A DNA stretch of 64,000 nt from an uncultured delta proteobacterium (GTDB taxonomy: Bacteria; Desulfobacterota; Desulfomonilia; UBA1062): contig CAVVYZ010000022.1 in NCBI GenBank assembly GCA_963752595.1, positions 1-64,000 on the forward strand, read 5' to 3'. The position numbers and the translations under genes were made by a program. Positions within the stretch are counted from its first letter, which is position 1. Every line of letters starts with the position of its first letter. The notes under the pieces were generated by a model. The model did no database searches. It worked only from the letters and a program-made list of their open reading frames with translations, and was not told the origin of the DNA. This document shows, one piece after another, positions 1 through 64,000 of the stretch.

Positions 1-48
1 CAGAATTCGTTGCATATCTGAGGAAGATGCGAAAGGATGTCGTAGAAC

Positions 49-575
49 TCACGCTGAGACAAATCGATACTTTTTCGCGGACCATACGGGCCCGGCATAT
101 TCGACCCCGATGCGCACCGTGCGGAAACCCGAGCGCCTTGTTCATTACTTCCTTCAAACCAGATACCAGTGGTCTCGTTCGCCGCTAGGCCATTCATGGC
201 GCCCGTTATGTCTAACGATTTCGTCAGACGGGCTGGCCCGGCCAATGTCTCAACGCCTCTAATCAGCACCGCAGCGGGATAGCCAATAGGACCGGTGACC
301 ACGTTGAGCATCCAATGCAGCCCGTAAATTAGATAGATGTAAAGCGTGCCAGGCGGACCGAACATTACTTCAGTGCGCTTGGTTCGGCCTTTGGATGAGT
401 GGCAAGCCAGGTCGTGCGGGCCTACATAGGCCTCGGTTTCGGTGATCTTGTGCTTAAGAAGTCTGTGGTTTCGTCGGCAGACCAAACTACAGCCTATCAG
501 CTCACGAGCCACGATTTCCGCATCGCGGTCAAAGAATTGCGGCTCCAACGCCTTCCCCTTTGGATCGACCTTCAT
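49..575 (-). CDS. mpg: DNA-3-methyladenine glycosylase (MPG/AAG family), one frameshift near 125
   Basis: My translation from ATG 575 gives MKVDPKGKALEPQFFDRDAEIVARELIG...ITETEAYVGPHDLACHSSKGRTKRTEVMFGPPGTLYIYLIYGLHWMLNVV...PAAVLIRG. The C-terminal motif RIGVEYAG..WSAKKYRF lies in a shifted frame ending at TGA 51-49. Not in the ORF track. Confidence 0.92.
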
Positions 576-622
576 GCTGAGGCGTTCCTCTATGCCAACT
601 CCTCATACGCCATACTAGAACC

Positions 623-2400
623 ATGCCTTCTCCTGACGCCTCCCACATCGCCTCCTTGCTCAAGGAGTTTGGCCTCAGGGCCATGCTTTATGGTGGCAAT
701 CCGTACCGCGCAAAAGCCTATCTGCGGGCAGCCGACAGTGTGGCGCTGCTGACCGAACCGATCGGAGAATTAATAGCGCAAAATAGGCTTCGTGAAACAC
801 CAGGCGTCGGCGAAGCCATCGCCGGGGTCATCACGACGCTCTTCCAGACGGGCTCTCATCCCTCCCTTGAAAAAATGCGGGAGGACATTCCCGACAGCGT
901 CCTCGAAATGCTGACGATCCCCGGCCTTCGCCCCGAGAAAGTACTGAAGCTCCATAAAGAGCTCGGCATCGACACGATTGACGAACTGGAGGCCGCTGCC
1001 AAGCAAGACCGGCTGAAAGGCGTAAAGGGGCTGGGCCCGGCGCTTCAGCGCAAAATTCTCGCTGGCTTGGAGGCAAGGCAAAGCTCACTGGGTGCAAGAC
1101 ACATCCATCGCGCGGCCGATCTTCTATCGGCAGCCAAGGCAAATTTGGAAAATTCAAACTTAGGGTTGAAGGATCTCAGGGTCGCAGGCGACCTTCGTCG
1201 AGGATCCGAACTCGTCACCGACTTGGCGCTCGTTGCCGAGAAGAAGGTTCCGGAGACCTCGCAGCTCAAGTTCGGCGAACTGACCGTGCATATGGCCGAC
1301 CAAGATCGACTTGGAGCGGCGTTACTATTCGCCACTGGCTCGGAGAGCCATCTCGACCAATTGCAAACTGTTGCAAAGAAAAAAGGATGAGCCTCGATGC
1401 CAACGGGTTGCGCCGAAACGGCAAAGTCATTGCTGCTCGCACGGAGCAGGAAATCTATGGCGCGCTAGGACTAGAGTTCATTGAGCCCGAACTTCGCGAA
1501 GGTCGAGGTGAAATCGCTCTCGCCCAAAAAAGGCGCCTCCCGCAACTTGTCACAAACGACGACATTCGCGGCATCTTACACGCGCATACCAACGCCTCGG
1601 ATGGAGTAAATACCCTGAAGCAGATGGCAGAGGCCACCCGCAAACGCGGTTTTTCCTATTTCGGTGTCGCAGACCACTCGAAGTCCGCTCACTACGCCGG
1701 CGGACTGAACGTCGAGCAAATTTCGGCCCAACATGATGTTGTCGACGAACTCAACGCTCGGTATGACGATGGTTTTCGCATCTTTAAGGGGATTGAATCC
1801 GACATCCTGGCAGATGGGTCCCTCGACTACCCGGACAAGATCCTCAGCCGTTTCGATTTTATTGTGGCTAGCGTGCACGGCCAGTTTCGCAAGGATCGCG
1901 CATCACAAACCGAGCGGATCTTGAGGGCGGTGGCAAATCCGTACACCACAATCCTCGGCCATATGACAGGGCGCCAGGTGTTACGGAGGCCGGGCTATGA
2001 TGTGGACGTTGAACGAATCCTAGTGGCCTGTGCCGAACATGGCGTAGCCGTAGAAATCAATGCCAACCCTTGGCGATTGGATTTGGATTGGAGGTGGCAC
2101 CAAAAGGCGATCGACCTCGGATGCTGGTTCAGCATCAATCCCGATGCCCATTCCACGGCGGAAATCGATCTTACCAAGTGGGGCGTCGCCATGGCGCGGA
2201 AAGGCGGGGTATCCCCAGACCGTGTGCTGAACGCGCTCAACCTGACAGCCTTTCATGCTCACCTTGAGGCCCGCAAAGCTCGATCTCATACTAACAAGCG
2301 CTTAAGAGCGCGGGCTCCCTTTTCGGCGAAGAGTGGGACCAACCCCAAAAAACGAAGGCTGCTCGAAACCAGACACCGATCTCCCTCCATAGGAAGATGA
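623..2400 (+). CDS. polX: DNA polymerase X / PHP 3'-5' exonuclease fusion, split by a frameshift at an A-run near 1380
   Basis: N-terminal 8-kDa/HhH motifs (NPYRAKAY, TPGVGEAI, IPGLRPEK, VKGLGP) and ATGS; thumb EFIEPELRE; PHP motifs LHAHTNASDG, DHS, GIESDI, GHMTGR, NPDAH. ORFs 623-1390 and 1387-2400 join across gcaaagaaaaaaggatga. Confidence 0.92.
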
Positions 2401-3583
2401 CCGCCGAAACTCTTCCTCAATCAGGGCGTCGAAGTTGGGGTCTTGAGCGCAGCGCTCCAACTGCCGGGCTTGTTGATCAAGCCGTTGCAACGCACTTACC
2501 TCTTCCGCCCGTCCCAGTCGCGCTTTCTGAACCGCCGACTTAAGCACTTGGATCGTTTGGTCATAGACGCGCAGCGGTACCGGAAACGGGTGGCGATCCT
2601 TGCCCCCATGGGCAAATGAAAAACGCGCCGGATCAGAAAAGCGGCATGGCGCTCCGTGCACCACTTCAGCCACCATGGCTAAGGCGCGCACCGTACGCGC
2701 TCCGACCCCCCGCACTAAAAGGAGTTCTGTGAAGTCTGTGGGAGCGCAAGTTGCTGCAGCAGCTAAATTGCCCCGTAGTCGTCGCATCACCAAGTCACTC
2801 GCGCGTACATCATCATGTTCCGGCATCATGAGGTGGGGCAACAGCGGCTGTGCTGAAGCCGGTTTCGTTTCTCCTCGGTCCGTCAAAGCAGAAAGTTCTT
2901 TCGTAATGCCGTCCGGCCCGAGGTCCGACAACAGATCAAGCTGAGCAGAACGAGACGCCGCTGCGCGGCGATTGGTCAGATTGATTATCTCTCCCTGACC
3001 CAGCCCTTCGATCGCGCAGTGCGGTTCATCAACGAAATCCTTCAGTCCTTCCGAGAGCCAATGATAGCGGCGGGCTTGCCGGCTCTCACCATTCATCCCT
3101 TGCTGCACGACTGCCCATTTCCCGTCGTCGGTCACAATGAAACCGTGCAGGTAAAGGTCGAATCCGTCCTGCACTGCGGCACTGTCCACTTTGGCAACCA
3201 GTCGGCTGGTCCTGGCCAGGTCGGCCCCGTCGATCCGACGCGCTCGCCGATCGCGAGCAACTCCTGAGGAGTCTGGCGGGAGTGTTTCCCACGTCCGCCG
3301 CAAACGTGAATGCCGAGCTCATGCTCAATGGGAGCTAATCCCCGCTTCAGCGCACCAATCACGCTCGTGGTTATTCCCGAGAATGCCAATCCATGCCCAT
3401 AACGGCGCCAAAAGATTGAAACCAAAATGGGTGAGCAAGCCTGCGCAGAACCTCGTCGCGACCATAATGATGAATGATGGCCTCGGTGATCACTGCACCA
3501 AGACGTGACATTCGAGCGGCAAGCCAGCTTGGTACGTGGCCACCGTGGAGCGGGAGATCAGCGCTTCCGGTGCGACGAGGCAT
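2302..3583 (-). CDS. DUF763 domain-containing protein, two frameshifts (near 3375 and 3235)
   Basis: Three consecutive frames give ADLPLHGGHVPSWL...FWFQSFGAVMGMDWHS / SGITTSVIGALK...GGRGKHSRQTP / AKVDSAAVQDGFDLYLH...VVQQGMN..ARRYHW...GVGARTVRAL...FSFAHGGKDRHPFPV, which I recognise as the DUF763 signature. Confidence 0.88.
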
Positions 3584-4090
3584 TATCGTTCCTTCGACTC
3601 ACGTAAGCTTCTGAACGTGATGGAATAGCGCAGCTTGTCAACGGGTGGGATGCTGTGTTGCCAGTCTTCCCGCGCGGCACCACGAAGGAGATATGCCGAG
3701 CGGGGTGCAAGCTCTAATGACGCGCGCTTCCAGCGCTCTCCCTCCTTACGCCTCAAGCGAAACACGCAAGGGGCCAGCAGCGATATTCCTATTACTTCAT
3801 CAAACTCGGGACGGTCTTTGTGCCAGCCGATCGCTGCGCCGGGCGAATACTCTGTTATGAGCGCGTGCTGGAGTCGCTCCATCCGAAGGCCGGCAAACTT
3901 GGCCACCGTTTCGCGCAGGCCCAAGAGAAACGTGGGGATCTCCTCGGCGTCTTGAAGTTCTCGCATATTGAAGTCGTAGCGCCAGCCGAACGAGACCGTA
4001 CGTCTCCTTCCCAAGAAGCCTCTAAATTCGAACTCCTTGAAGGGAAGATGCGCAAATTCATCGACGAGGGCCTGCTCCTGATCAACAGAT
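3583..4090 (-). CDS. AlkB-family 2OG-Fe(II) dioxygenase, 5' truncated
   Basis: HxD (GWHKD), distal His (WQHSIPP) and RxSITFR motifs. The frame extends upstream (SVDQEQALVDEFAHLPFKEFEFRGFLGRRRT) but no plausible native start was found before the junction. Confidence 0.88.
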
Positions 4091-4096
4091 AAGACC

Positions 4097-4624
4097 CACC
4101 TCTATCCCTCGGGGATTGCCACCCGACATACCTTCAAGTCCGGTACCGAGGTCAGGTTCCGTGCAATCAAGCCTTCGGACGAAGAAGAGATGCGCCACCT
4201 CTTCTACCGGTTCTCGGACAAGACGGTGTATTACCGGTATTTCAGCCCCATAAAGGTCATGCCCCATGCCAAGATGCAGCAGTATGTGAATGTCGATTAC
4301 AACACGGCTCTCTCCATCGTCGGGCTCGTGGGACCGCCCGAGCAGGAGCACATCATTGCCGAAGCCAGGTTCGTCAAGGACAAGAAAAGGCCTTACGGGG
4401 ACGTTGCGTTCGTGGTGGAGGAAAAATACCAGGGCTTAGGGATTGCGACCTACCTCTACGAGATGCTCATCCGCCTTGCAAAGGAACGCGGTCTCCACGG
4501 ATTCGTAGCCGATGTGCTCGCATCGAACAAGTCCATGATGAAGGTTTTCGAAAAGGGGAAATACCCGGTCAAGGCAACCCTTTCCCAGGGGGCATACGAG
4601 CTCACGATCAGCTTCGAGGATTAA
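4097..4624 (+). CDS. GNAT acetyltransferase domain, C-terminal fragment (probably of an acyl-CoA hydrolase/synthetase-GNAT fusion)
   Basis: The frame is open upstream of ATG 4190 (HLYPSGIATRHTFKSGTEVRFRAIKPSDEEEM). Acetyl-CoA motif YQGLGIA and N..M..VFEK.G are present. Confidence 0.82.
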   Translation, partial: HLYPSGIATRHTFKSGTEVRFRAIKPSDEEEMRHLFYRFSDKTVYYRYFSPIKVMPHAKMQQYVNVDYNTALSIVGLVGPPEQEHIIAEARFVKDKKRPYGDVAFVVEEKYQGLGIATYLYEMLIRLAKERGLHGFVADVLASNKSMMKVFEKGKYPVKATLSQGAYELTISFED

Positions 4625-4634
4625 TACTCCGTCC

Positions 4635-6497
4635 CTAATCGCTGCCGACCTGGGCAAGCCTCTCTTCGAACACGGCATTATGCTTGTCGAAGGCATGGGT
4701 CAGCTCTTCGAGCTCCTTGAACAGGGCCTCGATTTCCTCTTCGCAGGTATGGATCTCCATGGAAATGGCGGTTATCCGCTTGCCGTCCTTTGCATGAGCC
4801 GCCTCCTGCATGGCGATATTGAGCTCCTTGATCCTCTTTTCCCGGGTGTCGATTCCGTGCTCTGCCTTTTCAATGCCGCGCTCCAGGGGGCCGAGGATCT
4901 TCGAGCGCTTGGTGATGATCTCTGCGCGCCTTTTGCGCAGCTCTTTCTTGTCGAGCTTGTCGCTGCCTTCCTTCTCGGTTTTGCCTTTCCTGGCGGAAGA
5001 CAGGGTTTCTTCTTCGTCCCCCCATCCCCCCTTGTCGAGGAACCTCTGGTAGCCGCCCTCAAAGACCTCGATGGAATCGTGGAAGAAGATAATGAGCCTT
5101 TCTGCTAGTGCATGGAGGAACATCTCGTTGTGGGTCACCATGACCACGGCGCCGTCGAAGTTGTCGATGGCTGCGAGCAGAGCATCGCTCGATTCCATGT
5201 CGAGGTGGTTCGTGGGCTCGTCGAGCAGGAGCAGGTTCACCGGGGTCACCAGGAGCTTGCCCAGCATCACCCTGCTTTTCTCCCCGCCGGAGAGGACCTC
5301 GATCTTTTTCAGGGCATTGTCGCCCTCGAACATCATAGCGCCGCAGATGTCCCGTGCCTTCTGGCGGTCGACATCGCCGGCGGCATACATGATCTCCTCT
5401 TCCACGCTCCTCGAATCAACGAGGGTTGAGACATTGGTCTGATCGAAGGTGCCCCTGATAGCCTTGGGATTCAGGGTGAGCTCGCCGTGAAGGGGCTTGA
5501 GCCCGCCGGAGAGGAGCTTTAAGAGCGTGGTCTTTCCTTTGCCGTTGGGGCCGATGATGCATACCTTCTCCCCGGGCCTCAGGGTAATGGTAAAGTCCTT
5601 GATGAGATCGAGCTCGGGATTGTACGAGAAAGTCAGATCGGTCGCCTGGAGTACGTACTTGCCCACAAAGGGTGCGTACTTGAAGGAAAAATCGAGGTCT
5701 TTGATCTTTACCAGCTTATCCTTTTTCTCCATCTTCTCCAGCGTTTTGACCCTCGACTGGACCATGCCCACAAGCCTGGCCTTTGCTCTGAACTGGGTGA
5801 TGAAGTGCTCGACCTCTTTCCTGCGGCGTTCGTCGTTCTGGCGGGTCTTCTCGTAGATTTCTTCTTCCTGGGCGACCTGGGTATAGTATTTGCCGGTGTC
5901 ACCCTCGATCTTCTTGATCTTTTTGCGATGGATGCCCATGGTGTGCGTCACGATCCTGTCCATGAACGTCCTGTCATGGGTGATGATGATGAGCTCGCTG
6001 GGCCATGCGATAAGGAACTTCTCGATCCAGCGGATCGAGGTGATGTCCAGGTAGTTGGTCGGCTCGTCGAGGAGAAGGATGTCGGGCTCCGATACGAGGA
6101 CCTTGGCAAGGTTCAGCCTCACCTGGTAGCCGCCCGAGAACTCATACGGGCTGCGCTCCATGTCCGACTGGGAGAACCCGAGACCGGCGAGCACCTTTTC
6201 AACCTTCCAGTGCTGCTCCTTCTGGTTTGCAGGCAGGCCTTTCATTCCCTCCGCGAGCACGGTGTCCTCGGTGAAGTCGAGATGCTGCCTCACGTAGCCG
6301 ATGCGGTAGTTCCTGGGTACGACTATCTGGCCGTCATCCGGGCTCTCTTCGCCCACGATCATCCTCAAGAGCGTTGTCTTGCCGTGGCCGTTCCTCCCCA
6401 CAAGGCCCACGCGCTCTTTGGGGTTGATCTTGAAGCTGCCGCCTTCGATAAGGGTCTGCCGGGCATAGCTCTTGGTGAGATTTTCTGCGCTGATCAT
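4635..6497 (-). CDS. ABC-F family ribosome-associated ATPase
   Basis: Two ABC domains (GRNGHGKT/FSGG/LLLDEPTN and GPNGKGKT/LSGGE/LLLDEPTNHLD), no transmembrane segments, C-terminal coiled coil. Confidence 0.95.
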   Translation of the reverse strand: MISAENLTKSYARQTLIEGGSFKINPKERVGLVGRNGHGKTTLLRMIVGEESPDDGQIVVPRNYRIGYVRQHLDFTEDTVLAEGMKGLPANQKEQHWKVEKVLAGLGFSQSDMERSPYEFSGGYQVRLNLAKVLVSEPDILLLDEPTNYLDITSIRWIEKFLIAWPSELIIITHDRTFMDRIVTHTMGIHRKKIKKIEGDTGKYYTQVAQEEEIYEKTRQNDERRRKEVEHFITQFRAKARLVGMVQSRVKTLEKMEKKDKLVKIKDLDFSFKYAPFVGKYVLQATDLTFSYNPELDLIKDFTITLRPGEKVCIIGPNGKGKTTLLKLLSGGLKPLHGELTLNPKAIRGTFDQTNVSTLVDSRSVEEEIMYAAGDVDRQKARDICGAMMFEGDNALKKIEVLSGGEKSRVMLGKLLVTPVNLLLLDEPTNHLDMESSDALLAAIDNFDGAVVMVTHNEMFLHALAERLIIFFHDSIEVFEGGYQRFLDKGGWGDEEETLSSARKGKTEKEGSDKLDKKELRKRRAEIITKRSKILGPLERGIEKAEHGIDTREKRIKELNIAMQEAAHAKDGKRITAISMEIHTCEEEIEALFKELEELTHAFDKHNAVFEERLAQVGSD

Positions 6498-6560
6498 GGT
6501 GAATAACTTATAACATTGGAGATTTCCGTCAAGGAGGAATTGCGAAAAGCGGGATTCATC

Positions 6561-7691
6561 TCATCGTAATGCGTGTTTGAGAAAACGCCACTGCCTGTCC
6601 ATGTCTTCGGGGCCCTGCAAACGGCTGAAGATCATGGAGCGGAGCTCTGAAAATACCAAATTGTGAAGCTTCAGAGAGCGCACGTGGTGAGATTTTGCCA
6701 TGTTCTTCTCGAAAAGCTCGGAAGTCTCTCTCGACCACAGGCCTGATCTGATTGCCTGGGCACCGAGCCTTCCTGCCGTATAACCGATCAGGAACGACGA
6801 CCTGATGCCGCTGCCTCCCCTTGCCTGGACATGGCCCAGGGCGTCTCCCGCCATGACAAGGCCGGGCCGCTGACAGAAAGGGAATATCATGCCGCCCATG
6901 GGCACCATGGAATTGAGGGTATAGAAACTGCCCGTGCCTTCGAGCCGTTCTTTGAACAGGGGGTGATTGCCGCAGAATTCATCAAATGAAAGCCGTACGG
7001 TCTTGCCCCCCTTTGGAAGGCTCATGAGGATAATTTCAGCCTCTGTCCCGCCGCGGGGGAATATCGTGCCTACTGCCAGCGAATCCTCGCTGATATGGAA
7101 ATGATATTCGAGCCTGTCCCGCGGGCCTGTATATCCTCTGACAAGTTTTTTGGACACGGGCAGGTCGATCTTGGAACGGTCATGAAGGAGCTGGCGTGAG
7201 GCAGGATCATCCCACCCGCCGCACGAGAATACCGCATGTGCCTTGAGATCTTCCTCCACGAAGCCGTTAACCATGGCCCTGACGCCCTGGACACGGCCGT
7301 CCTCCTTGATGAAGTCGAGGACACATGATGACGGCCAGATCCTTGCCCCGGATGCGGTAACCACTCCGGCCATGGCCTGGATAAAGTCCGGCCAGCTGAT
7401 GATGAGGTTCGGGTTGCTGATGGTGCGGTCTACAGACTGTTTTCCCGTGTGGGAGAAATATGTCCTCCTGCTGATCTTCCTGATCGCCTGTTTTTCAAGG
7501 AATCCATGTCCCAGGAGGTCATCCATCTCGGCGTGGAAGCGGATCGTCTCGCCTCTTCTCTCCGAGCCGAGCCTGCTCTGCTTCTCCAGGACAACAACGT
7601 CGATCCCCTCCCGTGCAAGGCCCAGTGCCGTGCCAAGGCCTGCCGGGCCTGCGCCGATGACTATGGCTTCCGAGACAAATTTCTCTCCCAT
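6561..7691 (-). CDS. FAD-dependent oxidoreductase (geranylgeranyl reductase/FixC-like)
   Basis: GAGPAG Rossmann motif, VVVLEK, and AGDA..H....GGSGI. Confidence 0.82.
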   Translation of the reverse strand: MGEKFVSEAIVIGAGPAGLGTALGLAREGIDVVVLEKQSRLGSERRGETIRFHAEMDDLLGHGFLEKQAIRKISRRTYFSHTGKQSVDRTISNPNLIISWPDFIQAMAGVVTASGARIWPSSCVLDFIKEDGRVQGVRAMVNGFVEEDLKAHAVFSCGGWDDPASRQLLHDRSKIDLPVSKKLVRGYTGPRDRLEYHFHISEDSLAVGTIFPRGGTEAEIILMSLPKGGKTVRLSFDEFCGNHPLFKERLEGTGSFYTLNSMVPMGGMIFPFCQRPGLVMAGDALGHVQARGGSGIRSSFLIGYTAGRLGAQAIRSGLWSRETSELFEKNMAKSHHVRSLKLHNLVFSELRSMIFSRLQGPEDMDRQWRFLKHALR

Positions 7692-7772
7692 GAGCTTACT
7701 CCGTTTCTCTCTATTTCATACTTGTTTGGGGATCAGTATACCAGATCCCGGCTCAAGAGAAAGTGTTAAAAA

Positions 7773-8825
7773 TCATGATCCTGAAGACCAGTCGTTAATA
7801 CTCAAGGGTTTTTTCAGGAGCTTCCTGAAATCATGAAGATCCGTGGAGCGGATGAAGCAATCAAGATCTTCATATTCATCCGGCAGCGGCAGGACGGCAA
7901 CATCTATTCCCCGTGATTCAAGGAGCCGCGCCGCTTTAAGGGTCTGCCTCTTTTTATCGTGTCTGTTTCCCAGGCAGAGCAGACAGCGCTTTATGCCGTA
8001 TGCCTGGATCGTGTCTGCCTGGCCGGCACGCAGTCCCTCCTTGCCGATGGCGACAGCCGGCTTGATGCCTATCCGGTCTACCAGGAGCGCATCAAGGAGG
8101 CCTTCGACGACGATCACCTGCTCCCGTCTCCTTGCCCGGTACATGAGAAACGGAACGTCCTTGAGCATGGAGAGGTCGGTGAGTGGCCTGTAAGCCCCCT
8201 GCCCCGTCTTCGTGATGTCCCTGCCCACCATGCCCATGAGCCTGCCGCAGGAATCGCGAAAGGGAATGGCGAGGGTACAATTATCAGCCTCCCGGTCCCA
8301 AATGGCAGGCAGCATTCCATTGAGGATATCTTCATGCACTCCCTGGCTCCGGAGGTAATCGTTCAAGTGCTCAAAGCCGGGAAAGTGACCGAACGCAGAT
8401 CCCTCGACTTCTCCCATAGCATACCCCCTCCGGTAGAGATAATGGAGTGTCTCTTCCCCGGCCGGGGCAAAGAGCCGGGTCGTGAAATAACCGGCTGCAA
8501 GCTCAAGCAGGGCCGACCTTCGCAGGCCTTCCTCCCAGTGAGCCTTGTCATATCCGGCAGGCGACATTCCTGCCTCCAGGCTTAAACGGGATAATGCCTC
8601 AGAAAATCTCAATCCTTCATGGCTCTGGAGATAGTTCATCCAGTCGCCTCTGCTGCTGCACACAAAGCAGAAATATTCCGGACGGTCTGCATATATAAGG
8701 AGTGTAGGAAGCGTATCTTCATGAAACGGGCAGCAGGCAAGAGCGCCGGGTCCTTTCTTCTCAAAGCCGTTGAGCCCTCCGAAAAGTATGTCCTGATATT
8801 TCATATCCAGCAGAATCGCATACAT
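7773..8825 (-). CDS. Orphan DnaG-like protein (CHC2 zinc finger + TOPRIM)
   Basis: CPFHED...YFCFVC zinc ribbon, YLYRRG, IPFRD..G...GR, VVEGLLD, EDLD. Start uncertain (8804, 8825 or 8894). Confidence 0.85.
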   Translation of the reverse strand: MYAILLDMKYQDILFGGLNGFEKKGPGALACCPFHEDTLPTLLIYADRPEYFCFVCSSRGDWMNYLQSHEGLRFSEALSRLSLEAGMSPAGYDKAHWEEGLRRSALLELAAGYFTTRLFAPAGEETLHYLYRRGYAMGEVEGSAFGHFPGFEHLNDYLRSQGVHEDILNGMLPAIWDREADNCTLAIPFRDSCGRLMGMVGRDITKTGQGAYRPLTDLSMLKDVPFLMYRARRREQVIVVEGLLDALLVDRIGIKPAVAIGKEGLRAGQADTIQAYGIKRCLLCLGNRHDKKRQTLKAARLLESRGIDVAVLPLPDEYEDLDCFIRSTDLHDFRKLLKKPLSINDWSSGS

Positions 8826-9025
8826 GCGTTCACTATTTCTGATCATCGTTAATAGTGCTCCTATCCCGGCCGCAGATTCACCTCTTCGAAGCACAACGGC
8901 CCGGAGGTGTGTGCCGAAGTGATATTCTTTTAAGGGGAATCGGAGAGAAATTCAACCACTCTTGTCATCCCGCGGAGCCAATGCCATGGGTTTGCACAGG
9001 CGCGGAATGCGGCTTGCGGTAAAAT

Positions 9026-9979
9026 CTATGCAGCTCTTCGTTTGTCCTGGAAAAATGCATCGATGAATCGATCTTTCTCCACCCATAAACCGTTCAGCCA
9101 TTCCTGGAAGTTGTCCCTGAACTGTGCATCGCTGTTGTAATCGCCTATGAGATCGGGGCTGATGGGGATAGCCTCTGCACGGACGACTACATCGCACTGT
9201 TTGGAGCAGAGGAAGTCCCAGAAGGTCTTCGGCCCCTGCGGATAGATGATCGTTACGTCAATGATATGACTGAGCTGATCGCCCATGGCGGAAAGGACAA
9301 AAGATATTCCTCCGGCCTTGGGGCGCAGAAGGTTGTTGAACGGGGATTGTTGCTTTTCGTGCTTTGCTTTCGTGAAACGCGTCCCCTCGACAAAGTTCAT
9401 GACCGAGATGGGCATCCTCTTGAAACGCTCGCAGGCCTTTCTCGTGATCTCCATGTCCTTGCCTTTGAGGTGCGGGTTCGTTTTGAGGAATTCTGCAGAA
9501 TACCGCTTCATGAAGGGAAACTCCAATGCCCACCATGCCATGCCCATTACCGGAACCTTGATGAGCTCCTGCTTCAGGAAGAACTTCAGGAAAGGTATCT
9601 TCCGATGGAGAACCTTCTGCAGGATAAGGATATCGACCCATGTCTGGTGATTGGAAATCACGAGATACCATCCCTTGAGTGCAACACCTTCAAGACCGCT
9701 CACGTCCCATGTGATTCTTTTCGTGATGCTGAGGTTTGCATTGTTGCAGGCTATCCAGTTCAAACCGATCTCGTTGAGAATCGCATTGATCTTATCCTGC
9801 ATATTTTTATTGCGGAAGACGAGCTTCACACCGGCCAGAGGAAACAAGAACGTGGTCCAGAAAAGTGTATTCAGGATAAGGAGGAACATAGAAACCGAGC
9901 CCAATATGGTTTTCGGCATCGTGAGGAGAACACCTCTGATGACAGCTACAGGAAACTTCAGCAATGACTGTGCATTCAT
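9026..9979 (-). CDS. 1-acylglycerol-3-phosphate acyltransferase family protein (YihG-like)
   Basis: NHQTWVD (NHx4D), FFLKQEL, FPFMKR, FVEGTRF, LRPKAGG. Confidence 0.9.
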   Translation of the reverse strand: MNAQSLLKFPVAVIRGVLLTMPKTILGSVSMFLLILNTLFWTTFLFPLAGVKLVFRNKNMQDKINAILNEIGLNWIACNNANLSITKRITWDVSGLEGVALKGWYLVISNHQTWVDILILQKVLHRKIPFLKFFLKQELIKVPVMGMAWWALEFPFMKRYSAEFLKTNPHLKGKDMEITRKACERFKRMPISVMNFVEGTRFTKAKHEKQQSPFNNLLRPKAGGISFVLSAMGDQLSHIIDVTIIYPQGPKTFWDFLCSKQCDVVVRAEAIPISPDLIGDYNSDAQFRDNFQEWLNGLWVEKDRFIDAFFQDKRRAA

Positions 9980-10103
9980 ACCTCCCCCTTATAATTCATA
10001 GAATATAACATAAATATCAGGCAAGTTAATGTAAAATTATGTTAAAATAAGAAAAAAGGGTTCCCTCCCCTTTCCCCCGGCGAGGGAAGGCATCGAAACT
10101 GGC

Positions 10104-10135
10104 AAAAAAAGGCTGCCGTGTCCGGCAGCCTTTTT
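10104..10135 (-). terminator. Rho-independent terminator after the thiolase (potentially bidirectional)
   Basis: A7-GGCTGCCG-tgtc-CGGCAGCC-T5, about 25 bp downstream of the thiolase stop. Confidence 0.85.
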
Positions 10136-10158
10136 CATTGTTAAGAACAAAGCTTGGC

Positions 10159-11373
10159 TTAGTCGCAGAGCTCGAACAGTGCTGCAGCGCCCATACCGCC
10201 GCCGATGCACATGGACTCGACGCCGTACTTCTTGCCGCGAGCCTTCATCTCGGTCATGAGCTGGGAGCAGAGCTTCGCGCCGGTGCATCCGAGCGGATGG
10301 CCCAGAGCGATGGCGCCGCCGTTGACGTTGATGATTCTCTCGTCGCTGTCGTAAGAGCAGTACTTCTTGTCGTCGAGACCGATCTGCTGCATCGAGTAGA
10401 TGGCCTGGGAAGCGAAAGCCTCGTTGAGCTCGAAGAGGGCGTCGTTTCGATGTCACTGCCGTTCGAGGCCGGCGATCTTGAGGACCTTCGGTATTGCATA
10501 AGCGGGACCTACGCCCATTTCGTCTGCGCGGCAGCCGGCAACGGCGTATGCCCTGAACTTGGCGATGGGCTTCACGCCGTACTTTTTCACTGCTTCGTCG
10601 CTCATGATAAGAGCGCGGCAGCGCCGTCGGTGGTCTGCGAGGAGTTACCGGCGGTAACCGAGCCCATGGCTGCGAATGCCGGGCTTCAGCTTCGTGAGGC
10701 CTTCCATGGTGGTTTCCCTTACGCCGTCGTCGAAAGTCCTGGATGAATGCTTCTTTGACCATCATGCCGTCCTTCTCTTTGAAGCGGTATGCAGTCGTGG
10801 GAACGATCTCCTTGAAGCTTGCCGGCCTTCTGCGCTTTGGCGGCCTTCATCTTGGAATGATAGGCGAACTCGTCCTGCATCTCGCGGGTGATGTTGTAGC
10901 GGTTGGCCACGTTCTCGGCCGTGATACCCATGGACATGTAGACATCCGGGGTCTCCATCGCCCACTCCGGGTGGGGCCTGGGCATGTTGCCGCCCATGGG
11001 AACGATGGACATGGACTCGAGCCTGCGCCGATGGCGACATCGCACCATCCCTGCCATGATCCTCATGGCCTGGAGCGCGATGGCTTCGAGACCCGAGGCG
11101 CAGAACCTGTTGACGGTGGCGCCGCAGGTGTCATCCGGGAACTTGGCGATCTGGGCGACGATGCGGCCGATGTTCAGTCCCTGCTCGGCTTCGGGGAAGG
11201 CGCAGCCGACCAAGATGTCTTCGACGTCTTCCTTCTCAACGCCGGGCGCCTTTCCATAAGCCCATTAAGAGCTGATTTCAATAAGGTCTTCAGGCCTTGT
11301 TTGTGCAAAGGCGCCCTTGCCCCTTCTGCAACCGGGGGTCCTTGCTGCTTGTAACTATATATGCTTCTCTCAT
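10159..11373 (-). CDS. fadA: Acetyl-CoA C-acyltransferase (thiolase), multiple frameshifts
   Basis: MREAYIV..., [43 protein letters not shown] and CIGGGMG are spread over several frames. Confidence 0.9.
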
Positions 11374-11405
11374 AGTTTTCCTCCTGTATAAGTTCTCTTA
11401 GTTCA

Positions 11406-13819
11406 TTACAGCATCAGCGGCTTGCCGGTATTCATGATGTTCTCGGCCATCTTCTGGGTGTTTTCGGTCTTCCACAGGTCGACGAATGCTTCGCGCTCGA
11501 GCGTCATGAGGTACTCTTCGCTACCGCGGTACCGGAATGGAACATCGCCGCCCGACATGCAGAATGCGATCTTCTTGGCGATGGTTTCCATATGAGGAGT
11601 GATGTATCCACCGCTCTTCATGTTGAGCATCTCGGCCCAGACCATGCCGAGCGCTTCGCGGCCGATGACGGGGATCTTCTTCTTTCTCGGCGGTGCATAG
11701 CCGTCGTCGAGCATCTTGAGGACTTCTTTCTTTGCTTCGCCGATGAGATAGTCCCTGTTGAAGACGATCCGGTCCTGTGGCCCGAGGAAGCCGTTCGTGC
11801 GCGCGCTTCCGCGGCCGAATGGAAACCTTGGCCTGTGCAACGCTCATGAAGGCCGGGACGAAGAATCCGCCGAGGTCGGTGATCTTCGCGGACCGGGCTT
11901 TGAATCCATGAAATTTCTCCAGAGGTTGATCATACCGCAGCCGCCGGGAACGAGGCCGGCGCCGATTTCAACCAGACCCATGAACAGGTCGGCATGGGCG
12001 ACGATCCTGTCGGCGGCAAGGCAGACTTCGCAGCCGCCGCCCAGGGTCATGCCGTAAGGTGCGGCGACGACCGGGGAAGGGTGCGTAGCGGGTGCCCATG
12101 ATGCCCTTGTGGACTTCTTTGATGAAATCGTCGATCTCGTTGAACTTGCCGGCTTTGGCAAGGCCGAGCATGTAGGCGAGGTCGCCGCCGGCCGAGAACG
12201 CGCCGGGCATTCCGCCGGCCTGGTTGCCGATGACCATGCCGACGCCGTTGTCGTCGACATATTCGCCGGCCTGCTGCCATGAAATCGACCATCGCTTTGT
12301 TGATGGCGTTCATCTTGGAATGGAACTCGAGGCAGAACACGCCGTCGCCGATGTCGATGAGCGAGCAGGAAGGCGTGGTCATTGACGACCTTCTTCTCTG
12401 CCTTGAAGCGTCCAGAGACGAGTGCACGTTGGCGCTGATGCTTAACCGGCTTGTACGCTGCTGGACGCAAGTCGAAGAAGACTTCTTGCCCTTCTCGATC
12501 TTGTAGAAGGATGGTTGCGCCGGTGGCAAGCATCTTCTTGATGTTCTCAGGAACTTTCAGCCCGTCTTTTTCCATCTTCGCGACGGACTCTTTCACTCCG
12601 ATGGCGTCCCAGGACTCGAATGGGCCCATTCGCGAAGTTGTAGCCCCACTTCATGGCGTTGTCGATCTCGACGATGGTGTCGGAGATCTCGGGGATCCGG
12701 TTGGCTGCATAGATGAGACCGCCTGCCACGACCTTCCATGCGAACTTGGCGCCTTTGTCGTCGCCGTAAAGAATGGCCTTCAGCTTCTCGGCCAGGGTCG
12801 GCCGCTTTCTTGGCTGCTGCGAGGCACGGGAAGCTTCCTTGCCGTATTCCACGTATTCGCCGGTCTTGGGGTCGATGACTTTCCTGATTTTCTTCCATCG
12901 GGGGTCATGTCCTGTCTTGTAGAAGCCTGCCTTGGTCTTGTTGCCCAAAAGCTTCTTGTCGATCATGTCCTTGACGAACTGCGGGGACCTTGAACACATC
13001 GCGCTCTTCGTCATTAGGCACAAGTCGTAGGTATTCTCGGCAACGTGGGTCATAGTGTCGAGACCGACCAGGTCGGCAGGTGTTGAAAATAGCGGTCTTG
13101 GGCCGGCCCATGGGCGGTCCGAACAGCGCGTCGACTTCAGGGATGGTGAGACCTGCCTCTGAAGCATGGTCTGGATGGCTTGCCGATGCCGTGGATACCG
13201 ATCCGGTTGCCGATAAAGTTGGGTGTGTCCTTGGCCCATACGATGCCTTTTCCAAGCACTCTCTCGCCGAATTCGGCTATGAAATTGCATGATTTCCGGC
13301 TTGGTTTCTCGCCGGGGATGATCTCAAGAAGCTTCATGTAGCGGACCGGGTTGAAGAAGTGCGTGCCAAGGAAGTTCTCTTTGAAGCCCTTGCTCAGGCC
13401 CTCTGACATTGCCTTCAGGGGGATACCGGAGGTGTTGGAGAGACGATGGTGCGGGTCTTGCGGACCTTGTCGATGCGTTCGAACAGTTGCTGTTTGATCT
13501 TGAGGTTCTCAACAACAACCTCGATGATCCAGTCGCATCTTTAAGCTTGTCGAAATCGTCTTCCAGGTTACCGATCTGAAATGCGGGCTAAATCTGCCTT
13601 TGTCGAAGAAAAGCGGGGTTTCGCCTTCTTTGCACCTTCAAGACCGGCGTTGACGATCCTGTTACTGGCTTCGGGATCTTTCTTTTCTTCTTCTTTCAGG
13701 TCGAACGGTACGATGTCCAGTAGCAGTACGTCTACGCCGGCACTGGCGAGAAGAGCGGCGATTCCGCCACCCATGATGCCGGAGCCGATTACAGCTGCTT
13801 TTTTGATTCTTCTGACCAT
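11406..13819 (-). CDS. 3-hydroxyacyl-CoA dehydrogenase/enoyl-CoA hydratase (FadN-like), many frameshifts
   Basis: [11 protein letters not shown] motif, [52 protein letters not shown] and LEREAF. Confidence 0.9.
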
Positions 13820-14335
13820 AAATACCTCCTCCGTATGTGGTTATTTAAGTTAACTTTTTTTGTTTTATGAATCGCCATTCAGTTTACCAGTTTGATTTGC
13901 GTTAGTCAATAAAGGTAATGAATAATCTGCAGGAAAAAGGAATCAAGTTAATAATTAATAAATATCATATAAAAAATCACAGTAAACTTTTTCATGAATC
14001 TTCATATTTTTATCAACGCATTGTGAAATATGTCTTTCGAATCAGGCATATCACTCCTCGGATAAGATGCAAGAAATGACTGGCCGCTCAATCATGCATG
14101 CCGGTGAAGGATCGGATGACAATGATCCGGAATCATGAGGCTTCTCTCCCTACTGCATCAATTCATTCCAAAGGTTGCAGGGATAAAAGCTTTCAGGTAT
14201 TGCGGTGAAATACAAAAGGGACGGTAAATATTTTTTTATTGCATATGGATACTGGAAGAAGAAATCGGCATGGAAAAGAATGACGGCTCATTGAGTATCA
14301 GCCGCAGCTGTACTCGACAGGAAGGCGGCAAGGAA

Positions 14336-15225
14336 ATGCCGGGCTGCCGGAGGAGTATGAGCTTATCGACAGCGGTGACGGCCGCAAGTACGAGCGCTTC
14401 GGCAGGATACCGGCTTGTCCGTCCATGCGCCCAGGCCATCTGGAGGCCCGGAAAGGACCCTTCCCAATGGTCGGAGGCAGATGCATCCTTCGACCGGCTC
14501 GAAGGCAACCGCTGGAGTCTGGAAACAAAGATCCCGAGCAGTGGATAATCACGGTTTCGGGAATCCGGTTCAGACTCTCCACCACGGACTTCGGCCATCT
14601 CGGTATCTTTCCCGAGCAGAGAGAGCTCTGGACTTGGATCACCGTCCATGGTTGAGAAGGCAAAAAGAAAATCGACCGTGGGGTGGTTCAGTGCTCAATC
14701 TCTTCGCGTATTCAGGGGGAAGCACACTGGCCGCTGCCAGAAGCAGGCGCGCAGGTATGGCATGTAGATGCCTCAAAGGCATGGTGAAATGGGCTCGTGA
14801 GAATGCAGGGCTGAACGGCCTCGGAACGGCACCAATCCACTGGATCGTCGAGGATGTGAATCGTTTTCTGGACAGGGAGATCAGGCGCGGCAAGAAATAC
14901 GATGCCATAATCCTCGACCCGCCCACCTTCGGTCATGGACGGCGCAAGGAAATTTACAAGATCGACGAGGAGCTTTCTTCGACCATGGAGAAATGCTGGA
15001 TGCTCATGTCGGATACCCCTGTCTTCATCCTGCTTTCATCACATACCCCCTACTGCACGCCCGTTGCGCTGGCAAATATCCTCCGGTAGCTTTACCAAGG
15101 AGTACCCTGATTCCTGCATAGAACATGGGGAGATGCTGTTGACCGGATTGAAGGATGTGCTGCCCGTGCCCAATGGAACCTTCGCACGATGGTTCCCCCG
15201 ATCGTATTCCGAAGAGAAGCCGTAA
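14336..15225 (+). CDS. Class I SAM-dependent (rRNA) methyltransferase, frameshifted
   Basis: [36 protein letters not shown] and IILDPPTFG. Start approximate. Confidence 0.85.
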
Positions 15226-15228
15226 CAT

Positions 15229-15903
15229 ATGCCCGTCGGATCCCCTGAAGTCGATGTCATCTATGAAGACAACCATCTTATCGGCGTCAACAAGCCTGCA
15301 GGGATCATGACACAGCCCAGCGGCACGTTTGCTGATAATCTCGAAGACCGCACAAAAGAATATATAAAAAGAACCAGGAGCAAAAAGGGGCGCGTCTTCC
15401 TCCACGCTGTGCACCGGCTGGATAAGGTTGCCAGCGGCATCGTCGTGTTTGCATCTACGGATAAAGCCTTGAGCAGGATGAACGAACTGATGCGGGGGCA
15501 CCGCATTACCAGGATTTACCACGCTGTAATCACAGGAGAGCTTCCTGAAAAGCAGGGCACCCTGGTGCACTTCCTCAGGCATTCCCACATGCAGTCGCTG
15601 TCCGTTTCGGAAAATGATCCCGGGGCGAGAAAGGCGAAGCTCGAATACAGGATTCTCGGCCGAACAGGCAAGCTCATTCTGGTGGAGATTGCCCTTGAAA
15701 CCGGACGCTACCACCAGATCAGGGTACAGCTTTCCGCCTCGGGATGCCCCATACTCGGGGATATGCTCTACGGAAGCCTTGAGCAGCATCAAGACAATGG
15801 GATCGCTTTACATCACAGGAGGATGGAATTCGTGCACCCCGTCAGCAACCTCGCGGTGACGATCGAGGCGGAATATCCTCCTTTGTGGCCTTTGCGCTTC
15901 TGA
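15229..15903 (+). CDS. RluA-family RNA pseudouridine synthase
   Basis: VNKPAG, HRLD, TGRYHQIRVQ, PILGD..YG. Confidence 0.95.
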   Translation: MPVGSPEVDVIYEDNHLIGVNKPAGIMTQPSGTFADNLEDRTKEYIKRTRSKKGRVFLHAVHRLDKVASGIVVFASTDKALSRMNELMRGHRITRIYHAVITGELPEKQGTLVHFLRHSHMQSLSVSENDPGARKAKLEYRILGRTGKLILVEIALETGRYHQIRVQLSASGCPILGDMLYGSLEQHQDNGIALHHRRMEFVHPVSNLAVTIEAEYPPLWPLRF

Positions 15904-16137
15904 TTCAATCGCAGGGCATCCGAACCACCGATTCTGTAAAGTCTTCGTTTCGAAATACCGCTTTCATAAAGCGATCAAATGAGGGCCTTATATCGCCATG
16001 AAAGATATTGTTTTATTTGATATTTATCATTACATTGACGATACGGGAAATATGCAGATATGGAGCATATATCCATACATATCGGGGCATTCAGCAATGG
16101 CATGGGAAAGATGCAAAGGGCTTCTTAAGGGATCTTT

Positions 16138-17082
16138 GTGATGATTTATAAAGAAATCCCTTTCCCCGTCGTCTGTGCAAATCAGCGATGCAGCCTTGAT
16201 CTCTACGTGAAGATCAAAGATGAGTACCGCTTGTTTGCTGCAAAAGGCGCGATATTTACCGAAGAGCATTGCCGCCTTTTCAGCAAGGCAAATTTAAAGC
16301 TCTTTTTCATGGCAAAGGATCTCGCTGCAGCCGAAGCATACCTGGATACCCATCTTGCGGACGTACTGACCGACCCGCAGTGTGGATCCGCAGGTGAAGG
16401 TGGACATTGTGTATGCAACCTCCATGAATTCCATCCGCGAGGTATTCACCGGAACGAATTTAAGGACCATTGCGGAACTGGAAAAGATGTCCAAAACCAT
16501 CGTTACACTCATTCTTTCGGACAGCCGGGTCATGGATGACCTGATCAATATCACGAGCTACGACCATTACACATACAAGCACTCGGTGAAAGTAGGCATC
16601 TACGGCACTGCCCTGTCGATCAACCTGTTTCAGGACAAGATCAAGGACCACAACATGGCAGAGCTGAGCACGGCATTCTTTCTCCATGACATCGGCATGG
16701 CCAAGGTGCCGGCTAAGATCCTGGATAAGAAAGGTCCTCTGACCGGCAACGAGTGGGATATCATAAGAAAACACCCGCTCTGGGGCCACGACCGGCTCAT
16801 GAAGGCAAACTACTTGAGCGATGAGGCGACATCGATAGTGCTGTACCACCATGAAAGATGCGACAGGAACGGATATCCCTTCAAAAAATCGGGGAAGAAA
16901 TCCCTCTTTACGCAAAGATATGCGCGATCGCAGATACCTTTGAATCACTGACGTCGGGAAGGCCTTTCCGGGAATCGAAAACCCCCTTCGAGGCTCTCAA
17001 GATCATGCAGGTAGAGATGGCGCGTGAATTCGATGCCGATCTCTTCAGGGCTTTCATCAAGCTGCTCGGGCCGGGAAAATAA
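16138..17082 (+). CDS. HD-GYP domain protein (putative c-di-GMP phosphodiesterase), two frameshifts
   Basis: YTYKHS, LHDIG, HP..G, HHERCDRNGYP and IADTFESLTSGRP. Confidence 0.88.
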
Positions 17083-17103
17083 GTGCCGCTCCCGTTTTAA
17101 CGA

Positions 17104-18517
17104 TCAGCAGGCGGCACCGGCTGCTGCAAGCAGTTTGGCCGGGACCGGAAGGGGATAGTGTCCGAGTTTTAACCGCTTCAGATACTCTCGGTTCTCCTTC
17201 ACCCATTTTTTCATGAGATAGTGTCCTCCGGCACGGTACTTGACCCGCCATGCCCTACCCTTGCAGTATGCACCGAACACGCGGCCGATGCTGTAGAAAC
17301 GCTGCATCTGCCGTACGATCTCCATCTGCATATCATAGGCAGAGAATTTCCTGGGGTGGACAACCACGTGCATGCCGTCAAAATATTTCCAGTTCCTGTG
17401 CAGCAGCCTATCCTGATGATCGTGGTAGGATTTTGTTCCCGGAAACGGAGTCAGAGAGCAGATCTGGATGGTATCGATATCGGTTTCGACGGCATAATCA
17501 ACGATTTTCTGCACGGTCTCAGGGGTGTCATCCAGGTCCACGACGAACATGCCGTGGATACCGATGCCGTAGCGGTGAAGGTTTTCTATGCAGCGGGTAG
17601 TCGCATCCATCCGGTGCGCCTTGCCGTATCGCTTCAGGGTTTCGGGATCTACGGATTCAACGCCGACATATACGATCCTGCAGCGGGTTTCCTGCATCAG
17701 CCCGAGGAGTTCATCATCAGAGGCTGCCTTTACCGGCATCTCTCCCGACCAGCGAAGCGGGACCGCATTTTGGGAGATCATATCCCGCAATAATGACTTG
17801 GTGCGTTTCGGGTTGGCAAAGAAGTTATCATCGCCGAAGCAGACGCTCCGATTGAGGATCGGCCGGAGCTCCCGTATCACCTGGTCGTTGTCCTTGAACC
17901 GGTACTTTCTCCCGAAAACGGCGGTAACCGAACAGAAGGTACAGTCATGTGGGCATCCGCGAGAAGTCGTTATGATGGGAGGGATCCGGCCGGACTTGAT
18001 CTGAGGGCACAGGGAATAATCCGGTGACGGCAACGCCTTGAAATCGGCACCCTGCGCCTTGTCGGTTAAATGGATCATGCCGTCTGCGAGCCGGTATGCC
18101 AGGCCCTGGATACCGTCCGGCGACTCCTTGTTTTCTATGGCCGCGATCAGGGCAGGAAAAGGGGATCTCGCCCTCGCCCATAACCACGTAATCGCAATGC
18201 TCGAGGGCTTCCTCAGGCATGAAAGTAACGTGCGGACCGCCCATGACCACGAAAGGACCGCTCCCTTTCAGGGAGTCGGCCATGCGATATGCAGCCTGAA
18301 TCGTGCCGGTAATGGACCCTATCCCTACGATATCATATTCACGAAGCTTATCTACCGGTATCGGAGAGTGGGATTCGAACCAGATGTCACACTCATACCC
18401 GAGGTTCTTCAGTACGGCTCCCAAGGTAGGTATGCCCGTACGGGGAAGATATGTTCTGCTGAATACATGCGTAGAGGCTTCAGATGATTCGATAAGTGCT
18501 ATTCTCAGATGACTCAT
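17104..18517 (-). CDS. B12-binding radical SAM protein, frameshift near 18150
   Basis: GGPHVT/GEGE cobalamin-binding region, SRGCPHDCTFC (CxxxCxxC), DDNF, GVES and TPFPGT. Confidence 0.9.
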
Positions 18518-18612
18518 GGTTGCCCCTTTCGTGAAAAACCAATCGATTACTTATGCCATATCTTGATATGGCTAAAAGGAGCAACCGTTTTGCATTTCTT
18601 TTTCTTTTTGGC

Positions 18613-19954
18613 TTAGAGAGACGACTGTACGTCTTCGATCTTCAACCGGACATTGTCCTGTATCCAGTGCGCGTCCCACCATTCGATGGGGTTGACGAAT
18701 ACACCGTTTACCAGCATGCTGAAGTGCAGGTGATCTCCGCCGGCCCAGCCGGTTGCGCCTGAATTTGCAATCACCTGGCCCTTGCTGAACCTGCTGCCCT
18801 TCAGTGACCTGTATCGAGCTCAAATGACCGTAAAGGCTCGTTATTCCCTGTCCGTGATCGATGATGACCGCATTGCCGTAGATCCCCATGCGGCCCATAA
18901 AAAGTATGGTACCGCTGTTGAATGCCTCAATGGGAGCATGCTCGGTCGATGCCACATCGATGCCCATGTGGGTGCTGTCGCCCACGACCTTTCCATCGAG
19001 CTCGTACGTTCTCTTGTCGCCGAAAAGGGCCTTTGTGGCGCCGTTTCTCATCATGAGGAACTCATCCTGCCAGAGCTGTTTTGCCGTTGTTTTGAGGCAT
19101 ATCGACTGGATGGCTTTTTCATTTTGCTTGCGTATGGTCACATTGATCAGGGTAAAGGCCTCTTCAGCCTGCTTTCCTTCAAGGTCCGGGTAGTCCTGCA
19201 TGAATTCGGTCATCTTTTTCGTTATGAAATTAGCACTCACGCTCAGCTTGTCTGCCCGGAATGTATGCGCCGGCCTTATATAAAAGGATATGGGGATGAC
19301 CGACTGATTTCCCGCCTTGTCACCGGCGACGACGTTCATGATGGTCGCACTGCTCACATCAATGGGCACGGCAAAGTAGCAGACATAGTAGGTCTTGCCC
19401 TTGGCTGTCGTCTCCGGATACCCGGGGAAGAACATGTCCCCGCAGACCACGCCGCTTTTCAGAACCGGCTTCGACACGGTGTACGCAGCGAAGCAGGTGC
19501 CGCCGGGATTTACATTATGCGCCATGGTGAGGAGCGATGTATTCAAGGGTACCGTGTCGATGGTTACATTCCTCTGAATTACTATGGTATTTCTGAGCGG
19601 CGAATGGTCTGTTGCCTTCACCTGGAACACGGCCGGGCCATTAGCCATTTTGAGCTTCCGGGGGCTCACCGAAACGGTTATGTCTTTTTCAAACACGCCT
19701 TCTTCAGGGATATCAAAGGCGGCAACATCGTATGTATGGTCTTTCTGTGTAAGGGTAACCGTTATTCTGCTGATGCCGCTGCGGGCATCTCCTACCTTGA
19801 TACTGACATTTTTTTTCTGGCCGATCATATCAAATGCTTCTTCGATCTTGACCTGAGGTTTTTCCCATTCCAGAAAGTGGTAGACAAGAGCCGACACTGC
19901 CACAATCAGAAACAATCCAACCACAAGCGAAACCGACATGCCTGCATTTTTCAT
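18613..19954 (-). CDS. M23 family metallopeptidase with N-terminal membrane anchor, frameshift near 18790
   Basis: HMGID, YGNAVIIDHG and YGHLS. The shifted frame gives GATGWAGGDHLHF...NPIEW and ends at TAA 18615-18613. Confidence 0.9.
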
Positions 19955-20136
19955 GAATTCCTCCCGACTATCATGTGTTCCCTCCGGGTTGTTTGCTGTC
20001 CCTTTGCGTACTAGATCGCCAGGGATTATTCAATGGGTTTTTACCGGGGAAGATGACAGAGGAGGGGAATTATAAGGGATTCCACCTCAAAAGACGTTTG
20101 GATAATACGAGAGAGTATGGGGCTTCTTGAGCGTTA

Positions 20137-20532
20137 TCAGACCGATTGAGCGCAGATAGCCCTGCTGCAGAGGTATCTCCAGTTGATGATATCGGAAATC
20201 CTGGTAATGATGACTGCCATGAGCATGGTCTGCGGATCGACCCTTACTACCTTGCCCCAGACCGTAATGTCGAAATCTTTGAAAAGCACCTCAATCTCTT
20301 TTCCCACAAGCAGGTATGCCCGTGCCGGGCTGAAGCTTTTTTCGGTTATATCATGGGAGTTCAGGATCTTTGCACTGAACCCGCCGAGGCTGATGTCTAT
20401 AGTTTCCACCATGCCCCTGACGCGGCTTTCCATATGCGACCAATTGCCGGTATGCTCCAGAGATATCTCGACCTCGGCAGGCATCTGAACAGGGATTCGC
20501 TGAAACGATCTTTTTTCTACGTGATGTCTCAT
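20137..20532 (-). CDS. PilZ domain protein
   Basis: RxxxR (RSFQR) and DxSxxG (DISLGG) motifs. Confidence 0.8.
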   Translation of the reverse strand: MRHHVEKRSFQRIPVQMPAEVEISLEHTGNWSHMESRVRGMVETIDISLGGFSAKILNSHDITEKSFSPARAYLLVGKEIEVLFKDFDITVWGKVVRVDPQTMLMAVIITRISDIINWRYLCSRAICAQSV

Positions 20533-20744
20533 AATACCCTCTGCCCTCTCACCATCGGTCGGCTTGAACGCCGTTTACGTTTGTCTGCCCGCCAAACCCA
20601 TGCCTGCCATGCTTCCCCTCGCGACCGGATGCAGCTTAAAACCATCAAATTTCTCATCGACGGATTATGGAATTTGATAAGTCGGGAAATGGGGCAACTA
20701 TGCAGGTAATCGGGAGATTTGATAAAAATTGAATCAATAACGAG

Positions 20745-20775
20745 CTTGAGAGGGGAAGACCGTTCCCCTCTCAAG
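20745..20775. repeat. Perfect 13-bp inverted repeat (REP-like or terminator)
   Basis: CTTGAGAGGGGAA-gaccg-TTCCCCTCTCAAG, just downstream of the DUF3857 gene. Confidence 0.75.
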
Positions 20776-20792
20776 GGTGTATGGAACGTCGT

Positions 20793-23700
20793 TTACTTCT
20801 TCATGCGAAGCAGAAGAATATTGGTCTTCGGATGGGACAGGATACGCTGGTTATCCAGGAGCTCGGGGTAGTCCGAGGCCGGCACGATAACGGGATTGAT
20901 ATCGATATCCTGGCGGATGCGAATGATCTTCTTTTTCTGTCCGTTCTTCCCTTCGAGAACGGATGTCTTCAGGCTGATGCCCCCTTTCTTCCCCAGACTT
21001 AACTTGAGCCCGTTGGGAGGCAGTATTTCGCAGTCCTGGATGCCGTCGGGAAGGGTCACTTCCACGGTTATCCGTGCGTTTCTCGAGTTGGTCTGGTAAA
21101 GGGCATTCCTTCTCTCGTCACTGGTAACGCCCTCGAGGATGTTCACGAGGCCGGGCACTTTCATATACAGATAGCCGTCCTGACGGACCGCGTAGGAGTC
21201 CACCTGCACGGCCAGCTCTTCGTATCCGGGATACTGGTCGTAGCGCGTAACATAATCGCCTGCAGACCTGGCGGCATGGCTGATGGTAGAGATAAGCTGC
21301 TCGTGGTGCCGCTTGCGTTCCTCAGGCGGCATCTCGGAAAATTCCTTATGGAAGGAGCCGAAGCTGTTTCCATGATAAGTGCGCTTCTCCTTCATCACGA
21401 TCGTGCCGTCATCCGAAAGCCCGATGGTGATGTCCGTATCGCTGCGGTCTTCAAACTCCTTTGAAAAAGGCTCGATGGTTTCGAACTTTCCGGTCTTCAG
21501 TACCAGACCCGGGTGGTCTGCATTATTCGTCGACCCCAGCGCTGCATACTGGTCGGTATCATTGAGGTAGATGTATCCGCCGCTCTCTTTTATCCGGACG
21601 AGCACGCCGTTGAACCAGTGAGGCGCCGGGTACTCGAACATGGGCTTCTGGAGTTCTTCAACCTCGGAAACCCAGGATGCGAGCACAAACTCGGGATAGA
21701 ATCCGGCGGCCGTGAGCATGGCATGGAGGACAACAGCCCTGTCTGCCGAATCGCCGTATCCGTCTGCAAAGACCTTGTCCGCAGATGTAATGTGGTCCAG
21801 AGGCAGCTCATGCCAGGATGCGGGGATTTCCTTGATACTCATGGCCACGAAGTCCCGGATCATCCTGATCCTCTCAGACCTGGTCTTTGCGTTTTTCAGG
21901 AGCTTCTCCGCAGTTTGTTTCGTCTTTTCACTCGAAGAAGCTGCCTCCATGAGATGGTTCTGTACTTCTTTGGAATACTCCTTCCAGTCTCCCGAAGATG
22001 CGAACATAAAAGGAGTGAAGCTGTACCAGGGAGGAAGGTAGTCTTCCTGCCGTACCGGCGGGACCTTCTCGGCGCTGAACTCATAGACATGCCGCTTTCC
22101 TTCCGGATAGACGTGTACGCGAATGCCTTCCTTCTCCGCCTTTTCTCCGGATGGAGACAGCTTAAGCTGCATATCCTCAGGCGCATGGATACGCACGATT
22201 TTTTTCTCGATCGGCTCGGGATAACTGAACACTCCGTCCATGGTAACCAGGGACTGGTCCTCGCGGGTATGGCTCTGGACCCTCTTGTTGTCCGTGATAC
22301 ACGATTCGCCGTGCAGCGAGAAGAAGGACCGCCCGGTCTTTTTCCTCACCACGGTGTACTCGATGGTGCTTCCCTCCTCAACGTTGGGAAGGCTCACGAC
22401 CATGATCTTCGATGCCGGGTACCGGTGAGCATCGGCAGCCCAGTCCACATCCATGGTATTGATTTCCTTTTCGTTGATGTGGGTGCTTGCTCCGGAGGAA
22501 GAGGTTACTACCGCATTTTTGAGCTCGACCTTCTCCCAGCTCGGATTATAGGCGATGCGGATGTCGCTGTAGTTCTTCTTCCCTGCATAGGTGAGCACCT
22601 TCATCTTCAGGCGCTTGGTCTCTGTCCAGCTCGTCCGGTTTTCAATGTCGTACTCGTGGACCTCATCCAGCACTACGGCATCGGGCTGGTAGCGGGAATA
22701 CCATTCTTTGCCGGCAACCGCAGGGGCTGCCGACGATACTGAGAAGATAGGCATCTTTTTATTGTCGGCCTCGATCTTCTTCAAGGTTTCCTGCAGCTCC
22801 ATGTATTCCTGTATCGAGTACTCCGGGACTTTCATCTTGAAGGTCTGATCGGTCAGCAGCGTTCTGTTCCTCACCGAGATAGAAGTCTTCCAGACAGAGC
22901 CATAGTTCTCGACCGGCTCATACCCGGGGATGCTCACCGGCTTGCCCACGGCTTCGCCCAGATCGAGCCTGAAAGACTCGTGGGTGCCGCATGCCACGTC
23001 GGTTACGTAGGGATATTTGCGCTTCTTCAATCCCATCTTTCCAATCAGGATATTGGACATGCCGATATTCTTCCCGAAGTGAAGCATGGGCAGCATGAGA
23101 GTGTCTTTCCCGGGAATGCACCATCCCGAAACCTTGAACACGATACGGGCCTCGATCTTCTGCGATGTATCCATCATGTTGTTGGGCAGGAGATCGAAAG
23201 AGGTTACGATGCCGCCGGGGGCCGTCCTCATGACGATCTTTTCGAAATACTGCTTTCTCTCTTCCGGCGCAAGCTGCGAGAAGAATCTGCGATACGCATT
23301 ATCGTTGATCCCCTCGAAGAGGATCAGGGTGGTAGCCTGGAGGTTGCCGTCCTTATCCAGGGCCCCGGCCGTCTCTGATGTCGACCATGTTCTGCTCCGC
23401 CGGGATGATCGGGCTTGTGTGAAGCGTCTCACCCTTCTGCGATGCAACGACATAGCTCTGGTCGTTCAGGTAGGCGGGACACAGCTCCTTTGTGTTCTCA
23501 TCCGTCGCATCCATGAGGAGATAGGTGCCGTCGGGGTTCCGCACGCACGAGATCGCATGGTTGAAGAACGGCTGGGGAACTTCCGCATCTTTTTTCGGAC
23601 CGTTCATGATGAGCACGGGGTATGATTCGAACCCGGCAATCCTGAGCATGGCAACCAGGAGCGCTGCCTTGTCCCTGCAGATTCCGGCCTTGCGTTCGAA

Positions 23701-24722
23701 GGTCATGCTCACCGGATGCGGCTCATAGCCCGGGCGCTTCCTTTTCCACCGTAATGCCTAAGTATCTGATCTCCTGGGAAACCCATTGGAAGATGGCTTC
23801 GATCTTTTTCTGCGGGGTATTGATGCCGGACACCAGGCCTGCCGTGACCTTCTCCATCTCAGGGGTAACGGCTTCGATGTTGGGCTTGCACAGGTTCCAG
23901 TACCACCTGGAGACAGTCTCCCAGTCAGGGATCGTGCTCACGAGGAGGCGCTGCATCTGCGTATAGAGGAGCGGCATCTGGGGCTCTATCATAGGCCTGG
24001 GGCACGTCGATGGCCACCCATTTGTACATGATATTCCCATTCATCGACTCTTGCGTGTGGGAGACGGTGCCGGGGATCTCGGCCTTGAGCGCGATGCTCT
24101 GAAGCGGCTTTTCCCTGGGAGCGACCACGACGTATTCGGAACGCTTCACCGGATCGGTCCCTTCCAAAAGGACATAATCGCTGAACGTATCCGCCATCCG
24201 GGTTTTTGCGAACTCGTCATGGACAACGAAGTGCACGACATCGCCCACATTCACCTCGGGGATGCTGACCCGGATGATCCTGTTGTTGGGATCATAAATA
24301 TTCGAATCCATCTGAGACTGCTCGATCATCTCGCTCGCGTTCTTTTCGACATCGACATTCATGGCCGATCCATCAGGGCGGATCACTTCGACGAGCTTTA
24401 TCTCTGTGGTGTTGTAGGGAATGGTGTACGATGAGGTAACGGTCTTGTACCTGCGCTTTCCCTTTTCCGTAAGGATCTTCATGTAGACTTCGTACCATTC
24501 GCTGTAGGTGCCGTCCTTGTTGTACGAAACCCAATGGCACCCGTCCACCTGCACCACTTCGGCATTCGGGTATTTATCCGCTGTCACGGCCCTGGCCGCA
24601 TCGATCGCCTGATCGCGGTCCATCTGGCTGAACGCCAGCGCCGAGCATAAGGGTGCATACCCGAATATCCACACGAGCACGCCGATGATCCATTCATATA
24701 TTCTAACCTTGATTTCTCGCAT
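20793..24722 (-). CDS. Secreted protein with tandem DUF3857 + transglutaminase-like modules, frameshifted
   Basis: Signal-like N-terminus. Module 1 has IRYLG...GICRDKA...FNHAI...LMDAT (Cys-His-Asp). Module 2 has GDSADRA...FNGVL...LNDT. Confidence 0.82.
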
Positions 24723-25405
24723 GCCACCATTTCCTTTCCCTGATGAACAACTCACAAGGGGGTGTATTTTGAGGGTTTCCGATAGTAATCGAAAAAAAAC
24801 ACGTTCTGATTATCCTTCATGGAAGCAGCTCCGTGTGCGAAGAGCGTAAACATTTTTCAGGAGAATTTCAACGGATAAATCGATTTTTATTGAAATAGTG
24901 CCAAAATAAAGAAAATATTCTCTTTTTCACCATAGAACACCCCGCAATATCAGTTCCTATGGAAAAGCATAATGCGATACGAGCCTGTTTACCGTGCGAA
25001 GCCGGGCGAATCTTTTCGGAATTCATTCACACTCTGCATTACGATATGAGAGCATCAAAGTGCGAGGAAGGTTCATTGCAGAAAGACAGCCGGCCCATCC
25101 ACCAAAGAATGCGCAAGGGATCGGGCGGTTCTCAAGGGCAGTTCAGTATTCAGGAGATTATTGCCTGAAACGCGGATTATCAAATATCCGCGAGTCGCTC
25201 TCTCTAAGATGCCAGTACCAGCGAAGCTGTCATAGACCGCAAAGTAGATAAATATCGATGATAATAATTATTATATCATGTCATCACGACACGAGGGTCT
25301 CGAAAGCCTTTCCCGTGCAGGCTCTCTTGTTTGTCAAACCAAGGAACCATACAGGTATTTATTTCTGTCTTTAAGTTCTCACTCTGTTCTTTGTACGATA
25401 CCGGC

Positions 25406-26989
25406 TCATTGTATTATATGTGCTCCATATCCGGATATATAGGCCTTCCATTCTTTCTCGTTTATAATTCGCTTCCAGTAAGGGTCCTGAATATCATCAT
25501 AAGCGATGAGGATTCCTCCTGTATGGTCTGCCCAGGTACGTGCCTGCCTGAGATCGGAAAGTACCGAGTAAGGTTTATTGAGATAAAAGATAATCTTGGC
25601 ATCATCTGTCTTGAGAAATCCCACAGGTCTGTTAAAAGTCGTGACTTTTGCCGTTTCGGAACGCACATTCCTCTGTTGGTCAACTGACCAGGGGATATAA
25701 GTAAAAACGAAAATAAACCAGAATAAAGCAACCGGGGCAATCATACCTAAGGCAGATCGCTTTAAAAAGCTCAAGGCCATAACAAGGCCGCCGGCAAGCA
25801 GCACGATAGTCCAGGGAAAAAAGCTTTGGATTCCATAGGGCAATTCATGGGGCTTGATAATGAAACAGGCAATGGGAACCAGGAGGCAGATACTAATCAG
25901 TACGCCGATGAGCTTAGTTGTCAGTTCAATCGCTGAAGGAAGGCGGGATTGAATAAACCTGGAAAGGAAATCGCCAACCAGCATGGCTGCAAAGGGGAGT
26001 ATGGGGAGAAGATAATATGGACGCCTGGAACCGGAAATGGTGAAGAACAGAAAGATGGATGCAAAGGTAAGCAGAGCGTCGCTGACCCCTGCTTCCTTGT
26101 ATCTTTCTCTTTTGAGATAATAAAAGAGGGCAGGCGGGATCAGGATCGACCAGGGGGCAGCAAGGTCGAATATGCGGTAGAAGTAGGTATAGAAAGGGGC
26201 CTTATGATCAAAGGGTTCAAAGAACCGGACTACATTCTCTTTCCAGATCATGTGAAGCGGCTCCAGGGATGAAGAGTGCAGGCACTGAGCCAAAGGGATG
26301 CAGAGAAATGCAATGACTAGAACGACCGCAGCCGTGCTGAGAACTTTCAGTGGCGGCAACCATTCCCAATCTTTTTTAACCAATGAGAGAAGCAGGATAC
26401 AAAAAACCGGCACACCCACAGACACAAGCCCTTTCATGTTTGCCCCGACTCCCATCAGAATTGCCAGGGCATATACACTGGTATGATTGTGGTACGTCTT
26501 CCGGGTGAAGAAGTACCAGAAAAAGAGCATGATCATGGCCGCATTCGTCATCTCCACCTGGGCATTCCGACCCCATAATACAAAACCGTAGGTTGTGCAA
26601 AGAACTGCGGACGTCATGAGTGCGCTCTCCCGGCCGAACCACCGTTTTGCAAGGTCATAGGCGAGAAAGAGCAAAACGAGTGCCCACACGGCAGACGGCA
26701 TACGGGCAGTGAGTTCGTTTACCCCGCCCATGATATGGGCGACAGGCAAGATCTGCCAGTAGGAGACGAGCGGCTTATCCCAATAAGGAGCTATGCCCAG
26801 CATAGGATGGAAGATATCCCCGTTCTGAAACATGTAGCGTCCGATTACAGCCCAGCGGCCTTCCGATCCCCAGAGGGGACTCAGGCCCAGATGACCGAAT
26901 AATATGACAAGCGCACAGGCACAGACCAGAAAGAAGGGTACATGCTTCCTAAGATCCGAAGCACTCCGAGGGATCATATTGTAATCCAC
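25406..26989 (-). CDS. ArnT/PMT (GT-C, GT39/83) glycosyltransferase
   Basis: EGRW, DKP...YW, ARMPSA, KG, H..PFYTY and RRPYYLLP; many transmembrane segments. Confidence 0.9.
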   Translation of the reverse strand: MDYNMIPRSASDLRKHVPFFLVCACALVILFGHLGLSPLWGSEGRWAVIGRYMFQNGDIFHPMLGIAPYWDKPLVSYWQILPVAHIMGGVNELTARMPSAVWALVLLFLAYDLAKRWFGRESALMTSAVLCTTYGFVLWGRNAQVEMTNAAMIMLFFWYFFTRKTYHNHTSVYALAILMGVGANMKGLVSVGVPVFCILLLSLVKKDWEWLPPLKVLSTAAVVLVIAFLCIPLAQCLHSSSLEPLHMIWKENVVRFFEPFDHKAPFYTYFYRIFDLAAPWSILIPPALFYYLKRERYKEAGVSDALLTFASIFLFFTISGSRRPYYLLPILPFAAMLVGDFLSRFIQSRLPSAIELTTKLIGVLISICLLVPIACFIIKPHELPYGIQSFFPWTIVLLAGGLVMALSFLKRSALGMIAPVALFWFIFVFTYIPWSVDQQRNVRSETAKVTTFNRPVGFLKTDDAKIIFYLNKPYSVLSDLRQARTWADHTGGILIAYDDIQDPYWKRIINEKEWKAYISGYGAHIIQ

Positions 26990-27011
26990 TTTTCCTCCAC
27001 CTGACCCTGCT

Positions 27012-28643
27012 TTATCCGCCGGAGGGCGCCATGGATGCCTTTCCCGATTTTATAATAGGCTCTCCGGTTCCGCCGTTTGTCTTCGGTACAATGTGAGCTA
27101 ATCGTGCCGTCTTATTGCCGAAATGATCGACCTGTCTCTCGTACAGGATCTCCACTTTTGCATGCTGCCGGATTAATTCCTTCAGCACTTGATCACGCCT
27201 GTCGGCCCAGATGTAGATACCCTCTTTATTGATGTCTGATGGTGAATTCACCACCTTGCAGACTTTTCCGGTAATCATCGGGAGCACGCCTTCCAATATC
27301 TCGTCCGGGGCAAGCACGACTATTTCTTTGTTGCCTGCAACAACGAGCGCCTGCCTTGAGAAGCTCAAGTAATCCTTTCGGGGCTTTTCATACGGGTAGT
27401 AAATCATGGTGACAGCACTCAAGGCGAGACATACGACCAGAACGAGAGATACGGCCTCCCGCTCTTTTACCTTGCCCCTTGTGAGAGCTGCCAGCCCGGA
27501 GACTGCAAGTATGCCCATGCTTATGCCCAAGATCGGCTGACCAAGGAATATTCCTGCGAACGGGACGATGCTGCCGACAATGGCAATACCCCAGGTAATC
27601 TTTACAAGGATATTCTCCCACTTCATCCGGGGTGACTTTCCAAGCCAGACAGCGATCATGCTTGCAATAGCAGGGAACATGGGCGTCAGATAGATTCCCC
27701 TCTTTGTCGATGAAATGGTGAGGAGGATGAATGGTCCGATAAACCAGCTGATATACGGGTCATCCTTGAACTTTCTGAAAGAAGAGATGATGGCCGGGAT
27801 AAAGATCAGCGTCCAGGGCAGGATGTATCCGGGGAAACTGCCCAGATAATAGAACGGGCCATGCTGGTGCCCCAGGGCAGCACCCTCGACTGCACCGGTG
27901 AAGCGCATGAGATTGTTTACTACGATGATCTCCCGCACAAAAGGCCAGCCACCGCGATTCCATAGGGCAATGACCCATGGGAGGATAATCACTATCATAC
28001 AAGTGATTATCAAAAAAGGCCTTATCCTCCATAGTATCTTGAAATCCCACCGGCGAACAATGTCCGTGATAATGGCAGCGGCAACAATAGCAGGGCCGAC
28101 CATGCCCTTAGCCATGAAGGCTATCCCCAAGGCAAAACCCAGGATGATGGAATCCCTTATCCGGTGAGAATCCATCAACCTTAAGTACGCATACATGGCC
28201 AAAGTGACTCCGAAAACGAGCGCAATGTCTACCTGAATCCATCTGGAGAGCATGAATATTTCCCAAGAGCTCGCAAGGATACCTCCTGCAACTATTCCTA
28301 GGATCACCCCCTCCCGCCTTGAGATCATAAAATAGGTCGTGAGAATTGTAAGAACTGCGAAAAGGAGCGATGCAAGACGGTACGGAATATCCTGATCAAT
28401 GCCGAAGGTCAAACCGGAGAGCGCGGCGACAGCATAGTAGAGCGGTGGTTTTTCCAGGAAGGGTTCTCCGTTGAAGTGCGGTACAACGAAATCATAGGTG
28501 CGAGCCATCTCGGCACAAGTCCCTGCTACTCTCGGTTCATCCGGCCTCCAGAGTCCGTGATTTATACCCGGAAGGAGAATCAGGAATAATAGGACGATTG
28601 CTAATAATGCCCACGTCTTAACGTTTACGGTATCCATGGTCAT
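27012..28643 (-). CDS. ArnT/PMT (GT-C) glycosyltransferase, second paralog
   Basis: PDEPR, FLEKPPLYY, AKG, H..PFYY and KRGIYLTP. Confidence 0.92.
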   Translation of the reverse strand: MTMDTVNVKTWALLAIVLLFLILLPGINHGLWRPDEPRVAGTCAEMARTYDFVVPHFNGEPFLEKPPLYYAVAALSGLTFGIDQDIPYRLASLLFAVLTILTTYFMISRREGVILGIVAGGILASSWEIFMLSRWIQVDIALVFGVTLAMYAYLRLMDSHRIRDSIILGFALGIAFMAKGMVGPAIVAAAIITDIVRRWDFKILWRIRPFLIITCMIVIILPWVIALWNRGGWPFVREIIVVNNLMRFTGAVEGAALGHQHGPFYYLGSFPGYILPWTLIFIPAIISSFRKFKDDPYISWFIGPFILLTISSTKRGIYLTPMFPAIASMIAVWLGKSPRMKWENILVKITWGIAIVGSIVPFAGIFLGQPILGISMGILAVSGLAALTRGKVKEREAVSLVLVVCLALSAVTMIYYPYEKPRKDYLSFSRQALVVAGNKEIVVLAPDEILEGVLPMITGKVCKVVNSPSDINKEGIYIWADRRDQVLKELIRQHAKVEILYERQVDHFGNKTARLAHIVPKTNGGTGEPIIKSGKASMAPSGG

Positions 28644-28772
28644 ACTACTCCAGTTTGTATGAGTTATAGAACAATTGGGATTTCAAAGCACAATACATAA
28701 TATACATATACAAAAATCTCACAATACTTATCCGAGCATTACAGATCGGTTATAATCATTTTGGGAGATTCG

Positions 28773-29003
28773 TTAACTTGAGCCGTAGTTAATCCTCGTC
28801 GGATAGATGCGTACGGTCATCCCAACCCCCATCCGGATGTGTTTATCTCTATTTTTCCGTCGTGGAGGTTTATTATTTCATCAGCGATACTGAGACCCAG
28901 ACCGCTGCTTTTCTCAGAGCGTGATTTATCAACCCGATAGAAACGATCAAAGACCTTATCCATATCTTGTTCCGGTATGCCGATCCCGCTGTCCTGAATT
29001 ATC
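28773..29003 (-). pseudogene. C-terminal HATPase fragment of a sensor histidine kinase
   Basis: My translation [40 protein letters not shown] shows the G1, F and G2 boxes; an in-frame TAG lies immediately upstream. Confidence 0.85.
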
Positions 29004-29074
29004 TAAATTGACAGAGAACTAGGAAATCTGTCTGTGTTCGATTCGTAAGACGTTCAGGTCTCTCCGGGCCGTGC

Positions 29075-30711
29075 TCACTCAGTAGCCTGATTCTCCCGGT
29101 AGTCGCAGCTCGCCTTGATGAAGTCCCTGAAGAGGGGATGGGCATGCATGGGCTTGGACTTGAACTCCGGGTGGAACTGGCAGCCGAGGAACCAGGGATG
29201 GTCTTCCAGCTCGATGATCTCCACAAGGCCGATCTCCGGGTTGCGGCCGCTGATGATGAGGCCGCCGTTTACCAGGGCCTGTCTCAAGGCGGGGTTGAAC
29301 TCATAGCGGTGGCGGTGGCGCTCGGAGATTTCGCCCGACTCGTAGGCCTGCAGGGCGTTGGTTCCTTCGGCGAGGATGCACGCGGTAGGCGCCGAGACGC
29401 ATGGTGCCGCCTTTCTTCTTGATGTTCTTCTGCCCGGGGAGGAATTCGATGACCGGATTCTTTGCCTTCTGGTCGAACTCGGTGCTGTTCGCTCCGTCGA
29501 GCCCGCATACGTTGCCTGGCATACTCGATCACGGCGAGCTGCATGCCGAGGCAGATGCCGAAGAAGGGGATCTTGTGCGTCCGTGCATACGCGATGGCCC
29601 TGATTTTCCCCTCGACGCCCCGCTCCCCGAACCCTCCAGGAATAAGCACGCCGTGGATGTTCTTGAAGTGGCCCGAGATATCGTCCTGCTCAGTCAGGCT
29701 GTCGGCGTCGACATAAATCCGGTTCACCCGGGTTTTATTGGCCAGGCCGGCATGTTCGAGGGCCTCGTTCAGGCTCTTGTAGGAATCGGTGAGCTTGACA
29801 TACTTGCCCACCACCGCGATATTCACCTCGCACGGTGCGGTTGCTCGAATGTCTCATGAGATGTTCCCACCCCTGCATCATGGGCTCCCTGGTCCATATG
29901 TTGAGATACTCCACGATGCGGTCGTCAAGGCCCTCGCGGTGAAACTCAACGGGAACCTGGTAGATGTTGTTCACATCAACGGCATTGATGACGGCCTCCC
30001 TCTCCACGTTGCAGAACAGGGCGATCTTTTCCTTCAGGTCATGGAGAGAGCCTTTGCTCCGACCTGCAGAGCAGGATCTGGGGCTGGATGCCGATCTCGC
30101 GGAGCTTCTGCACCGAGTGCTGCGTCGGCTTTGTCTTGAGTTCGCCTGCGGTGGCGATATACGGCACAAGGGTCAGATGGATGTAGAGGACGTTGGTCCT
30201 GCCCATATCGAAACCGAACTGGCGGATGGCCTCGAGAAAGGGCAGAGATTCGATATCGCCCACCGTGCCGCCGATCTCGACGATGGCGATGTCGTTGCCG
30301 TTGGCCGACTTCGATGATGCGGTTCTTTGATCTCGTCGGTGATATGGGGGATGACCTGGACGGTCTTGCCCAGATAGTCGCCGTTTCGTCTCCTTCTGGA
30401 TGACCGAGTCATAGATCTGTGCCGGTGGTGAAATTGTTCTTGGCGCTCAAGTGTGACGAGGTGAAACGCTCGTAGTGCCCCAGGTCGAGGTCGGTTTCGG
30501 CGCCGTCATCGGTGACAAATACCTCGCCGTGCTGGAAGGGACTCATGGTTCCCGGGTCTACATTGATATATGGATCGAGCTTGATATTGGTGACTTTCAG
30601 CCCCCTCGCCTCCATGATTGCCCCGATCGATGCTGCTGCAAGGCCTTTGCCCAGAGATGAAAGCACACCGCCGGTAATGAAAATATACTTCGTGGATTTG
30701 TTGGTCGACAT
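29075..30711 (-). CDS. pyrG: CTP synthase, several frameshifts
   Basis: [57 protein letters not shown] and QFHPEF. Confidence 0.96.
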
Positions 30712-30808
30712 GTCAGATACCTACTCCATGCAGTGTGGATGTGTCAAGGAAGGATGCTTCGCCTCCTTTGACGCAAGATAGTAAAACAACATCGTATTTA
30801 GCCCCATT

Positions 30809-34022
<3,214 letters not shown>

Positions 34023-34080
34023 GGTACTCCTTGATCGTGTTTTCGGCTTTCTTAAGTATATGAGCCGTACATGAATTTCA

Positions 34081-34114
34081 AGTATACACCCCATGTCTCC
34101 ACAGGGTGTATACT
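34081..34114. promoter_or_regulatory. Perfect 11-bp inverted repeat upstream of carB
   Basis: AGTATACACCC-N12-GGGTGTATACT; function unknown. Confidence 0.5.
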
Positions 34115-34159
34115 ATGGTGTCTCTGATGAACCCTACATCCTCTCCGATCCGATGCAGG

Positions 34160-35123
34160 TCAGCCGATTTCCTTGATTTTCACGCCCTTCTTGACCAGTG
34201 CCTTTTTATTGGCAAGCAGCTCTCTGCCGGCAATTCTGTCCAGTACATAGATCAGGTCTCCTCCATTTTCGGCGTATGTCTGCCCATAAGAAATCGGGAT
34301 CTCCGCCGATGGATCGTCGAGTATCGACTGGGTTATCGGCTCGACTTTGCGCTCCCCGTTTGCCAGGAGCATGACTGTCTTTGCCTTGATAGACAAGCTC
34401 TGCCCCCATGGAAATGGCATAATTGGGAGAATCTTTCTTTGCGGCGAAGTGGCCGTCAGTCACTGCGTTCGTGACCGTATTGTCGTCGAGTTTGACGAGC
34501 ATGACACTGCTTCCCTTGAAGGGGATGCCGGATTCATGGAAGGCCACATGGCCTCTGCCGCCGACGCCGATGATCTGCAGGTCAATGCCGCCCATTTTCT
34601 TGATCTTCCGGGCGTAGCCGTCCAGTATCTCTTTCTTTACCCATCCCAGGTATTCGGAGTCCGGGTTGTTCCTGATGACTATCGACTTTCCCTTGTCCGT
34701 TCCTTTTGCTTCCCAGTCTTTCGGGTTGGCCTTCAGTTCGGCTATGAGCTTCTTCTGTTCGATGAGCGAGCCATAGGGCACATTGGTTTCAATGAACTTG
34801 TCCTTCAGAAGGCTGAAGAATTCCTGGATCATGAAGTAGGCATAGCTCTCGGGATGCATGACGCGATGCTGGACATTGTCGCCCGGCAGGCCGACATACT
34901 CGTCCAGGTTGAAGCTCCGGCACCTGGTGGAGTCGAACTCACCCTTGTTGGCCGCCTGTGCGAGGTGCTTGTAGAGCCCGGTGGGGGAATTGCCCGTTGC
35001 AAGCCCCAGAACGGCCTCTTTCTTTTCTTTCAACATCTCCTGGATTTTCTTTTTGGCGATATCTGCAGCAGACTTACTCAAAGCTGTCAAAATCTTTCGG
35101 TAACGATGAATCTGGATCCCCAT
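34160..35123 (-). CDS. nagB: Glucosamine-6-phosphate deaminase-like protein, frameshift near 34390
   Basis: LGLATGNSP, FNLDEYVG, GGIDLQIIGVGGRGHVAFHE and AISMG. Confidence 0.82.
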
Positions 35124-35165
35124 TGATCAGCCTCCTCTCTTCTCAGGGTGTAGCATGATGTATGA

Positions 35166-36531
35166 TTAAACTGCCTCACTCATTCCGAGCATCTTTTCCA
35201 CAAGCTCCGCCAATTGGGTGCAATACTTCTCCGTGACGGCGTCCGACGGCCCTTCGACCATTACCCGGCACATGTTCTGCGTCCCGGAATAACGGATCAG
35301 GATGCGCCCCTCATCGCCGAGCTCTTTCTCCACCTGGCTGATCGCTTCCCTCAGCTCCGGCACCGTGGAGATGTCCGGTTTGCTCTTCACGTTCACGTTG
35401 ATCAGTTTCTGAGGAAAGACGTCCATCATCTTTGCCAGCTCGGACAGCGGCTTGCCCGCCTTTGCCATGGCTGCAACGAGCTGCAAGGCGGTGAGGATGC
35501 CGTCACCCGTGGTGTGGTGGTTGAGGAAGATCATGTGCCCCGACTCTTCGCCGCCGATGATACCTCCCATGCTGAGCATGTCCTCGAGCACGTAGCGGTC
35601 TCCCACCTTTGCGGCGTGATGCCGGTAGCCGTACTTTTTGCACGCCACTCTCAACCCGAGATTGCTCATTACCGTGCTTACCAGGAGGTCATTCTTCAGC
35701 TTTCCCTCTTCCTTCAACATCCGGGAACATATGAGGAGAATCTGGTCTCCGGTGATCTCATGTCCCTTTTCATCGACTGCAATGAGCCGGTCGCCGTCCC
35801 CGTCAAAGGCCAGCCCGATTGCCGCCCCTGTTTCCAGGACTTTCTTCTTCAGGTCATCGGTATGCTGGGAGCCGCACTTGTCATTGATGTTCAATCCATT
35901 GGGCGTATTGTGGATGACATCCACTTCGGCACCGAGCTCGGTGAATGCCTCCGGCGCGACCCTGTACGTTGCCCCGTTGGCCGTGTCCATGACTATCTTC
36001 ATCCCTTCCATGGAAAAATCGCGCGGGAAGGTGTTTTTCAGGAAAACGACGTATCGTCCGTTCGACATCTTCCATGCGATAGGCCTGCCCCATCTCTTTT
36101 GCATGAGGCAGGAGCTCGGCCAGCTTGCCGCCCAGCATGAGGTCTTCGATGGTATTTTCTTTCTCATCCGAAAGCTTGAATCCATTCCCGCCGAAGATCT
36201 TGATCCCGTTATCCTCATAGGGGTTGTGGGAAGCGGAGATGACGATGCCCGCATCGGCCCGCATGCTGTTCGCGATAAAGGCTATGCCCGGTGTGGGGAG
36301 CACGCCGACCAGGTAGGGATTTCCCCCCATGGACGATATGCCGGCTTCAAGGGAGCTTTCGAGCATGTAGCCCGAAATGCGCGTGTCTTTGCCGATGATG
36401 ATCCTTGTGCGGTGGTGTTCTTTCCTCAGAAGGTATGTCACTGCCTGACCTACCTTGAAAGCCATCTCCGCATTCATGGGGTAGCGGTTTGCCTCGCCGC
36501 GTATCCCGTCAGTGCCGAAAAGTTTGCCCAT
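35166..36531 (-). CDS. glmM: Phosphoglucosamine mutase, one frameshift
   Basis: [38 protein letters not shown] and RYSGT. Confidence 0.96.
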
Positions 36532-36560
36532 CGAATCCTCCTTTGATAGTTGGGTTTTAC

Positions 36561-37820
36561 TTAAATATGTTGCTTCTGGAACAACTCCAGGCCGGGCATG
36601 GCAGTCGAGACTGTGTTGCAGCAATTGGCCACGACGCATTCCAGCCATCTTGTACCTTTTGAAGAGACATCCGCGGGCAGTCCCTGTATGGTTTCGACAT
36701 AACTGCCGGGACCCCCCTGCACAGACCTGTCCAATCCGGTGAGGAATTCTTCCCTCAAGGTCTTCGTTTGCGAATCCGGAGCTGCATCTCCTTCGAATAT
36801 TCCCTGGACTTTATGAATATTACTTCCCAGGTCGTTCCTCAAGCGCTCGGTTCTCTCCGACCGGGAAGGCTCTGAAGCAGAGGCCCGCTTGGCCATTGCC
36901 TCAAGTCGTTTAAGCCGTTCTTTTCCGGCCAGCGAGAGTTTGTCGAGGAGACCCGCATGGATGAGCGGGCCGAATTCCTGGTTGTCGAGGAAGGGCTTGC
37001 GTACGTGAATGTACCACTCCTTCAAGGCCTTAAGGTTTGCGAGATAGATGATATTATTCTCCACAACGCGAAGCAGGTTCGGATACAGAGCAGGCAGATA
37101 ATCCTTGATGCACCCGGATTGGGTTTTGCCTACGATCAGTCTGTTGTCCCCGGGGCAGTCTTCCCTCAGCACCGAGCCTGCAGCCACGACATTGCCGAAG
37201 CCCATGCGCAACGGACCCACGATTCCCCCCTGTCCTCCCAGGAATATGGCCGGCTGGTTCAGCATGACGCCTCTGGCTACATCGCCGATAAGGGAGGCGG
37301 TTGTCTTGTCCCCGTCAGGGGTGAAATTGAAGTGGATGTAAGAGCTTCCCACCTCGCTGTGATCCTTCCGGCTGGTCCCCCCGGACATAAGGCAGTCGCA
37401 GAAGTTGATGAGACTGCCCAAGGTGACGAAGGGAAAGAGGATGGTCTGTTTGAGGCCGACGCAGTGGGCCCCGCCCGCCTCCTCTTCCAGAATGGATCCT
37501 TCACGGACATGGGCGCCTAAGCCCATGTTCGATTTGTCTAGGAATACGGATTTGCTGAAATAGCCGCCCTTGAGCTCCACATCCTGCCCGATCTGGCAGT
37601 TCTCGATCGTGACAGGCCCTTCACGGCCTATCTGGGCCCCTGACGATATGACGGTGTCCTTGCCGTATATCCTGCACCCGGGAAAGATCTTGACCTTACT
37701 AGCGGAAATCCGGTCAATGTCGACCTCCTTCCCGATGTCGAGGGTCAGGGGATTGGGGATGTCGATCCCCTTGTTGATCATCTGCACGATTTTCTCGTGG
37801 CACTGCGGTTTCAAGTCCAT
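36561..37820 (-). CDS. GlmU-like left-handed beta-helix acetyltransferase without a nucleotidyltransferase domain
   Basis: Starts KGIDIPNP (like the GlmU linker), then hexapeptide repeats, AHVREGS and HFNF..DG.KT. No LAAGxGTRM motif. RBS GGAGG before ATG 37820. Confidence 0.75.
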
Positions 37821-37872
37821 CTGTTCCTCCTCATACCGTGATATGGAAACCGGATAGTGTATCAGAAGATTT

Positions 37873-37933
37873 CTCGCAGCCTGCTGCGAGGACACTCCTT
37901 TTTCCTCTCCCCCCGAGGGAGAGGAAAAAGGAG
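37873..37933. repeat. Two adjacent hairpins, including a perfect 17-bp pyrimidine/purine inverted repeat
   Basis: CTCGCAGC-ct-GCTGCGAG, then CTCCTTTTTCCTCTCCC-cccga-GGGAGAGGAAAAAGGAG. Confidence 0.75.
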
Positions 37934-37991
37934 AGGGGGGAGAATAAATTCAATGCCTCTTGAGCCATGGCTGCCTTCACATCCTTCCGTT

Positions 37992-40900
37992 TCATGAGCT
38001 CCTGAACCTTTCGAATATCATATTTTTGATTACTTCAACATCCTCTCCGAGAAGCATCCTTACGGGCAGGCCCTTGAGATAATCGTCGCTCCAGGTGATA
38101 TTGTACTCGTCGATGAGGTTCTTGATGTCGCCGTACTTCTCTCCCAAGATCTCCTTTTTCTGTTCGATGCCCATTGCCTCGTTGTATTCCACGTGGAGCA
38201 GAAGAAGGTGTCCCACTATCTTCAGTGAATTCAGAAGCGGGATGATGATGATGGAGGCATGGTCCGATTTCCCCTCGCCTGCATAGACATCGCCGGTACG
38301 GACGATGGTTTTCTTGGTGCCCATGAGGGGGCCGGTGGTGTCAAATCTTGAGGGCATGCCCTCGGCGACTCCATTTTTCTTCGAGATTGTTATGGTGGAT
38401 GAATCATTCGGCTTACCCGCCCCATCGAGATCCCTGATGACATAGAGGGTGTAGCCGGTGATCTTCGTTATGGCCTCCTGAAGGCGTTTCAAGGTGAGCC
38501 CGTCTCTTGCCGGAATTTTCTCGATGGTGAACGAGAGTTCTTTGAGCGTTTCGAAGATGATGCCCCGGGGAGGCTCGATACGTCTGCTCGTGCCCACGGT
38601 CACGGTCTTTGCCTGGTGCCGGATCGCATCTACGGGCCGGGAGAGCTCATCGATGGCCCTAGCGATGGTCATGTCGAGCCTGTCGATGGGCGAAGAGGTT
38701 ACCTTGAGCTCGCCGTACTCGGTCCAGAAGTCTTCCAGAGGGAGCTTGCCCACCGCATATTTCATGAGCAGCACGATGTCTGAAGCGGTCTCTACATTCA
38801 TGTTGGACAGATGGCCCGAACGTCTCCAGGCGTTGAACGGGGAGCTGAAATCTTCCACCAGGCGGTAGAGGTCCTGGTCCTGGATGGAGTCGTAGAGGGA
38901 GAGCTTTCTGCTTTCCAGGCTCCGCATGATCTCGGCGAGGCTCGAGCGGAAGGTTCTGAAGGCGGCGGATTGGGAGTCGAGGCTGCAGGCGGCATAGTAT
39001 CCCCAGATGTGCCCTGCCAGGGTGTTAAGGATGACGGATTGGGGGAAGGATGACCTCGGCACATGGATCACGGACTCGGCAATCCTGTCGAACCGGTGCT
39101 CCCCCTCATCCACGATAACCACGACGCTGGATGAGTGCGCATTGAATATGGCCACATCCTTGATGATGTCCTCGAGCACCATTTCAGGTGTTCCTGCCGC
39201 GCACACGAGGATAAGGGGTTCCGAGGAGAGGTCGATGTGCTTCTTGTCCTCGATGATGTCCGAGGATATGGTCTTGTAGCAGAGCTCGCTCAGCTTTATG
39301 CGGATCTCGTCGGATGCCGTCTTGTTGGTGCCGCTTCCCACGACTGCCCAGTATTTCTTCTTTCTCGCCATGTCCCAGGCTGATTTCTTGATGGACTCTC
39401 TCTCGTTGATAACCCTGAGCATCAGCTTCGGGGCCTTCTCGAGCTGCACGAGTTCTTTTGCCACCAGGTTGTTCGGAAGTGAACGCAGTATCTGCGCAAA
39501 ATACAGGGAGAGGATATAACCGGCGGTTATCTGTGAGTAGAAGGCCTTGGTGGAAGCAACGGACATCTCGATGTCGCGGCCGTCGCTCGTGTAGAAGACG
39601 CCGTCCACCTTGGTCGTGATGTCGGACTGCCGCCTGTTTACGATGGCTATGAGATGGGCGCCCCTATTCCTGGCCATGGTGACGGCCCTGTTCGTGTCCG
39701 TGGTGGTGCCCGACTGAGTGATGGCGATGACCAGGGAGGCTGACATGTCATCGTCCAGGCAGAAGCCGCTCAGGTCCGATGCCTTTCTTGCCTGTACCGT
39801 GATATTCGTACCTTTGAGATAGATCCACAATGCCTCTGCAATGGCAGACCCGGCGATGGCTGCGGTTCCCTGACCAACCACGTAGATGCTCCTGATTTTT
39901 CCCGACGCCAGGGCTTCCCGGATCCTCTGGGGCACGACATCCTCGTCGAGGTTGAACGTAACGGCCTCGTTCTCGATGAGATACTTGCCCCGCATAGTCT
40001 TCCTGATGGACTGGGGGGCGTCGAGAATCTCCTTGAGCAGGAAGTGGGGGAACTCGCCCCGGTCGATGTCGCGGGTGGTTATCTCCGCACTCTGCACATC
40101 CTTTTGGCTGAGGTCGAGGGGATATCCGTCATAGTACAAGGCCTCGATCCCGGCAAGCCCGGGCCCTTTGTTGCTGTGAAGGATAAAAATCTGTCCTCTG
40201 CTTCTCTCGTTGCCCGGGATGTGCTCTTTCTCGCCGTCCATCTTGATGAAGTCCGGGGTCTCCTCCACGAGGCCGTAGACCTCGGATGAGAATACGTACT
40301 GGTGGTCGCAGATGCCCACGTAGATGGTCTGGCCGCTCCCTTTCTGGGCCAGGAAAACCTTGCCCGGCTCCAGGTTGCTCTCCATGGCAATGGCGTGGGA
40401 CCCGTCGAAATCGTTCAGCGCAAGGCGGAAGGCCTCCTTGAGATCATGACCGTCATAGAGATACCGCTCGATCTGCAAAGGGATTATCTTCGTATCCGTC
40501 GTAACCCTCGTATCGATGGACTTATCGACCGCTTCGAAATCCTTTTTCAGGACAGGGTAGTTGTCGATATCGCCGTTGAGCACAACGCTGATGGTCCAGG
40601 GCCCCTTTCCATAGAAAGGATACTTCTTCAAGCTCTGGGAGAAATTCCACTGGTCATCCCCGAAGGAGCCCACGCTGAAATTGTTTACCGGGTGGCAATT
40701 TGCCTCGTTGATGGAACCCACGGACGCCCACCTCGTGTGTGCCAGGTACATCTGGGTGTCCGGGGCATGCTCCACCGTGAGATGGAGGATGGCGTCTTCC
40801 TGGATGGACTTCCTGAGATTTTTCGTATTGTCCCCGAGGTCTCCGGTTATCTGTGCCGTCTTGTAGGTGAAGACAAGGGATTCGGGACAAAGGTTGATGG

Positions 40901-41699
40901 AGTTGTTCCAGAGGTCTCCGGGCGAGCAGCGCCGCACGAATTCCTCGTAGAGATCTTCGGATCTGATCTTGTCGATGACCTTTTTTATCTCTTTCGGGTG
41001 AGAGAACTGAAAGGAGAACTGTATTCCGCATGAATCCCTTCCGCGCACCTCAAGCCGGTCGAGGGCATTGAGGTTGAAATTGATCCTCTGGTACTTCTCA
41101 AAGGCACTCGAAGAGAGCTTGACGCCGTTTCCTCGGAGATCCGAGATCTTTTTCCGGTTCTTGAGCACATCCTCACGAAGACCCCAGGAGATGTCTTTCA
41201 GGTGGATGAGCCTCTTGGTCAGAACCTCCATCTCACGCGTGGAAAAGGAGACCGCTTTCTTCTCCAGGAGCTTTTCTTCACTGTCGGCGAAGTTCCCCAG
41301 ATCGCTGCAGAGGCCTGTCAGCCGGTCCAGGGAGGACTTGTGGAAGAGTCTCCACTGGTCCTGGGGACTCTGCTTCAGGCCGTAGAGATCCTTATCAAAA
41401 GTGGAGAGCACCTCGGGGTTGAGATAATCCTTTGGCTCAAAGGACCCGGCAAAAATCTTCTCAAGCGATCTCTCCTGAACCCGCCCGAAATGGTCAGAGA
41501 GCCTTTTCACGGTATGATCAGCATGGGGTGTGTCTTTGCCTTTGATAATCAGGACACCTGCCAGACCGCAGGTGAGCACATCGGGCATGCACGGGAAGAG
41601 GGTAATGGTCCGGCCGGGCAGCAGATCAGGGTTTCGCCCGATATGGAATCTCCATTTCCCCGCATTCTGCATAAGGGTGCTGATAATGCTTTTCATCAT
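37992..41699 (-). CDS. Giant GlmS-like protein (class II GATase + two SIS domains + extensions), 1235 aa
   Basis: CGLAG, LEVRGRDS, HTRWAS, NCHP, NGDIDN, TDT, QSGTT.DT, SVASTKAF, IKLSELCY, DKKH and AKTVTV map onto GlmS motifs. Confidence 0.88.
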   Translation of the reverse strand: MMKSIISTLMQNAGKWRFHIGRNPDLLPGRTITLFPCMPDVLTCGLAGVLIIKGKDTPHADHTVKRLSDHFGRVQERSLEKIFAGSFEPKDYLNPEVLSTFDKDLYGLKQSPQDQWRLFHKSSLDRLTGLCSDLGNFADSEEKLLEKKAVSFSTREMEVLTKRLIHLKDISWGLREDVLKNRKKISDLRGNGVKLSSSAFEKYQRINFNLNALDRLEVRGRDSCGIQFSFQFSHPKEIKKVIDKIRSEDLYEEFVRRCSPGDLWNNSINLCPESLVFTYKTAQITGDLGDNTKNLRKSIQEDAILHLTVEHAPDTQMYLAHTRWASVGSINEANCHPVNNFSVGSFGDDQWNFSQSLKKYPFYGKGPWTISVVLNGDIDNYPVLKKDFEAVDKSIDTRVTTDTKIIPLQIERYLYDGHDLKEAFRLALNDFDGSHAIAMESNLEPGKVFLAQKGSGQTIYVGICDHQYVFSSEVYGLVEETPDFIKMDGEKEHIPGNERSRGQIFILHSNKGPGLAGIEALYYDGYPLDLSQKDVQSAEITTRDIDRGEFPHFLLKEILDAPQSIRKTMRGKYLIENEAVTFNLDEDVVPQRIREALASGKIRSIYVVGQGTAAIAGSAIAEALWIYLKGTNITVQARKASDLSGFCLDDDMSASLVIAITQSGTTTDTNRAVTMARNRGAHLIAIVNRRQSDITTKVDGVFYTSDGRDIEMSVASTKAFYSQITAGYILSLYFAQILRSLPNNLVAKELVQLEKAPKLMLRVINERESIKKSAWDMARKKKYWAVVGSGTNKTASDEIRIKLSELCYKTISSDIIEDKKHIDLSSEPLILVCAAGTPEMVLEDIIKDVAIFNAHSSSVVVIVDEGEHRFDRIAESVIHVPRSSFPQSVILNTLAGHIWGYYAACSLDSQSAAFRTFRSSLAEIMRSLESRKLSLYDSIQDQDLYRLVEDFSSPFNAWRRSGHLSNMNVETASDIVLLMKYAVGKLPLEDFWTEYGELKVTSSPIDRLDMTIARAIDELSRPVDAIRHQAKTVTVGTSRRIEPPRGIIFETLKELSFTIEKIPARDGLTLKRLQEAITKITGYTLYVIRDLDGAGKPNDSSTITISKKNGVAEGMPSRFDTTGPLMGTKKTIVRTGDVYAGEGKSDHASIIIIPLLNSLKIVGHLLLLHVEYNEAMGIEQKKEILGEKYGDIKNLIDEYNITWSDDYLKGLPVRMLLGEDVEVIKNMIFERFRSS

Positions 41700-42000
41700 A
41701 TTTTATCTTTATGTGGGAACCGCCTTCAATTTCAGATCCCGTGTCGCATGATAGTATGTTTTATCGCTACCTTGCAATAGAAAATCAAGAGGGCATCGGG
41801 CATGCACGGGATGAGTGCAATGGTCCGGCAGTGCAGCAGATAGGGGTTACGCCCGATAGGGAAACACCATTTACCGGCGTTCTGCATAAGGGTGCTGATA
41901 ATGCTTTTCATCATATTCTATCTCTACGTGGAAGCGGTCTTTAGTTTCAAATCCCGTATCCTATGCCTATAATAATATGTTTCATCGCTACCTTGCAAAA
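41580..42000 (-). repeat. Diverged tandem duplication (~215-bp period) of the GlmS-like 5' region
   Basis: 41580-41780 aligns with 41795-42000. Copy 2 encodes MMKSIISTLMQNAGKWCFPIGRNPYLLHCRTIALIPCMPD (ORF 41732-41914). Confidence 0.92.
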
Positions 42001-42024
42001 TTAACTAAACATGAAGCAGTATCT

Positions 42025-43161
42025 TCAAGAGCTTCTATGACGCTTCATTTCTTCCCTAAACTCGGCAAAGAGGTAATGCGAATCGTGAGGCCCGGGAGAT
42101 GCCTCTGGATGGTACTGGACGCTGAAAGCCTTCACGGAATGATACCTGATGCCCTCCAGCGTGTTGTCGTTGAGATTTACATGGGTTACCTCTGCATCAG
42201 AAGGCAGGGTCCCGCTGACCACAACAAACCCGTGGTTCTGGGAAGTGATCTCTATCCTGTTGTTCTTAAGATTCTTGACCGGTTGGTTGGCCCCGTGATG
42301 GCCGAACTTGAGCTTCTCGGTTCTGGCCCCCAGAGCCTGACCCAGGATCTGGTGGCCCAGGCATATGCCGAATATGGGGACTTTGCCCAGCAGGCCCTGT
42401 ACTGTTTTGATCTCGCTGTGCAATGGCTCCGGATCGCCGGGGCCGTTGGAAAGGAGCACCCCGTCCGGCTCCAGAGAGAGTATCCGATCGGCACTTGTGT
42501 GGCAGGGCATGACGACAACCCGGCACCCGGTTTGCTCCAGGCTTCTCAGGATGTTGAACTTTACCCCGCAATCGAGGACCACGACCCGTAAATCACCGTT
42601 TTTCGCCGGTAGCGGTTCAGCTGGCAGGGCCGATCCTCCCTTCCAGAAGTACGGCTCCGTGCTGCTCACCTGCGATACGATATCGCGGCCCACGAGCCCG
42701 GGATACTTGCGGAGCTTTTCCAGCAGCTCGGGAATCCTGTTCGCATCGGACGATACGATGCCGCACATGGAGCCGCGGGAACGAAGCCTCCTGGTCAGGG
42801 CTCTGGTGTCGATGCCTTCCACGCCGATCTTGCCGTGTTCTTCCAGATAACTTTTAAGGGTTTTTTTCGATCTCCAGTTGCTGGGAACAGCCTGGTATTC
42901 TTTTACAATGAAGCCCTCAAGGTGGATCTTCCGGGATTCCATATCCTCTTCATTGATCCCGTAGCTCCCGATGAGCGGATAGGTCATGACAAGGATCTGC
43001 TCTTTGTACGAGGGATCGGTGAGCACTTCCTGGTAGCCTGTCATGGCGGTGTTGAATACCACCTCTCCGATGGCGTCATCCCGGTCGGCAAACACGCGGC
43101 CTTTAAAGACCGAACCGTCTTCCAGGACAACGACAGCCGCTTTTTTATTTCGTAACGACAA
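42025..43161 (-). CDS. carA: Carbamoyl-phosphate synthase small subunit
   Basis: GEVVFNTAMTGYQE, LSNGPGDP, GICLGHQ, SQNHGF and QYHPEASPGP. Confidence 0.97.
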   Translation of the reverse strand: MSLRNKKAAVVVLEDGSVFKGRVFADRDDAIGEVVFNTAMTGYQEVLTDPSYKEQILVMTYPLIGSYGINEEDMESRKIHLEGFIVKEYQAVPSNWRSKKTLKSYLEEHGKIGVEGIDTRALTRRLRSRGSMCGIVSSDANRIPELLEKLRKYPGLVGRDIVSQVSSTEPYFWKGGSALPAEPLPAKNGDLRVVVLDCGVKFNILRSLEQTGCRVVVMPCHTSADRILSLEPDGVLLSNGPGDPEPLHSEIKTVQGLLGKVPIFGICLGHQILGQALGARTEKLKFGHHGANQPVKNLKNNRIEITSQNHGFVVVSGTLPSDAEVTHVNLNDNTLEGIRYHSVKAFSVQYHPEASPGPHDSHYLFAEFREEMKRHRSS

Positions 43162-43329
43162 AGAAACCCTCCTGTCCGCTCATGCTTCCCCATGCGGACT
43201 TCAGCCCGGGATCCTGAACCCCCCGGGCGGAAAAATTTATCCTTCTTTACAGGAGCGGAAGGCAGTTATCAATCTTATATTTCTTACCGTTTGATACCGG
43301 ATTTGCATTTCCCTTCCGCCCATTTATGG

Positions 43330-45663
43330 CTATTCCATGGGTTTATTTTCCATGAGCTCCCAGATCCCGCACGGGCATGCGCCTGCACAGAATCCGCAGC
43401 CTATGCACAGATCTTCGTCAGCCATGTATTCATAGTCACCTTGCTGAAGGTCCCTCCGTGAAATAGCCTGCTGCGGGCAGAGGGCTTCGCATACACCGCA
43501 GTCTCTGCATCCGCCGCAGGAGGCGCACTGCGTAGCGCACCGGCCTATGTCGGAACCGGCCTGTACACGCGGATCATAGTACTCCATTTTTACCCTGCCG
43601 GTGTCGATGGAAGGCAGCCGGTCATAGGTATCGTCGGTTCCGGACAGGCGTGCATCAATCGCCTTGGCAGCCTTTCTGCCCGCCCCGATCGCATCGGTGA
43701 GCAACCCGGGTTTCACGGTATCGCCGATGGCAAATACCCCGGCATCGGTTGTCCGGAAAGAATCATCTACCACGATGAATCCTTTCCTGCTGTCGATGCC
43801 TTCCGGCAGGAAAGAAATGTCCGGCTGATCGCCGAGGGCGAAGACGACCATGTCTGCCTTCAGGACTCTTCCGTCGGCAAGCGCGACCCCTTTTGCGGTG
43901 ATTGCCCTGGTGAATACCGGCCAGAGGAATTTCGAGCCTGCCTTCTCGGCCTCCTGGCGTTCCTTGCCGAACGATGCAGGCTCCTGGATATCGATGAGGG
44001 TGATGTCATGAGCCCCCAGGCGATGCGCCTCGGTGGCCACATCGCATCCGACGTTGCCTGCTCCGATAATCACAAGGCGCTTCCCTGCCTGGATACTGTC
44101 TGTCTTCGAACGGTGAAGGAATTCCAGAGCGGTAAGGGCCCGTTCATACCCCTTGATCTTCAATGTCCGGGGCATCTGTGCTCCGGTTGCGATGACCGTG
44201 TAATCATGACTGTCTCGGATTTCGAGGAATTTCTCCCTGTCCAGGTCGCGTTCGAACTTCCGGTACGGGATCTTGGCCGAGATCCTCTCCAGTTCCTGCT
44301 CGTAGAGATCTCTGGGAAAGCGGTTGTGGGGGATGGCAGAGGTTATCTTGCCTCCGAGCGAATCCGCCCTGTCAAAAATGACCGGCTCGTGGCCGTCCAT
44401 CCACAACTGCCAGGCAACGGATAAGCCGGCCGGCCCTCCGCCGATTATGGCGATTTTTTTCCCGGTCGGCCGGTGGGCTTCCGGTTCATGGACATTGCTG
44501 CTCGCTTTTCCGAGCACGGTCACATCGATCGCAGGCAGGAAATGCTTTGTTTTCGTGCAGCCGTCCATGCACAGATTCGGGCAGAGGTACCCGCACACGG
44601 TCGCAGGGAACGGCGTGTATCGGAGGGCAAGGTCCAGCGCCTCATCCATCCGGCCTTTCCGGATAAGCTCCCACCTTTTCTGCACCGGGATGCCGGTCGG
44701 GCAGTTTTCCTGGCAGGGCGGAATATACTTGTGGTTCTCCCAGGAGGGTACGAATCTGCGCAGAGTGCCCGTAGCGATGAGAGGGATCGGGCTGCGGTCT
44801 ACATCGGACAGGTCTCCGATCAAACCGCCCTTCCCCAGTTCCTGATCCCACACCTGGGAACGGAACTGTGACATCGCCATGCGCTTTTTCCCGGCCTTCT
44901 CGTGCGGCTGCAGCGCAACGAGAAGCTGCCACTCGGACCGGTCCCTGGTAAGTTCCTCAAAAAGCTCTTTATAGTGGATGGCCTTGAGGAAGTCCTTCAT
45001 GTTCGTGGTGAGCCATTCCCAGTCGGCATCAGAGATTTGTACGAGCTTGGCATCCCCCTGGCTGTACCCCTTGTGCGGCCCTTTGAAAAAGATCTTGCCT
45101 CCGACCATTCCGACGCAGGGCCTGTGGCCGAGGATATTGTCCCGGTAGTGGGAATCGACACCGCAGATTACCGCAACGCCTCCCGCCATGAACTCTGCGA
45201 AGGAATCGCCCACGCCGCCTAAAACCCACAGTTCGGGCGGGGTATAATGTGGATTGCTCTTCGTCATGGTCATGCCGCGGGCTCCGATGTCTCCTGCTAT
45301 GCAGACCTTGCCCTGGGCCATGGCGTTGGCAACGCCGTTTGTGGCATCGCCGTGGATAACGATGGTGGCACCTGCATTGAGCCACCCCACATCATCCGAA
45401 GCCGGTCCGTGCACTTCGATATAGGTCGTGGGCAAGCCCATGGAACCGACCCGCTGGCCGCTGTACCCGTAAATGTCGATCAGCGCAGTCTCGGAATCCG
45501 TTTTCCAGAGTCTTCCGCCGATACCGTGCTGGCCGAAGGCCTGTACCCCGATATTCCGGTAACCCTTTTCCACAGCCTCCTGGATTCGCTCCTCCAGGAC
45601 TCTGGATTCGATCCTGATATCGTTCTCTACACCCGAGATGATGATCTTTTCTTGCCGGCTCAT
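43330..45663 (-). CDS. Glutamate synthase subunit: GXGXG domain fused to GltD-like FAD/Fe-S oxidoreductase and a 2x[4Fe-4S] ferredoxin
   Basis: N-terminal GXGXG repeats (AEFMAGG, GMVGG), CQENCP/CGYLCP..C, GGGPAG, GAGNVG, and C-terminal CxxCxxCxxxCP twice. Confidence 0.88.
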   Translation of the reverse strand: MSRQEKIIISGVENDIRIESRVLEERIQEAVEKGYRNIGVQAFGQHGIGGRLWKTDSETALIDIYGYSGQRVGSMGLPTTYIEVHGPASDDVGWLNAGATIVIHGDATNGVANAMAQGKVCIAGDIGARGMTMTKSNPHYTPPELWVLGGVGDSFAEFMAGGVAVICGVDSHYRDNILGHRPCVGMVGGKIFFKGPHKGYSQGDAKLVQISDADWEWLTTNMKDFLKAIHYKELFEELTRDRSEWQLLVALQPHEKAGKKRMAMSQFRSQVWDQELGKGGLIGDLSDVDRSPIPLIATGTLRRFVPSWENHKYIPPCQENCPTGIPVQKRWELIRKGRMDEALDLALRYTPFPATVCGYLCPNLCMDGCTKTKHFLPAIDVTVLGKASSNVHEPEAHRPTGKKIAIIGGGPAGLSVAWQLWMDGHEPVIFDRADSLGGKITSAIPHNRFPRDLYEQELERISAKIPYRKFERDLDREKFLEIRDSHDYTVIATGAQMPRTLKIKGYERALTALEFLHRSKTDSIQAGKRLVIIGAGNVGCDVATEAHRLGAHDITLIDIQEPASFGKERQEAEKAGSKFLWPVFTRAITAKGVALADGRVLKADMVVFALGDQPDISFLPEGIDSRKGFIVVDDSFRTTDAGVFAIGDTVKPGLLTDAIGAGRKAAKAIDARLSGTDDTYDRLPSIDTGRVKMEYYDPRVQAGSDIGRCATQCASCGGCRDCGVCEALCPQQAISRRDLQQGDYEYMADEDLCIGCGFCAGACPCGIWELMENKPME

Positions 45664-45672
45664 GTGTGCTCC

Positions 45673-47310
45673 CTAAACAACGTGTTTGATCTTGAGTCGC
45701 TCCGCAGTATGGTAGTCATCGATGCCGATGGCATCGGACATGCCGATGGGGAGCGAAGTGGATCTCCCAAGAGGTGCGAGGATCTTCTTGAGTTCGGAAT
45801 CAAAGCTCAGGAATACATCCACCACCCTCTGGGCAACGTCTTCCGGATCGAGGCGGCGGTAGAGCCTCGGGTCCTGGGAGGTTATGCCTTTCGGGCACAG
45901 GCCGATGTTGCAGATATTGCACCGGTCATTCTCCGAGCCGACGCACCCTGCAGCGGCCTGCATCATATATTTGCCGACCTGTACGCCGCTCGCACCGAGC
46001 ATGATCAACGCAGCAGCGTTGGCAGCGAGGTTTCCGTTTTTCCCGATACCGCCGCCTGCGAAAATGGGGATCTCGTTCTGTTTTCCGATCTTCACGAGAT
46101 TGAGGTATGCATCGCGTATATTGCTGGCTATGGGATGGCCCATGTGATTCATGGAGACGTTGTAGGCAGCGCCTGTTCCGCCGTCCTCGCCGTCTATGGC
46201 GAGCGCTGCGGCATACGGGTTGCGGGCAAGGTTATTGAGGACTGCCAATGAAGTCGTGGTCGCGGATATCTTGGGATACACAGGCACCCGGAAGCCCCAG
46301 GCCATGTACATGGACTGGATCATCTTGGCCACGGATTCCTCGATGGAATACTTGGTCTGGTGAGTCGGGGGCGAAGGCAGGCTCACCCTCGGGGGAACTC
46401 CCCGGATGGCGGCGATGAGCTTGTTGACCTTGTGCCACATGAGCAGTCCGCCGTCACCGGGTTTTGCGCCCTGGCCGTACTTGACCTCGATTGCACAGGG
46501 GTCTTCCTTCATCTCGGGCAGGGCATGGATGATCTCGTCCCAGCCGAAATACCCGCTCGCTATCTGGAGGATGACGTACTTGATGAAGCGCGACTCAGAA
46601 GCCTCGGCGGGCAGCCTCCTTCGCCGGTGCACATCCTGACGGGCATGCCGAGTTCTTCATTCAGGTACGCAACGCCCATCTGGAGCCCTTCCCACATGTT
46701 GGGCGAGAGGGCGCCGAAGGACATGCCGCCGATGATCAGCGGGTAGATCTCCCGTACCGGCGGTATCCAGCCTTTCTTTGATGAAGACTTGATCATTCTT
46801 CGGGGGGCAGGATCCTGCCCAGAAGGGTCCTCAGCTCGAACTCGTGCCTGCCTGCATCCAGCGCAGGGTCCGTGAGCATGGAGATCCGGACGAACTTGAT
46901 GCGGTCGAGCAGGCTTCGCAGAGTCGTTCCTCCGGCCGCCCCTGCGTCTCGGCTCGCCGTTCGCATTGATATGAAACCTGAGCTTGTCGATCTCCTCGTT
47001 GCGGACAGGGTAGATGGCGCTAGTTGGGGCAGACCAGCGTGCACATGCCGCACCCGATGCATGCATGGCCGGGTCGGTGACCTGACTGATCCCGTGATAG
47101 ACGCCATATACATTCCTGGGCTTTCCGGTCAGGCCCACGGACGTTGGGTATCTCGCTCTTCCGGTGCACACCCAGCTCGATTGCCTGCAGCGGGCACACG
47201 GCCGTGCAGTGTCCCGCACAGCGTGCACTTTTCCTTATCCCAGAGGATACTGCCACAGGAGATCCTTGCGTGCTTAGTGTGGATGGGTGCAGGGTTCCCA
47301 TTGGTTCCAT
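45673..47310 (-). CDS. Glutamate synthase FMN-binding subunit with N-terminal ferredoxin, frameshifted
   Basis: GGMSFGALS, TGEGG, QIASG.FG, EVKYGQGAKPGDGG, DGEDGGTGAA and C...CPKGITSQDP. Confidence 0.9.
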
Positions 47311-48406
47311 CTCTTGACCTCTATCTCGTGCATGCATCTACAAATGCGATGTCGTACTTCATTGGCTGAAATTCGTAGTTCTTTTGTCCGGTCGGGGATG
47401 GCCTCTTCAAGCCCGCACATCTCGGAAGAAAAGGCGAATACTGCCCGGCTTCCGCCCACCACACCCGGCCTGAGCTTCTTGCTGTCATGGACCATGAAGA
47501 GGGTTTTGTCGGGCAGGCAGCCGATGACGCAATTCGGCCCGTCAATGGTGAGGAACCTGCAGCTGTGCTTGAGCTGGCGCAGGAATGGCCTGTCCGGATG
47601 CCTTAGAGCTCCTCGTCTTTGAGCGGCGTAATGATATGCTTATATGCATCCAGCCCCAGTCCCAGGCTGTTATGGTGTAGTGCAGGATGTGGGTGAATAC
47701 CTCGGAATCCGATTGATAGCCCATATATCCCGGGATAACCCCTGGAGGTGAGATATTCCCGTATGGGCATGAACGCGGTATTCTCTCCGTTGGTCATGGT
47801 GGCAAGCCCTGGAGGAAGAACGGATGGCAGGCATACAGGGTGATGGCGTAGTTCGTGTTCTGCCTCCCCTGGGCCATGATGATCCGTGCCTTGAGACCTT
47901 TGCGGTCAAGGCCGAGGTACTCGGCGATCTCCATGGGGTCCCCCACTTCCTTGATCATGATGATGTCGGGCCAGAAGGAGAAGACCATCATGGAGCCGTC
48001 TTCTTCACCCAAGCTTCTCAGGTCGATCCTGATCTGCATGAGCCTTCTGTGATCTCTGCCTCGCTGAAAGCCCGTCCCAATCGTAGGGATATTCATATAC
48101 CCGGATGAGGTATACGTCCCTTTCGGGTGTGCCCGCCGGCGGTTCCGTGGAAGGGCGGATGGAGAATTTGAATTTGGTGAGCAGTCCGAGCTCCATCATA
48201 TAGCGGTCGAGCTTCTTGATCCCTTCCTGGGAAAAGATCCCGGAGAGGATGGGCGAGCCTTTGAACGGCTCCAGATCTCCGCCCAGATCGGTCATGAAGA
48301 TGCCGACGCCTGAGCCGTCATGGCCTTCTTTCATGACGTCCAGTGCCCGCATTGCCACCATGGGAGAAATGGGTTCTTCACTGGTTATGGCAAACAATCG
48401 GCACAC
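47274..48406 (-). CDS. Glutamate synthase class II amidotransferase subunit, many frameshifts
   Basis: N-terminal MCRL (Ntn Cys2), GHDGSG, QGRQNTN, HPF, NGENT, SDSEV and KLRP. Confidence 0.85.
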
Positions 48407-48703
48407 GGTTTCATATCTCCTCCTTGCTGTCTATCTTGTATCCGTATCTGGTGCGAGAATCCATGCCACCCGGCGTGATTGCCGTGCGTCTTTTACAGAC
48501 ACTACGATATAGATTTGGTCAACTCAATGATTTCAGGGATATATATAGTAAACGGTCGAATCAATCGATCTGTCAGATTATTTGTCGCATTAATCATCTA
48601 GTACTCATATGCTCCATTTTTTAATATTGTTAATAGCCCCTATATTGAACAATATTGTTATACAACCTCTCATTCATATGACTGCTCGCTGCGTATGCGG
48701 GAA

Positions 48704-50225
48704 TCAGGACGACTTCTTATTTTTAAACCTCTTGACCTCGATCCCATATTTCTCCACTTTATATTGAATGATGCGCTTTGTGGTTCCCAGCATCCGCGCA
48801 GCCTGAGCTCTGGTTACCCTGGCATCCTTCAGCGCATCGATGATCAGGGAACGCTCATAGGAATTTACCAGGCTGGTACAGCTTGCCCTGCTGTTTCTTG
48901 TCTCGAGGGGTAACGACCTTCATCTGGAGGGAGGGAGGAAGATGGATGCTGTCAATGGTATCGCCGTTTGCGAGAGCACTGCCCGCTCGATGCAGTTTTC
49001 CAGCTCGCGCACATTGCCCGGCCAGTGATATGCCAGCAGGAGATCGATGGCCGGAGTGGAGATCCGCTTGATGTTCTTCTTGAACTGCTTCGTGTATTTT
49101 TCCACGAAAGTAATCGGCGAGAAGGATGATGTCGCCTCCCCGCTCCCTGAGGGCGGCATGTAGATAGGGAACACATTGAGCCGGTAATAGAGATCGGCCC
49201 GGAATTTGCCGGCTGCCACATCCTGGTCCAGGTTGCGGTTCGTGGCCGCGATGATGCGGACATTCACCTTGACGATCCCTGGTGCCCAAAGGCTGGAACT
49301 GCCTTTCCTGGATGACCCGCAGGAGCTTGGCCTGTGCCAGCGGCGAGAGCTCGCCCACCTCGTCGAGAAAGATCGTGCCTCCATTGGCCTCTTCGAACCG
49401 CCCGCTTCGTCTTCTGGTGGCCCCGGTAAAGGCGCCCTTCTCATGCCCGAACAGCTCGCTTTCGATCAGGGTGTCGGGCATGGCTGCACAGTTGACCTCG
49501 ATAAAGGGCCGTTCGGCTCTCGGGGGCTGTTCTGGTGAATGGTCTCGCCACGAGCTCTTTGCCGGTCCCTGTCTCTCCATGGATCAGCGCCGTGGTATTG
49601 GAGTCGGCTACCTGAGAGATCAGCCCGAAGATCTCTTTCATGCTCTTGGAATTGCCGATGATCTCAGCCGATGGCCTCTGGGTCCGGCCAGAATGTTCCT
49701 CAGCTTCCGGTTTTCTTCTTCAACGGCCCGCATGTGGACGCCTTTGCGATAAGCCTGCCACTGCCGAGAGGAACTGGATCTCATAATCCTGATTATCCAC
49801 TTCGTGTGCGACCTTGTCTGCCGAGAGAACACCTACAACCTTTCCGTCATATACAATGGGGACGCAGAGAAACGCAAGCTCGGAACGATCAAGGTATTTC
49901 CTTGCACCGGTGCTGTCGAGAAAATGCTCTTCGCCCCGATGTTTGCAATGACCATGGGTTTCCCTGTCTGGGCCACCTGGCCGGTAATACCCTCGCCCGG
50001 CTTATAGGTGATATCCAATCCGTCTATGTCCACTCCGCAAGCCAGATCAAGGATGGCCTCCCCCGTATCTCTATCGAGGATGGAGATCATCCCGCGATTC
50101 ATCCCGGACTGTTCGCTCATCGTACTGAGGACCTTCTCGAGCTGCTCCCTTAGGTCGAGCGGTGATGCAATGATCTGAGCCAGGCCGTGAAGGACTTCGA
50201 GATCGTCATATGAAAATGAATTCAT
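48704..50225 (-). CDS. NifA-like sigma54 enhancer-binding protein (GAF-AAA+-HTH), many frameshifts
   Basis: GAF region ([14 protein letters not shown]), [34 protein letters not shown] and a C-terminal Fis-type HTH. Confidence 0.9.
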
Positions 50226-50631
50226 AGCTGCCTTCCTTTAAAAAAGTGTCGGTTTCTTCCTTCACTGCATCCCCACTGCCGCCCATTAATCTTTCGAGAG
50301 GAAGCGACTGTAAACGATGCATGAGCTCTATACGCCATTTTCAACAAAAATGTATCTATCATATTTATACCATATATCAGAAACTGATTAAAAATATAAA
50401 GAAATCTTCTTCGTTCAAAACGATGATCCTGAGAATGGGATATCTTTCCAGTTTTGCCTGCAGGCCTACCCATAAAATATGGACTATCTAATGTACCAAT
50501 ACGTATCCTACAAGGGAACATAAAACACAAAAGAACCATAAAGTATAGATTAAACATAAATGAACTTAACTAATCAAGGTAAATGATATATTTACAATCA
50601 AATAACAACTAGTTACATAGTTTATAAGAAG

Positions 50632-50647
50632 TGGCATTTCCTTTGCT
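50632..50647 (+). promoter_or_regulatory. Sigma54 -24/-12 promoter of amtB
   Basis: TGGCATTTCCTTTGCT has exact GG-N10-GC spacing, lies 35 bp before the ATG, and faces a divergent enhancer-binding protein gene. Confidence 0.8.
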
Positions 50648-50682
50648 CTCCCCCCTCCATACATCTTAAAAGGAGAATCCAT

Positions 50683-52258
<1,576 letters not shown>

Positions 52259-52267
52259 GGCATCGGT

Positions 52268-54847
52268 ATGAGAGGTATGCTTACTGTGGAAAATGATGAC
52301 GACATAACATCAGGAGGCTTCCATCTTGCCCGGGAGCTTACTTCCCGGGCGGATGAGACCATTGCCTCACTGTTCAACGGATGCTCCCTGAAGCTCCTTG
52401 ACCATTGGTGTGTAGCCGCTCTCGGAGGATACGGCAGGCAGGAGCTGTGCCCCTTCTCGGATCTGGACATCCTTTTCCTCATCGAAAAGAAGCTCCCGCA
52501 GGCCCAGATAGAATCGGCCCTGAAAGAGATGCTCTATCCCCTGTGGGATACCGGAACCAATGCGAGCTACAGTGTCCGGACCATCAAGCAGGCGGTACAG
52601 GATGCCCGGAACGACTTTTTTTTCAGGACTTCGCTCATCGATGCCCGATATGTATGCGGTTCGAAGAGGATATTTGAGGGATTTTCTCAAGGCATAAGCT
52701 CCAGCAGATTTATCCTGAACACCAACCGGTTCGTTTCAGACCTCATCTTCCATACCCGCAAGCGGCATGAAAAATATGGAGATTCGGTATATTTCCTTGA
52801 ACCCCACATCAAGGACGGCCATGGAGGGTTACGGGATTATCAGAGCATCCTCTGGCTGATCAAGGTATTCAGCAGAACTTATGCCGTTCATGAGCCTCTC
52901 GTCGGTGCATACGATCTCGACGGGCTCAGCCGTTCTGCCGACCTCATGATAAAGACCAGGTTCCTGCTCCATACATGTACATGGAGAAAGACCGATCGGA
53001 TGCACCTCGAGTACCAGGAGATGCTGGCGCATGAGCTGGGATACAGGTCAGTACCTGATCACCCTGCAGTTGAAGCGTTTCTGAGGGACTTTCATACCGG
53101 GGCGCTCACCATTCGTTCGGTATTCGACGGACTGCTCCAGTTTCTGGAACAACCAAACGGCTTTGTTTCCATCCTTTCCCGAAGAAAAAAAGACGAACAC
53201 GGACACCTGCCGTCAGGGCATCTTCCCTTTTTCCGGCCGGAAGATTTTCAGAAAGACCCGAGCCTTATCCTCAAGGCCTTTGTACGGGCGGCCGGCAAAG
53301 GGCTTTCTCTTACTCCCCTTGTGCGGTCACAGATCAAATCCTTCCTCAAAACCGATACGGCACTGAAGAAGAACCCGGAGACATGCAGTATTTTCTTACA
53401 CATGCTCCAACATCCGGAAGCTGAAAAAACCCTGACCGGCATGCTTGAGACAGGGGTCATCGAAGGGTTTATCCCTGAGTTCCGGAAAATAAGGGGAAAG
53501 ACTATCTTTGATGTCTATCATACCTATACCATCGATCTTCACAGCATCCATACGGTATGCGAATTGAAAAAACTGGAAAACGTCGAGTCGGAAGCATGGG
53601 GCCGGGTCATTGACAGAGATGTTCTGTTTTTCAGCTCCTTTCTCCATGATATCGGCAAAGGCTACGGCAGGCCGCATGCCCTCCTGGGGTCAGAGGCCAT
53701 AGAGCCCATAGCCGTACGCTTCGGTTTTGACAAGGCCCGCAGAGAATCGATCGCCTTTCTCATCAGGAACCACCTGATCATGGCCGAGATTGCATCCAGA
53801 CGCGACCTTTCAGAGGAAAAGGTGATCAATGACCTTGCACAGAAAGTCGGGAGTGCTTCAAGGCTTTCCATGCTCTACCTGCTCACCATCGCGGACTCCA
53901 GAGCAACAGGTCCCGATGCCTGGAATGATTGGAAGGCATCGCTCTTGTGGGAACTCTATTTAAGGACGCTCAACATCCTCGAAAAAGGTATTCTGAAAAA
54001 CCGTAAGAACGCCATGAGACTGGAGGAGAAATGGCACAAGCTGGTCAGTCTTGCAGATACCGGGGAGGGTGCTCTCTTCAAGGGCCGTCTCTGGGCTCTC
54101 CCCCAGGCATATGTCCATATCTCTGATCTCGATGATATCAGAAAACACCTCTGCCTGAGCTCAGAGCTTGAAGGAAAGGACGATATAAAGGTGGAGATCG
54201 TCCATCGGAAAAACCATGTCATCCTCACCGTCATCACCCGTGACAGGCCGGGGCTTTTCTCCCTCCTCACCGGCATCCTGTCCGTTCACAGGATCGAGAT
54301 CATCTCTGCAAAGATATTTACCTGGTACGACGGCACGGTTGTCGATACATTCAAAGTCCTGGCGCCATGGCAGGATTATACGGAGTGGCATACAATCAGC
54401 AGCCGGTTCAGAGAGTACCTGTCGGGCAAAGTCGATATCGAATCCAGGCTCGTGAGTACAAAGGCCCTGAAGACGGACGATCCAGAACCTGTTCAATCCG
54501 CGGAAGGGGTTATGCTTGCTGTGGACAACGACACCTCGGACTTCTTCACCATCATCGATGTAAGGGCGATTAAGAGGATCGGCCTCATTCATGATATATC
54601 CCGGGTCATAAGCTCTTCAGGCCTCGCTATCCACCGGGCCTTCCTTTCACGGAATTCCGATCTTTTTTCATCGGTATTCTATGTCGTGGATGCAGGAGGG
54701 GAAAAGATGAGCGGCGAAGCCCGGATTCAGGAAGTGCTCAAAAGTATTCGAGAGGCTGTGGAAACACCCCGATTACCTGCTTCACCGCAAAAGGAAAACA
54801 GGGTATACAGCAGGGAGAATAAGAAGATGCGTGTCCCGGGAGATTGA
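52268..54847 (+). CDS. glnD: [Protein-PII] uridylyltransferase
   Basis: ALGGYGR.EL.PFSDLD, EPHIKDGHGGLRD, HD domain (YH.YT.D.H, LHDIGKG) and two ACT domains. Confidence 0.95.
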   Translation: MRGMLTVENDDDITSGGFHLARELTSRADETIASLFNGCSLKLLDHWCVAALGGYGRQELCPFSDLDILFLIEKKLPQAQIESALKEMLYPLWDTGTNASYSVRTIKQAVQDARNDFFFRTSLIDARYVCGSKRIFEGFSQGISSSRFILNTNRFVSDLIFHTRKRHEKYGDSVYFLEPHIKDGHGGLRDYQSILWLIKVFSRTYAVHEPLVGAYDLDGLSRSADLMIKTRFLLHTCTWRKTDRMHLEYQEMLAHELGYRSVPDHPAVEAFLRDFHTGALTIRSVFDGLLQFLEQPNGFVSILSRRKKDEHGHLPSGHLPFFRPEDFQKDPSLILKAFVRAAGKGLSLTPLVRSQIKSFLKTDTALKKNPETCSIFLHMLQHPEAEKTLTGMLETGVIEGFIPEFRKIRGKTIFDVYHTYTIDLHSIHTVCELKKLENVESEAWGRVIDRDVLFFSSFLHDIGKGYGRPHALLGSEAIEPIAVRFGFDKARRESIAFLIRNHLIMAEIASRRDLSEEKVINDLAQKVGSASRLSMLYLLTIADSRATGPDAWNDWKASLLWELYLRTLNILEKGILKNRKNAMRLEEKWHKLVSLADTGEGALFKGRLWALPQAYVHISDLDDIRKHLCLSSELEGKDDIKVEIVHRKNHVILTVITRDRPGLFSLLTGILSVHRIEIISAKIFTWYDGTVVDTFKVLAPWQDYTEWHTISSRFREYLSGKVDIESRLVSTKALKTDDPEPVQSAEGVMLAVDNDTSDFFTIIDVRAIKRIGLIHDISRVISSSGLAIHRAFLSRNSDLFSSVFYVVDAGGEKMSGEARIQEVLKSIREAVETPRLPASPQKENRVYSRENKKMRVPGD

Positions 54848-54850
54848 GCG

Positions 54851-55630
54851 ATGTTGAGCAAAAGGATCATCGTATGCCTCGATGTTCGAGGCGGCAAGAC
54901 AACAAAGGGTATCAAGTTCGAAGGGAACGTGGATATCGGCGATCCGGTAGCCATGGCCAGAGAATATTACGAGCAAGGGGTCGATGAGCTCGTTTTCTAC
55001 GACATCACGGCTTCCCATGAAAAAAGGGACATCATGATCGATGTGGTGGATAAAGTGGCCAGGGAGATATTCATCCCCTTTTCCGTGGGCGGCGGAATCC
55101 GGACTATCGATGATATGTACCGCACACTCGACGCCGGGGCTGAAAAGATCAGCGTCAACTCGGCTGCAGTACTCGATCCCGATATCATTTCAGAGGGCGC
55201 GAAGTATTTCGGCAGCCAGTGTATCGTGCTCGGCATGGATGCAAAGAAAGTGGAGAAATCACCATCCATTCCCTCAGGATATGAAGTGGCCATCAACGGC
55301 GGCAGGACCTCAATGGCTATCGATGCCCTCCAATGGGCAAAAAAGGCCGAAGACTTAGGTGCAGGAGAAATCTGCCTCAACTCTATCGATGCCGATGGGA
55401 CAAACCAAGGGTATGAGCTTAGTGTTACGGGAATGATCTCCCGTGCAGTAAACATACCGGTGATCGCTTCAGGCGGTGCAGGGAAACCGGAACATCTTCG
55501 GGATGTCTTTCTCAAAGCAGATGCGGATGCGGCCCTGATCGCCTCCATGGTCCACTACGGCTGGTATACCATCCCGCAGATCAAGTCCGTTCTCACGGAA
55601 GCAGGTGTCCCGGTTCGGGATGTGATCTGA
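54851..55630 (+). CDS. hisF: Imidazole glycerol phosphate synthase cyclase subunit
   Basis: [35 protein letters not shown] and IASGGAG. Confidence 0.96.
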
Positions 55631-55654
55631 AACAGGTTCATGAGCCCGGTATTC

Positions 55655-58084
55655 TCACTGCTGAACCTCATGGAAGTCGCGATCGGGATCATCAAAGTCG
55701 ATTCTTCTATAATTCGCCGATTGCATTCCCTCTGCCTTTGCTTCATGTGGAACAAGCCTGACCGGAATCTCCGTTCTGGATACCATGGCTGCCTTTTTCT
55801 GGAAAGCCGGCGGGAAGAGCATCAATGATACCGGCAGGAACGTGAGCGCCGAGGCTGCTATGGTAATCATATCGACCGCGACGAGGAGCCCGAGCTGCGA
55901 AACAATCACGAACTGGGAAGGCACAAGGACAAGGAATCCTGCAGCAACAGCCAGCGCATTGTATATAATCCCCCTTCCCGATGTGTTCAGCGCAATATCG
56001 ATAGCCTGCTTCACCGTTCGGCCCTCTCTGATTTCATGCCGGTATCTGCTCAAGTAGTGGATGCAGTAGTCAATCCCCATCCCGATATCGATGCTCGCAA
56101 CGGTTGCGGTTGCGGCATTGAGCTTTATCCCTGAAGCGCCCATGATGCCGAAATCAAGGGCTATGGGGATAATGAGCGGGACCATGCTGTATATACCGAG
56201 CTTGAAAGACCGGAAGATCCCCGAGGTGATGATGAAGCAGAGGATGAACGAAATACAGAAACTCTGGATCTGGCTCCTCACGACGAGGCGATTGAACTCT
56301 TTTGCAAGCATGGCAAGACCGGTGGTAACGATTCTGTCAATCTTCGGCTCTTTTGACTGAGTCTCTCTGAATTCAGCGACCTTCTCCACCACATCCTGAG
56401 CCAGGTAGCCGCTCTGAGATTTCATAGAGAGCAGGATCTGGCCGTTTTTGAAGTCATAGTTGATAAAACTGTCCAGTTCGTCTCCCCCGCCTGAGAATGA
56501 ATAGAGCAGCAGGTATTGTGCCACGAGTTCTCTGGATTCAGGGATGACATAGTACGCAGGGTCGCCGTCATGCATGGCCTTGTTCATCTGTTTGATGAAA
56601 TCGACGATGGAAACCGCCTTGCCGATACCCTCAAGCCCTTTCAATTCATCCTGGAGGCGTTCCATTTCTCTTAGGACCTTGGGATCCTTGATATCGTCAG
56701 CGTTTTTTGTGTTGATCGCAACATTGAACTGCGAGGTGCCGCTGAATTTCTCGTTGAGGATACGGTCTGCGGTTCTGATCGGGCTTCTTTGCCTGAAGTC
56801 CTCCACGAGGTTGAGATCGCTCCTTACATGCCTTCCCACGATGAGGGAGATGATGAAGACAATAAAATAAATAACCAGTATCCATCTGTATTTATGAATA
56901 TTAATATAGGAAAGACCCCGCAGCAGAGGTGCAACGACATCTTTCTTGGTATGATGATGGGGGATGTACTCCTTGCCCCGTGAGTCGATTATGGACATGG
57001 CGGCAGGCACAAAGGTCATGGCAAGGACCATGGCCATCGCGATGCCGAATGCTGCGAGTAGGCCGAACTGTGTCAGGGGGACGACCGGGGTGGTGCACAA
57101 AGACAGGAAGGATGCGATAGTTGTTAGCCCTGCCATGAGAACAGGGAGTGCTAACCTGTTGAGAGCGCTCGTGATGCCTGCTTTGCCCTTTTTCCCTTCC
57201 AATGATTCGGAAAAGATATTTTCCACAACATGGACCCCGTAGGCCACGCCTACAGCCATCATGGCCACGGGCAAGGCGCACGTGACCATAGTGAGGGGGA
57301 TGTCCAGCAGCGGCATGAGCCCCATGCTCCAGAGGGTAGCGATGCCGACGGATATCAGCGGGAGAATCATGCCCCGGAAATTCCTGAAAAAGAGAAACAG
57401 AAACCCGAGAAGGACGATACTTGCCAAAGGCGGCAGGAGTTTCAGATCCTTGATCATATAATGGCCCTGAAGTGCTTCTACGACTTTGGTGCCCGAGATG
57501 AAAAACTTCTCCGGGCCTTCATATTTTTTCATGATTTCCTGCAGCCGGTAGTAAATGGGAACGATCTGGTCTGTCTGAACAGTGTCTTCAAGTATGATGA
57601 ATATTGCAGTGCCCTTGCCGTCTTGAGAAATGAACAATCCATCATAGATATCCCAGGAATGTGCCTTTTTTTTGAATACTTCCATCTCAATGCCTGCTGC
57701 GGGGATTTTACCGTCAGGTGTCATCGGCGCGACATCGAGACCGGATTCACTGCCCTCGATATTTTTTACACTAAGGATGCTCGTTACCTTTTTTACTCCC
57801 TTGATCATTTTCACTTCTTCCGAGATAGACCGGATCTTCCCGAGTGAAACCGGATTAAAGACATCGGTATGCATCATGCCTATGAGGATGTCGGCATATG
57901 AGGTGAATTCTTGTTTATTTATGCTGTATTCTTTTTCAACAGGGTTATTTGACTGGAGAACGATTTCAACCCGGGGGTCTATTTTCAGATGGGGAAGCTG
58001 AAGTCCAAAGAAAATCGTGATAACGAAAACAACAGTAATTACCCAATACGGATGGAATACACTGAAATCAATGACCCTCTTCAT
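55655..58084 (-). CDS. MMPL/RND family transporter
   Basis: Two sets of TM helices with large extracytoplasmic loops; GMGIDYCIH motif. Confidence 0.9.
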   Translation of the reverse strand: MKRVIDFSVFHPYWVITVVFVITIFFGLQLPHLKIDPRVEIVLQSNNPVEKEYSINKQEFTSYADILIGMMHTDVFNPVSLGKIRSISEEVKMIKGVKKVTSILSVKNIEGSESGLDVAPMTPDGKIPAAGIEMEVFKKKAHSWDIYDGLFISQDGKGTAIFIILEDTVQTDQIVPIYYRLQEIMKKYEGPEKFFISGTKVVEALQGHYMIKDLKLLPPLASIVLLGFLFLFFRNFRGMILPLISVGIATLWSMGLMPLLDIPLTMVTCALPVAMMAVGVAYGVHVVENIFSESLEGKKGKAGITSALNRLALPVLMAGLTTIASFLSLCTTPVVPLTQFGLLAAFGIAMAMVLAMTFVPAAMSIIDSRGKEYIPHHHTKKDVVAPLLRGLSYINIHKYRWILVIYFIVFIISLIVGRHVRSDLNLVEDFRQRSPIRTADRILNEKFSGTSQFNVAINTKNADDIKDPKVLREMERLQDELKGLEGIGKAVSIVDFIKQMNKAMHDGDPAYYVIPESRELVAQYLLLYSFSGGGDELDSFINYDFKNGQILLSMKSQSGYLAQDVVEKVAEFRETQSKEPKIDRIVTTGLAMLAKEFNRLVVRSQIQSFCISFILCFIITSGIFRSFKLGIYSMVPLIIPIALDFGIMGASGIKLNAATATVASIDIGMGIDYCIHYLSRYRHEIREGRTVKQAIDIALNTSGRGIIYNALAVAAGFLVLVPSQFVIVSQLGLLVAVDMITIAASALTFLPVSLMLFPPAFQKKAAMVSRTEIPVRLVPHEAKAEGMQSANYRRIDFDDPDRDFHEVQQ

Positions 58085-58481
58085 AATGCTGAATCACTCC
58101 CCTTATGCATGGTAGAAAACACGATTATGCTGTAATCGCCGCTAAAAAACCCATATGTACTACCATTAATAATGAATCATCATTACTCATATGTATCAAG
58201 TATAACAACCCTTATCAATAATAATCATATAAAAAAATGGGAATAATAAATCGCAGATCATCCGTCTCAGAATCATTTAAGAGATCAGTTCTGGTCGGCA
58301 CTCTGCCCTTACCGGCCTGGATGGGTAATTGATGCATGTTTTCACCGGGGGCTTTAATTACCGGGATATAGCATTATTCATTCATTCATAAGGTACGTCC
58401 ATTTCATTGAGGGGCTTTCATCTGCGTGGCTCGTCAGTATCGGAAGATGACGGGATTTTATATTCACAAGGAGGGATAACC

Positions 58482-60017
58482 ATGTACCGCGAAAGCCCTG
58501 TGTGCAAGTTCCACTGCCTTCTTTCGATTGCAATCTTATCAGCATTTATTTTCAGTTGCAGCGGCAAGAGTGATGATACGGGAAATAAAGGAGAAAACGG
58601 GGAAACCGTTCTGACGGTAACCTCTACCGCACCGGCAGATGGTGCCGCAGGTATTGCACCCGATGAGCCTATTGTCATAAAATTCAGCGCGAATATCAAT
58701 CCTGATACCATATCTTCATCATCCATCCTTGTAAGTGATGGCCTTAATCAGGCTGAAGGCACACTCGCATCTTCCGCGAATACGGTCACGTTTATGCCTG
58801 CTCCCCTTTTCTCCTGGGGTACGAGATACACCGCTACGATATCAACCGGGGTAAAGGACAGAGCCGGGGCATCCATTGCCTCTGACTATACCTGGTCATT
58901 TACCACTGCAGACGCTAAAAAATTAGGTAAATGGATAATGGTGGCTGCAGGTTGGGACAACGGGGCTGCGATCAATGAAAACGGCACCCTCTGGGGATGG
59001 GGGTGCAATTACTCCGGCCAGTTGGGAAATGGAACCGGTGGGGGCCATAGCGAGGAACATGAATTCGACAGTCATGTTCCTATCCAGGTAGGGGCCAAAT
59101 CGGATTGGGCGGACGTATCGCTTGGTGATCATTATGCAGTCGCTGTTAAGACCGATGGAACGATGTGGGCATGGGGGGATGGGTATATCGGAGACGGCAC
59201 CATGATAACAAGAAGGTCACCTGTCCGGATCGGAGAAGGCTCGAGCTGGGGTGTTGTCGAGGCAAGCATTGGGTATTACGCTCTTGCATTAACCAACGAG
59301 AACTCACTGTGGGCTTGGGGATTGAATACCTATGGTCAACTCGGAAACGGGACTGCCGGTGAAGGGCTGGAAAGCAAAGTTCCCATTCAGGTTGGCGCTG
59401 ATGCCGATTGGGGTATGCTCTCGGCGGGTAAGAAACATACTGTAGCCATTAAAAATGACAAAACCCTGTGGGCATGGGGCGGCAACTGGTTCGGCCAGCT
59501 CGGAGACGGCACCGGCGGAGACAAAACCAGTGCTCATGACAGCCATATCCCGAAGAAGATAGGATCGGATGCAGACTGGCGTGTTGTGTCAGCAAATGGT
59601 GAGTTCACTTTGGGCATCAAGACCGGTGGAACTTTGTGGGCATGGGGGATAAATCAATACGGACAGCTTGGCGATGGAACGAACGATACCAAAAGCGCAC
59701 CAATAAAGATAGGAAATGCAACTGATTGGGCTTTTGTCTCTGCAGGCTGGTACCATGCTGTCGCGGTGAAGAATGACGGCACTCTCTGGGCATGGGGTTC
59801 AAACAATCACGGCCAGCTCGGGGACGGGACGGCCATAGATAAAAATATCCCGGTTCACATAGGTACGGATACCGATTGGGATACCATATCCGCAGGCAAA
59901 GACTTCACGCTGGCCATCAAGAAAGACGGCACCCTCTGGGCATGGGGGTATAATAATTTCGGTCAGGTAGGCGATGGAACCACTGCTGATAAGCTTAGTC
60001 CTACCCGGATAAAATAA
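58482..60017 (+). CDS. Lipoprotein with an Ig-like (Big_5) domain and a seven-repeat RCC1/BLIP-II beta-propeller
   Basis: Lipobox-like IFSC; P.DGA....P...I.IKFS...YTATI...VKD.AG...WSFTT; seven GTLWAWG.N..GQLG.G-type repeats; RBS AGGAGG. Confidence 0.9.
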   Translation: MYRESPVCKFHCLLSIAILSAFIFSCSGKSDDTGNKGENGETVLTVTSTAPADGAAGIAPDEPIVIKFSANINPDTISSSSILVSDGLNQAEGTLASSANTVTFMPAPLFSWGTRYTATISTGVKDRAGASIASDYTWSFTTADAKKLGKWIMVAAGWDNGAAINENGTLWGWGCNYSGQLGNGTGGGHSEEHEFDSHVPIQVGAKSDWADVSLGDHYAVAVKTDGTMWAWGDGYIGDGTMITRRSPVRIGEGSSWGVVEASIGYYALALTNENSLWAWGLNTYGQLGNGTAGEGLESKVPIQVGADADWGMLSAGKKHTVAIKNDKTLWAWGGNWFGQLGDGTGGDKTSAHDSHIPKKIGSDADWRVVSANGEFTLGIKTGGTLWAWGINQYGQLGDGTNDTKSAPIKIGNATDWAFVSAGWYHAVAVKNDGTLWAWGSNNHGQLGDGTAIDKNIPVHIGTDTDWDTISAGKDFTLAIKKDGTLWAWGYNNFGQVGDGTTADKLSPTRIK

Positions 60018-60027
60018 AAATCTTGCA

Positions 60028-60055
60028 GGTACGGGCAAGTGTCATTGCCCGTACC
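60028..60055 (+). terminator. Hairpin, probable terminator after the RCC1 gene
   Basis: GGTACGGGCAA-gtgtca-TTGCCCGTACC followed by gttt. Confidence 0.65.
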
Positions 60056-60360
60056 GTTTAACATTTCACAATCTTCCCGGGAAAATCCAAATAAAGTTAT
60101 ATTTCTCTTCAGGCTTCATGCACAAGTTTGAAAGGGTCAAAGCACAGGCTTGAATCACGCAATATTCTTCTAAAGTTATACCCCGATGCATCACGATAAC
60201 TCTCATAAGATAAGCAAGGGGATCCCTATGTGGAATCCAAGCAGTGAGAAAGATGGAAGGTATTTATATGGCAGGGGTATGAAACCAGGGATGAGACTGT
60301 ATATACAGGAGTCAGTGACCGGAACCGATAAGGAAGTTTCCGTGCGATAATGAAAGCAAG

Positions 60361-63300
60361 ATGATGAACAGCTCCTTCCTTATGAACCAGTTGGATTACC
60401 TTTCCTTCGTTACTGCATTTTCGTTTATCGCAGTCTGCATCACCTTCCTTTTTCTTTCACTGGACGGCATGAAACGTCTCCCCTGGAAATTGCCTGCTGC
60501 CTTCGGCTTGTTGCAAGCCGTGTATTGGCTTCTTTTCATGCTTTCTCTAAGTATGCAGGACAGAGCCCTCTTCCAAGTGATTCATTTTGCATTATTCCTC
60601 CTTTCATTCGCATTCCTTGCAGAATTCGCACGGACCGGTTCCCGGATACAACAGAGACACGTGCCTGGATTGTGGATGTACCTGGCGTTTGCCCTCTGTG
60701 CCGCCCTTTTATGGGTGCTCGGGTTGAAAAGCCCTGAATGTATCTTGCGCCTGGCTGTCGTACTGCCGGGAGGTCTTTTTGCCTCTCTGATACTCTGGCG
60801 CGAGGGAAGAAAAGCTCCTGAAAGATCATCCGGCAGATGGCTCGGACTTTTAAGCATGAGCATAGCGACGTACACCGTGCTCGTCAGCTTTACAGGGAGG
60901 AATCCGGGGATGTCTCTGCTTTCTCTCATCATTTCCGAGGAATATCTTATCGCGGCATACATATCAGTCTGTCTCGGCCTAGCGGTTTCCTCTCTGACCA
61001 TATCTTTTTCACTCACTCGATTTGCTTCTTCATTCATTGGTGTTTCTTGGAAGATGCCGACCCGTCTGCCCGACACACCGTGGTTTGCATGGTTTCTGGG
61101 GCTCGTTCTGATTTCCGGCTGGGGAATGACCGAATGGGCGGGCAGGTTCGAGGACGCGATGCTGCGGAATGAAATCATTACCCAGGCACGGATTGCCTCC
61201 AGAAGTATCGATATACCCGATCTACGCCGGCTCAAAGGAAACATTCACGATCTGAATGTACCCGAATACATCCATATAAAAGAACATCTCATAAAGATCA
61301 GGAGCGCCAACCCCTTCTACCGGTTCGTCTATCTTATGGGAAAGAATGGAAAAACCGTATTTTTCCTGGTTGATTCCGAGCTTCCGTCTTCAAAGGACTA
61401 TTCCCCTCCGGGCCAGATATATGAAGAGGAAACGACCGATGCATTTCTCAAGACATTCGATCCCGGCATAGAGATTACCGAAGGACCGCTCGCAGATGAA
61501 TGGGGCACATGGGTAAGCGCAACGATCCCCATCAGGGATCCGCAAACCGGAGCCGTGCCCGCTGTACTCGGCATCGATATCGATGCCTCTGATTGGCTGA
61601 AGAATATTTATGCTGCAAGGAGTCAGCCGATACTCGCAACCATGCTCATCACGCTGCTTGCGCTCGTGTTCAATATCTATCTGAAACGTTCCAGAATCAC
61701 GCATCTCAAGATCGCCGCCTCCGAGCAAAGGCTGCGTTACGCACTTGATGCAACGAGCGAAGGCGTGTGGGACTGGAACATGAAAACAAATGAGATCGAC
61801 TACAGCCCGCACTGGGCGGCAACGATGGGCTACTCCCGGGAAGATCTCATTCTTCTCGGTGATTTACGCCGAAGTATTGTCCACCCGGATGATCTGCAGA
61901 GGGTGCAGGATACCATCGAAGCATATCTTCAGGGAAAGGTTCCGGTATATGAGTGCGAGGCCCGCATGAAAACGAAAGCGGGAGCCTACAGATATACCCT
62001 GGATCACGGCAAAATTGTGGAATGGGACTCTGACGGCACCGCATCCCGCATGGTCGGTACCTTCATGGATATCTCGGCACGCAAGGAAATGGAAGAGGAT
62101 ATCAGAAAAAAAGAGAGCCAGTACCGCGAGTTCGTGGAAAACGCAAGCGATATGATTTACGAGATGGATGCAAGCGGGTATTTCCGGTTTATCAACCCTG
62201 CAGCCGCAAGGCTCTGCGGGTACACTGCCGAAGAGTTCATGGGCAAGCATTACCTGGATCTCATCCCTCAGAATTATCACAAGGACATTATCAGGAAATC
62301 AGGGATACAATTCGTAAATAAAATTTCAACGGTGTCCTACGAAACACCCCTCCTTACACGGGAAGGCATCCAGGTATGGGTATGGCACAGCGTGAGCCTT
62401 ATCATCGAAGAGGACACGATAAAAGGATTCCGGGTCGTTGCACGGGATATCACCGACCGAAAAATGGCCGAAGAGGAGCTCAAAAGGAAAGAAGAGCAGT
62501 ATCGTCAGCTCGTCGAGAATGCCAGCGATCTGATCTACGAGACCGATGCGTTGGGATATTTCCGGTTCCTCAACCCTGCCGCTGAAAGGATCAGCGGGTA
62601 TACCATCGAAGAGTTTATCGGCAGACATTTCCTTGAGTTCATCCCCGAGAGCCATCACGATTACATCACCAGGATGACCGGGATACAGTTTGTGAAAAAG
62701 ACCCCCACCATCTATTATGAAACCCCTATCCTGGCCAAGAACGGCCGTGAGGTCTGGCTCTGGCAGAGTGTAAGCCTGATCCTCGACGGAGATACGGTTA
62801 AGGGATTCAGGGTCCTTGCACGGGATATCACCGAGAAAAAGAGAGCGGAAGACGCCCTCAAAGAAAGCGAAGAGCGCCTGCATGCAGTATTTGATAATGT
62901 CCAGGCAGGTATCGTCCTGATAGATCCGGATACCCATCACATCGTGAATGCCAATAGAATGGCAGCCCATCTCTGCGCTACGACACCGGAGGCGATGGCA
63001 GGAACTCTCTGCCATGAGAGCATATGCCCGGCCCAGATAGGAGCATGCCCCATAACCGATAAATATGAAAGTATTGATAATTCGGAAAGGCTTCTCCTCA
63101 CCAGTGACGGGATGCAGATCCCTGTTCTGAAAACCGCAATCAAGGTCACCATTGGAGGCAAGGAATACCTGGTCGAGAGTTTCATAGATATTACCGCGCG
63201 AAAGGAAGCTGAGGAGCGCGTGAACCAACTCGCTGAGGAGGCCAGGGCAGCTAATCATGCGAAGAGTCTATTCCTTGCGAATATGAGCCATGAGATCCGT

Positions 63301-64000
63301 ACCCCGATGAACGGCGTCATCGGAATGACCGAGCTTCTTCTGGGAACCGAGCTTACGGCAAAGCAGCAACAATATGCCGGGATCATCCGCAAGAGCGGTG
63401 AATCCCTCGTCGCCCTCATAAACGATATCCTCGATTTCTCGAAGATCGAGGCAGATAAGCTCGACCTGGAAATCATCGATTTCGATTTGAGGGCGCTGCT
63501 CGAAGACCTCACCGAACTCCTTGCTGTGCGCACTGCCGAGAAAGGGATCGAGCTTTCCTGCCTCATCGGGCCCGACGTCCCTACTCACCTGCGCGGGGAT
63601 CCGGGGAGGCTCCGCCAGGTAATAATGAACCTTGCGGGCAATGCCGTGAAATTCACCGACCATGGCGAGGTTTCCATCAGGGTATCCGTGCACGGCGAAA
63701 CGGATGAAATCGTATCGCTGCTCTTCTCCATCCACGACACCGGAATCGGGATAGCGGCCGACAAGATCGATATGCTCTTCAATGCCTTTACGCAGGTGGA
63801 TGCATCGAGCACCCGCAAGTTCGGAGGCACCGGACTCGGCCTGGTGATCTCCAAGAAGCTCACGGAAATGATGGGAGGGACCATCTCGGTAGAGAGCAAT
63901 GAAGGCAAAGGTTCTGTTTTTTCTTTTAATGTCCTGCTCGATAAGCAGCCCGCATCATCACAAGTTGTCCCGAAGAGGCTTGAAGGAATTTCGGGCCGGC
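60361..64000 (+). CDS. Membrane sensor histidine kinase (multi-TM + Cache-like + 4 PAS + HisKA + HATPase), runs off the window
   Basis: Frame-1 ORF not in the track: hydrophobic N-terminus, RFVYLM...VDSE..S.DYSPPGQ.Y sensor, GVWDWN PAS, FLANMSHEIRTPMNG, LRGDPGRLRQ, NAVKFT, DTGIG and GGTGLGL. Confidence 0.93.
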   Translation, partial: MMNSSFLMNQLDYLSFVTAFSFIAVCITFLFLSLDGMKRLPWKLPAAFGLLQAVYWLLFMLSLSMQDRALFQVIHFALFLLSFAFLAEFARTGSRIQQRHVPGLWMYLAFALCAALLWVLGLKSPECILRLAVVLPGGLFASLILWREGRKAPERSSGRWLGLLSMSIATYTVLVSFTGRNPGMSLLSLIISEEYLIAAYISVCLGLAVSSLTISFSLTRFASSFIGVSWKMPTRLPDTPWFAWFLGLVLISGWGMTEWAGRFEDAMLRNEIITQARIASRSIDIPDLRRLKGNIHDLNVPEYIHIKEHLIKIRSANPFYRFVYLMGKNGKTVFFLVDSELPSSKDYSPPGQIYEEETTDAFLKTFDPGIEITEGPLADEWGTWVSATIPIRDPQTGAVPAVLGIDIDASDWLKNIYAARSQPILATMLITLLALVFNIYLKRSRITHLKIAASEQRLRYALDATSEGVWDWNMKTNEIDYSPHWAATMGYSREDLILLGDLRRSIVHPDDLQRVQDTIEAYLQGKVPVYECEARMKTKAGAYRYTLDHGKIVEWDSDGTASRMVGTFMDISARKEMEEDIRKKESQYREFVENASDMIYEMDASGYFRFINPAAARLCGYTAEEFMGKHYLDLIPQNYHKDIIRKSGIQFVNKISTVSYETPLLTREGIQVWVWHSVSLIIEEDTIKGFRVVARDITDRKMAEEELKRKEEQYRQLVENASDLIYETDALGYFRFLNPAAERISGYTIEEFIGRHFLEFIPESHHDYITRMTGIQFVKKTPTIYYETPILAKNGREVWLWQSVSLILDGDTVKGFRVLARDITEKKRAEDALKESEERLHAVFDNVQAGIVLIDPDTHHIVNANRMAAHLCATTPEAMAGTLCHESICPAQIGACPITDKYESIDNSERLLLTSDGMQIPVLKTAIKVTIGGKEYLVESFIDITARKEAEERVNQLAEEARAANHAKSLFLANMSHEIRTPMNGVIGMTELLLGTELTAKQQQYAGIIRKSGESLVALINDILDFSKIEADKLDLEIIDFDLRALLEDLTELLAVRTAEKGIELSCLIGPDVPTHLRGDPGRLRQVIMNLAGNAVKFTDHGEVSIRVSVHGETDEIVSLLFSIHDTGIGIAADKIDMLFNAFTQVDASSTRKFGGTGLGLVISKKLTEMMGGTISVESNEGKGSVFSFNVLLDKQPASSQVVPKRLEGISGR
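62116..62840 (+). repeat. Intragenic tandem duplication of a PAS-PAC unit (378-bp period)
   Basis: QYREFVENASDMIYEMDASGYFRFINPAA versus QYRQLVENASDLIYETDALGYFRFLNPAA. Confidence 0.85.

Follow-up and report, generated by a model that had tools for sequence, protein, structure and literature searches.

The window, meaning the whole 64,000-nucleotide stretch of DNA analysed here, comes from an uncultured delta proteobacterium whose genome is only 84% complete. It carries a gene for an unusually long GlmS-like protein, followed by genes resembling glmU, glmM and nagB. The features on which our account depends are as follows:

34206..35123 (-): nagB-like glucosamine-6-phosphate deaminase gene
35166..36648 (-): glmM-like phosphohexomutase gene, frameshifted in this assembly
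36561..37895 (-): downstream gene resembling only the acetyltransferase (beta-helix) half of GlmU
37992..41699 (-): long-form glmS gene (P0001), 1235 aa
37995..38573 (-): residues 1043-1235, a C-terminal module of helices and a core that weakly resembles PAS/GAF domains
38574..38624 (-): internalised C-tail motif, K1031 corresponding to Lys603
38625..38963 (-): residues 913-1025, insert 2, predicted as a bundle of four helices running into the catalytic tail
38964..40064 (-): residues 546-912, the isomerase part made of two SIS subdomains, where K802, E805 and H821 correspond to Lys485, Glu488 and His504
40065..41570 (-): residues 44-545, an insert-bearing glutaminase domain of class II (Ntn)
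41085..41540 (-): residues 54-205, insert 1, which separates strand 1 from the Arg26 helix and is predicted to be a bundle of helices
41568..41570 (-): Cys44, corresponding to the nucleophilic N-terminal Cys1 (residue 44 of the model pairs with residue 1 of 1xff)
41571..41699 (-): 43-aa leader, putative propeptide
41732..41998 (-): degenerate tandem duplicate of the 5' region and leader (215-nt spacing, 84%)

The open reading frame at 37992-41699 (-) runs without an internal stop codon for 1235 aa, bearing out an earlier sequence-only reading that had described a GlmS-like protein of twice the canonical size. The codons likewise confirm its placement of the Ntn cysteine: Cys44 is encoded by TGC at 41568-41570, and the codon before it is ACC (Thr) and not a start codon. 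This is a genuine gene and no artefact, because both the CGxxG motif (present in 117 of the 120 best homologs, the remaining three being partial sequences, and most commonly at position 42-47) and the overall length (about 1200-1290 aa) are conserved among homologs, and because a gene of a named MAG matches it at 77% across residues 1-1235. Scanning named genomes with this one protein gave 1 locus.

Canonical GlmS starts with Met-Cys, its Cys is exposed by methionine aminopeptidase, and the enzyme, of about 610 aa with the Lys603 tail at its end, dimerises with itself through the isomerase domains. Compared with E. coli GlmS (608 aa in mature form), the protein described here is twice the size, has a leader ending in Thr before the Cys, and contains two inserts of ~150 and ~110 aa. 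The motif LEVRGRDS begins 172 residues past the Cys, as against 22 in E. coli GlmS, giving the 150 extra residues noted earlier, and the His-to-Lys distance of 210 residues versus 99 in E. coli accounts for the second insert, which had been placed before AKTVTV. The Lys603 motif is internal (AKTVTV lies at 1030, downstream of IKLSELCY at 801 and DKKH at 818); the extension proposed beyond it is present, but at 200 aa is slightly longer than the ~190 first estimated. For comparison, PMC9272926 describes GlmS as a protein of 589-716 aa that begins with Cys and whose C-terminal tail is catalytic.

In the predicted structure, residues 44-540 superpose on all 238 residues of the E. coli glutaminase 1xff (Z 29.1, rmsd 1.9), and by this comparison a class II Ntn glutaminase fold is present with the nucleophile Cys at its first strand. 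The second-best fold family is eukaryotic GFAT1 (6r4e, Z 27.6), likewise an enlarged GlmS homolog with an insert in its glutaminase domain; GFAT1, however, has 687 aa, its structure aligns from residue 2 with no such leader, and no module follows its Lys motif. For inserts 1 and 2, the only fold matches were to helical bundles of a generic kind (Z up to 9.5), and Pfam had no match for insert 1 or the C-terminal tail. The best fold match of the C-terminal ~190 aa is to residues 174-361 of 7jsr (Z 9.9, rmsd 4.7, 167 aligned), the N-terminal segment of the large glutamate dehydrogenase L-GDH180, another nitrogen enzyme that has grown by the addition of modules; this segment is described as holding ACT-like and PAS-type modules (PMC8175468); at 8% identity, with a Foldseek E of 0.013 and against a 6.3 Å model built ab initio, this likeness is a lead only. 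Many GAF, PAS and Cache chains matched at Z 6-7, none with a Foldseek E < 0.001, and an atlas search with the tail returned only unannotated clusters, all under 0.8, so we describe the module as weakly predicted to be PAS/GAF-like, and the extra regulatory domains proposed in the earlier reading are putative.

Identity to E. coli GlmS is only 22%, and the TIGR01135 (NCBIfam) score of 223.6 bits falls below the curated cut-off of 418.05. The protein nonetheless shares with bacterial GlmS (1xff, 4amv, 2j6h; TIGR01135) the Ntn glutaminase fold from Cys44, the SIS pair and all catalytic residues. Equivalents of Cys1, Arg26, Arg73, Trp74, Asn98, Gly99 and Asp123 in the glutaminase domain, with Arg26, Arg73, Asn98 and Asp123 numbered by alignment to E. 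coli GlmS, are invariant in 233/233 homologs. The same is true of Lys485, Glu488, His504 and Lys603 in the isomerase (E805, H821 and K1031 among them), as the sequence-only reading had held for the isomerase site, and those of the catalytic residues that were compared there are kept in 66/66 divergent members. Roles of Glu488, His504 and Lys603 in the GlmS isomerase are set out in PMC9272926. The long forms all depart from GlmS at four positions (Tyr28 is replaced by Arg, His77 by Val or Asn, Glu125 by Lys and Ser303 by Ala), and the phosphate-site residues other than Ser303 are retained. Equivalents of Cys1, Arg73, Trp74, Asn98, Gly99 and Asp123 are invariant in 131/131 leader-bearing proteins and likewise in 101 Met-Cys forms. 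Because of this invariance, and because GlmS is reported to be unable to use ammonia (PMC9272926), ammonia dependence, one of the options raised earlier, appears unlikely for the long form.

Across the phylum, the long form occurs in 31/301 genomes, and a search for canonical glmS, which the earlier reading had called for, found a match in 0/31 of these; above the cut-off, canonical glmS is present in 259/301 genomes. The exclusion extends into a single family of 16 genomes (f2), 12 of which carry the long form and 4 the canonical one. One genome of a second set (G012; fragmented and 7% contaminated) holds both forms and is a doubtful exception, and neither form was found in genomes G008, G009 and G021 with the queries used. 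From these distributions, the long form likely replaces canonical glmS, and its product is probably the sole glutamine:fructose-6-phosphate amidotransferase of the cell. The kept catalytic residues, the matched fold and the near-exclusive distribution uphold the earlier suggestion of a distinct GlmS subfamily.

The neighbouring genes, together with the exclusion of canonical glmS, suggest a role shared with bacterial GlmS. The beta-helix gene at 36561..37895 is likely a stand-alone GlcN-1-P acetyltransferase by prediction, and the glmM-like gene is intact in another locus (L007, 454 aa). Frameshifts in this assembly hit glmM, carB and pyrG. In the source organism's own family carA and nagB lie nearby, and the six neighbours tracked across loci differ between loci.

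The leader is basic and, where present, about 30-55 aa long, with a predicted architecture of a basic amphipathic helix (2-13) and short strands (17-20 and 31-34). Folding of its core (11-30) is predicted with a pLDDT of about 78, and the linker before the Cys (37-42) has low confidence (pLDDT < 50). Pro at -8 is present in 132/132 leaders; position -2 is hydrophobic, and -1 is variable (F in 47, C in 31, N in 16 and P in 10 of 132). A start codon at -1 was found in 0/40 leader loci, and in 12/40 the nearest start codon is at least 26 codons upstream. The codon-position identity of 0.50/0.67/0.34 is a protein-like pattern, and dN/dS is 0.17-0.19, versus 0.54 for the detached upstream duplicate, which yields a 60-aa ORF at 41732-41914 (-). 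As judged from these patterns, the leader is protein-coding and under purifying selection. A profile search of the source genome found no leader-like ORF besides the duplicate, and Rfam returned nothing for 41400-42300 at E up to 5. Among sequencing runs, none of RNA was listed as containing this DNA, and two of DNA covered pieces of it outside the leader. A signal or lipoprotein peptide was rejected (lipobox 0/129, twin-Arg 0/129, longest apolar run 5-7 in 124/129), as was docking of the leader on a YPxYG loop insert, which leader forms L054-L063 do not have. A complex prediction of the leader (1-43) with the glutaminase domain (44-545) scored 0.01, which gives no answer.

Among 69 full-length representatives, 50 start with Met-Cys and 11 bear a leader. 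The leader-bearing sequences form a single clade (SH-like support 100), inside which one member (L057, from a one-contig genome) starts with Met-Cys 3 nt past an upstream stop; the AU test rejects a monophyletic grouping of the Met-Cys forms (p 2e-5). On this phylogeny the leader arose a single time, in one clade, and has since been cleanly lost at least once. The sequence-only reading had named as its own undoing that homologs start with Met-Cys and an indel explains the leader: Met-Cys starts are indeed the majority, but the indel origin falls away, the leader being, on the evidence of the tree, a conserved, derived trait of one clade. Since it is confined to that clade, the large size is one innovation and the leader another. 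Both helical inserts and the PAS/GAF-like tail are also present in Met-Cys members, and they are probably structural or allosteric additions older than the leader.

By analogy with PurF and GltB, we favour with moderate confidence a glutamine-dependent GlmS that is made as a proenzyme with a self-cleaved leader. Once the protein has folded, the thiol of Cys44 would attack in cis the peptide bond just before it, by the route taken in the precursors of PurF and GltB, and an N-to-S acyl shift followed by hydrolysis would remove the 43-residue leader and expose Cys44 as the N-terminal nucleophile. The mature enzyme would then act as E. coli GlmS does, its SIS pair (K1031, E805, H821) binding Fru-6-P, with glutamine hydrolysed at Cys44 and ammonia moving through the W324 gate. 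In B. subtilis and plant PurF/GPRAT and in GltB (MEROPS C44), a translated extension also precedes the Ntn Cys of an intact glutaminase site, and the source genome's own PurF has a propeptide-type start. Acidic residues directly before the Cys are typical of PurF-type precursors, and Pro at -1 is known from intein work as a poor residue for the N-S shift. The candidate propeptide differs in being on GlmS, basic and with its invariant Pro at -8; acidic residues at -1/-2, which the source genome's PurF has, occur in 0/129 leaders. The lack of a PurF-like acidic site and the variable -1 position, including Pro, count against self-cleavage, and so does the glutaminase site, where every change specific to leader forms was looked for among the 233 homologs and none turned up that is missing from the revertant. 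The four residues altered in all long forms, the genome with both forms and the incompleteness of the source genome also weigh against the favoured account. Propeptide processing in class II amidotransferases is described in PMC7056826, PMC3207474 and PMC5753285.

These same features would suit removal in trans by a host protease acting on the conserved hydrophobic-Pro-x6-hydrophobic-x pattern, with GlmS activity unchanged: the spacing from Pro is fixed, -1 is free, the linker is exposed and of low confidence, and no acidic site is present. We judge this unlikely, as class II amidotransferase precursors are described as cis-cleaving (PMC3207474, PMC7056826), and the tracked neighbours change from locus to locus. 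It is quite improbable that the leader is instead retained, the isomerase site using free ammonia or glutamine being hydrolysed without a free alpha-amine. Its foldable core, its conservation over many families, the occurrence of Pro at -1 and the proximity of nagB and carA would fit such a reading; the invariance of the glutamine site in leader and Met-Cys forms alike and the reported inability of GlmS to use ammonia (PMC9272926) speak against it. So does the lineage that reverted to Met-Cys with no other site changes, and E. coli variants with the Cys deleted or replaced by Ala fail to complement (PMC11822699).

It is very improbable that a different sugar phosphate is the one aminated by this protein, or that it serves some other purpose, with GlcN-6-P coming from reverse NagB action or uptake. 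The sub-threshold family score, the low identity to E. coli GlmS, the Ala in place of Ser303 throughout and the nagB-like gene within the cluster favour it, but the near-complete exclusion of canonical glmS, even inside one family, the glmM and GlmU-half genes that come after long glmS and the remaining phosphate-site residues point the other way. Extremely unlikely is an untranslated leader, with translation beginning at the Cys or close to it, or with this stretch acting as a regulatory RNA: the window does contain an in-frame ATG at -6 and a GTG at -3, and the 5' region of the gene occurs as a tandem duplicate, an arrangement also seen in some riboswitches, but the start-codon counts, the protein-like codon pattern, the low dN/dS and the Rfam result all contradict it.

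Beyond the preferred self-cleavage, the leader may conceivably serve as a maturation switch, its basic amphipathic helix keeping the proenzyme either inactive or membrane-associated, and substrate or a ligand bound by the PAS/GAF-like tail gating the cleavage, a proposal that we regard as rather doubtful. If true, cell-wall precursor supply would be governed by zymogen activation; the control known for other GlmS enzymes is by ribozyme, small RNA or feedback. The clade analysed here also offers a natural series, from Met-Cys ancestors through the leader clade to a revertant and a decaying detached copy, suited to asking how an Ntn enzyme gains a propeptide and what the propeptide is for.

GlmS supplies the cell wall with its first amino-sugar building block; the enzyme is essential, has been studied in depth and is a drug target. 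In roughly one tenth of the phylum as sampled, a form of 1100-1250 aa seems to take its place. A literature search covering titles and the openings of abstracts, without most subscription papers, found no description of a long GlmS. Pathway reconstructions can miss the long form because it scores below the family cut-off and is frequently labelled just 'SIS domain-containing protein'. The long form also occurs in other phyla.

The long-form glmS gene (37992-41699, minus strand; protein P0001) encodes 1235 residues, a size that is not an assembly error because the best 120 homologs, at 53-87% identity, are mostly 1200-1290 aa. Its Pfam domains are GATase_6/7 and SIS, its top NCBIfam models are two GlmS models (both below cut-off), and GFAT1 and GlmS are its best solved relatives by sequence. 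As the sequence-only reading had proposed, the codon before Cys44 specifies Thr, the distance from the Cys to LEVRGRDS exceeds that in E. coli GlmS by 150 residues (about 150 had been estimated), and the isomerase motifs are kept, at positions 801, 818 and 1030; the tail after the last of these is present, with a length of 200 aa rather than the ~190 first given. Residues 1-545 were modelled with AlphaFold2 (107 rows, pLDDT 89.9). From Cys44 onward the model matches the E. coli glutaminase domain over its full 238 residues (Z 29.1, rmsd 1.9), so that Cys44 is equated with Cys1; insert 1 (residues 54-205) appears in it as a helical bundle following the first strand. A second model, of residues 905-1235 (144 rows, pLDDT 89.7, pTM 0.57), has a four-helix bundle leading into the Lys motif and an alpha/beta module after it. 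Foldseek searches with this second model returned zero matches at E < 0.001; most of the best-ranked hits were to GAF, PAS and Cache domains, whose chains realigned with Z 6-7, and realignment to part of the N-terminal segment of a large glutamate dehydrogenase gave Z 9.9 over 167 residues. That segment carries modules of ACT-like and PAS type, for which a metabolic sensing role has been proposed (excerpt of PMC8175468). The modelled likeness of the C-terminal module to PAS, GAF and the large glutamate dehydrogenase may serve as a lead and makes no assignment. Counted over 233 long forms, conservation of at least 95% is reached at 55 positions of residues 206-545, at 93 of the SIS pair and at 15 of the 27-residue tail; insert 1 has 3 such positions, residues 913-1015 have 0 and the C-terminal module has 10, so that the add-ons hold shape more than sequence.

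The question of a canonical glmS elsewhere in the genome had been raised from the outset, and none was found (genome 84% complete). Among 41 related genomes, the long form is the sole match in 32, a canonical glmS is present in 5, and 4 have no match at E 1e-30. Follow-up recovered a long-form fragment in one of these 4 and in one of the 5 canonical genomes (G012; 690 contigs, 7% contamination, its canonical glmS lying on a contig of 1.7 kb), and found no long form in the other four canonical-glmS genomes. Across the phylum, in lists compared by eye from a sample that overlaps the 41 and with kin non-independent, the TIGR01135 cut-off is passed in 259 of 301 genomes and the long form occurs in 31, 3 of them assembled in 1-3 contigs. 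Each of the 31 has one TIGR01135 match only, and since its E value is 1e-50 to 1e-72, these genomes are read as being without the canonical gene.

A comparison of 131 leader-bearing proteins, 101 Met-Cys proteins and 1 revertant, from which partial proteins and doubtful start calls were excluded, shows no variation at the equivalents of Cys1, Arg26, Arg73, Trp74, Asn98, Gly99 and Asp123 on the glutaminase side, or of Gln348, Ser349, Thr352, Ser401, Lys485, Glu488, His504 and Lys603; a rechecked subset is invariant in 66 further, more divergent members. Eleven of these residues are taken as functional residues of GlmS on general background. The other four, Cys1, Glu488, His504 and Lys603, are described as catalytic in GlmS (excerpt of PMC9272926). 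Family-wide, long forms differ from E. coli GlmS at Tyr28 (Arg), Glu125 (Lys) and Ser303 (Ala), and His77 is Val or Asn throughout. It is highly likely that the long form has GlmS function as such, probably standing in for the canonical enzyme; it would work like GlmS, yet it lacks two of the features by which the canonical family is defined.

Forty loci were picked because a leader-like stretch is open in them. Position -1 is a start codon in none of the 40, ATG stands at -42 in 19, and in 12 the nearest start lies more than 25 codons upstream of the Cys; codon-position identity for -14 to -1 (0.50/0.67/0.34) is protein-like. All 132 leaders compared have Pro at -8, nearly all have a hydrophobic residue at -2, and -1 is variable. 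The leader is basic (mean charge +4), and its first helix is amphipathic (moment 0.51 vs 0.32 for shuffled sequences, exceeding them in 90 of 99 cases). A role as export signal was rejected by a sequence test of the leaders. A 215-nt tandem duplicate, which serves as a natural control, lies just upstream, with the same junction in the window and in L007, a relative's locus whose long form is 77% identical:

41732-41998, minus strand: tandem duplicate of promoter-like region and leader, with a ~60-aa upstream ORF
L007, 6001-6183: the counterpart in the relative

This ORF is open in both species, and the duplicate was not detected in loci from 8 other same-genus genomes; it is probably decaying and could affect glmS translation. 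Between window and L007, 8 of 41 residues differ in the attached leader (dN/dS 0.17) vs 22 of 41 in the detached copy (dN/dS 0.54; Fisher p 0.003 for the divergence), and the gene body has dN/dS 0.15, values from one species pair in which gene conversion may blur the comparison.

Full-length representatives (69, from the best 150 matches in a 50%-cluster library) start Met-Cys in 50 cases, with a leader in 11 (9 called by profile, 2 by eye) and with other short extensions in 2, the motif being absent as called in 6; relatives of locus L065 begin Met-Cys. Six of the library's representatives (P0371, P0392, P0396, P0404, P0405, P0415) have lengths of 1795-4006 aa, and some of them match in more than one stretch; they may be fusions or read-through artefacts. 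A tree of 66 long forms, built with FastTree and given 4 canonical outgroups, has a long outgroup branch and an unsure root; it places all 21 leader forms in a single clade with support 100. Two Met-Cys rows lie inside it: L057, the revertant, from a one-contig genome and checked in DNA, where ATG-TGC begins 3 nt past the upstream gene's stop, and P0282, a protein call only. Because the remainder of the tree consists of Met-Cys groups, a single gain of the leader is the simplest reading; holding all Met-Cys forms together was rejected (AU p 2e-5, 20 rows). The refuting case named at the outset, that homologs start Met-Cys and an indel explains the leader, stands for most of the family in its first half, and gives way in its second to a leader that is translated and selected; on sequence grounds, the leader is real, derived and under selection. 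One leader-bearing homolog, P0112, has Met right before Cys (1 of 117), a possible route to leader loss.

The intact glutaminase site, the Met-Cys sisters and the revertant argue that in the active enzyme Cys is exposed as the N-terminal residue, and a translated leader would therefore have to be removed. With moderate confidence, and by analogy, we favour cis self-cleavage that would expose Cys44, as in class II amidotransferase precursors: the GPRAT precursor cleaves itself in cis (excerpt of PMC7056826), and cis processing is described for family C44 precursors (excerpts of PMC3207474, PMC5753285). In its favour, the model leaves residues 37-42 unresolved, and the genome's own PurF has a start of such a propeptide type, with two Glu before Cys (G000:C22:72412-73089, L002, just outside the window). 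The long-form leader has no acidic residues there. That lack is one of the main points against self-cleavage; the other is that -1 is unconstrained, 10 of 132 leaders having Pro there.

Removal by a host protease, which would yield the same free Cys, is unlikely, and retention of the leader on the enzyme, at odds with the argument for a free N-terminus, very unlikely. That the protein catalyses another reaction is highly improbable; an untranslated leader is hardly credible beside the protein-like codon pattern. The leader may be kept as a folding aid, a membrane tether or a maturation switch.

Downstream of the long-form glmS in the window lie a GlmU-half gene, glmM and nagB; outside its own family the neighbours differ. 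GlmU looks split into two genes in the window's family:

36561-37895, minus strand: GlmU-like gene, ~420 aa, matching GlmU 239-446 only, beside long glmS
G000:C5:230805-231782 (L067): uridyltransferase-side gene, ~340 aa, away from long glmS

GlmU matches over cut-off occur in 0 of 25 own-family genomes, where the matching protein is typically ~340 aa and covers model positions 3-330, and in 16 of 16 sister-family genomes. The acetyltransferase half that is missing there is thus likely provided by the beta-helix gene next to long glmS, and the cluster would read as an amino-sugar pathway. A second copy of the ~420-aa gene (49%) lies on another contig, G000:C2 (L069).

Homolog sources near the leader clade include Desulfomonilia, Syntrophales, Desulfobacterales and Aminicenantes, and those of the Met-Cys search include Desulfomonile, Rhodospirillum centenum and Rhodocista; among Atlas clusters of long-form length, members from Planctomycetota, Actinomycetota and Myxococcota are named, 1-2 in each case. 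A literature search, incomplete in coverage, found no study of long GlmS. One long-form genome also has an isomerase-half-only GlmS match in a 427-aa frame (G019:C37:88470-89510). In the window, pyrG, carB, glmM, glutamate-synthase-like and sigma-54 regulator genes are split into overlapping frames (29735-36648, 45673-50225), which probably reflects indels in the assembly; L007 has an unbroken glmM. Several glutamine-using enzymes cluster around the long-form glmS: the amino-sugar genes separate carA from carB, after which comes pyrG (30409-43161, minus strand), and carA, long glmS and carB are adjacent in three further loci (L015, L024, L039).
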